From: Halomicronema hongdechloris C2206
Lineage (GTDB): Bacteria; Cyanobacteriota; Cyanobacteriia; Phormidesmidales; Phormidesmidaceae
Assembly (NCBI RefSeq): GCF_002075285.3
Contig: NZ_CP021983.2
Span: 2,160,001-2,192,000, forward strand
Direction of reading: 5' to 3'
Length of the DNA: 32,000 nt
Part shown: one piece after another, positions 1 to 32,000 of the stretch
Layout: every line of letters starts with the position of its first letter
Position numbering within the stretch: the stretch's first letter is position 1
Program-made: the position numbers and the translations under genes
The notes under the pieces: model-generated
Told to the model about the DNA's origin: nothing
Database searches by the model: none
The model's input: only the letters and a program-made list of their open reading frames with translations

Positions 1-286
1 GGAGACCATGCAGCAGTTTTTGCTAGAGCTGTGGCAGCGTCTAGGCATCAGCATTTTGATGATTACCCACGATGTGGCCGAGGCGGTGTTCCTGAGCCAG
101 CGCATCTATGTGTTATCGGCCAGCCCTGGCACCATCGCCCGAGAGTTGAGCATCGACCTGGGCCAACGGCGGGACTACGGCATCCGTCGCAGCTCCCAGT
201 TTCATCACTACTGCGAAGACATCATGGACCTGCTGCGGCAATCCCAACGGGCCACCTTTGGAGTGCCCCAGTCGATAGGACCATGA
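1..286 (+). CDS. ABC transporter ATP-binding protein, 3' part (5' end upstream of window); NitT/TauT-like
   Basis: The frame is open to the window edge. LMITHDVAEAVFLSQRIYVLSASPGTIARE is the H-loop and C-terminal region typical of nitrate/sulfonate/taurine-type ABC ATPases. The stop TGA at 284-286 overlaps the next ATG (ATGA). Confidence 0.8.
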   Translation, partial: ETMQQFLLELWQRLGISILMITHDVAEAVFLSQRIYVLSASPGTIARELSIDLGQRRDYGIRRSSQFHHYCEDIMDLLRQSQRATFGVPQSIGP

Positions 287-1305
287 CGGGTGCCGGTTGC
301 CCCTGTCCCGATACTTTTTTACTGCCGGCCCATCACTACACCGATGCCGCCTGGATGCAGCCGGAGTGCGATCGCATCTTCCGCCGCAGCTGGCAGTACC
401 TGCCCCAGGCCGCCCTGTTACAACCGCCCCACACCTGCCTGGGCCTTGAGGTGGCCGGTGCGCCCCTGGTGCTCACCCGTGATGGTCAGGGCCACCTACG
501 TGCCTTCTACAACGTCTGTCCCCACCGGGCCGCCCTGCTCTGCCCCACCTCAGGTCCCCACACCCAGAAGCACCTGGTATGCCCCTACCATGGCTGGACC
601 TACGACCTAACAGGCCAGCTGGTGGGCCTTCCCAGGGGCGATCGCTTCTCCCCAGAAGTCCAGCCGCAAGATTATCCCCTCACCCCAGTGCGGCTGGAGC
701 CGTGGCAGGGATTCTGGTTCCTCTGCCTCGATTTCCAAGCCCCACCCCTAGTGGAAGTGCTACAGCCTATCCCCCAGTGGATCCGTCAGCACCGTCGTGC
801 CGGCAGCCAACCCCTGGTGCACAAGACCTACAGCGTGGCCTGCAACTGGAAGGTCTATCACGACAATACCCTCTGTGACTATCACGTGGCCATCGCCCAT
901 CGCACCACCCTGCATAAGCTGCAAGGGCCGGTGCACCACTACCGCCACCATTTCCATCACTACGTCAACTGCCTCTATACCCCGACTCCTGCGGCTTGGC
1001 GAGACCGGCATCCCCGCCTTGAGGGCCTGGATGATGAGGCCGGCCACGGCTTCTATACCTTTGGCATCTTTCCCAACCTGCACTTGCTGGCCATGCCCGA
1101 TGGCGTGCTGGCCTGGATTCAGATTACGCCTCTGGCCGTCGATCGCTGCCAAGTCAGCCTCGATATCCACGGCATCCCTGGCCTCAGTCCCGCGGCAGAG
1201 ACCCTATTAGCCGACTTTGAAGCCTTCATGGCCGAGGATATGGCCATCACCCGCGGCGGTGCAGCGTGGTTACAGCAGTGGCTGCCACCCGTCCCGGTCC
1301 CGTGA
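283..1305 (+). CDS. Rieske [2Fe-2S] oxygenase (aromatic-ring-hydroxylating oxygenase alpha-subunit-like)
   Basis: The Rieske motif CPHR...(17 aa)...CPYHGW is present. I placed the start at ATG 283 (MTGAGCPC...), coupled to the upstream stop. The 31-282 part of the tracked ORF overlaps the ABC gene and is not credited as coding. Confidence 0.85.
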   Translation: MTGAGCPCPDTFLLPAHHYTDAAWMQPECDRIFRRSWQYLPQAALLQPPHTCLGLEVAGAPLVLTRDGQGHLRAFYNVCPHRAALLCPTSGPHTQKHLVCPYHGWTYDLTGQLVGLPRGDRFSPEVQPQDYPLTPVRLEPWQGFWFLCLDFQAPPLVEVLQPIPQWIRQHRRAGSQPLVHKTYSVACNWKVYHDNTLCDYHVAIAHRTTLHKLQGPVHHYRHHFHHYVNCLYTPTPAAWRDRHPRLEGLDDEAGHGFYTFGIFPNLHLLAMPDGVLAWIQITPLAVDRCQVSLDIHGIPGLSPAAETLLADFEAFMAEDMAITRGGAAWLQQWLPPVPVP

Positions 1306-1382
1306 ATCAGCTGGAAGCCCGGATCGTGCATCAGCAACGGCTGATCTGGCAAGCATTGGCAGGGTAGCCGGTTTTCTGCATT

Positions 1383-1401
1383 GGGCGCGGCAACCGCGCC
1401 C
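1383..1401 (+). terminator. GC-rich hairpin downstream of the Rieske gene (possible terminator)
   Basis: GGGCGCGG-caa-CCGCGCCC forms a perfect 8-bp stem. No clean T-run follows, so the call is weak. Confidence 0.25.
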
Positions 1402-1490
1402 CTACCCTATTCCCTATTCCGTTCTCCGCCCTCCCTTCGACTGCGTTGCTCCTACGGAGCCGCTTCGCGAACAGGGCAAGCCGTTCTCCG

Positions 1491-1612
1491 TTTTCCTTTT
1501 CCCCATCACCCCATCCACCTATCCACTCGTTCACTCGTCACTCGTCACTCGTCACGGGAAGCCGCTACCGCGTCTACACCCCATCACCCCATCACTCATC
1601 CACCCCCTCCCC
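1491..1612 (+). repeat. Pyrimidine-rich degenerate short-repeat tract (STRR-like) in the 5' leader of the AI-2E gene
   Basis: The CACTCGT heptamer occurs 4 times in 1524-1552 (three in tandem after a 1-nt gap). CCCCATCACCCCATC motifs lie at 1501-1515 and 1579-1593. The tract reads C/T-rich on the same strand as the downstream gene. Confidence 0.7.
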
Positions 1613-1656
1613 GATTCGGCACAATAAAGACAGCCTTGCTGCCATTTCCCAGCCCT

Positions 1657-2808
1657 ATGTCCCAACCTGAGTCTTCTACGTCTAACAGCATTGCCCTCTG
1701 GTGGGATACCCTGAGACCGCTGTCGCAATTGCTTGCGATCGCATTGGCTGCACCCCTAATTTTGCTGAATGCCTGGGCCTTTTCCCAGATCTTCGCCTAC
1801 TTCCGCTCCCTCTTCATTGCTGTGGTTATTGCAGCCCTGCTGGCCTTCTTGCTCAACTACCCCATTAGCTGGCTACAGCAACGGGGACTGGGGCGTGGGG
1901 CGGCGGCCGTCGTAGTGTTTCTGGTGGCGTTGGTGGGCTTTTTGTTGCTAGGCATTACCGTACTGCCCCTGGTGATCAGCCAAGCCCAGCAACTGGTGGC
2001 TAAACTGCCTGACTGGTTCGAATCAGGCAAGAGCCAGCTGCTGCTCCTGGATGAACGGCTGAAGATTTGGGGCCTGCCCTTCAACCTCGATGCCCTGGTG
2101 GCTCAGGTCAGCGACCGGCTCAAGGCGGAATTGCAAACCCTGGCCGGCGAAGCCCTCAATCTAACCGTTGGGGTGGCTGTCTTCACGGCCGGTAAGCTGC
2201 TGGATGTTTTGCTGACCTTGATCCTCACCTTCTACCTGCTGCTCAGCGGACCAGAGGTGTGGGCTAGCCTGATCAACTGGTTGCCCCCGACGGCCCGGAC
2301 AGCCTTTTCTAAGACCCTGCGGCGCAGCTTTCGCAACTATTTCACTGGCCAGTTGATTATCGCCAGCTGCCTAGGAGCGGCTCTGATGGCCGTGTTTCTG
2401 CTGCTAAACATTCCCTTCGCCCTGTTATTTGCCCTCACCATTGGGGGAATGGCTCTGATTCCCTTCGGCAGTACCGTGGGCATTGTGTTAGTGACTCTGC
2501 TGATGGCCTTGCGGGACATCGGCATTGCCGTGAAAATTTTCCTCGTGGCCGAAATCGTGCAGCAATCCGTTGATAACGGCCTCGCCCCCCGGGTACTGGG
2601 CAGTGTCACCGGGCTCAATCCCTTCTGGGTGCTGGTTGCCATTCTCTGTGGTGCCCGCATCGGTGGCCTGTTGGGGGTAGTTTTGGCCGTCCCCACAGCG
2701 GTGATTGTTAAGGATGGGTTGCGAGTCATCCGAGCTTTGGGACAGAGCCAGCCGTTACCGGAGGCCGAGCTCAGTGAGCTGGCCGACCCCGGTGGCCGCC
2801 ATCGCTAA
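1657..2808 (+). CDS. AI-2E family transporter (PerM/UPF0118-type membrane protein)
   Basis: This is a multi-TM protein with typical AI-2E blocks (...TFYLLLSGPEVW..., ...GLAPRVLGSVTGLNPFWVLVAIL...). I chose the start at ATG 1657 (MSQPESS) because the upstream part of the ORF is translated low-complexity repeat. Confidence 0.85.
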   Translation: MSQPESSTSNSIALWWDTLRPLSQLLAIALAAPLILLNAWAFSQIFAYFRSLFIAVVIAALLAFLLNYPISWLQQRGLGRGAAAVVVFLVALVGFLLLGITVLPLVISQAQQLVAKLPDWFESGKSQLLLLDERLKIWGLPFNLDALVAQVSDRLKAELQTLAGEALNLTVGVAVFTAGKLLDVLLTLILTFYLLLSGPEVWASLINWLPPTARTAFSKTLRRSFRNYFTGQLIIASCLGAALMAVFLLLNIPFALLFALTIGGMALIPFGSTVGIVLVTLLMALRDIGIAVKIFLVAEIVQQSVDNGLAPRVLGSVTGLNPFWVLVAILCGARIGGLLGVVLAVPTAVIVKDGLRVIRALGQSQPLPEAELSELADPGGRHR

Positions 2809-2924
2809 CCCTCCACCATGAATAAAATTGATGGCTGAGATGCGGTTTATGCTTGGTTTCAGCTGATCTATCGTTCCGAGGCCGATATGCTGGCCTGGCT
2901 CGAGACCTGGGCGACCGGGCAGGA

Positions 2925-4610
2925 TCACACCGGCAGGGCATAATCCACCAGCTGCAGCAACTTCTGGCGCAGGGTATCTAGGCCTAGCCGCCGAGTGGCC
3001 GAGACAAACACTGCCTGGGGAAACTCATCCTGGGCCAAGGCCAAGGCCTCACTCTCTACCCGATCCAGCTTGTTAAACACCAACAGGATTGGGCCGGGGG
3101 TAATGGGCATGTCTCGTAGGATGGCCATGACCGAGCGAATCTGCTCCTGCCAGGCTGGATGGGACAAATCCACCACATGCAGCAAGGCATCTGCCTCAGT
3201 GACCTCCTCCAGGGTGGCCCGAAAGGCATCGGTCAGGGAGGACGGCAGCGCCTCGATGAATCCCACCGTATCCGTCAACACCAGGGAGCGAGGTGTTTGG
3301 CTAGCCTGATCCAGCACCGTCAAGCGGCGGGTGGTTGGATCTAGGGTGGCAAAGAGTTGATCGGCTGCATACACCTCGGCATTGGTCAGCACATTCAGCA
3401 GGGTCGATTTGCCGGCGTTGGTATAGCCCACCACGGCAATCGAGGGCACCTCTTGGCGTTGACGCTGTTGCCGCAACCGGGCCCGATGGGCCTGCAAATG
3501 ATTTACCTCCTGTTGCAAGCGGGCGATGCGACGCTGAATCGCTCGGCGTTCCGTTTCTAACTTGGTTTCACCGGGCCCCCGGGTGCCAATGCCACCCCCT
3601 AGCCGAGACATGGCTTCGCCTCGTCCGGTCAGCCGGGGCAGTTGATACTCCAGTTGGGCCAGCTCTACCTGTAGTTTGCCGGCCCCAGTTTTGGCCCGCT
3701 GGGCGAAAATGTCTAGAATCAACTCCGTGCGATCGACCACCCGACTACCGAGCTGAGCTTCCAGGTTACGTACTTGGGCCGGCGATAAATCTCGGTCGAA
3801 GACGATCAGGTTAGCCCCCAGGGTCTGGGCGGTCAACGCCAGTTGTTGCACCTTCCCGGCTCCCAAAACCGTTTGGGGATGGGGGCGGCTGCGGCGCTGA
3901 TGCAGGGTCTCGAGGACATCGCCACCGGCACTGTCCACCAACCGCTGTAACTCCAGCAGGCGCGTCTGGAACTGGGCCTTGGAGTCATCGGCCACCCTCA
4001 CCCCCACTAGAACCACCCGGTCGTGGTCGCTATCCACCTGGCGGGCGATGAATTGGCGGCGAAATTCCTCTTCCAGACCGCTAGTCAAGGCTAAAAAGTC
4101 GTGTTTGACCAGCACATCTAAACTCAGGGCAGGGGAAACGGTCCAGCGTTCCTGGGGCTGGGGGACTAGGTGAGCTAAATAGGCCGCCTGGACATAGCCG
4201 GTGGCACCACCGCCACGCCGTTGAAAGCCGCTGCCGGACAGGGTCAATAGCACCAAGCCATCCAGGCGCTGCAGGGCCATGGCCGTGAGCACACTCTCCT
4301 TCGGCGTCTCCGGTTGCAGCTGGGTGGCCACGCAGCGAATGCCGCAGAGCCGTTCGGGCCCATATCGGGGCAGCTCCAGGGCGGGAATCTGGGTCTGCCG
4401 GGGGGTGCCTACCCCGACTCGAATTACCTGCCCGCGGCGATTGATATAGGCACACACAGGGGTATCCAGGTCGGTACTGACGGCCGCTAGCCGCTGGGCA
4501 AACTCAGCCGTGGTGATGCGATCGCTGGGTAGCCGTTGATGGTAGAGCCGCTGTAGTTGCTTCAGCTGACTGGGCTTCAGCCCCTTGAGATTGCCGTAAA
4601 TCGTTTCGAT
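2925..4610 (-). CDS. hflX: GTPase HflX
   Basis: G motifs are present: GYTNAGKSTLLN, DTVGF, NKLD. The first canonical start is GTG at 4457. Conserved in-frame coding (IETIYGNLKGLKPSQLKQLQRLYHQRLP...) continues up to ATC 4610 with no ATG/GTG/TTG, so the minimal ORF is 2925-4457. Confidence 0.9.
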   Translation of the reverse strand: METIYGNLKGLKPSQLKQLQRLYHQRLPSDRITTAEFAQRLAAVSTDLDTPVCAYINRRGQVIRVGVGTPRQTQIPALELPRYGPERLCGIRCVATQLQPETPKESVLTAMALQRLDGLVLLTLSGSGFQRRGGGATGYVQAAYLAHLVPQPQERWTVSPALSLDVLVKHDFLALTSGLEEEFRRQFIARQVDSDHDRVVLVGVRVADDSKAQFQTRLLELQRLVDSAGGDVLETLHQRRSRPHPQTVLGAGKVQQLALTAQTLGANLIVFDRDLSPAQVRNLEAQLGSRVVDRTELILDIFAQRAKTGAGKLQVELAQLEYQLPRLTGRGEAMSRLGGGIGTRGPGETKLETERRAIQRRIARLQQEVNHLQAHRARLRQQRQRQEVPSIAVVGYTNAGKSTLLNVLTNAEVYAADQLFATLDPTTRRLTVLDQASQTPRSLVLTDTVGFIEALPSSLTDAFRATLEEVTEADALLHVVDLSHPAWQEQIRSVMAILRDMPITPGPILLVFNKLDRVESEALALAQDEFPQAVFVSATRRLGLDTLRQKLLQLVDYALPV

Positions 4611-4938
4611 ATGCCTCGCCTCCGGACAGGTAGCTAGGAGAAATCGATGTGCCCCATATTTTATCGAGTTCTGCTGAAAACGGCGGCCAACTTAACCAGA
4701 ACTAATACATTTGACCTGACGAATCAGGGGTAGACGTAATGGTAGGTTAATTTTCGCCACCAGAGACTAGGTCTCTAGTGCTCTAGTTCGCAACTGCCCA
4801 AACCCTTGCAGTATCTTGGCCTCGGTCAGGGGCACATTGAAAAGCGAGCCGATTCGGTCTATAACTCTGCTATACCCTGTCCACTTGGGTGTATTCTGAA
4901 CAGGTGTTATTTGCGGGAAAGTTTCCCTGGACGTTGAT

Positions 4939-5415
4939 ATGAGCACGGAATTACAGTCGGAATCGACTACCCCTGAGCCAGATAATACGGCTACCCCTGA
5001 GCCAGATAATACGGCCACCCCTGAGCCAGATAGTACGACTACCCCCAGTCCATCCTCTGACTCGACCCCATTTTCCGGTACCAGTGAAATTCCCCAGCAG
5101 CTGCAGCAGATCTGGGACAAGGTATCGGGGTGGTTGGGCAATCTACCTGACTATGTCACCGATTTCTTTCAGGAATATCGGCGTCCTATTATCACCATTG
5201 CCCTGCTAGTGGCGGCAGTGGTGTCGGTGAAGGTAGTGCTGGCCATCTTGGGCGCCGTCAGCGAGATTCCCCTGCTATCGCCCACCTTCGAGCTGATTGG
5301 GTTAGGCTACAGCGGCTGGTTTATCTACCGCTACCTGCTGCGGGCTTCGAACCGCCGGGAGTTGATGGAAGACATCAATTCTCTCAGAGATCAGGTGATG
5401 GGTAAGCACTCCTGA
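4939..5415 (+). CDS. CAAD domain-containing protein (CurT/CURT1-like thylakoid membrane protein)
   Basis: The C-terminal block LPDYVTDFFQEYRRPIITIALLVAAVV...PLLSPTFELIGLGYSGWFIYRYLLRASNRREL matches the CAAD/CURT1 two-helix domain. The N-terminus is an acidic T/P/E/D-rich repeat. Confidence 0.8.
   Translation: MSTELQSESTTPEPDNTATPEPDNTATPEPDSTTTPSPSSDSTPFSGTSEIPQQLQQIWDKVSGWLGNLPDYVTDFFQEYRRPIITIALLVAAVVSVKVVLAILGAVSEIPLLSPTFELIGLGYSGWFIYRYLLRASNRRELMEDINSLRDQVMGKHS
4969..5040 (+). repeat. 3 x 24-bp in-frame tandem repeat inside the CAAD gene
   Basis: The unit ACCCCTGAGCCAGATAATACGGCT occurs three times; the third copy is slightly diverged. It encodes TPEPDNTA/TPEPDNTA/TPEPDSTT. Confidence 0.9.
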
Positions 5416-5519
5416 CCACACGGGCAGGGGTGCGGAAAACCGCCTCGACCCTATCCCTGCTGTCTGGGAAGCGGCGACTCTATACTGAAAAGAGATTGCC
5501 CTAACCAGGAAGGAAACTC

Positions 5520-6839
5520 ATGGCGCCCAATCCAACGGTCATGCAGGCGGTCGAATCCCTCGACTACCGGGTCACGGTGGGGGATGTGGCGGCCCAGGCT
5601 GGCTTAGACCTGAACCAGGCCCGTCAGGGATTATTGGCTTTGGCCAGCGATACCCAAGCCCATCTGCAGGTGTCTGAGTCTGGGGAGATTGCCTACGAGT
5701 TTCCTCGTAATTTTCGGGCGGTTCTGCGCAACAAGTTTTGGCGCTTGCGACTGCGGGAGACCTGGGAACGGGTTTGGCATGTCCTGTTCTACCTGATTCG
5801 CATTTCCTTCGGGATCTTGCTGATCGTCTCCATCGTCTTGATTTTCGTCACCATTGCCATTTTGGTGATCGCTCTCAACTCTTCTCGCGACGGTGATGAT
5901 CGCGGTGGTGGTGGTCCCCGTGGCGGTGGCTTCATCTTCTTGCCACGCATCTGGTTCGGGCCGGATCTCTTCTGGTTTTTTGACTTCGATAGCACTCCCC
6001 GCCGTCGCCGCCGCCATCTGACTGACGACAGCGAGATGAATTTCTTCGAGGCGGTGTTCTCCTTCCTGTTTGGGGATGGCGACCCCAATGCGGAGTTGGA
6101 GGATCGTCGCTGGGCTGCGATCGCATCGGTGATTCGCAACCACAATGGTGCCGTTGCGGCCGAGCAGATCGCTCCGTTTCTCGACGATCTGGGCAGTGGC
6201 TGGTCCCGGGAAAACGAGGACTTCATGCTGCCGGTGCTGAGCCGCTTCGATGGCCGTCCTGAAGTCAGTCCCCAGGGGGGCTTGATCTACCACTTCCCCG
6301 ACCTGCAGGTGATGGCCAGCGAGCGACCTAGGGGGCGGGTATCCAGCTATCTGCAAGAGCAATCCTACCGCTTCAGCCAGGCCAGTTCGGGCCAGATCAT
6401 GCTGTCCATCGGCCTGGGGTCGATTAACTTCATCGGGGCCTTGGTATTGGGCAACCTACTGCAAGACCAGGCCCTGGTGGCAGAATTGGGCGGTTTAGTC
6501 GCCTTCGTTAACTCGATCTACTGGTTACTGCTGGGCTACGGTACCGCCTTCCTGGGGGTGCCTCTGGTTCGCTATTTCTGGGTGCAATGGCGTAATGGCA
6601 AAATTGAGCACCGCAACAACCAGCGGCAGCAGCGGGTGCAGGCACTGACCCAGCCGGATAGCGAATTGCAAGAAAAGCTGGCTTTCGCCCAACAGTTTGC
6701 TGAGAAGACCATTGTCGGCAAAGACGATTTGGCTTACACCACCGAAAAAGACCTGACCGAGCAAGAGTTCGAGCAATCCGACAAGATCGACGCCGAGTGG
6801 CAGCGGCGACTGCAGGAATACAAGTCAAACAATCCCTAA
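5520..6839 (+). CDS. Conserved membrane protein of unknown function
   Basis: A 439-aa ORF with a hydrophobic segment (LFYLIRISFGILLIVSIVLIFVTIAILVIAL), a G/R-rich low-complexity linker, further TM segments (res ~295-345) and a charged C-terminal tail. I do not recognise the family with confidence. Confidence 0.75.
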   Translation: MAPNPTVMQAVESLDYRVTVGDVAAQAGLDLNQARQGLLALASDTQAHLQVSESGEIAYEFPRNFRAVLRNKFWRLRLRETWERVWHVLFYLIRISFGILLIVSIVLIFVTIAILVIALNSSRDGDDRGGGGPRGGGFIFLPRIWFGPDLFWFFDFDSTPRRRRRHLTDDSEMNFFEAVFSFLFGDGDPNAELEDRRWAAIASVIRNHNGAVAAEQIAPFLDDLGSGWSRENEDFMLPVLSRFDGRPEVSPQGGLIYHFPDLQVMASERPRGRVSSYLQEQSYRFSQASSGQIMLSIGLGSINFIGALVLGNLLQDQALVAELGGLVAFVNSIYWLLLGYGTAFLGVPLVRYFWVQWRNGKIEHRNNQRQQRVQALTQPDSELQEKLAFAQQFAEKTIVGKDDLAYTTEKDLTEQEFEQSDKIDAEWQRRLQEYKSNNP

Positions 6840-7555
6840 CTTTGTTTCTCTTCTAAGGCAGTGATGTAGTTTGCGATCGCATGATCTTGGACACCACGGC
6901 TAAAAATATTCCAACGCAGGGCCAAAGCCCCCAAAGGTTGTTCCTGGGGCACATGGGCATAGCCCATCCAAACCCGCGGCAGGTGGGTGATCAGATCCCG
7001 GCCATAGACGAAGCGATAACTCTGGGGCACTCGGCCTCGAAACGACTCGGTTAAGGCCCGATTCCCCACCCGAGGCGACCCATAGCTGTAGACCGATATC
7101 TCCTGGTTAGACTGACTGGTGACGTTGTACTGCAGATCCAGGGCGGCAACGGTGGCCAAGGCGCCGCCCAGACTGTGGCCGGTGGCAATGATGCGCTGAC
7201 TCGAGAGGCCCCGAACCACCTCCTGCAGTTGCTCTCGCACTGCAAAATAGGCATCCATAAACCCCCGGTGAAATTTCACCTCGCTATTGCCATCACCGTA
7301 GGGATACACCTGTTGCCGAAACAGCACATTCGTAATCCAATCGGTTGAGGATTCACTGCCCCGAAACACCACAAACACCGCCTCTTCCTCGGCATCATGG
7401 AGCACGGCCACCTCCGTATCGTGCTCTTTGCTGTGGCCCTCCAAGAGAGTAATGACTGCTTGGGGCAGGGTTTCAAACGTCAGCTCGTTGTTGAAGGCGC
7501 GATAGACTTCCTGGGACAGGCGGGCACATTTTAGGGCAAGGGCATAGTCAACCAT
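6836..7555 (-). CDS. Class 3 (fungal-type) lipase family protein
   Basis: The nucleophile elbow is GHSLGGALA, preceded by VVFRGSESSTDW. I preferred ATG 7555 because GAGGAA lies about 8 nt upstream and it sits 26 nt after the peptidase stop. The tracked TTG at 7594 would overlap the peptidase. Confidence 0.8.
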   Translation of the reverse strand: MVDYALALKCARLSQEVYRAFNNELTFETLPQAVITLLEGHSKEHDTEVAVLHDAEEEAVFVVFRGSESSTDWITNVLFRQQVYPYGDGNSEVKFHRGFMDAYFAVREQLQEVVRGLSSQRIIATGHSLGGALATVAALDLQYNVTSQSNQEISVYSYGSPRVGNRALTESFRGRVPQSYRFVYGRDLITHLPRVWMGYAHVPQEQPLGALALRWNIFSRGVQDHAIANYITALEEKQS

Positions 7556-7580
7556 GGTAGAGTTCCTCAACGAAGGATGA

Positions 7581-9254
7581 TTAGCGAGCCGCAACAGCCC
7601 ACCAGGCTAGGCCATAGGGCTGGACGATGTCGTCGGTGACCCGCTGACGATACACCACCCTGAGCTTATAACGAGCAGTGGCCGGAATTTCGAAAAAGAG
7701 ATGCTCCACACTATCCACGGCACTCTCTGAGGACCAGATTGCCTGGGAGAGATCCTCGGCCTCCGCTGGCAACAGATAGAGATCGAGATTATTCAGGCCA
7801 CGATCCTCAAAGGACTCCCCGATGTCATAGCGCTCATTGCCGTTGTCGTCGTTGAGCACCACCTGCCGTTCCCAGGCTAGGGTGGCAGAGATATAGCTAT
7901 TGGCCTGCAGGGGCGTTTCAAACACATAGTCTTGGTGTAATATCGCCGCCTGAGCCCGAGGCAGATCCGTGGGCGGTAACGGCGACTCCACGGCACCATA
8001 GGCCCAACCCATCACCGGCACCGGTGCACCTGGCAACCACTGCCCCCCGTTGAACTGCTGATAGGCCCGATAGGCATTGAGATGGCCAGTACCCAACTCG
8101 GCATGGAGGGGAATGGTGCGATCGCGATAGGCATCGGACTCGATCCAACTGCGATTGCCCTCATCCACCAGGGTGCGGCCCATGCCCAGTCGCAACCCAT
8201 CGCCGCTGTCCTTAAGCTTGTCCGCCGAGTTCAACAACACTGCCTTCATCACCATCGGTTCTCGGGCATCCAAGCTCCAGTGGGGCGTGTCTGCCCGGAG
8301 TTGTCGGTCGCCCCACTCCTGCAGTAGGGCCACCGTCGCCGCCACATGGGGAGACGCGAAACTGGTCCCACTGGCGGTACGGATGCGACCATCGGGATCT
8401 AGTAGCTCCAACCGACTCCCAGGCGCTACCAGACTAATGGAGCGCCGTGGTCCCACATTGGTCTCCAGGAAAGGCAGGCTCCGGGAGCGAGCATCGGGTT
8501 CGCTGCTGAGGTTGGCAAAGTCAACCTTCCTGTATAGGCCATCGGCCTCGCGGGAGTAGGCCACATTGATGCCGTTAAAGTTATCGGTGGGAATAGGAAT
8601 GCCGCCGCCGCCCTGGTTACCCGCCACCACATAGAGTATGTCGTGCACCCGCTCCGACCAATCGATACATTGGGTCAGGAGGGCATTGCCATCCAAGACT
8701 GGATTGGGGCGAGGATCCCGCCGCAACGGTTCGCCGAAGCTAAAATTCATGGCTCGCACATCCCCCCCATTGCTCAAGGCCACCTGTTGGGAGGCCAGAC
8801 ATTCATCCGGTTGGGCACTGCGGCCTCGGATCGGACCCACCGCCGCCGAAAAGAGGGCGGCATTAGGGGCCACCCCCGTCAGTGCCTTATCCTGACTGAC
8901 CATAACGCTGGCTACATTGGCGGCATGGCCATCCACATACTGGTTGGGATCGGCTAAGTCATCTAGATAGAAGACACGACTGACATCGACTGGCATATCC
9001 TCATAGGCCACTTTATCCAGGCCAAAGACACTGGGACGACCGATTTCAACCTGGCCAATGGCAATTTTCCGCCCGGTAAGAAAATAAGGAGCACCGTGCA
9101 GGCGCAGGGCATCGATTCCCGCAGGACCTACCGATGAAGACAGGGCCAAGGCCGGCAGACTCACTAAACCAGTCCCCAGTCCCAGCCCTAGGGAAGACTG
9201 TAGCAACCGCTGCCGCAGTCTGTGGGGCACCCCCGCGGAAATCATCTGTCTCAT
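7581..9254 (-). CDS. S8 (subtilisin-like) serine peptidase, secreted
   Basis: The Ser motif is GTSFASPHVAATVALL, the His-region is DGHAANVASVM and the Asn-region is VVAGNQGG. The N-terminus is signal-like (LGLGLGTGLVSLPALALS). The start is ambiguous (TTG 9269, ATG 9254 or ATG 9245). Confidence 0.8.
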   Translation of the reverse strand: MRQMISAGVPHRLRQRLLQSSLGLGLGTGLVSLPALALSSSVGPAGIDALRLHGAPYFLTGRKIAIGQVEIGRPSVFGLDKVAYEDMPVDVSRVFYLDDLADPNQYVDGHAANVASVMVSQDKALTGVAPNAALFSAAVGPIRGRSAQPDECLASQQVALSNGGDVRAMNFSFGEPLRRDPRPNPVLDGNALLTQCIDWSERVHDILYVVAGNQGGGGIPIPTDNFNGINVAYSREADGLYRKVDFANLSSEPDARSRSLPFLETNVGPRRSISLVAPGSRLELLDPDGRIRTASGTSFASPHVAATVALLQEWGDRQLRADTPHWSLDAREPMVMKAVLLNSADKLKDSGDGLRLGMGRTLVDEGNRSWIESDAYRDRTIPLHAELGTGHLNAYRAYQQFNGGQWLPGAPVPVMGWAYGAVESPLPPTDLPRAQAAILHQDYVFETPLQANSYISATLAWERQVVLNDDNGNERYDIGESFEDRGLNNLDLYLLPAEAEDLSQAIWSSESAVDSVEHLFFEIPATARYKLRVVYRQRVTDDIVQPYGLAWWAVAAR

Positions 9255-9401
9255 AGTGGTGATGGGCAATTACGCAGTCTTTCCCTATTCTGCAGCCAAA
9301 TTAAATCTACATGAATGATCCCCGGCAGCCATTCGAGCAACTTAAAGATTTTGTTACGATAATTACGACGAATGCAATTGCAGCAGGAGAGATCGCCCAT
9401 C

Positions 9402-10109
9402 ATGACTCAGACATCTTCTCAGAAGCCGGTCGTTGTTGCTCCATCCATTTTATCCGCTGATTTTAGTCGGTTGGGAGATGAAGTGCGGGCGGTCGATGCT
9501 GCCGGAGCCGACTGGATTCACGTCGATGTGATGGACGGTCGTTTTGTGCCCAACATTACTATTGGCCCGCTGGTGGTGAAAGCGATCCGCCCGGTGACCG
9601 ATAAGCCCCTAGACGTGCACTTGATGATCGTAGAGCCAGAAAAGTATGTGGCTGACTTTGCCCAGGCTGGGGCCGACATCATTTCCGTCCACGCCGAGCA
9701 CAACGCCTCTCCCCATCTGCATCGCACCCTCTCGCAGATCAAGGAGTTGGGGAAGCAGGCGGGGGTCGTCCTCAATCCCTCCACGCCGCTGACCTTGATC
9801 GACTATGTGTTGGAGCTGTGTGATTTGGTCTTGCTTATGAGTGTCAACCCCGGTTTCGGCGGCCAGAGCTTCATCTCCGGGATAGTCCCCAAGATTCGTC
9901 AACTGCGTCAGATGTGTGACGAGCGTGGTCTCGACCCCTGGATCGAAGTCGATGGTGGACTCAAGGGCGAAAATACCTGGCAAGTGCTAGAAGCCGGGGC
10001 CAATGCCATCGTGGCTGGTTCTGCGGTCTTCAAGGCAGATGATTACGCCCAGGCCATTGAGGGAATTCGCCATAGCAAGCGCCCCACCCCTGAATTCGCA
10101 ACGGTCTAG
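9402..10109 (+). CDS. rpe: Ribulose-phosphate 3-epimerase
   Basis: Typical Rpe sequence (PSILSADF..., [26 protein letters not shown]). ATG 9402 is preceded by AGGAGA at 9385-9390. Confidence 0.9.
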
Positions 10110-10197
10110 TGCCCCGTCCGTCCTCTGGGCCTGAACCAGCATCGTCAAGCAATGGCATGCCCCTAGGGTATCCGTGAGAATAGGGAAGTGAAATTAC

Positions 10198-10231
10198 AGA
10201 GAGGTCCCTGCGGGGGCCTCTCTCTTTTTTT
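10198..10231 (+). terminator. Rho-independent terminator after rpe
   Basis: AGAGAGGTCCC-tgc-GGGGGCCTCTCT forms a stem with one mismatch or bulge and is followed by a T7 run. Confidence 0.7.
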
Positions 10232-10648
10232 AGCCACCCTACCGACTCGACCGAGACCGAGACGGCCTGGGAGCTCAACCTTGAGCGACGGAAGGGCTGG
10301 GAGTCTGGGTAAAACTATCAGTCGATTATGTTGTCTTTGATACGCGATGGGGCGACAACTTGATGAAGACTCGCTTTAAAGAATCGCTTGTTTTACGGAT
10401 GCTTCTACGGCAACCCCTCAGCTAGAGTGAATTTGTCATAAAGAAGTCCTGCTAGACCATAAACGGTCTGTTTACAGAAATCCATTCAAGGGGGAAAATC
10501 CTGAATTGGCGCTGTATGTATTTAAAGTTTATTTGAATCTGGCGTTGACGGGACCATTTCCCCAATCTAGGGCCGAACCTGGTACAGCATGACAGATGTC
10601 TGCCCTTTACCCGAAGCACTTGCTGTTTTTCCATCAGGACGCACTACC

Positions 10649-10825
10649 ATGTACTCTTTAGAAGCCACAGTTGAAAAGATTCTGTCTACTCGCCGCATTA
10701 CCCGTCAAGATCAACACCTATTGATGGTTCTAGGTCGCCACCATCAGCTCAGCCATCACGATGTCATGTTGATTGACCGCATCTACGATGCCCTGCACCA
10801 AGGCCGCCTCAGAGTGATTGACTAA
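10649..10825 (+). CDS. Small conserved hypothetical protein (58 aa)
   Basis: The ORF reads MYSLEATVEKILSTRRITRQDQHLLM...LIDRIYDALHQGRLRVID and resembles a small cyanobacterial family I cannot name. I preferred the start at ATG 10649 over 10589. Confidence 0.5.
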   Translation: MYSLEATVEKILSTRRITRQDQHLLMVLGRHHQLSHHDVMLIDRIYDALHQGRLRVID

Positions 10826-10977
10826 GTCGCAATGGCCAGCTAAATTGCTTAGTCAATCAGAGGGGATCGTCTGTTATTGGGATAAGAATTGCTGCGCTGG
10901 CTACTCCAGCTTTGCCCTCAGTCCCATCTAGTCCTATGGTTAGAAAATTAGGACTTTCAAATCAGACGATTTAGGCG

Positions 10978-12288
10978 ATGAACAGTGCAATGCAAAGGCG
11001 GTATCTGAGTCGCGGGGTTGTCTTAGGGCTCAGTCTGTCTTGTTTGGTAGCCTGTGACACTAATCAGTCAGCCGGTGAGGGGGAAGGCAGCCCCGCGGCG
11101 GAAAATACGGTGACCGTTCTCGGGGTGGTGGTGGGGGAACAGCAGGAGAAGCTGGAAGCTGCCCTGGCCCCCTTCGAAGAGGAGACCGGCATTGATGTGG
11201 TCTATGAAGGCACCGATGCCTTTGCCACCCTGCTACCCGTGCGGGTGGAGTCGGGAGATGCGCCGGATGTGGCCATGTTCCCGCAGCCGGGGCTAATGGC
11301 GGATTTTGCCGAGTCGGGACAGCTGATTCCCGTCACTACAGCCATGGATCGAGCCACCTTGGAGGCGGCGTACTCAGAAGACTGGCTTACCCTGGCCACC
11401 ATCAACGAAGAGCTCTATGGGGTGTGGCTGCGGGCCTCGGTGAAGAGCTTGGTCTGGTATAATCCTCAGGTCTTCCAGGCCCAGGGCTACGAAATCCCCA
11501 GCAGCTGGGAGGAGTTGATGGCCCTGAGTGATCAGATGGTGGCAGACGGGGAAACCCCCTGGTGCTTGGGCATGGAAAGCGGTGATGCCACCGGTTGGGT
11601 GGGCACTGACTGGGTGGAAGACATCATGCTGCGCACCGCCGGCCCCGAGGTCTATGATCAGTGGATCGCCCATGAGATTCCCTTCGATGCCGAGCCGGTG
11701 AAGACGGCCTTTTCAACCTTCGGCGACATTGTGCGGAATCCGGAGTATGTCTCCGGCGGCGCGGTGGGGGCCATCAGCACCCCCTTTGGCGATTCCATTC
11801 AGGGATTATTTACGGATCCCCCCCGGTGCTATCTACATCGTCAGGCCAACTTCATCGCCAGCTTCCTGCCGGAGGCGGCGGTGCCTGGGGAGACGGTGGC
11901 GGTATTCCCCTTGCCCGGTATCGACCCCGAGTTTGGCACGCCAGTGCTGGTGGCCGGGGATATCTTTGCCATGTTCAATGACACCCCGGCGGCACGGGCC
12001 CTGATGGAGTATTTGGCCACCCCCACTCCCCATGAGGTCTGGGCCTCGTTGGGCGGCTTCATTTCGCCCCATAGCCAGGTGGGCTTAGAGGTCTATCCCG
12101 ACGAGGTGACTCGGCAGCAGGCGGAGATCTTGGCTGAGGCAGAAATTGTCCGCTTCGATGCCTCCGATATGATGCCAGGCACCGTAGGCACCGGCACCTT
12201 CTGGAGCGGCATCGTCGACTATGTGGGGGGGGAGGACGTGGACAGCGTCCTGGCCAATATCGAGGCCAGTTGGCCCCAGGCGGAGTAA
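10978..12288 (+). CDS. Carbohydrate ABC transporter substrate-binding lipoprotein (family 1 SBP)
   Basis: There is a lipobox signal (LSLSCLVAC). The length and sequence are typical of sugar / compatible-solute SBPs. It is the first gene of an SBP-permease-permease-ATPase operon and its frame is intact. Confidence 0.85.
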   Translation: MNSAMQRRYLSRGVVLGLSLSCLVACDTNQSAGEGEGSPAAENTVTVLGVVVGEQQEKLEAALAPFEEETGIDVVYEGTDAFATLLPVRVESGDAPDVAMFPQPGLMADFAESGQLIPVTTAMDRATLEAAYSEDWLTLATINEELYGVWLRASVKSLVWYNPQVFQAQGYEIPSSWEELMALSDQMVADGETPWCLGMESGDATGWVGTDWVEDIMLRTAGPEVYDQWIAHEIPFDAEPVKTAFSTFGDIVRNPEYVSGGAVGAISTPFGDSIQGLFTDPPRCYLHRQANFIASFLPEAAVPGETVAVFPLPGIDPEFGTPVLVAGDIFAMFNDTPAARALMEYLATPTPHEVWASLGGFISPHSQVGLEVYPDEVTRQQAEILAEAEIVRFDASDMMPGTVGTGTFWSGIVDYVGGEDVDSVLANIEASWPQAE

Positions 12289-12306
12289 TTCAGGGGGGAG
12301 GTAGCG

Positions 12307-13306
12307 ATGCAAGATTCCTCAAACCTGATGCGGCTGCTCGGTGCGATCGCAGCTATTGTCTTGGGCTCCGGCGGGGTGATCGCCCTCTTCTATGGGGCCA
12401 ATCTGCTGGCCAACCGCCTGCCCTTTAAGCTGCGGCACCGGATCTTGCCCTGGGTCTACATGGTGCCGGCCCTGGCGGTACTGGGGGCGTTTCTGATTCT
12501 ACCCACCCTGCGCACCATCGTCATCAGCTTCATGGACCGACGCTCGCAGCAGTTCGTCGGCTTCGACAACTACCTCTTTGCCTTCACCAATACCGACATG
12601 CTGATTGCCTTCCGCAACAACATCCTCTGGTTGGTGTTGGTAACCGGAGTCAGCGTCAGCCTGGGGCTGGTGATTGCCGTGCTGGTGGACCGGGTGCCCT
12701 ACGAGCCCCTGGCCAAGGCCTTGATTTTCTTGCCCATGGCCATTTCCTTCGTCGGCGCCAGCGTGATCTGGCGGTTCATGTACGCCTATCAACCGCCGGG
12801 GGTGGCCCAAATCGGCCTGCTCAATGCCATCGTGGTGGCCCTGGGGTTCGAGCCCATCGGCTGGCTGGTGAATAAGGCGGTGAATAACTTTGCCCTGATC
12901 GCCATCATGATCTGGCTGCAGACCGGCTTTGCCATGGTGCTGCTGTCCTCGGCGGTGAAGGGGATTCCCAGGGATGTGATCGAGGCGGCCCGCATCGATG
13001 GGGCCAATGAATTTCAAATCTTCTGGCGCATCACCATTCCCATGATCAGCTCCACCATCGTGGTGGTATCGACCACCATTATCGTGCTGGTGGGTGTTGA
13101 AGGTCTTCCGACATCGTCTTTTGTCATGACCGGCCGGCAACTGGGACACCGCAGTGTGATCGCCAGCCGCATGATCAAGGAGATGTTCAACTTCCCGCAA
13201 CTTCGCCACGCAGTGGCCATCGCGCGTGATCTTGCTGTGGCAGGGATGTCCGGTGCATGGGTGGCTAATATCCGGCGATTTCAGCCAGCAGGGAGGCCAC
13301 CGATGA
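12307..13306 (+). pseudogene. Sugar ABC transporter permease (MalF/UgpA-type), frameshifted 3' third
   Basis: The gene is intact through the EAA loop (IPRDVIEAARIDGANEFQIFWRITIPM). From about 13090 the conserved block VLKVF|DIVF|VMTG|GNWDTAV|IASRM is spelled in frames 2,0,1,2,1 (13094-13173). The expected end ...NIRRFQQQ..R-TGA at 13304-13306 overlaps ATG 13303. Confidence 0.7.
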
Positions 13307-14208
13307 CCGCTGGCCCAGAAACGCCCGCCACCCCAGCCCCAACCAGGTCCTCAGCGCCCGGAGAAGTTCCTCTCCACCACCTCCGTTGCACATCGTGGTG
13401 GTGGGCCATCGCCGTGATCTGGACCTTACCCACGGCGGGGTTGCTGATCAGCTCCTTTCGCCAGGCCGAAAGCCCTGACCCGCAGCGGCTGGGGAGCGGT
13501 ATTTCAACCTCCCCTGGATCTGGGCCAGTTTCACCTGGGTAACTACCAGGCGGTACTCACCAGCGAGGGCATGGGGCAGGCCTTCTTGAACAGCCTGATC
13601 ATCTCGATTCCGGCCACGGTGATGCCCATCGCCATCGCCACCTTTGCCGCCTATGCCCTGGCCTGGATGCGTTTCCCGGGGCGGCAGCTGTTGTTTGTCA
13701 TGGTGGTGGGGCTGCTGGTAGTGCCCCTGCAGATGACCTTGATTCCGGTGTTGCGCACCTACAATCAGCTGGGCCTGGCCGGCACCTTTCTGGGGGTGTG
13801 GCTGGCCCACACCGGCTATGGCATGCCCCTGGGCATCTATCTGCTGCGCAACTACATCGGCACATTGCCCCGGGATCTGATCGAGGCGGCGGCGGTGGAT
13901 GGGGCCTCCCACCTGAAGATCTTCACCCGCATCGTGGTGCCCCTGTCTACCCCTGCGATCGCATCCTTTGCCGTCTTCCAGTTTCTCTGGGTCTGGAACG
14001 ACCTGCTAGTGGCCCTGGTCTAACCTGGGCGGCAACCAAGACGTCGCCCGTCACCCTGGTGCTGCGCAACCTGGTGGGTGATCGGGGCCAAGACTGGCAT
14101 CTGCTCACCGCCGGGGCCTTCATCTCCATGGTGGTGCCCCTGATAGTCTTCTTCGCCCTGCAGCGATACTTCGTGCGGGGCTTATTGGCCGGTTCAGTGA
14201 AGGGATAA
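13303..14208 (+). pseudogene. Sugar ABC transporter permease (MalG/UgpE-type), multiply frameshifted
   Basis: The protein is recoverable only by changing frame: LHIVVVG (frame 0) / AIAVIWTLPTAGLLISSFRQAE (frame 1) / ALTRSGW..QPPLDLGQFHLGNYQAVLTSEGMGQAF...EAAAVDGASHLKIF...WNDLLVALV (frame 2, stop 14021) / YLGGNQ (frame 0) / PVTLVLRNLVGDRGQDW...VKG (frame 1). Confidence 0.7.
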
Positions 14209-15316
14209 TGGCAACCATCGTCTTCGAGCAAGTCACCAAGATCTACGACAACGGGCTTCGTCGCCGTCAAAGACCTGAACCTAGACATCGGCGACGATGA
14301 ATTTCTAGTGCTGGTGGGTCCTCCCGGCTGCGGGCAAAACCACCTCCCTGCGCATGCTGGCCGGGCTGGAGTCCATCAGCCAGGGCCATATCTACATCGA
14401 CGGTCGCCGGGTCAACCAGTTGTCGCCGCGGGAACGGGACATTGCCATGGTGTTTCAGTCCTACGCCCTCTACCCCCATATGAGCGTCTTCGAAAACATG
14501 GCCTTCAGCCTGGAGCTGCAGGGCATGGCCAAGGGCGACATTCGGCAGCGAGTCCAGGCCGCCGCTGCCCAGCTGGGCATCGAAGAGCTGCTGGATCGCA
14601 AGCCCAAACAACTCTCCGGCGGTCAACGCCAGCGGGTGGCCGTGGGCCGGGCCATCGTCCGCGACCCTGCCGCCTTTCTCATGGATGAGCCCCTGTCTAA
14701 CCTGGATGCCAAACTGCGGGTGCAGGCCCGGGCCGAACTGAGTAAGCTGCACAAGAAACTGGGCACCACCTTCATCTACGTCACCCACGATCAAGTGGAA
14801 GCCATGACCATGGGCAGTCGCATCGCCGTCATGAACCAGGGCATTCTGCAGCAGGTGGATACGCCCCAGGTGCTCTACGAACAGCCCAATAATGTCTTCG
14901 TGGCCGGGTTCATGGGTAGCCCGGCCATGAACTTCTTCCAGGCCACCCTGCAGGCGGAAGCAGACACCCTGATGATCGTCGCCGGGGCCTTGCAAGTGCC
15001 GGTGCCCGCCGACCAGCACAGCCGCTACCGCCCCCACCTGAATACTCCTGTCATCTTCGGCATTCGCCCCGAGAATATCTATACCCCTGAGTTCGCTCCC
15101 CCCCCGGCATCAACCCCGTGCCCGTGCAAGCCGACGTCTGTGTGGTGGAAATGATGGGTCACGAAACCATCGTCTACTTGAAGCCTAGCTGACGGCCATG
15201 AGTTCATCGCCCGGGTCGATCCCCGCTCCCACTTCAAGGCTGGTGACACCGTCCAGGTCTACTTCGACATGAATCGCTTCCATCTGTTTGATCAGGCCTC
15301 AGAACATGTCCTCTAG
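14208..15316 (+). pseudogene. Sugar ABC transporter ATP-binding protein (MalK/UgpC/MsmK-type), multiply frameshifted
   Basis: ATG 14208 overlaps the permease stop (TAATG). Walker A (GPPGCG|KTTS) is split between frames at about 14335. Earlier, YDNG|FVAVKDL is split at about 14256. The signature [14 protein letters not shown] and Walker B FLMDEP are intact. Further shifts lie in a C8 run (15098-15105) and at about 15190. The restored C-terminus ends at TAG 15314-15316. Confidence 0.7.
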
Positions 15317-16278
15317 GCCTGTTTCCCATAGGCCCGCATCGGTTCCTGGATGAAGCGAATGTACAGGTGCCGGAAGGTGGACTTCACCACCCGCGGTAGA
15401 CCAAAATCGATGGGCATCAGCTGATCCGGCAATCGCCAGTCGGTCAGAGCCAGGGCCTCGGGAGCCATGACCGGAAAGCTCAGCTGTTCCCAGGCTGGGC
15501 ACAGTCCTAACCGTATGGATTGGGCCACCGTCGGCACCTGGGCCGGATCTACCCCGAGGATATCCACCAGGGCCCGATCCAGGACGAAGACATCCCGGGC
15601 TGCCCCCAATACCCCCAGCTGCCGTGGCTCGCCGCCACTGGGGCCATTGCCTTCATGGCCGATGATGCCATCGATAATGGTTAGGTCAGGGGCGATCAGG
15701 CGGGCCGTCTCCACCAGCATGGTGCCAAAGCGCTCTACGTCTTTGCCGGCTTCCATATGCCACCAGGCCTTCATCTTGCCAGGCACACAGCCGAATAGGT
15801 TTTTGACTCCTAGGGTCAGAGTCAACTGAGCATGGGATTTCACCTTAGGCAGGTTAATCACCACATCCGCCTGCATGGCTTCTTTAGAGACTCGCAAATG
15901 ACCGAAGTCGCTGCCTTGGGTGTGGTAACGCTGACCGTGGAGCTCCACGATAGGCATGTCTAATGCTTGGGCTACTGCCAGCAAGCCATTGGCCTTGGCC
16001 ACCCCCCGGGCACTGCCAAAGGCGGGGCTGTCTCCTAAAAAGGGCTGGCCGCCCACCGCCTGAACCTGCTGGGCCACACAATGGACCAGGGCCGGATTGG
16101 TGGTGCACTCCTTAGTGGGACGGGCGCCGGTGAGTAGATTTGGCTTCAGCAAGACTCGATCTCTCGGCTTCACCATGGTGGCCATGCCTCCCAGGGGAGC
16201 CAGCACGGTGTTTAAGTGCCCATGTAGAGCAGCTCGGTCATAGGTATGGGCGCGGGTGAGGCAAACAGGAACCGACAT
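15313..16278 (-). CDS. DUF362 domain-containing protein
   Basis: A 321-aa ORF with DUF362-like blocks (VLLKPNLL..., NLPKVKSHAQLTLTLGVKNLFG, IIDGIIGHEGNGP). Its stop overlaps the ATPase pseudogene stop, as the two genes converge. Confidence 0.8.
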   Translation of the reverse strand: MSVPVCLTRAHTYDRAALHGHLNTVLAPLGGMATMVKPRDRVLLKPNLLTGARPTKECTTNPALVHCVAQQVQAVGGQPFLGDSPAFGSARGVAKANGLLAVAQALDMPIVELHGQRYHTQGSDFGHLRVSKEAMQADVVINLPKVKSHAQLTLTLGVKNLFGCVPGKMKAWWHMEAGKDVERFGTMLVETARLIAPDLTIIDGIIGHEGNGPSGGEPRQLGVLGAARDVFVLDRALVDILGVDPAQVPTVAQSIRLGLCPAWEQLSFPVMAPEALALTDWRLPDQLMPIDFGLPRVVKSTFRHLYIRFIQEPMRAYGKQA

Positions 16279-16320
16279 CAGCGTCTCGGGAAGCAGCTAC
16301 ATCTTGGAGCGTAGCGTGCT

Positions 16321-16397
16321 AAGGAAGGGGAGGCAAGGGAAGTAGGGGAGGTGGAGAGATGGGGAAGTGGGGGAGTGGGAGAGTGGGGGGAAGTAGA
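16321..16397 (-). repeat. Pyrimidine-rich (minus strand) degenerate short-repeat tract in the DUF362 5' leader
   Basis: The plus strand is almost pure purine (AAGGAAGGGGAGGCAAGGGAAGTAGGGGAGGTGGAGAGATGGGGAAGTGGGGGAGTGGGAGAGTGGGGGGAAGTAGAA). The minus strand reads CCCCACT/CCCACTC-type units, like the tract at 1491-1612. Confidence 0.7.
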
Positions 16398-16428
16398 ATG
16401 AGGACAGAGCATCCTTGGGCCCTGGGTA

Positions 16429-17304
16429 GTGCTGACCGCCAATTTAGACAACCAAAGCCATTGGCTGCGAGGCTGTGAGGTGGCAGAGGCGGCAGCTCGC
16501 TTCCTCCTAGAAGAATTTTCTGTGCCAAAGGTGGTGCTGTTTGGGTCTCTGCTGCACCCTAGCATCGTGCGTCAGCACTCCGATATTGATTTGGCCGTGT
16601 GGGGCCTCACTGATGAGCAGTATGATCGGGCCTTAGGGGCTCTGGCAGACCTAACCTCAGAGTTCTGCTTCGATTTGGTCCAAGGGGAGTCGGCTCAACC
16701 TAGCCTCAGCCAAGTGATTGAGCGGGATGGGATTGCCCTGGGATACTCCTCTGCTCCTGTGGTAACTCAACTCAGTAGGGCTTTGCCGTTAGAGCATCTG
16801 CCGATGAAGCGTACCTATGCAGTTTTACGGGGACAACTCGAGCAAGAATTACAGGAACTCGAGGGTCTAGTGCAGAAGACTGAAGCCCTGTTGGCTAAGT
16901 TGCGGGCCACCCAGGATGAAGATTATTTGGGCACAGTTGCGCTAAACCTACACAGTTTCTACTCGGGGGTGGAGCGCATTTTCAAGCAAATCGCGCAGAC
17001 CATCGATGGCGTTGTCCCGGATACGGCCAACTGGCACCGGCAGCTACTGCGGCAGATGGCAGCCCCCGTCTGGCATATCCGTCCTGCGGTGTTGAGAGCT
17101 GACACAGTCACCTGGCTGGAAGATTACTGTTCTTTTCGGCACTTGGTCAGAAATATCTACAGCACTCATCTCAAAGTAGACCGGGTGGAGGCTCTGGCAG
17201 AACGGCTGCCCACCTGTATGGCTTTCCTCAGGGAAGACTTAGAGCATATGATGATTGCCCTGGAGTCCCAACCCCCTTGGGAGTCGAATGGGGAGGAGAC
17301 GTAA
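16429..17304 (+). CDS. Fused nucleotidyltransferase (MNT) + HEPN-like domain protein (module 1)
   Basis: The N-terminal half has NTase motifs (LFGSLLHP...HSDIDLAV). The C-terminal half is paralogous to the two downstream HEPN-like proteins (LHSFYSGVERIF, WHRQLLRQM, FRHLVRNIYSTH). There is no stop between the halves. GTG 16429 directly follows an in-frame TAG. An internal Met lies at 16804. Confidence 0.8.
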   Translation: MLTANLDNQSHWLRGCEVAEAAARFLLEEFSVPKVVLFGSLLHPSIVRQHSDIDLAVWGLTDEQYDRALGALADLTSEFCFDLVQGESAQPSLSQVIERDGIALGYSSAPVVTQLSRALPLEHLPMKRTYAVLRGQLEQELQELEGLVQKTEALLAKLRATQDEDYLGTVALNLHSFYSGVERIFKQIAQTIDGVVPDTANWHRQLLRQMAAPVWHIRPAVLRADTVTWLEDYCSFRHLVRNIYSTHLKVDRVEALAERLPTCMAFLREDLEHMMIALESQPPWESNGEET

Positions 17305-17311
17305 TTCAGGA

Positions 17312-17680
17312 ATGACTGGCCAGTCCTTCGATACGTCTTTACTCGACCGATTGCTCGTGGAGACATGCGATCGCAACGAGGCCGCCCGGCAGCAGGTCCT
17401 TGCCGATGCGATCGCATGGCTGGACGCCCACGCCGCCGGCTTCGGCCTCACCCGCGCCTATCTCTTCGGCTCCCTGATTCGTCCCTATCGATTTTCTCCC
17501 CACTCCGATGTGGACATTGCCGTTGACGCCATCGGAGTTGACGACTTCTTCACCCTCATGGCCGGCCTCTCAGAAGCCCTGGGGCGAGAGGTAGACTTAG
17601 TGGAACTGCCCAAATGCCACTTCGCCGACCGCATCCGCCAACAAGGTCAGCTATGGACCCACCCAGATATGCACTCTTAA
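17312..17680 (+). CDS. Nucleotidyltransferase domain protein (MNT-type, module 2)
   Basis: NTase motifs LFGSLIRP...HSDVDIAV are present. ATG 17312 lies 8 nt after the previous stop. Confidence 0.8.
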   Translation: MTGQSFDTSLLDRLLVETCDRNEAARQQVLADAIAWLDAHAAGFGLTRAYLFGSLIRPYRFSPHSDVDIAVDAIGVDDFFTLMAGLSEALGREVDLVELPKCHFADRIRQQGQLWTHPDMHS

Positions 17681-18129
17681 CCACAGACATTGCGGCCCAG
17701 CAAACCATCATCCATCGCATTTACACCCTGCTGAGGCAACGGGCGGAGGGGCTAACGATCGAGAATCCTGAAAAACTAGAGAGTGTGGCCTATCAGCTCC
17801 ATAACCTCTACGGGGCCATCGAAGAGCTGTTTAAGGTCATCGCCACCTATTTCGAGAACCAGATTACCGATGCCGGGCAGCGGCATAGTCGTCTGCTGCA
17901 GCGCATGAGCCAGCCCGTCCCTGGCGTTCGCCCCGCCATAATCTCAGAGGAGAGCTATCTGCTGCTCAATAGCTTGCGGGCGTTTCGCCACTGCTTTCGC
18001 CATGCCTACGGCGTTCCGATTGACCATAACCAGCTCCTGAGCAACCTTGAGAAAGCCTATGCCCTAGACGCTAAGCTATCAACAGATATCCAAATATTTT
18101 TGAGCACGCTAGAACGCTCCCATGAGTGA
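17653..18129 (+). CDS. HEPN-like partner protein (module 2)
   Basis: Blocks LHNLYGAIEELF, RHSRLLQRM and FRHCFRHAYG are present. ATG 17653 overlaps the MNT gene by 28 nt. Confidence 0.7.
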   Translation: MDPPRYALLTTDIAAQQTIIHRIYTLLRQRAEGLTIENPEKLESVAYQLHNLYGAIEELFKVIATYFENQITDAGQRHSRLLQRMSQPVPGVRPAIISEESYLLLNSLRAFRHCFRHAYGVPIDHNQLLSNLEKAYALDAKLSTDIQIFLSTLERSHE

Positions 18130-18502
18130 GCCCCCTGAGCCGGTTATTGATCCCGCCCATCTGGCCTATTGGCAACGGGCCATGGCCCGGCAGGCACAGA
18201 CTCGTCAGCAGGCGCAAGCGGCTGCCTGGGAAGCCGTGCAGCAGATGGCCGCCTGCCTGCGCCAGGAATTTGGGGCCACCCGGGTAATTGCCTTCGGCTC
18301 CCTAGTGCGCCATCGCTTCACCGACGACTCCGACATTGACCTGGCGGCTGCAGACATCCCCGCCGAGCGCTACTTCGAGGCCGTGGCCCGGGTGAATGAA
18401 TTTAGCCCCCGTTGGGTGGATCTCAAACCCTTAGAAGCGCTGGAGCCTCATTTTCGCCGGCGGGTCCTGTCCACAGGCATTGATATCGATGCGAGAGATT
18501 AG
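18122..18502 (+). CDS. Nucleotidyltransferase domain protein (MNT-type, module 3)
   Basis: NTase motifs AFGSLVRH...DSDIDLAA are present. ATG 18122 overlaps the previous stop (ATGAGTGA). Confidence 0.8.
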   Translation: MSEPPEPVIDPAHLAYWQRAMARQAQTRQQAQAAAWEAVQQMAACLRQEFGATRVIAFGSLVRHRFTDDSDIDLAAADIPAERYFEAVARVNEFSPRWVDLKPLEALEPHFRRRVLSTGIDIDARD

Positions 18503-18998
18503 CCCGGCTGCTATCCGAGACCTGGCCCTCGACATCGAAACCGAGTTGGCTAAATTAGCTCGCCTAGAGCAGGCGATTGCAGCGGTGCAAGCAGAAATCG
18601 CAGCCGATCCAGAGCGGGCATCACTGTTCTATGAGAATTTGGCTCTGAAGCTCCATAACTTTTACACCGGCTGCGAGAAAATCTTGTGCCTCGTAGCGGT
18701 GGAGCTCAATGGCGGCGTGCCGTCGGGGGCTGATTGGCATAAACGCTTATTAGAGCGCATGGGGCAGGCTCGAGAGGGGCGAGCGGCAGTACTAGAGGCC
18801 GAAACCACCCGTCAATTGCAGGAGTTTTTGGGATTTCGGCACATCGTACGCAATCTATATGGGTTCGAGCTCGATACCCAGCGGGTAGCGGCCCTGGTGG
18901 CCAACTATCCTGCTGTCTGGGCCGCCGTGCGCCGTGATGTGCAGAGGTTTGTGCAGTGGTTGCGATCGCTGGCAGACCACCTGGCTAAACTGGAGTAA
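18489..18998 (+). CDS. HEPN-like partner protein (module 3)
   Basis: Blocks LHNFYTGCEKIL, WHKRLLERM and FRHIVRNLYG are present. The start is ATG 18489 or TTG 18480, and either overlaps the MNT gene. Confidence 0.7.
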   Translation: MREISPAAIRDLALDIETELAKLARLEQAIAAVQAEIAADPERASLFYENLALKLHNFYTGCEKILCLVAVELNGGVPSGADWHKRLLERMGQAREGRAAVLEAETTRQLQEFLGFRHIVRNLYGFELDTQRVAALVANYPAVWAAVRRDVQRFVQWLRSLADHLAKLE

Positions 18999-19174
18999 GC
19001 CGACGAAATGATGGTCATGGGTGTTGAATCAAATGGCCACGGCGATGCCAGAGGCTCTGACAATGCTCCAAACCTTGCAGGGTCGCTTCGTTCTAATGGA
19101 CGGTGGTCAACCTCGATTATCCGAGTTCTTCACGTACAATGGCAGCGACGCTCTGCTTGGCTCAGTAATTCACC

Positions 19175-19846
19175 ATGGCTGCCCCTGATCGCCCTAACTT
19201 GGCTCCCTTCATTGACCATACCCTGCTGATACCGACCGCAACCCCAGACCAAGTGGCCCACTACTGCCATGAAGCAGACCGCTTTGGCTTTGCCAGTGTC
19301 TGTGTGTTGCCAGTGCATGTGCGGCAGGCACGAGAGTTATTGCAGGGCAAATCTCCTGCCGTGACGACGGTGATTGGCTTTCCCTTAGGAGCCAATACTT
19401 CGGCGGTGAAACTCTATGAAGCCCAAGAGGCAACTGACCATGGGGCCAGTGAGCTGGACGTGGTGATCAATCTCGGCTGGCTCAAGGCCGGAGAATGCGA
19501 TCGCATCTATAAAGAAATGGCCGCCCTATGCGAAGAAACCGGCCAGTGTATCAAAGCCATCCTAGAGATGGCCCTGCTTAATGACGCCGAACTCAAGCTC
19601 GCCTGCGAGCTCTGTATGGACGCCGGAGTCACCTTCCTCAAAACCAGCACTGGCTGGCAGGGCGGCGCTACGGTCGATGGTGTGCGGCGGCTGCAAGCGA
19701 TCAGCCAAGGTCGTGTGGGCATCAAGGCAGCCGGTGGCATTCGCACTCCAGACCAAGCCTATGCCTTGATCGACGCCGGCGCCACCCGGCTAGGCACCTC
19801 CCGTGGTCCTAGCATTCTGCAGCAACTCAGTGCCCCAGACGAGTGA
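19175..19846 (+). CDS. deoC: Deoxyribose-phosphate aldolase
   Basis: Typical DeoC sequence (IDHTLL, VCV.P, VIGFPLG, the Schiff-base Lys context FLKTSTG, and IKAAGGIR). Confidence 0.9.
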
Positions 19847-20080
19847 TGGCATCGGGGATATTTTTCCCAGGCGATTAAACTAGTAAATAGCCCTTACCAA
19901 ATCCAGGTCTGAACAGTTGCCATTAACATAACGGCTAACATAACGGCTGACCTGGCGCCAGACTTAGTAAGGTAGTCATAGGCATTCATATAGATGTTGT
20001 CTATCTAACGGCAGCCACCTGGAAGCGTAAAGCAGGTACATCCAGAGCTTGCTGCGCCCAAAGTAGGCCGCAACGGTTAC

Positions 20081-20959
20081 ATGAGTCGTACCTACAAAGC
20101 CACCGGCATCAACCTAAAATCCATGCCCATGGGGGAAACCGATCGGCTGGTCACCATCCTATCGCCCCAGGTGGGTGTTATCCGCGTGGTTGCCCCCGGT
20201 AGCCGCAAACATCACTCTCGACTGGGTGGGCGCAGTGGCTTGTTTGTCATCAACGAGCTGCTGGTGGTAAAGGGTCGCCGTCTGGATAAGCTCACCCAAG
20301 CCGAAACGGTGAGATCATTTCCAGGCCTGAGCCAGCATCTAGGCAAACTTACCGCCAGTCAATATCTGGCCGAACTCGTTCTATTTCAAGCCCTCAGCAA
20401 CCAACCCCAGGAAGATCTCTTCTATCTATTGGTAGAACATCTGGAACGCCTGGAAACAGCCACCTCGGCAACCGTATTAGCTAGCCTCGTGCAAGGTATT
20501 TTCCATCTACTCGCCATCGCTGGTGTGGCCCCTGAAGTGCAACACTGCTGCATTACCCGAGAACTGATGCAGCCCAACTTGCTAGATCCCACGTGGCGTA
20601 TCGGCTTTAGCCCCACCCTCGGGGGCATTGTCCACTTAGATCAGCTGGCGACCGTGCCTTCACGATCCCGACCACCCACCATGGCCGAGGGGCAAGTAGG
20701 GTATGATACGGTCGATCCCTCTGGTTCGACTAAGACCATTCAGCTGACAGCTCTGGAGCTAGCTCTGCTGCAGCAGCTGAGTCAGCCCCACCTCCGCAGC
20801 GCCAGTGGTGCCCCTGAGACCGCTCCCCACTGGCTTTGGTACCGGTTGGAGCGGTTATTGCGGCAATACGCCGAATATCATTTTGACCGGCCATTGCGGT
20901 CAGCTACGCTGATCGACACTTGCTTTGGTTCTCCTGTAGACACGTCCTCTGTTCACTAA
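20081..20959 (+). CDS. recO: DNA repair protein RecO
   Basis: The N-terminal OB-fold region is typical of RecO (YKATGINLKSMPMGETDRLVTILSPQVGVIRVVAPGSRK). The gene directly follows deoC. Confidence 0.85.
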   Translation: MSRTYKATGINLKSMPMGETDRLVTILSPQVGVIRVVAPGSRKHHSRLGGRSGLFVINELLVVKGRRLDKLTQAETVRSFPGLSQHLGKLTASQYLAELVLFQALSNQPQEDLFYLLVEHLERLETATSATVLASLVQGIFHLLAIAGVAPEVQHCCITRELMQPNLLDPTWRIGFSPTLGGIVHLDQLATVPSRSRPPTMAEGQVGYDTVDPSGSTKTIQLTALELALLQQLSQPHLRSASGAPETAPHWLWYRLERLLRQYAEYHFDRPLRSATLIDTCFGSPVDTSSVH

Positions 20960-20964
20960 GGTTT

Positions 20965-22413
20965 ATGTTGCGTGAGCCCGATGCCGACCCCGATCTGAAG
21001 CCGACGCCCGACGCCGATGCCGATGGCCATCAGTCATCGCATCCGGTCCACAGTAATCCCCATTTACCGTCAGCTCCGGAGTCGGTTGGGTTTTGGCCAG
21101 TCTTAAAGAATATTGACTTTCTCACCCTCTGGGGCGGGCAGGTGTTCTCCCAGCTAGCCGATAAGGTCTATCTGGTGTTGATGATCGCCATCATCGCTAG
21201 TCAGTTTGAGGCCCCTGGCCAGAGCATCAGCGGCTGGGTATCGGCGGTCATGATTGCCTTCACCGTGCCAGCCGTGTTGTTTGGTTCCCTAGCCGGGGTA
21301 TTCGTCGATCGCTGGGCCAAGAAACTGGTGCTGGTGATGACGAATCTGCTGCGGGGAGGATTAGTTATTCTATTGCCTCTATTGCTGTGGCTATCCCAGG
21401 ACTGGGGTCGTATCGGCGATCTACCCTTGGGATTCTGCATCCTGTTGCTGGTGACATTTCTGGTCTCAACCCTGACTCAGTTCTTTGCCCCAGCGGAGCA
21501 GGCGGTGATTCCTCTCGTCGTCGAGCGCCAACATTTGCTGTCTGCCAACTCCCTCTATACCACCACCATGATGGCCTCAGTGATTATCGGCTTCGCCGTG
21601 GGGGAGCCCCTCTTAGCAGTGGCCGATACCTTAATGGAGCCCTTTGATAATGGCTCCGGGGTGGGCAAAGAGATTTTGGTGGGCCTAAGCTATGGCCTGG
21701 CCGGTATTATCTTGCTGGCCGTCCGTCCCCGGCGGGAGAAGGCTCTGGAGGAAGAGTCGCCCCATGTCTGGCAGGATATTCAGGATGGTCTTAGCTACCT
21801 AAATCGTCAAGCCCAGGTGCGTAGTGCCATCATCCAACTGGTGGTGCTGTTCTCGGTTTTCGCCGCCTTAGCCGTCTTAGCGGTACGGCTGGCAGAGATC
21901 ATGCCAGCACTGAAGTCCTCACAATTTGGCTTTCTGCTGGCCGCTGCCGGCGTCGGCATGGCTATCGGTGCCGCTCTAGTCGGTCAATTTGGCCAGCGTC
22001 TCTCCCGCCGTTGGCTGAGTCTTGGCGGTTCCCTGGGCATTGCCCTGTCTCTGGTGGGGCTAGCCGGGACCACCAATTACCTCTGGCCCAGCCTGGGGTT
22101 AATTACCTTGCTGGGACTCTGCGCCGCCATCGTCGGCATTCCCATGCAGACCACGATTCAGGAAAAGACCCCTGAGGCCATGCGTGGCAAGGTGTTTGGC
22201 CTGCAGAATAATCTGGTGAATATTGCCCTGAGTCTACCCTTGGTGCTAGCCAGCGTGGCCGAGACCTTCTTGGGCCTATCGCGGGTGTTTTTAGGCCTCG
22301 GCGGGCTAGTAGCCATTGGCGGTGTGTTGACCTGGTATTGGCACAGCAAATCTGCGGGGAATGAATCTACTAAGGCTGCTGATGGAGCCTTTGACAACAA
22401 TGGCCGGAGTTAA
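20965..22413 (+). CDS. MFS transporter
   Basis: The hydrophobic profile suggests about 12 TM segments, with the MFS loop motif (VFVDRWAKKLVLVMTNLLRG). I chose the start at ATG 20965, just after the recO stop. Confidence 0.85.
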   Translation: MLREPDADPDLKPTPDADADGHQSSHPVHSNPHLPSAPESVGFWPVLKNIDFLTLWGGQVFSQLADKVYLVLMIAIIASQFEAPGQSISGWVSAVMIAFTVPAVLFGSLAGVFVDRWAKKLVLVMTNLLRGGLVILLPLLLWLSQDWGRIGDLPLGFCILLLVTFLVSTLTQFFAPAEQAVIPLVVERQHLLSANSLYTTTMMASVIIGFAVGEPLLAVADTLMEPFDNGSGVGKEILVGLSYGLAGIILLAVRPRREKALEEESPHVWQDIQDGLSYLNRQAQVRSAIIQLVVLFSVFAALAVLAVRLAEIMPALKSSQFGFLLAAAGVGMAIGAALVGQFGQRLSRRWLSLGGSLGIALSLVGLAGTTNYLWPSLGLITLLGLCAAIVGIPMQTTIQEKTPEAMRGKVFGLQNNLVNIALSLPLVLASVAETFLGLSRVFLGLGGLVAIGGVLTWYWHSKSAGNESTKAADGAFDNNGRS

Positions 22414-22523
22414 GACTACGTCTCGACAATCAACTCACTGATAGTGCAGAGGGGATCACGGGCACTATTGTCTTTAGCGACTAAGAATTAAGACGGTAGT
22501 TAGCCTGTTCTCCTAGAGGTATC

Positions 22524-22778
22524 ATGATGCACCCAGATGAGATGCGGCCACCGGGCAAGCAAGAATTTTTGTATCCTCGCAGTAAATACTATGGGAAATT
22601 TAGCCCCGAGAATCTGGCATTCAATGCCAACCTGCAAGAATTTTCTCAACGAATCAGTTATCTCTGTTCCTTGGAAGTTGGTGGAAAACTAACTCCCTAT
22701 GAGGCTTATGAAGGGATTAAAGAGGCATGGGAAACCCTCAATCGTAGTAGAGCGGGCCTGCATATTGGTGACCCCTAG
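22524..22778 (+). CDS. Small conserved hypothetical protein (84 aa)
   Basis: The ORF contains YPRSKYYGKFSPENLAFNANLQEFSQRISYLCSLEVGGKLTPYEAY, which resembles a conserved cyanobacterial small protein. I cannot name the family. Confidence 0.55.
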   Translation: MMHPDEMRPPGKQEFLYPRSKYYGKFSPENLAFNANLQEFSQRISYLCSLEVGGKLTPYEAYEGIKEAWETLNRSRAGLHIGDP

Positions 22779-23008
22779 GAACATACTAAGTCCAGCTTGA
22801 GATGGGCTGGATACCGTGGTGAAGGAGTGGGCCTGCGGTTTGCCGGTCAGGGTAAGAGATGATTTGCAAACCGCGAAAACAGTAGTCAGAGCAAAGCCTT
22901 CAGAAACATTGCGAACTCTCCTGAAAGATCGCTATAAGCCCTGAGAACAGCTCTTTAGATCTCGCTACTGGGGTAGATGCTGGGTTATACCAATTCTTTG
23001 AGATAGTG

Positions 23009-23335
23009 CTACAGATGTTCCTTATGCCCGTGCAGGCTGCGCCTATGACTCCGCTCAAGGAACGTCGGCTGAGCGAAGTCGTTCACGAAGTGTCTCCCAG
23101 CGGGAGAAAGCTGACTTGTATGTGTAGCGAGGGCTTCTTCTCCGGTCTCGTCTGTCGCAATTGCCCGTTGCTCCTCTGCAGCCTCTCTGGCCCGCTCTTG
23201 TTGCTGTCGCTGGAACCAAAACCCCAGCAGCGCCAAGACTACGGGGACCCCTAACAAACTCAACCAATCCCAGATGGTTTTCGCTGGCTGGGGGGGTGAC
23301 CGTCTCAACGGTCTTCGTGATCTAGCCTTCGGCAT
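23009..23335 (-). CDS. Hypothetical protein; looks like the N-terminal TM + coiled region of a cyanobacterial pentapeptide-repeat-type protein without the repeat domain (probable remnant)
   Basis: AKTIWDWLSLLGVPVVLALLGFWFQRQQQERAREAAEEQRAIATDETGEEAL resembles the common N-terminal module of such proteins. No pentapeptide repeats follow. Confidence 0.35.
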   Translation of the reverse strand: MPKARSRRPLRRSPPQPAKTIWDWLSLLGVPVVLALLGFWFQRQQQERAREAAEEQRAIATDETGEEALATHTSQLSPAGRHFVNDFAQPTFLERSHRRSLHGHKEHL

Positions 23336-23531
23336 CTCTTTCGGTGGTGGTAGAGGTAATCTCACGTTCGCCGATGCCCCACTTGGGCCAGCCGTTGAGA
23401 TAGATGCCTCCAATAGCCAAACTGGAGAGAATCACCACCAGTGCGATCGCAACTGCGATAGCGATGCGCCAGCCCCCTATTGGCTTAGGGCGTTTCTCCA
23501 GGGTTAATACCCGTTTCCAGCTCGACGGCAT
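23322..23531 (-). CDS. Small hypothetical membrane protein (69 aa), possibly the 5' part of a disrupted gene continuing into 23009-23335
   Basis: There is one TM segment (WRIAIAVAIALVVILSSLAIGGIYL). The ORF ends at TAG 23322-23324. Downstream coding continues in another frame across a C7 run. Confidence 0.3.
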   Translation of the reverse strand: MPSSWKRVLTLEKRPKPIGGWRIAIAVAIALVVILSSLAIGGIYLNGWPKWGIGEREITSTTTERDAEG

Positions 23532-23551
23532 TGACCGACATCCTCTCGACT

Positions 23552-23934
23552 GGCACTAGTTTAGTGGGATGAGCGAGCTGGGGCATGAGTTAACCCATCG
23601 AAAACAGAGGAGACTAACGAGAGGGCCGCAGCACTCTATGCAGCCAGCGGCTAACTCGGCGTTGTTTGCTTTGAGCCTGCTTTCAGTGGTTCTATTACAA
23701 CATCTCAAACAGTTTACGTGGTGACTACTTGCGAGCCTTCAGCGACTACATGAAGCAAATAATCCCCATCTTCCCGCCTCCGACGCCGACAAAGCCGCCA
23801 TCACCGCCCTCGTGCAAAAGTGCCTGGGCGCCAGAGACCAAGGTGTGGCCCGGTGGGAAGCAGAGATCGATGACCGCATTGCCTACCTCTACGGCCTCGC
23901 CCCAGACGACCTCAAAATCATCCATGGTGATTAG
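23552..23934 (+). pseudogene. Repeat R1a: decayed 3' end of a restriction-modification (type IIG/Eco57I- or PglX-like) gene
   Basis: The last ~50 codons read ...PASDADKAAITALVQKCLGARDQGVARWEAEIDDRIAYLYGLAPDDLKIIHGD*. Upstream, FYYNISNSLRGDYLRAFSDYMKQIIPI lies in another frame. There is no start codon. It is near-identical to 24655-25038. Confidence 0.6.
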
Positions 23935-23936
23935 CG

Positions 23937-24248
23937 ATGCGGGTGCTTAGCGATCATCAAAATCGTGCTATTCGTCTGACTGACGAACGCCTAGCCCATA
24001 TCCTGGATCATTCAGAAATGGATGGGTTGGAACCGCAGATTGAAATTGTCCTCCAACAGCCCGAAACCGTATGCCAGTCCAATACCGATCTCCAAGTTCA
24101 GCTTTACTACCGCTACTATGAACAAACTGCTGTAGGTGCTAAATGGCTGTGCGTGGTGGTCAAGCACTTGGCTGATGATGCCTTTATCATCACCGCTTAT
24201 CTCACCGACAGAATCAAACAAGGAGTCGTCCTATGGCCCAACCCGTAA
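23937..24248 (+). CDS. Putative toxin-like small protein (DUF4258-like; cargo 1)
   Basis: A 103-aa ORF with IRLTDERLAHILDH...LYYRYY...KWLCVVVKHLADDAFIITAYLTDRIKQG. It begins 2 nt after the R1a stop and overlaps its partner by 16 nt. The family call is from memory. Confidence 0.6.
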   Translation: MRVLSDHQNRAIRLTDERLAHILDHSEMDGLEPQIEIVLQQPETVCQSNTDLQVQLYYRYYEQTAVGAKWLCVVVKHLADDAFIITAYLTDRIKQGVVLWPNP

Positions 24249-24442
24249 AAGTTTGGTTTGATCCAGAAGCAGACTTTTTAGAAGTCACCTTTTCCGATGC
24301 TCCCGGCTACATGCGCGAAACCGATAACGACGCGGTGATGGAGCGAGTTGATACAGAAGGGAATGTGATTGGATTCTCGATTTTGCAAGTGAGCGCCCTG
24401 GCGAAGGATAAACCCCTGCTGGCTCAGCTTGTCGGTACATAA
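24233..24442 (+). CDS. DUF2283 domain-containing protein (putative antitoxin; cargo 1)
   Basis: The pattern VWFDPEADFLEVTFSD...VDTEGNVIGFSILQVS is characteristic of DUF2283. Confidence 0.7.
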   Translation: MAQPVKVWFDPEADFLEVTFSDAPGYMRETDNDAVMERVDTEGNVIGFSILQVSALAKDKPLLAQLVGT

Positions 24443-24508
24443 TCGCTTCCTGTATCAAGAATCCCGTCACCTGGCTCATGCAACAACTCCAACAGGAAAC
24501 CTGAAACC

Positions 24509-24694
24509 ATGAAGCAAACTGAGATCCGCAAAACTGGCTATCAAGCGTTGATCAACGCCCTTGGTGTGGTCGGGATGTTGCGCTTCTTGCAGCAGCTAGA
24601 CATTGGCAGTGGCGATTACACTCTAGAACGTCAGCAGACTCCAGAACCGACCTTGGGCACTAGTTTAGTGGGGATAAATGCACGGGAGGCATGA
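24509..24694 (+). CDS. Small ORF (R2a copy), 3' end replaced at the R2a/R1b junction
   Basis: MKQTEIRKTGYQALINALGVVGMLRFLQQLDIGSGDYTLERQQ is identical to the 25643 copy. The copies diverge at residues 44-46 (TPE versus IPD), share PTL at 47-49, and lose all similarity from residue 50, where R1b begins. Confidence 0.5.
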   Translation: MKQTEIRKTGYQALINALGVVGMLRFLQQLDIGSGDYTLERQQTPEPTLGTSLVGINAREA

Positions 24695-25038
24695 GTCAAC
24701 CAATCAAAGACCATGGGACACTAACGAGAAGACCGCGGCACTCTATGCAGCCAGCGGCTAACTCGGCGTTGTTTGCTTTGAGCCTGCTTTCAGTAGTTCT
24801 ATTACAACATCTCAAACAGTTTACGTGGTGACTACTTGCGAGCCTTCAGCGACTACATGAAGCAAATCCCCATCCCCCCGCCTCCGACGCCGACAAAGCC
24901 GCCATCACCGCCCTCGTGCAAAAGTGCCTGGACGCCAGAGGCCAAGGCGTGGCCCGGTGGGAAGCCGAGATCGATGACCGGGTGGCTCACCTCTACGGCC
25001 TCGCCCTCACCGACCTCAAAATCATCCACGGCGAGTAG
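24655..25038 (+). pseudogene. Repeat R1b: second copy of the decayed restriction-modification 3' end
   Basis: The tail reads ...PASDADKAAITALVQKCLDARGQGVARWEAEIDDRVAHLYGLALTDLKIIHGE*. It shares the frame break with R1a at the IPI/PASD junction (poly-C). It also has TAG (24794-24796) where R1a has TGG. Confidence 0.6.
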
Positions 25039-25040
25039 TC

Positions 25041-25292
25041 ATGAGTAAACGCCAAAAGCTTTTGCAGCAGGTACTCAACAACCCGAAAAATGTTAGCTTC
25101 AAAGACATGATGCGGTTGATCGAAGCCTTTGGGTTCACCCTAGCGCGAGTTAATGGCAGCCATCACATCTTTACCCATCCCAATGTCCCTGAATTAGTCA
25201 ACATTCAAAATCACAAAGGCAAGGCAAAACCCTATCAAATTCGACAATTTTTGAGCTTGGTCGAACAGCATGATTTAACTCTGGAGGATTAA
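25041..25292 (+). CDS. hicA: Type II toxin-antitoxin system HicA family toxin (cargo 2)
   Basis: An 83-aa ORF with FKDMMRLIEAFGFTLARVNGSHHIFTHP, the HicA/YcfA motif. It starts 2 nt after the R1b stop. Confidence 0.8.
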   Translation: MSKRQKLLQQVLNNPKNVSFKDMMRLIEAFGFTLARVNGSHHIFTHPNVPELVNIQNHKGKAKPYQIRQFLSLVEQHDLTLED

Positions 25293-25294
25293 GC

Positions 25295-25519
25295 ATGAAA
25301 GACTATCACATCAACATCTTTTACAGCGAAGATGACGCAGGCTACATTGCCGATATTCCTGATTTGCACCACTGCTCTGCGTTCGGTGACACTCCCGCCG
25401 CAGCGTTGCAAGAATTAGAAATTGCCAAAGCCGCCTGGTTAGAAGCTGCCCAAGAACTGGGTAAGCCCATACCGCCGCCAACTTATCGTCCAGTGATTTA
25501 TCAGGCTCGTACAGCATAA
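25295..25519 (+). CDS. hicB: Type II toxin-antitoxin system HicB family antitoxin (cargo 2)
   Basis: A 74-aa ORF with YHINIFYSEDDAGYIADIPDLHHCSAFGDTPAAALQELEIAKAAWLEAAQELGKPIPPP, a HicB N-terminal domain pattern. It starts 2 nt after hicA. Confidence 0.8.
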   Translation: MKDYHINIFYSEDDAGYIADIPDLHHCSAFGDTPAAALQELEIAKAAWLEAAQELGKPIPPPTYRPVIYQARTA

Positions 25520-25642
25520 CCGAATTTCTGATCGACGATCGCCTCCTCAAACAAGCCAAACGATCCCCTGATAGCGTTTTGATTCTGGTCGAAAATCCCG
25601 TCACCTGGCTGATGCAACAACTCCAACAGGAAACCTGAAACC

Positions 25643-25828
25643 ATGAAGCAAACTGAGATCCGCAAAACTGGCTATCAAGCTTTAATCAATGCCCTTGGTG
25701 TGGTCGGGATGTTGCGCTTCTTGCAGCAGCTAGATATTGGCAGTGGCGATTACACTCTAGAGCGTCAACAAATTCCAGATCCTACCCTCGAAGAATTTCA
25801 GGTATTTGTTCAACAGCAGTCTGATTGA
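25643..25828 (+). CDS. Small ORF (R2b copy, apparently full length), unknown function
   Basis: A 61-aa paralogue of 24509-24694. It is preceded, as that copy is, by the conserved tail ...NPVTWLMQQLQQET-TGA 4 nt upstream of the ATG. Confidence 0.55.
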   Translation: MKQTEIRKTGYQALINALGVVGMLRFLQQLDIGSGDYTLERQQIPDPTLEEFQVFVQQQSD

Positions 25829-25878
25829 CCACCTTTCTCCTTTGCCGCTCTGATGCCATAGGATAAAACGTAGCTTAA

Positions 25879-25959
25879 TGGGAAGCCGAAATTGATGAGC
25901 GGATAGCGCGCTTGTATGGGCTAACAGCAGAGGATATGAAAAAAAATCGGGGTGAGTAA
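25879..25959 (+). pseudogene. R1c: third, diverged restriction-modification C-terminal tail fragment
   Basis: It reads WEAEIDERIARLYGLTAEDMKKNRGE* directly after an in-frame TAA. The first ~25 nt are near-identical to R1a/R1b (TGGGAAGCCGAAATTGATGAGCGG), then it becomes A/T-rich and diverged. Confidence 0.45.
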
Positions 25960-26208
25960 AAAAGCTGTATCAAATGGAAGAATGTAACCGACATTACGCA
26001 GGTTGACAGTCTTCTTTTGATGTGCACGACAAAGACTAATGCCTGAAGCCCCTACCCAGCAGGCGTTTTAGACTAAAGCCAAATTTGCTGCCGCACTTCC
26101 ACCTTGATACTTCGCAACCTTGAGAGAGCTCGATTATTGAGACCCATCTAACCAGATTTCAAGGGGTTCAGCAGTCTGGAATCAGATGCACGACTGAAAA
26201 TTAAAAGC

Positions 26209-26227
26209 AACCTGCGGAATGCAGGTT
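26209..26227 (-). terminator. Hairpin terminator downstream of the HxlR-type gene
   Basis: AACCTGC-ggaat-GCAGGTT forms the stem. On the minus strand it is followed by GCTTTTAATTTT. On the plus strand only TTTGT follows. Confidence 0.5.
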
Positions 26228-26308
26228 TTGTCTCTACTTGGCAGATGATGGTTGTGGTTGCCAGTGCGATCGCAAAGAGCTTCCACACTCAAGGTCCCGA
26301 CAGTAATC

Positions 26309-27037
26309 TCAGCCCTTCGTCATCTTGCCGGGTACCGTCGGGGCCAAACCTGACAGATGGCGACGTTCGCCGTGCAGGTAAAGCCAGGTGGGCACTTGCC
26401 GCACATAGTCATCGGCCCCTGCGAAGGCAATGGTCCCCTGCTTAAGGGCCTGGTCTAGGTCGTGGTATCCCAATATCACATGGGTAAAGACACCGAGATC
26501 GGCCACGATCAACACATCGACCTCAAAGCCAGGATCCTTGAGGCAGACATCGACCCGCCCTTGCTCCGCGACTATCCAGTAGCTGCGCTGCTTGCGTTTT
26601 CCCTCCGGTAAGCCATGCAGGTCAAACTGCAAGACGACCTTAGTGGGCGGCATGGCCGCCAGATTAAGGCCACGACGCATTGCCCACATCAATAACTGAT
26701 CATCCAGTTGATTTGGAGACAGACGATCGTGGGTCCAGTAGGTAGCCCAAACCCCCATTTGCTCAATCAGAGGGCGCAGGGCTTCTCCCGCTGGAGTCAG
26801 GGAATAACGGGAGCCTTGTCCGGTGACCTTTTGCTGACGGGTGATCACCCCAGCCGTCTCCAGTTCTTTCAGGCGTTTAATCAACAACGCCCGCGACATC
26901 AACGGTACCCCATAGCTGATTTCGTTGAAGTAGCAACTGCCAGACATTAATTCCCTGAGAATCAAGGGCGTCCACCGCTCACAGATGACCTCTGCGGCTC
27001 TGGCAATGGGGCAATACTGTCCATATCCCTTTCCCAT
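26309..27037 (-). CDS. HxlR-family winged-helix transcriptional regulator with C-terminal extension
   Basis: CPIARAAEVICERWTPLILRELMSGSCYFNEI...LIKRLKELETAGVI is the HxlR signature. I preferred the start at ATG 27037 (MGKGYGQYCPIA). The gene is divergent from the acyl-CoA dehydrogenase gene. Confidence 0.8.
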   Translation of the reverse strand: MGKGYGQYCPIARAAEVICERWTPLILRELMSGSCYFNEISYGVPLMSRALLIKRLKELETAGVITRQQKVTGQGSRYSLTPAGEALRPLIEQMGVWATYWTHDRLSPNQLDDQLLMWAMRRGLNLAAMPPTKVVLQFDLHGLPEGKRKQRSYWIVAEQGRVDVCLKDPGFEVDVLIVADLGVFTHVILGYHDLDQALKQGTIAFAGADDYVRQVPTWLYLHGERRHLSGLAPTVPGKMTKG

Positions 27038-27145
27038 GGCAATGATTGCAATCGGCAACAGCAGGTTCAGATTGTGATCTTGTATCACACCGATCCGAAG
27101 ACCAGAATGGGGCCATTACAAGAGTTCACTTTTCGAGGAGCCCCC

Positions 27146-28297
27146 ATGATTGACCTGATGATGACGTCCCCAGCGCCACAGCAAGAGTATGACTGGCTAG
27201 CCCTGGCCCAATCCCTGGGGCAGCAGTTTGCCGCCGTTGAGCACGCTGCCGATGTTTCTGATGCCTTTGTTGCCGAGAATTTCGTTGAATTGCGGCAATC
27301 CGGCCTCTCCGCCATGGGCGTTCCCCAGGAACTGGGCGGCGGTGGTACCAGTTATCCTGAGGTATGCCAGGTATTGCAAATCCTAGGCCACCACTGCAGC
27401 TCGACGGCCCTAGCCTTTGCCATGCATACCCATCAGGTGATGGTCCCCACTTGGAAGTGGCGGCATCGGCAGGCCCCGGTGGATGGCTTGCTCAGGCGCA
27501 TCGCCGAGGAGCGCATCATTCTACTCAGCAGCGGTGGTGCCGACTGGCTGCAGGGGTCTGGCACCGCAACCGCTACTGAGGGAGGATTTCTGATCAATGC
27601 CCGTAAGGGATTTGCCAGTGGTGCCCCCGCCGGCAATGTCCTGATCACCAGTGCTATCTATGCCGATCCGACCGAGGGTCCGACCGTGCTGCACTTTGCC
27701 CTGCCCATGCAAACACCTGGGGTATCCATTGAACCTACCTGGCAGGCCATGGGAATGCGCGGCACTGGCTCCCACGATATTGTGCTGTCGAATGTCTTTA
27801 TTCCAGAGCAGTCCATTGCCCTCCGCCGCCCAGCAGGGAAATGGCATCCAGCCTTTCACCTGATCAGCATGATCGCTATCCCGATCATCTATGCGGTGTA
27901 TGTCGGGGTGGCAGAGGCAGCTCGAGACCTAGCGGTTCAACAGGCCAGCAAATCCTGCGACGACGAGCATGTTTGCGATCTGGTGGGAGGGCTAGAGAAT
28001 GAAATCGCCACAGCCAGAATAATGCTGCAGCACATGGTTGCTACAGCGGTGTCGAGTCAGCCTGGCTTTGACACCACTAATCAAATCATGACGGGACGGA
28101 CCTTGGTAGCCAAAGCCGTACTCAGAGCGGTAGATATGGCCATGGATATTGCCGGGGGGCGCGCCTTCCATCGTCCCTTCGGACTGGAAAAACTCTTCCG
28201 CGATGCCCAGGGTGCCCGCTACCATCCCCTGCGGGAGCAGGTGCAGCGGCAGCTATCGGGGAAATTGGCCCTGGGCTGTGACCAGGACTCGTTGTAG
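27146..28297 (+). CDS. Acyl-CoA dehydrogenase family protein
   Basis: The length and blocks are typical of the ACAD fold (GGGGTSYPEVCQVLQILG, TEGGFLINARKGFASG, GMRGTGSHDIVL, ...GGRAFHRPFGLEKLFRDAQG). GGAG lies 5 nt upstream of ATG 27146. Confidence 0.85.
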   Translation: MIDLMMTSPAPQQEYDWLALAQSLGQQFAAVEHAADVSDAFVAENFVELRQSGLSAMGVPQELGGGGTSYPEVCQVLQILGHHCSSTALAFAMHTHQVMVPTWKWRHRQAPVDGLLRRIAEERIILLSSGGADWLQGSGTATATEGGFLINARKGFASGAPAGNVLITSAIYADPTEGPTVLHFALPMQTPGVSIEPTWQAMGMRGTGSHDIVLSNVFIPEQSIALRRPAGKWHPAFHLISMIAIPIIYAVYVGVAEAARDLAVQQASKSCDDEHVCDLVGGLENEIATARIMLQHMVATAVSSQPGFDTTNQIMTGRTLVAKAVLRAVDMAMDIAGGRAFHRPFGLEKLFRDAQGARYHPLREQVQRQLSGKLALGCDQDSL

Positions 28298-28395
28298 TCG
28301 CCGCCGGAATATTGCGTGCGATCGCAGCTTGGATGGCCTCGTATCCTGAAGCGCTGCTGCCCCATGAGGCGTTCTCCCAAAAGACCAGGAACCGT

Positions 28396-28427
28396 TTGAA
28401 ATGTCTTCGATAATGATTATCATTAGT
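28396..28427 (+). promoter_or_regulatory. Sigma70-like promoter overlapped by a Fur/Zur-type palindrome
   Basis: The -35 is TTGAAA (28396-28401), followed by a 16-nt spacer and the -10 TATCAT (28418-28423). TAATGAT-T-ATCATTA (28411-28425) is a perfect 7-1-7 palindrome. GATAATGATTATCATTAGT matches the 19-bp Fur-box consensus GATAATGATAATCATTATC at 16 of 19 positions. Confidence 0.5.
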
Positions 28428-28545
28428 CTGTCTTGCTAGGCCAGAGACTTAATCCTCGCCTGTCAATCGCAGTACTGCGCCGGCAGCAATACCACTGGCA
28501 AGACGCCGCCATGGGGTCAACGTACAGAAATACAATGAAACCGAA

Positions 28546-28857
28546 TTGGTCAGCCATGTGCAAACTACCCTGCCTGGGGATGACACCCTTGAAACGGCGC
28601 AGATCATCTTTGCGGCCCTGGCAGATCGATCGCGATTAAAAATCCTGTATGCCCTCAGCAGCGAACAAGAGCTCTGTGTCTGCGATGTGGCTACTCTGCT
28701 GAAGGTTAAAGTGGCGACAGCCTCCCATCATCTCCGCAAGCTGCGTGATTTGAAAATTCTCAAGTACCGCAATGATGGCAAACTGGCCTATTACTCCCTG
28801 CGGGACCAGCGGGTTGCTGATATCCTCCACCATGCCTTGCGACAGTTGCTGGACTAG
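28546..28857 (+). CDS. ArsR/SmtB family metalloregulatory transcriptional repressor
   Basis: LADRSRLKILYALSSEQELCVCDVATLLKVKVATASHHLRKLRDLKILKYRNDGKLAYYSL is the ArsR/SmtB wHTH with an ELCVCD metal site. The start is TTG 28546 or GTG 28558. Confidence 0.85.
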   Translation: MVSHVQTTLPGDDTLETAQIIFAALADRSRLKILYALSSEQELCVCDVATLLKVKVATASHHLRKLRDLKILKYRNDGKLAYYSLRDQRVADILHHALRQLLD

Positions 28858-28889
28858 TACCGAAAGGCAGAAGTCAGAAGGCACTCGAT

Positions 28890-29333
28890 ATGTTGGGAGA
28901 TGCCCTGGTCTATGGCACCAGTCTCTATGTGATTCATCGCAGTGCTAGGGCCCAGGCTGGGGCAGCGCTGTTAAAGGGGATGATTATGTTTGGCTTTGCG
29001 ATCGCAGTGTTTGCCCGAGCCATTTACCAGGTTGTTACCGAGGCTGCTCCCACCGGTGAGATCATGGGCATAATCAGTATCCTGGCCCTCGTCGCCAACC
29101 TCATCTGTTTAGCGCTACTGACCCATCATTGCCAAGACAACTTGAATATGGCATCAGTGTGGCTGTGTTCTCGCAATGACATTATTGCCAATACCTCAGT
29201 CTTGGTGGCTGCAGGCTTGGTATTGCTAACTCAGTCCCCCCTGCCTGATTTATTAGTGGGCTTATTACTTACCGTGGTCTTTGCGCGCTCAGCCGGAACC
29301 GTGCTACTACAATCTTGGCGGGCAATCATCTAA
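28890..29333 (+). CDS. Cation-diffusion-facilitator-like membrane protein, short form (apparently 5'-truncated, no cytoplasmic domain)
   Basis: The ORF begins at MLGDALVYGTSLY, which resembles the middle of the TM2 metal-site motif of short CDF-like transporters. It also has SVWLCSRNDIIAN in a later TM. There is no in-frame start upstream, because the frame is closed by TGA at 28818. Confidence 0.55.
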   Translation: MLGDALVYGTSLYVIHRSARAQAGAALLKGMIMFGFAIAVFARAIYQVVTEAAPTGEIMGIISILALVANLICLALLTHHCQDNLNMASVWLCSRNDIIANTSVLVAAGLVLLTQSPLPDLLVGLLLTVVFARSAGTVLLQSWRAII

Positions 29334-29350
29334 ACCAGGCCAGCTCTACT

Positions 29351-29392
29351 TCTGTAGCGCCTATTCTGTAGCGCCTATTCTGTAGCGCCTAT
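29351..29392. repeat. 3 x 14-bp perfect tandem repeat between convergent genes
   Basis: TCTGTAGCGCCTAT occurs three times. The last unit contains the kinase stop codon (CTA at 29389-29391 on the plus strand). Confidence 0.95.
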
Positions 29393-30981
29393 AAGAGGCC
29401 CCGGCGACCGCTGGGATACACCGTCGCCCAATTGGTACGAGCCATATCCAGCTGATCTTCAGAAATCAGGGCGCCGGTTAAATCTGCCCCACACAAGTTG
29501 GCGCCGCGTAGATTGGCATTGCTGAGGCAGGCATAACTGAGATCAGCTCCCCGCAAATCAACGCCTTCCAGGTTGGCATAGTTAAAATAGGCCCGGCCCA
29601 ATTTGGCATTGCGCAGGCTGGCCTTGGTTAAATTAGCGCGCCCGAAATCGGCCCCCGAGAGATCAGCGCCTTGAAAATTGGCCTTCACCAACTCCGACTG
29701 ACTGAGTCCAATCCCCGGTAAGCTGACCTTCTGCAAATCTACTCCAGATAATACCTGGGATGAGAAATCCCGCTTGCCCTTTAAGTAGGTCAGCTTCACG
29801 TCATCGGCAGACAGGCGACGGCCAGCCGATGATTGGCTATCGGAGGTGGCCGTAGATAAGGGGCGCATGTGCCGAGTAGAGCGGATGCGGTTACTAGCCA
29901 AGCTCTTGGCACTGCTGCCTTGGCGGGAATTAGCCGCCCGTTCCCGCCGCGCCCGAATGGCAGCAGCCATACGAGCCGAGGGCGACCCCCCTGTGTGCTG
30001 ACCACTGCTCAGAGGGCCGCTGGCGTTATCAGAGGACCCACCTGACGGTTGAAAGGCCATGTTCTGGGAAAGGCTATCCATGTAAGGCTCTAGGTCTAGA
30101 TCCCGTAAGATGGCCTCGATAGATTGATAGCGATGCCGCACTGAGATTTCCAACATCTTCGTCAGCACGCTGATAAAATGCTCGCTGGCATTGACATGCT
30201 GTTGCCAAAGCAGTTCCCCGGTCTTAGGGTCGTAGTCCAAATCCTTGGGAGATTTGCCCGATAACAAATAGACACAGGTGACCCCGAGCGCGTAGATATC
30301 ACTGGCATACACAGGACGCAGCGCCATTTGCTCCGGCGGGGCATAGCCGGGGGTACCAATGGCGTAGGCAGTTAGCGCCGTTTGCTCCGAGGTACTGGCC
30401 TTAGTGGGATTGACTTTGTCTTTAACGGCACCAAAGTCGATCAATACTAGCTTCTTGTCTTCATCGCGGCGAATGATGTTAGCCGGTTTGATGTCTCGAT
30501 GAATGACCTGATTATTATGAACATACTGAATCAGCGGTAAGATCTCGCTGAGAAACTGTTTCACCCCAGCTTCGCTGAAAGGCCCGCCCTGTTTCACTGA
30601 CTGCTGTAGGGTAAAGCCGTTGATATACTCTTGGACCAGATAAAATTCTTGGTTTTTCTCGAAATAGTCGAGCAGGCGGGGCAATTGAGGATGATTGCCA
30701 ATCTTGCCTAAAATCTTAGCCTCCCGCTGAAACAGATCCCGGGCCATGTCTAAGACGTGGGGAGCATCGGCAGACGGCCGCAATTGTTTAATCACGCAGG
30801 GGGGACGCCCGGGTAGTTCTTCATCTCGGGCCAAGTAAGTGGCCCCAAACCCACCCCGCCCCAGGGTCCTGATGACACGATAGCGATCCCTTAACAACAG
30901 ACTGGCACCACAGGCCTGACATTGATTGAGGGTAGGGGGGTTCTTGGGCTTGGGGCAGGCGGGATTGATACAATAACTCAT
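29389..30981 (-). CDS. Serine/threonine protein kinase with N-terminal Cys4 motif and C-terminal pentapeptide repeats
   Basis: Kinase motifs are present: GRGGFGATY, VIKQL, HRDIKPANI, DFG and GTPGYAPPE. The N-terminus is CINPAC...CQAC. The C-terminus has A(D/N)LxG-type repeats (ANLEGVDLRGADLSYACLSNANLRGANLCGADLTGA). Confidence 0.9.
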   Translation of the reverse strand: MSYCINPACPKPKNPPTLNQCQACGASLLLRDRYRVIRTLGRGGFGATYLARDEELPGRPPCVIKQLRPSADAPHVLDMARDLFQREAKILGKIGNHPQLPRLLDYFEKNQEFYLVQEYINGFTLQQSVKQGGPFSEAGVKQFLSEILPLIQYVHNNQVIHRDIKPANIIRRDEDKKLVLIDFGAVKDKVNPTKASTSEQTALTAYAIGTPGYAPPEQMALRPVYASDIYALGVTCVYLLSGKSPKDLDYDPKTGELLWQQHVNASEHFISVLTKMLEISVRHRYQSIEAILRDLDLEPYMDSLSQNMAFQPSGGSSDNASGPLSSGQHTGGSPSARMAAAIRARRERAANSRQGSSAKSLASNRIRSTRHMRPLSTATSDSQSSAGRRLSADDVKLTYLKGKRDFSSQVLSGVDLQKVSLPGIGLSQSELVKANFQGADLSGADFGRANLTKASLRNAKLGRAYFNYANLEGVDLRGADLSYACLSNANLRGANLCGADLTGALISEDQLDMARTNWATVYPSGRRGLL

Positions 30982-31591
30982 GCCGCTTTATCCACGGTGT
31001 CAACAGGCAATAAGGGCATTTCAGCGTCTCATAGATGTATGCTCATGTGTCTATGCTGTCGGTAGTGCACGGGTCTGTTTACAGCTTAACCACGCCAATT
31101 CAAACCTAAAACTGCTCAGCTCACGGCTAGGTCTCTGGATAGAGACACGCCGAGTGAACCCTCAGTCTAGGAAATAAGACCGCTGAGATATTGCCACCTT
31201 ACTCTAATTATTCCCTTACTCGTACGGGGACTGAACGCCCTAGGAGGACAAAAATCTGTGAAGAGTCGCTGAAGTTTGGCGATGGACAGGGCTTATCCCC
31301 GCATTTACGGGATAACTATCCTTGGAAAGTCAGCTCAACTTGCCACCGGTGGCGTTTGCGCGGAGGCCCTGTTTAGGAGGGGGGTGTTATTTTGCAGATG
31401 AGGGGTGGTATCACGCCAAATCCCCCAGGTATTGACCTGGGCTAAGGAGGGTGGCGACGGTAGAATAGATTGGCCTGATCCAGTCATGACTGCATGGCTA
31501 AATACAGCCTGCATCGGTACAGCCGGCATCGGTCAGGCTGGTGACTAGGTTAGCCTTTAGGTTTCCCATCGAACATTGCCCTTAGCTGCTG

Positions 31592-32000
31592 ATGCGCATT
31601 TCCCTGAACTGGTTAACTGAGCTGGTAGACAGCCAACTCACTCCCACGGACCTAGCCGATGCCCTGACTATGGCTGGGTTTGAAGTGGAGGACATCGAAG
31701 ATCGGCGAGCCTGGGCTGATGGGGTAATTGTGGGGCGCGTGATCGCCTGTGACCCCCATCCGGATGCGGATAAGCTGAGCGTTTGCCAGGTCGATACGGG
31801 GGCCGAGGCGCCGGTATCCATTGTCTGTGGTGCTACCAATGTGCGTGCTGGCGTTTATGTCCCTGTAGCCACCGTGGGCACTTATTTGCCGGTGGTTGAT
31901 TTGACGATCAAGGCTCGTAAATTGCGGGGAGTCCCGTCGGCAGGCATGATTTGTTCTTTGGCAGAACTAGGACTGGAAAAGGAGGCGGAAGGAATTCACA
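31592..32000 (+). CDS. pheT: Phenylalanine--tRNA ligase beta subunit, 5' part (continues beyond window)
   Basis: [37 protein letters not shown]...[21 protein letters not shown]...[10 protein letters not shown] is the canonical PheT N-terminus and tRNA-binding domain. The frame is open to the window end, so it is absent from the closed-ORF track. Confidence 0.9.

Follow-up and report, generated by a model that had tools for sequence, protein, structure and literature searches.

Type VII toxin–antitoxin systems of the HepT/MntA kind carry two signatures, RX4HXY in the HEPN toxin and GSX10DXD in the MNT antitoxin (Yao et al. 2020, PMC7641770). [quoted passage not shown] 2013, PMC3710099). A fused MNT-HEPN protein of Shewanella, FhepTA (SO_1440), has been shown to be non-toxic as a whole, although the HEPN domain on its own is toxic; the protein oligoAMPylates one of its own tyrosines, and its MNT domain blocks dimerisation of the HEPN domain (Yao et al., NAR 2026, PMC13000451). 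FhepTA belongs to the canonical HepT family, has an R-phi-xxxH motif, a hydrophobic linker of 3-5 residues and no internal start codon, and is located on a prophage or mobile island; the same paper likens fused toxin–antitoxins to CapRel (PMC13000451). Since FhepTA was published in 2026, the concept of an MNT-HEPN fusion is not new, and how such a fusion is controlled, posed as an open question in the original prediction for the locus described here, has become much less of one through these experiments (PMC13000451).

We analysed a window of 32,000 nucleotides from Halomicronema hongdechloris C2206, in which positions 16429-18998 hold five co-directional ORFs that make up three modules (M1, M2 and M3), in each of which a helical domain of ~160 aa comes after a minimal nucleotidyltransferase (Pfam PF18765). 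The features, in window coordinates, are as follows.

16429..17304, + strand: M1 fusion (XM38_020420), 291 aa, GTG start, no internal stop; MNT nucleotidyltransferase ~aa 1-105, variable linker ~aa 106-125, HepT-like_2 HEPN aa 126-291
16543..16590, + strand: M1 NTase motif G39-S40-x11-D52-I-D54, from the motif scan; the third Asp, D82, at 16672-16674
16804..16806, + strand: M1 internal in-frame ATG (Met126), at the MNT/HEPN domain boundary
17134..17160, + strand: M1 HEPN signature F236-R-H-L-V-R-N242-I-Y244, RX4NXY, with Asn at the canonical His position
17312..17680, + strand: M2 MNT nucleotidyltransferase, 122 aa from ATG 17312; GSx11DxD at 17468-17515; PF18765 33.3 bits
17653..18129, + strand: M2 HepT-like_2 HEPN (XM38_020440), 158 aa; PF20797 93.6 bits; FRHCFRHAY at 17983-18009, the canonical RX4HXY
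18122..18502, + strand: M3 MNT nucleotidyltransferase, 126 aa; GSx10DxD at 18296-18340; PF18765 30 bits, PF01909 27.3 bits
18489..18998, + strand: M3 HepT-like_2 HEPN, 169 aa; PF20797 110.6 bits; FRHIVRNLY at 18834-18860, RX4NXY
16948-16962 (M1), 17797-17811 (M2), 18651-18665 (M3), + strand: shared motif LH[SN][FL]Y
17032-17058 (M1), 17881-17907 (M2), 18735-18761 (M3), + strand: shared motif [WR]HxxLLxxM
17134-17160 (M1), 17983-18009 (M2), 18834-18860 (M3), + strand: shared motif FRHxxR[NH]xY

The ORF and motif scans recovered the three modules, their motifs and their overlap coordinates exactly as originally predicted, and the internal Met126 of M1 (ATG 16804) coincides precisely with the start of the split homologues, again as proposed. 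M1 is 100% identical to a database protein (P0001), as is the M2 HEPN protein (P0121). The start of the M2 nucleotidyltransferase is ambiguous, with candidates at TTG 17255, ATG 17288 and ATG 17312; the last is favoured because orthologues measure 117-122 aa, and the M1 stop lies 7 nt upstream of it. Consecutive stops and starts overlap at 17653/17680 (28 nt), 18122/18129 (8 nt) and 18489/18502 (14 nt), and no terminator-like site was detected within 16150-19300, hence we read the genes as probably one operon. Promoter-like sites numbered three in the scan, where shuffled sequences gave an expectation of 1.4; together with the terminator scan this is compatible with a single operon and goes no further. 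Rfam and tRNA scans of the window gave no matches.

A Pfam search of the three C-terminal domains returned PF20797 “HepT-like_2” (HEPN clan) for all of them, at 103 bits for M1 (aa 170-274), 93.6 for M2 and 110.6 for M3 (E 1e-27 to 5e-32; gathering cutoff 27 bits), each match spanning nearly the whole 110-position profile. The nucleotidyltransferase parts contain GSx11DID (M1), GSx11DVD (M2) and GSx10DID (M3) and scored 28.7 (M1, aa 26-104), 33.3 and 30.0 bits against the Polbeta family PF18765, all above its gathering cutoff of 26.9. Compared with the GSX10DXD of type VII MNT proteins the M3 spacing is exact while M1 and M2 have x11, and all catalytic residues are present. The sole meaningful NCBIfam match of these parts is MntA_antitoxin (NF047752), at 28.2, 41.0 and 40.3 bits for M1-M3, under the cutoff of 60. 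HepT_toxin (NF047751; cutoff 60) matched M3 at 15.1 bits over aa 98-138, which cover the motif, and did not match M1 or M2.

AlphaFold2 models were confident, with a pLDDT of 92.4 for full-length M1 and a pLDDT of 92.8 and pTM of 0.88 for the HEPN-like domain, which is predicted to form helices 2-36, 40-68, 77-86, 99-116 and 125-155; the motif falls at the C-terminus of helix 99-116, and the loop that follows contains the tyrosine. Foldseek paired the N-domain with MNT antitoxins (8xeo, 7ae9_G, 7bxo_E and 1no5) and the C-domain with HEPN toxins of MNT/HEPN systems (7bxo_G, 6m6u_D, 7ae8, 8xdj and 1ylm), the latter with probabilities of 0.95-1.0 and TM scores of 0.46-0.71 but E-values of just 0.04-0.4; HEPN toxins made up most of the top matches, with designed helical bundles also in the list. 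At the sequence level, a phmmer search of the PDB with M1 had no matches, profiles built from two HEPN-domain alignments retrieved no HEPN chain there (only designed coiled coils and HACE1 at E > 0.0009), and a full-length profile matched only MntA (5yep_A, E 3e-7). A sequence-level tie to solved HepT structures was therefore rejected, and the HEPN assignment rests on Pfam, the weak NCBIfam match and the likeness in fold.

The N-terminal parts are thus MNT-type nucleotidyltransferases and the C-terminal parts fall, by their Pfam family, in the HEPN superfamily, in agreement with the original prediction. That prediction also spoke of a divergent HEPN-like family; it has already been curated as PF20797, and some NCBI records call its members ‘ribonuclease toxin HepT-like protein’. 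No characterised PF20797 member was found in the literature searched. As far as profiles and predicted folds can tell, the M1-M3 proteins are in effect ordinary PF20797/PF18765 members with nothing structural to set them apart.

The modules share several features with HepT/MntA systems (Shewanella SO_3166/SO_3165; Aphanizomenon flos-aquae HEPN/MNT; Legionella HEPN-MNT): a small MNT gene directly upstream of, and overlapping, a HEPN gene of ~130-170 aa, a GS...DxD centre in the NTase, an arginine helix followed by a loop tyrosine at R+7, and predicted folds that resemble solved MNT and HEPN chains. They differ in that the HEPN family is PF20797 rather than DUF86/PF01934 or PF05168, in lacking a detectable profile match to solved HepTs, in falling short of the NCBIfam equivalog cutoffs and in having an extra long N-terminal helix (~35 aa) in the HEPN domain. 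The module type and the fusion being known already, the variant part, as judged by alignment, is the lack of the usual catalytic histidine in M1 and M3, and it is in the signature motif alone that the modules truly depart from the known systems.

M2 reads R-HCFR-H-A-Y and alone has the full RX4HXY signature, whereas M1 (R-HLVR-N-I-Y) and M3 (R-HIVR-N-L-Y) have RX4NXY, with an invariant histidine directly after the arginine. Profile–profile alignment places the asparagine of M1 and M3 exactly on the histidine of the M2 subfamily, whose motif is FRHFFRHAY with Arg-His at these positions in 113/120 relatives. The earlier description of a loosely kept Rx4-6H had mixed registers, as the aligned motifs make clear; in particular ‘RNIYSTH’ (Rx5H) for M1 was in the wrong register, His247 being unconserved and the column Asn in 45/61 fused homologues. 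Among 115 aligned relatives, R237 and H238 are invariant, Y244 is kept in 114 and the N242 column holds Asn (or Ser/Thr) in 106. The tyrosine of the R-x-x-Y said to be invariant is (near-)invariant, and so are R237 and the histidine next to it. This tyrosine aligns with the AMPylated tyrosine of RX4HXY (PMC7641770), in keeping with the proposal that it is a candidate modification site. Other polar HEPN residues, H175, Y178, E182 and H203, are invariant or nearly so. The NTase part of the fused homologues has G, S, D52 and D54 without exception (61/61) and D82 in 60/61.

Because Asn (or Ser/Thr) replaces the HEPN catalytic histidine, RNase activity of M1 and M3 is doubtful. Split two-gene members have Asn as well (54/54), so the Asn state is not a consequence of fusion. 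A further 19 divergent fused representatives were found, and among such proteins Asn (9) and His (8) alternate at this site. Neither the His/Asn dichotomy within HepT-like_2 nor its fused clade seems to have been described so far.

The helical domains of the three modules are 28-39% identical in pairwise BLASTP (E 1e-17 to 1e-27) and the nucleotidyltransferase domains 30-40% (E 1e-6 to 1e-12), a similarity that by these scores is far beyond chance. M1 and M2 have closer relatives elsewhere (~58-65% identity) that occur as solitary modules. Recent tandem duplication was rejected on these two grounds, and the array is better seen as an accretion of distinct subfamilies. The original term ‘paralogous’ should hence not be taken to mean local duplication.

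We inspected ~80 species-representative loci, drawn from at least 573 confirmed tblastn matches among 600 pattern matches listed. In 74 of the ~80 the MNT gene directly precedes the HEPN gene or is fused with it, and in most of the others the upstream flank is cut off; M2 orthologues show the same MNT-upstream-of-HEPN order. None of the ~80 loci has a three-module array and only two (L034 and L057) have two pairs. In Halomicronema the flanking genes encode a sugar ABC transporter, DUF362, deoC, recO and an MFS transporter. The ABC-transporter permease and ATPase genes, 2-3 kb upstream of the modules, show apparent frameshifts, and thus local sequence errors or pseudogenes exist. The window has no adjoining defence genes, integrases or mobile-element marks and no GC or compositional anomaly, a phage search gave no matches and just 6/72,556 plasmids matched; with housekeeping neighbours as well, an association with mobile elements was rejected. 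The locus is otherwise an ordinary cluster of toxin–antitoxin-like genes.

The covalent fusion in M1 proved genuine, as predicted. The same architecture (275-300 aa, PF18765 plus PF20797) occurs in more than 60 protein clusters at 45-60% identity from independent assemblies, including complete genomes of Microcystis and Chroococcopsis; the named members of this close fused clade are all cyanobacterial, and the fused genes are usually solitary and chromosomal. A survey of fused versus split forms, proposed earlier, found both, the split relatives of M1 being 45-57% identical in the HEPN part. M1 resembles FhepTA in joining an MNT domain at the N-terminus to a HEPN domain at the C-terminus of one chain, in having closely related split versions, in its conserved motif-adjacent tyrosine and in conserved cysteines in the HEPN domain. 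It is unlike FhepTA in belonging to PF20797, in having RX4NXY, a variable linker of ~20 residues and a conserved Met or start codon at the domain boundary, and in being chromosomal and free of mobile-element marks in a clade whose named members are cyanobacterial.

Based on these data, we favour, with a probability of roughly 60%, a reading in which one operon encodes three independent modules of the type VII MNT/HEPN kind, on the HepT-like_2 branch, with toxin and AMPylating-antitoxin action. The HEPN-like protein would act as an RNase that is latent and dimer-dependent, or inhibit growth in some comparable way. The small NTase encoded upstream would use ATP and its GS...DxD centre to transfer AMP onto the conserved tyrosine after the F-R-H-x-x-R-[H/N]-x-Y helix, and this modification would hold the HEPN partner inactive. 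By analogy with FhepTA, M1 may do the same within one polypeptide through self-AMPylation, possibly with steric hindrance of HEPN dimerisation. In M1 and M3 the adjacent invariant histidine could take over the role of the canonical one. The Halomicronema array would offer a natural test set for cognate against cross neutralisation, with a His-type pair, an Asn-type pair and an Asn-type fusion side by side.

It is less likely, though it deserves weight, that the HEPN-like domain of M1 and M3, and perhaps of the whole family, is not a toxin but a substrate-binding or regulatory subunit of a domesticated NTase that acts on another target, whether small molecule, protein or nucleic acid. Kanamycin nucleotidyltransferase and GlnE are arranged in this way, and HI0073/HI0074 were first read so too, as a ‘two-protein nucleotidyltransferase’. 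KNTase/ANT(4'), GlnE/GlnD and DUF4037 proteins likewise have an NTase followed in-chain by a helical HEPN-superfamily domain in which Rx4-6H is partly lost, the usual fate of NTase-fused HEPN domains (PMC3710099). The Asn, Ser or Thr in place of the catalytic histidine in most M1/M3 relatives fits this explanation, as do the strict conservation of the NTase catalytic residues, the near-invariant H175, Y178, E182 and H203, which could form a binding site, and the chromosomal, solitary and phage-free occurrence of the fused genes. However, the Asn state is equally present in split members, and the (near-)invariant arginine, adjacent histidine and tyrosine, which set the family apart from NTases with a HEPN-derived substrate-binding domain, together with the alternation of His and Asn at one site across split subfamilies and divergent fused proteins, point to one shared function. 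Furthermore, the full-length M1 model superposes poorly on KNTase/ANT(4') and ANT(4')-IIb (TM ~0.3), and the variable genomic contexts of the family resemble those of mobile toxin–antitoxin modules. If the Asn-type proteins are not toxic, the family would clearly exemplify MNT/HEPN pairs that are ‘domesticated’ while still split rather than fused.

Somewhat less probable again is that the modules are mainly anti-phage abortive-infection sensors, the three subfamilies widening the range of triggers and the fused form being a CapRel-like one-protein switch. Being a statement on biological role, this reading does not conflict with AMPylation toxin–antitoxin biochemistry. The NT parts weakly match the PADLOC candidate defence family PDC-S09 (E 1e-5 to 3e-9), the CapRel analogy has been drawn for FhepTA (PMC13000451), and relatives lie in variable regions next to small toxin–antitoxin-like genes such as Uma2 and DUF2281; the HEPN parts, however, have no PADLOC match, and the housekeeping flanks and uniform composition of the window argue against a defence setting.

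We regard as improbable a more specific proposal, in which the Asn-type HepT-like_2 branch, the dominant one and home to the cyanobacterial fused clade, has a rearranged active site and the fused genes yield two products by way of the boundary start, a full-length MNT-HEPN that neutralises itself and a HEPN toxin in free form. With R-H-x-x-x-N instead of R-N-x-x-x-H, the histidine would have moved by one helical turn on the same face. Should the Asn-type members of HepT-like_2 nevertheless be toxic RNases, ‘Rx4-6H’ would be too narrow a rule for HEPN proteins and would have to admit a neighbouring-His arrangement, with consequences for the prediction of active and inactive HEPN toxins over thousands of genomes; the family numbers at least 573 confirmed loci in species-representative genomes and 923 clusters at E <= 1e-10. 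As to the second product, Met occupies one linker column in 38/61 fused homologues, the rest of the linker being hypervariable, and the fused genes with DNA examined have an in-frame start at the domain boundary (ATG in 7/8, GTG in 1/8), so that one gene could give both the full-length protein and free HEPN. No consistent Shine–Dalgarno signal precedes the internal ATG or the other starts, which is uninformative for a cyanobacterium. Internal initiation, if it occurs, would make this a single-gene toxin–antitoxin with the toxin-to-antitoxin ratio set in translation.

That the M1 fusion is an assembly or sequencing artefact of a two-gene pair, through a lost stop or a frameshift, can be dismissed despite the apparent frameshifts upstream, given the independent fused homologues, complete genomes and divergent representatives among them, with linkers in frame and of comparable length throughout. 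The fused proteins do not form one clade in a neighbour-joining tree of HEPN domains, which we judged unreliable; that fused forms carry both His- and Asn-type motifs is a hint of repeated fusion or fission.

The three modules (M1, M2 and M3) each combine an MNT-type nucleotidyltransferase (NTase) part with a HEPN-like helical part of about 160 residues, and are encoded by five ORFs, all on the + strand:

16429-17304, + strand, M1, NTase and HEPN-like parts fused, 291 aa, GTG start
17312-17680, + strand, M2 NTase; the end is fixed, the start is set by orthologue length
17653-18129, + strand, M2 HEPN-like ORF
18122-18502, + strand, M3 NTase ORF
18489-18998, + strand, M3 HEPN-like ORF

ATG 17312 is the most likely start of the M2 NTase because its orthologues measure 117-122 aa. 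All motifs quoted in the original prediction were found where it placed them, confirming the three-module observation, and the stop/start overlaps that it described measure 28, 8 and 14 nt by ORF coordinates. The end of M1 is separated from the start of M2 by 7 nt, and a scan of 16150-19300 gave no terminator-like site. M1 and the M2 HEPN-like protein are 100% identical to the hypothetical protein XM38_020420 and to XM38_020440 of Halomicronema hongdechloris C2206, respectively. The base composition of the region is that of its flanks, and the neighbours are housekeeping genes, namely a sugar ABC transporter, a DUF362 protein (opposite strand), deoC, recO and an MFS transporter. Directly 5' of the M1 start, between M1 and the divergent DUF362 gene (15313-16278, - strand), lies a purine- and G-rich imperfect repeat tract (16337-16396, + strand; GC skew about +0.3), which can be described as about 6.5 copies of the 8-nt unit GGGGAGTG or about 2.3 copies of a 25-nt unit, and which may be an element of the promoter region or a sequence prone to G-quadruplex formation.

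The N-terminal parts of all three modules pass Pfam PF18765 (Polbeta, minimal nucleotidyltransferase), and their sole meaningful NCBIfam match is the type VII MntA antitoxin model, at 28-41 bits against its equivalog cutoff of 60. The C-terminal parts all score 93-111 bits with PF20797 (HepT-like_2), above its cutoff of 27. Hence the suspected divergent family is indeed HEPN-like but is not a new one, being already curated, and some NCBI records call its members 'ribonuclease toxin HepT-like protein'. No paper characterising a PF20797 member was found in the literature searched. AlphaFold2 models built on homologue alignments gave a pLDDT of 92.4 and pTM of 0.72 for full-length M1, and 92.8 and 0.88 for its HEPN domain alone. 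In Foldseek searches of the PDB, the N-domain model matched the MNT antitoxins 8xeo, 7ae9_G, 7bxo_E, 1wot and 1no5 (target TM ≤0.75), while the C-domain model matched HEPN toxins of MNT/HEPN systems (7bxo_G, 6m6u_D, 7ae8, 8xdj, 8yuf, 1ylm, 1wwp and 2hsb) with probabilities of 0.95-1.0 and TM of 0.46-0.71, but with weak E-values of 0.04-0.4; designed helical bundles matched as well. Sequence profiles of the HEPN-like domain did not reach a solved HepT. Given these E-values and the lack of a profile match, we regard the modelled fold as supportive of the HEPN assignment rather than decisive.

Type VII systems carry the signatures RX4HXY in HepT, the Tyr of which is AMPylated, and GSX10DXD in MntA (PMC7641770). 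The NTase parts fit the MntA signature, with a spacing of x10 in M3 and x11 in M1 and M2. The HEPN motifs align without gaps as FRHLVRNIY (M1), FRHCFRHAY (M2) and FRHIVRNLY (M3), a register confirmed by profile-profile comparison of the two subfamilies (99.95% probability). All subfamilies share the Phe, the Arg and the His right after the Arg without exception, and the Tyr at R+7 almost without exception. M2 has a perfect RX4HXY; the motif of its subfamily is FRHFFRHAY, and 113 of 120 relatives carry Arg-His at the positions concerned. M1 and M3 depart from the signature by an Asn at the His position, a state found in 106 of the 115 aligned relatives, fused and split alike. The earlier reading of the M1 motif as RNIYSTH was an error of register, since H247 is not conserved. 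As the residue following the Arg of HEPN motifs is usually N, D or H (PMC3710099), the Asn-type HepT-like_2 motif can be written R-H-x-x-x-N as against the classic R-N-x-x-x-H. Motif positions i+1 and i+5 lie on one helical face, and His238 of M1 may substitute for the canonical His. The divergent fused representatives have His at this site in 8 cases and Asn in 9, which argues that both states share one function and that loss of the His was not caused by fusion.

We put at roughly 0.6 the probability that these are three type VII-like modules, in which each NTase would transfer AMP to the loop Tyr of its own HEPN partner and so keep a putative dimer-dependent RNase silent, M1 acting in cis. 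In the main alternative, the Asn-type members would be domesticated NTase/substrate-binding pairs without a toxin. Anantharaman et al. described the same trend for NTase-fused HEPN domains (PMC3710099); however, split pairs show the Asn state just as fused proteins do, R, H and Y stay fixed, and we consider this alternative unlikely. The type VII-like interpretation of the locus is partly supported. In kind the locus is not new: it is MNT/HEPN and type VII-like, a fused form has been published, and its proteins fall in curated Pfam families. Its deviation, as judged from sequence, concerns the catalytic signatures of M1 and M3.

The modules had been called paralogous. Their homology stands, but local duplication is ruled out by the low identity among them (28-39% for the HEPN parts, 30-40% for the NTase parts) and by closer relatives of M1 and M2 outside the array. 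About 58-60% identity links M1 to fused relatives, M2 has relatives at 60-65% in the form of solitary MNT+HEPN pairs overlapping by 19 nt, and M3 groups loosely with split Asn-type relatives. A pattern scan with one genome per species gave at least 573 confirmed loci, spanning Cyanobacteria, Chloroflexota, Desulfobacterota, Firmicutes and other phyla. Among the best 80 of these, every locus with an available flank has the MNT gene fused to the HEPN gene or immediately 5' of it; two pairs occur at 2 loci and three pairs at none. Taken with the identities, this marks the array as an accretion of three distinct modules, unusual in number and the same in kind. Members of the family are seldom found on plasmids (6 of 72,556), and the phage collection searched had none. 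Two loci from Desulfobacteraceae and Cytophagia MAGs (L034, 2003-2954; L057, 3369-4230) carry, beside an Asn-type pair, a second MNT+HepT-like_2 pair of a third subfamily, FRHFARYYF, in which Tyr replaces the His and Phe replaces the usual Tyr, so that its AMPylation site may differ.

Whether M1 is an assembly artefact mattered because ABC-transporter genes 2-3 kb upstream look frameshifted. A search with M1 returned 66 clusters of at least 230 aa (most 275-300 aa) annotated with PF18765 and PF20797, at 31-60% identity to M1, and an exhaustive representative search found 19 further divergent fused representatives. These bear out M1 as a genuine covalent fusion, and fused homologues elsewhere exclude a missed stop codon in the C2206 assembly. 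The named members of the fused clade are all cyanobacteria (Lyngbya, Trichothermofontia, Limnothrix, Microcystis, Chroococcopsis, Geminocystis and Phormidesmis), and in all four relatives examined the fused gene is solitary and in unrelated contexts. The clade keeps NTase residues G39, S40, D52 and D54 in 61/61 members and D82 in 60/61, so selection for catalysis acts on the enzyme half.

The upstream genes themselves (13571-15154, + strand) comprise a MalK-like ATPase that reads MATIVFEQVTKIYDNG in one frame, its 26-letter continuation in a second and then a third (ORF 14354-15154), with the Walker A motif broken at GCGGGCAAAACC, near 14335, and a second permease (13571-14023) that continues in another frame up to about 14205. 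They are either pseudogenes or the product of homopolymer sequencing errors.

Fused MNT-HepT-like_2 proteins with a full RX4HXY were also seen in the representative library (P0316, P0363, P0260, P0308, P0320, P0353 and P0369), for example with FRHFFRHAY, the M2 subfamily motif, which suggests repeated fusion or fission inside the family. In Microcystis aeruginosa and related metagenome contigs (L002-L005) the fused gene sits within a variable island of glycosyltransferase genes, with small TA-like genes, a Uma2-family endonuclease and a DUF2281 protein about 600-3500 nt 5' of it, a context consistent with an accessory or mobile character.

How a fused version is controlled had been posed as an open question, and both this and the fusion concept have a precedent in FhepTA (SO_1440) of Shewanella, a fused MNT-HEPN toxin-antitoxin described experimentally in March 2026 (PMC13000451). 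FhepTA is non-toxic when whole but toxic when reduced to its HEPN domain. The protein performs oligoAMPylation on a Tyr of its own, dimerisation through the HEPN domain is hindered by the MNT domain, and a further layer of redox control comes from two cysteines (PMC13000451). The precedent comes from the canonical HepT family only, whereas M1 belongs to HepT-like_2. By analogy, M1 would combine self-modification in cis with steric constraint. Cys234 of M1 (17128-17130) lies three residues ahead of the invariant Arg, and in the M1 alignment Cys occupies this position in 50/61 fused proteins and in 11/54 split relatives, which typically have Arg; C263, a second Cys, is frequent in both groups. 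These residues recall the redox-sensitive cysteines of FhepTA.

Outside one column, the linker of the fused clade is hypervariable; that column is Met in 38 of 61 members and otherwise Val, or Met 1-3 residues off. All eight fused genes with DNA examined have an in-frame start codon at the domain boundary (ATG in seven, GTG in one), unlike FhepTA, which is without an internal start. These genes show no consistent ribosome-binding signal at this codon. It may have been inherited from the ancestral HEPN start codon, may encode a residue that matters for structure, or may work as an internal start.

Follow-up and report, generated by a model that had tools for sequence, protein, structure and literature searches.

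Two unrelated toxin–antitoxin pairs of Halomicronema hongdechloris C2206, flanked by the remnants of a restriction-enzyme gene and an older toxin–antitoxin module

In the genome of Halomicronema hongdechloris C2206, two families of direct repeats, R1 (~385 nt) and R2 (~198 nt), flank two unrelated toxin–antitoxin (TA) pairs, and a degenerate third piece of R1, the stub, lies after the second unit of the array. Each unit is only about 1.1 kb long. The features are listed below with positions in the window, that is, the whole 32,000-nt stretch of DNA that was analysed; loci of other genomes carry L numbers.

23552..23934, plus strand: R1a, pseudogenised 3′ end left of a type IIG restriction/methyltransferase gene, TAG at 23932-23934 (tblastn with the full-length enzymes of L001, L025 and L031)
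23631..23757, plus strand: near-identical block of R1, 1 difference in 127 nt against 24738-24864
23937..24248, plus strand: putative toxin of cargo 1, 103 aa, PBECR2/DUF4258-like RNase fold (weak Pfam matches, 18.6 and 13.2 bits, both below the cut-off)
24233..24442, plus strand: putative antitoxin of cargo 1, 69 aa, DUF2283 (E = 3.6e-9; 37.1 bits, cut-off 23)
24454..24505, plus strand: remnant a of a PIN-like toxin gene, last ~15 codons, ending in NPVTWLMQQLQQET and a stop codon (tblastn with full PIN-like proteins; alignment)
24509..24694, plus strand: R2a ORF, codons 1-48 of the R2 family; from 24654 the frame enters R1b and gains a new 13-aa end
24655..25038, plus strand: R1b, second type IIG gene remnant, TAG at 25036-25038 (tblastn, three-frame translation and alignment)
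25041..25292, plus strand: toxin HicA of cargo 2, 83 aa (PF07927; E = 5.7e-13; 49.2 bits, cut-off 27)
25295..25519, plus strand: putative antitoxin of cargo 2, HicB-like, 74 aa (HicB_lk, 23.4 bits, just below the cut-off of 27)
25522..25638, plus strand: remnant b of a PIN-like toxin gene, last ~40 codons, ending in DDRLLKQAKRSPDSVLILVENPVTWLMQQLQQET and a stop codon (tblastn, E = 1e-7 to 3e-8; alignment with the full L116/L117 genes)
25643..25828, plus strand: R2b (XM38_020580, 100% match), the PIN-like toxin's partner gene, intact and encoding 61 aa; the family has 61 members
25852..25959, plus strand: stub, a third, older tail remnant, ending in WEAEIDERIARLYGLTAEDMKKNRGE and a stop codon; two in-frame stops; 24 nt past the R2b stop
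26209..26227, readable on both strands: terminator-like hairpin (consensus match only)
26309-27088, minus strand: HxlR-type regulator gene (Pfam)

R1a and R1b matched at the positions where the original prediction had placed them, and R2a and R2b, which it had called near-identical, were 93% identical over 198 nt (24455-24652 against 25589-25786). Both the length and the identity of these repeats are too great for chance. Along the unit, copy-to-copy identity ranged from 73% to 99%. The start of R1 (23552-23630) was 77% identical between the copies and contained 4 indels, the core held the single difference already noticed by eye, and the predicted increase in divergence toward the end was found at 23758-23934 (88% identity). 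Because the segment 23631-23757 is only 35–37% identical to L025 and L026, the 99% block falls in the variable specificity region. It is probably a gene-conversion tract or the youngest segment shared by the two copies.

Both cargo operons begin 2 nt past an R1 stop codon (TAG-cg-ATG at 23932-23939 and TAG-tc-ATG at 25036-25043), and the Pfam scan agreed with the earlier view that the cargoes, DUF4258-like/DUF2283 and HicA/HicB-like, are unrelated. The island had also been described as A/T-rich. This holds for the cargo and the stub, with a GC content of 0.45–0.50 against 0.55–0.60 in the flanking DNA, but R1 itself is not A/T-rich. The stub, likewise, is real but slightly longer than first described. 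The right-hand limit of the island is probably the hairpin ahead of the HxlR-type gene. A tRNA-targeted island and a known RNA element were both rejected, since no tRNA gene was found in the window and Rfam gave no match in 22-27 kb. We also rejected a third unit hidden to the left of R1a and cargo remnants after the stub, for which local alignment did no better than with shuffled sequence (z = 0.2 to 2.3).

Judged by its sequence, R1 is the remnant of a type IIG gene and not a gene. It matches the C-terminus of the L025 enzyme (tblastn, E = 1e-24), and homologues of the fragment carry PF12950. R1a covers some of the TaqI_C-like region as well as the conserved tail at the C-terminus, and three-frame translation revealed a frameshift and upstream stops, so that methyltransferase and nuclease domains are not intact in one frame. 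Alignment with L025/L026 showed that R1a and R1b share a 1-nt deletion and a ~60-nt deletion. The window contained no enzyme body or helicase beyond R1, the conceptual R1 tail had no match in Pfam or NCBIfam, and a promoter scan found no promoter-like site within R1.

In other genomes, the tail ends an intact enzyme of ~1,100 aa that is paired with a PLD-SNF2 helicase. The parent enzyme matches the PADLOC model REase_MTase_IIG (4e-133) and Pfam Eco57I/TaqI_C, and its HKD+SNF2 helicase partner is present in a ~1,100-aa cluster of 51 proteins. Many tail loci have split or pseudogenised enzymes. This enzyme–helicase pairing is apparently uncharacterised; the literature that we searched does not describe it. 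The tail itself, the last ~45 codons of the enzyme, is highly conserved across cyanobacteria, and both the domain preceding it and the genes behind it vary from genome to genome. It is under protein-level constraint (pS 0.80 against pN 0.21 in 59 full-length genes). We rejected the idea that it is a conserved DNA site or has recently spread, because its synonymous sites are saturated. The left ends of tail fragments are scattered over HMM positions 21–111; no fixed end was found, and a loose cluster at positions 76–89 coincides with the onset of conservation and may be a detection artefact. Many short "hypothetical" ORFs (55–65 aa) in cyanobacterial genomes can be explained as type IIG gene tails, and stand-alone tail ORFs behind intact enzymes might possibly be working small proteins.

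R2 consists of the last 15–40 codons of a PIN-like toxin gene and a 61-aa partner gene, and both copies include the 3′ end of the PIN-like gene (24454-24505; about 25522-25638). Remnant b starts 2 nt past the hicB stop. R2-family genes usually lie directly after, or overlap, a gene for a 154–160-aa PIN-domain protein, with an overlap of 14–20 nt in L013-L024. The full-length PIN-like relatives scored 22.9–26.0 bits at a cut-off of 23.6. The PIN-like protein would be the toxin and R2 the antitoxin. In 13 of the 56 R2 loci, the toxin gene is truncated and the partner gene survives. The truncation points are at codon ~102 in L118 and L120, ~118 in unit b of the window, and ~121–136 in unit a. R2a is in turn truncated at codon 48, where R1b starts (24653/24654). 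The AlphaFold2 model of R2b has two helices (pLDDT 73) and is too simple for a fold search; comparison of the R2 profile with solved structures found no relative, and Pfam and NCBIfam gave no match.

Homologues of the cargo 1 toxin lie immediately behind tails in L052, L058 and L075 and are 50–52% identical to it in L052/L075, where the partners of the DUF2283 protein show 55–59% identity. DUF4258 was also matched, at 1.7e-7, by 2 proteins of the set of downstream ORFs behind other tails. A DUF4258/DUF2283 pair was not described in the literature that we searched. Cargo 2 is, by its domain matches, a HicAB type II TA system. The HicA of L118, which also lies behind a tail, is 73% identical to that of cargo 2, and the HicB proteins show 77% identity. 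Both pairs may still be active.

The original prediction had suggested tabulating what lies between R1 and R2 elsewhere. A scan from the tail side seemed to indicate that the frame does not recur, since no R2 gene lies near any of the 80 tail loci taken from reference genomes. This was overturned by a metagenome scan from the R2 side, in which the closest R2 relatives have a tail upstream. In L116, L117 and L133 the slot is empty, with the tail followed by an intact PIN-like gene and R2, which appears to be the ancestral layout. In L120/L123 the slot contains VapBC and an orphan DUF2283 gene. The order in L120 is VapBC, orphan DUF2283, PIN remnant and R2, and the orphan is 73% identical to the paired DUF2283 of L058; read from its gene order, L120 shows layered overwriting. 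L118, from an unrelated metagenome lineage, has the order R2, tail, hicAB and partial tail. Because R2 was absent near the 80 reference tails, the general element is the tail with variable cargo and not the R1/R2 pair.

Of 25 close loci, 19 have a next gene that begins no more than 15 nt from the tail stop; the size of this gene ranges from 141 to 1,089 aa. In L052, the enzyme is followed after 14 nt by a DUF4258-like/DUF2283 pair and, farther on, by the helicase; in L083, a hicAB pair stands 32 nt behind the tail and is followed by at least 5 further TA pairs. When Pfam matches were tallied for 150 small ORFs that lie behind tails, TA families came first. Additional tail copies occur around the cargo in L001-6, L058, L065, L075, L109-113 and L118. 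The slot just behind the enzyme stop codon is a collecting point for defence genes: besides TA pairs, PDC-S39, CBASS-like and Pycsar-like genes are found there.

The copies in the window have diverged unevenly. Over the cargo-proximal 104 nt of the tail, R1a and R1b are 84.6% identical, and R1b and foreign tails are 85.6% identical; the tail divergence within this locus equals that between genera. R2a and R2b differ at 11 sites in 48 codons, of which 9 are synonymous and 2 nonsynonymous, although the sites are few. Between the tandem tails of L006 there are 8 synonymous changes and no nonsynonymous one. Because these differences are mostly synonymous, the copies appear to have diverged as working genes.

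Taken together, the flanks are gene wreckage, from a restriction-enzyme gene and an older TA pair, and not recombination sites. The locus is best read as a gene-turnover hotspot in which new TA pairs have repeatedly landed between remnants, and not as a new kind of cassette machine. The explanation that we consider reasonably probable is a defence locus of which only the decayed end is left, where TA pairs were captured behind the tail by homologous recombination and older toxins were overwritten. The ancestor would have carried a type IIG restriction/methyltransferase gene, paired in relatives with a PLD-SNF2 helicase; in the closest lineage, a toxin-first PIN-like/R2 pair would have stood right behind the enzyme stop codon. 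DNA from another such locus would pair with the resident tail by RecA-type homologous recombination, and its far end would join illegitimately or in a second shared segment, either another tail copy or the PIN-remnant/R2 segment. Each arrival would land behind the tail and overwrite the front of the previous module. As the modules are toxin-first, the old toxin would be destroyed and the old antitoxin left. The arrivals in the window would be hicAB and the DUF4258-like/DUF2283 pair. Their two units now lie in tandem; either tail copies recombined with each other, in an unequal or Campbell-type event, or a diverged allele was integrated. Parts of R1 and R2 would later have been homogenised by short gene-conversion tracts, and the enzyme body and helicase would have been deleted. 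The mosaic, the variable ends and the lack of integrase, transposase and attC all point to tail-anchored homologous recombination, illegitimate right-hand joins and gene conversion.

Some observations speak against this model, in which the route and the order of events are read from end products. The cargo boundaries are oddly tidy: start codons follow the tail stop by 2 nt, and 0–17 nt lie between the last stop codon and the PIN remnant. In independent alleles, right-hand ends nearly coincide (about 15 nt apart in the window, 2–3 nt for L118 against L120). Neither would be predicted if illegitimate joins were random. The shared frameshift and ~60-nt deletion fit a local duplication of a dead gene equally well, unless conversion spread the lesions.

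Such a duplication, of one dead unit of R1, cargo, PIN remnant and R2, would leave nothing systematic to explain if one of the copies then had its cargo replaced once and decay was neutral. There are only two full units here and no extra unit left of R1a, the R1 copies have the frameshift, the ~60-nt deletion and the 99% core in common, and the R2a/R1b joint has the form expected of a duplication junction. However, we regard this explanation as somewhat unlikely. The original prediction had already doubted a plain tandem duplication, and indeed the tail…R2 frame recurs elsewhere with an empty slot or with VapBC and DUF2283, and an unrelated metagenome lineage repeats the order R2, tail, hicAB. 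Moreover, identity along the unit ranges from 73% to 99% with a tail as diverged as between genera, and the 9 synonymous and 2 nonsynonymous differences would be unexpected if R2a had been dead since (rough binomial p ≈ 0.004, from few sites). Quite unlikely, in our opinion, is pure erosion without any insertion, in which two or three complete type IIG and helicase systems, each with a TA pair, stood side by side and deletions spared the TA modules and adjoining DNA, because loss of an antitoxin or of expression signals is lethal. In L118 a helicase fragment is fused directly to the PIN remnant, which marks a large deletion, and many loci have split or pseudogenised enzymes. Belot et al. (2026; PMC13617665) report that TA genes cluster where turnover is high and that they are lost through toxin pseudogenisation, the latter also in line with erosion. 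However, the 99% block in a variable region and the identical lesions show that R1a and R1b are not remnants of two different enzymes, and the nested order of L120 cannot be explained without insertions overwriting toxin genes.

A dedicated site-specific cassette system, integron- or shufflon-like, with a recombinase encoded elsewhere in the genome, would account for the tight tandem packing of small TA units that seem to lack promoters, and for cargo ends that are tidy at start and stop codons. It is nevertheless highly improbable. The impression that the window holds no integrase or transposase was borne out by Pfam scans of its 26 ORFs, none of which is an integrase, invertase or transposase. 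The cargo ends lack inverted repeats, only 0–17 nt separate cargo from R2, the repeats are direct, the left ends of tail fragments are scattered, and the flanks are coding remnants conserved as protein and not as DNA. The proposed cassette exchange is partly supported, in that the R1 identity mosaic fits homologous recombination or gene conversion. Repeats of 200–400 nt can also confuse short-read assemblers, but a collapsed or chimeric repeat is hardly credible here, because the copies are distinguishable (43 differing positions in R1 and 13 in R2), the record is a single 5.58-Mb contig, and the same gene order occurs independently in L118.

According to the same study, TA module entry into and exit from chromosomes are still described as unclear (PMC13617665). 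If capture behind the tail is the correct reading, a concrete and testable route for TA turnover can be traced at this locus and in its relatives, with a conserved gene end as landing strip. New modules would overwrite the old toxin and strand its antitoxin, and copies of the landing strip would be scars that record the order of arrival. It is also conceivable, though we think it unlikely, that the tail serves as portable homology for gene capture, with circles of tail and cargo that excise when direct copies of the tail recombine and then re-enter tail-bearing genomes. If true, this would be an integrase-free, RecA-dependent counterpart of integrons that builds TA and defence arrays across phyla.

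Chromosomal integrons have cassette arrays with IntI, attI and attC that are often rich in TA cassettes, and attC is an imperfect inverted repeat of roughly 60–140 nt at the cassette 3′ end. Their arrays resemble this locus in the tandem, compact and mostly promoterless TA-pair units with repeated sequence between them. However, the analogy with integrons and shufflons drawn by the original prediction fails, because R1 and R2 are pseudogene and gene remnants, the repeats are direct and there is no room for attC. No IntI tyrosine recombinase was found by Pfam among the 26 ORFs of the 32-kb window, no attC-like inverted repeat at the cargo ends (0–17 nt from cargo stop to PIN remnant), and neither the inverted repeats nor, in the same ORFs, the invertase of a shufflon. 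The repeats are 200–385-nt coding remnants with variable ends, and any exchange here would depend on general recombination, unlike in integrons.

The parent enzyme matches the DrmMI models of DISARM (DrmMI methylase, DrmD SNF2 helicase, DrmC PLD nuclease) at 9e-44, and its partner helicase matches the DrmD and DrmC models. However, type IIG enzyme and HKD+Snf2 models match better, PLD and SNF2 are fused in one protein, and DrmA/DrmB were absent among the scanned proteins (enzyme, slot gene and helicase of L031, L009 and L029). The PrrC anticodon nuclease is an accessory gene inside a type Ic restriction locus, and BREX-type loci embed accessory genes too. Similarly, TA and defence genes lie inside or behind intact systems in L052, L083 and L105, whereas in the window the enzyme is gone and the likeness is one of gene position alone.

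Defence islands and TA hotspots have conserved flanks and fast cargo turnover. This locus is like them in having variable TA and defence genes between conserved neighbours, cargo that differs among close relatives, and truncated toxin genes with surviving partners. It differs in that a single defence gene supplies the left flank with its last ~45 codons, flank copies travel and pile up around cargo, the flanks in the window are dead, and the units are short. Homology-facilitated illegitimate recombination is known from naturally transformable bacteria. The duplicated anchors and near-coincident right ends of the present locus are unlike it and suggest additional events, by double homologous exchange or of Campbell type. 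The likeness would lie in the tail as one anchor, in a variable, non-homologous far end that deletes resident DNA, and in donor-type sequence in the anchor beside the cargo.

The island in the window consists of two units in which the direct repeats R1 (about 385 nt) and R2 (about 198 nt) enclose toxin-antitoxin (TA) pairs, cargo 1 and cargo 2. This is the layout that the original prediction described, and a third, degenerate R1 piece (the stub) is also present.

Repeats of the island (window coordinates)
23552-23934, plus strand: R1a, matches R1b
24455-24652, plus strand: R2a, 93% identical to R2b
24655-25038, plus strand: R1b, matches R1a
25589-25786, plus strand: R2b repeat, 93% identical to R2a
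25643-25828, plus strand: R2b open reading frame, 100% match to XM38_020580
25852-25959, plus strand: stub, degenerate third R1 piece

Cargo 1 encodes a protein of 103 aa, which matches PBECR2/DUF4258 weakly, and a DUF2283 protein, and cargo 2 encodes HicA and a HicB-like protein; these family matches bear out the claim that the two are unrelated. In both units the R1 stop codon and the start of the cargo operon are separated by 2 nt, and the GC content is 45-50% in cargo and stub versus 55-60% in the surroundings, as had been noticed. A terminator-like hairpin, readable on both strands (26209-26227), lies between the island and an HxlR-type regulator gene. Directly left of R1a, the minus strand (23009-23531) holds small ORFs of 134 and 69 aa, the former with only weak family matches. 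About 5 kb from the island, three successive HepT-like_2 (HEPN-type toxin) genes (16429-18998) form a second TA-like tandem set; in the first of them a Polbeta nucleotidyltransferase domain is fused to the HepT-like_2 domain.

Translated across two frames, R1 yields the C-terminal end of a type IIG restriction/methyltransferase. In database searches the conceptual peptide had as relatives short fragments only (50-145 aa), some with a TaqI_C domain. Full-length relatives score 4e-133 against PADLOC REase_MTase_IIG and also hit Pfam Eco57I, TaqI_C and MmeI_Mtase, and full-length enzymes used as tblastn queries matched the window only at the three copies of the tail (the last ~45 codons). R1a and R1b have the same two deletions, of 1 nt and ~60 nt, when compared with intact genes, and R1 is therefore a pseudogene remnant. 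Across full-length genes the tail has pS 0.80 and pN 0.21; synonymous sites are saturated, and therefore the conservation is at the protein level and not that of a DNA site.

We scanned genomes with an alignment of tails and obtained 80 loci, mostly cyanobacterial, with some in Armatimonadota, Rubrobacteraceae, Pirellulales and Verrucomicrobiota. In most cases the tail is the end of an open reading frame of 1,000-1,240 aa, and a PLD-SNF2 helicase of ~1,100 aa (a cluster of 51 proteins) lies 0-3 genes downstream, or upstream in some variants. For the 25 closest loci, the gene that follows begins at most 15 nt past the tail stop in 19 and ranges from 141 to 1,089 aa. Genes identified in this slot include PDC-S39, DUF3644, a HEPN protein, a cyclase with a membrane protein, and a SMODS+SLATT pair. 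TA families were the commonest annotated among 150 small ORFs behind tails (PIN 8, DUF2283 3, DUF2281 3, HicA 2, HicB 2, DUF4258 2), and CopG and BrnA antitoxins also occurred. Both window cargo types were found behind intact enzymes elsewhere. At locus L052 the enzyme is followed after 14 nt by DUF4258-like/DUF2283, two genes and the helicase, and at L083 the tail is followed after 32 nt by hicAB and at least five more TA pairs.

The type IIG enzyme and fused PLD-SNF2 helicase are a recurring pair (L025-L104, e.g., L031 6785-15219) in cyanobacteria and further phyla. The genes lying between or after the two vary; no description of the pair as a named system was found in the literature searched. 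In L105-L108 an IS66-family transposase splits the enzyme gene (L105 4379-5869) and leaves a 135-aa C-terminal fragment, which shows that stand-alone tails can also arise by another, ordinary route.

R2 belongs to a cyanobacterial family of 61-71-aa proteins, in which no Pfam domain was found. Its genes usually lie directly after, or overlap, a gene for a protein of 154-160 aa that matches the PIN domain marginally. Only the 3' end of this PIN-like gene is left in the window (~40 codons before R2b, ~15 before R2a), and R1b sets in at codon 48 of R2a and cuts it short. Of 56 informative R2 loci, 13 have an intact R2 with only a 3' PIN remnant in front of it. The PIN-like/R2 pair (L013-L024 and L114-L176) is an uncharacterised, putative toxin-first two-gene family. 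Truncations of its PIN-like gene concentrate around codons 95-121, where signals needed for R2 expression may be located. Homology between the two PIN remnants resumes at a near-HIP1 CGATCGC (part of the DDRLL codons) at 24443-24452, 25537-25546 and the equivalents in L116-L123. HIP1 is the highly iterated cyanobacterial palindrome; a role of the near-HIP1 sequence in the joins is speculation.

The R1...R2 frame recurs elsewhere with differing cargo when approached from the R2 side, but not from the tail side. None of the 80 tail loci has an R2 gene near the tail, whereas a metagenome scan with an R2 alignment (61 loci) revealed tails in the five loci closest to the window R2. In L116 and L117 a stand-alone tail ORF is followed by an intact PIN-like gene (4-nt overlap) and R2, and in L133 a full-length enzyme precedes the PIN-like gene and R2. 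L120 and L123 carry a tail fragment, VapB/VapC, an orphan DUF2283, a PIN remnant from codon ~102 and R2. In L118 an SNF2 helicase fragment is fused to a PIN remnant, followed by R2, a tail, hicAB and a partial second tail. The orphan DUF2283 of L120 is 73% identical to the toxin-paired DUF2283 of L058. HicA and HicB of L118 are 73% and 77% identical to those of the window; the DNA alignment between L118 and the window begins ~20 nt inside the tail, and therefore the tail-hicA junction is old and shared. The five closest loci show 91-93% mutual identity in the PIN-remnant-R2 part (L120 versus L123, 99%) and make up a single cluster of relatives, in which there are three allele structures.

Such a series suggests layered overwriting. 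It would begin with tail, PIN-like gene and R2 (the state of L116, L117 and L133), pass to tail, new TA, PIN remnant and R2 (both window units), and then reach tail, VapBC, orphan DUF2283, PIN remnant and R2 (L120). The inferred toxin gene comes first in all three overwritten module types; therefore, replacement running rightward from the tail would remove the toxin and strand the antitoxin, and this should do the cell no harm.

The two units might also have arisen by recent duplication of one unit and subsequent decay. However, identity between R1a and R1b is 77% over the first 80 nt, rises to 99% over the following 127 nt and falls to 88% in the tail. Within the 104 tail nt nearest the cargo, R1a and R1b are 84.6% identical, and R1b has 85.6% identity to tails from unrelated metagenome contigs; directly upstream, 31 nt do not differ at all between R1a and R1b. 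Over 48 codons, R2a and R2b show 11 differing sites, of which 9 are synonymous by hand codon count, and the two tails of L006, 69 nt apart, show 8 synonymous and 0 nonsynonymous differences. This mosaic and the mostly synonymous differences do not fit recent duplication with decay; they fit diverged, once-functional alleles that would have been brought together, with later conversion tracts. Local duplication of an already dead gene fits the lesions shared by R1a and R1b, unless conversion spread them.

The L006 pair compares a stand-alone tail with the tail of its own enzyme. Behind intact enzymes in L001-L012, L047, L109-L113 and L117 lies one more tail ORF, which stands alone and encodes 57-63 aa. 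These ORFs remain open and highly conserved (e.g., L001 5001-5192, L117 5350-5535), and could be recombination scars or working small proteins.

The left ends of tail fragments are scattered over profile positions 21-111. Extra tail copies surround cargo in L001-L006, L058, L065, L075, L109-L113 and L118, as expected if donor tail pieces travel with cargo or tail copies recombine mutually. The right-hand cargo ends of independent alleles lie 2-15 nt apart, and cargo ends are neater than expected from random joins. The near-coincident right ends hint at homologous exchange on both sides within the existing frame, or at selection on the sequence kept before R2. We found no tRNA genes in the window and no Rfam match near the island.

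Cassette exchange, as originally predicted, was partly right: the sequence comparisons point to a TA and defence hotspot that lies behind the tail of a type IIG gene and turns over by general recombination. The analogy with integrons and shufflons did not hold. Those systems differ from the island, which has no integrase, invertase or transposase among the 26 window ORFs scanned, in line with the first reading, and no inverted repeats at the cargo ends.
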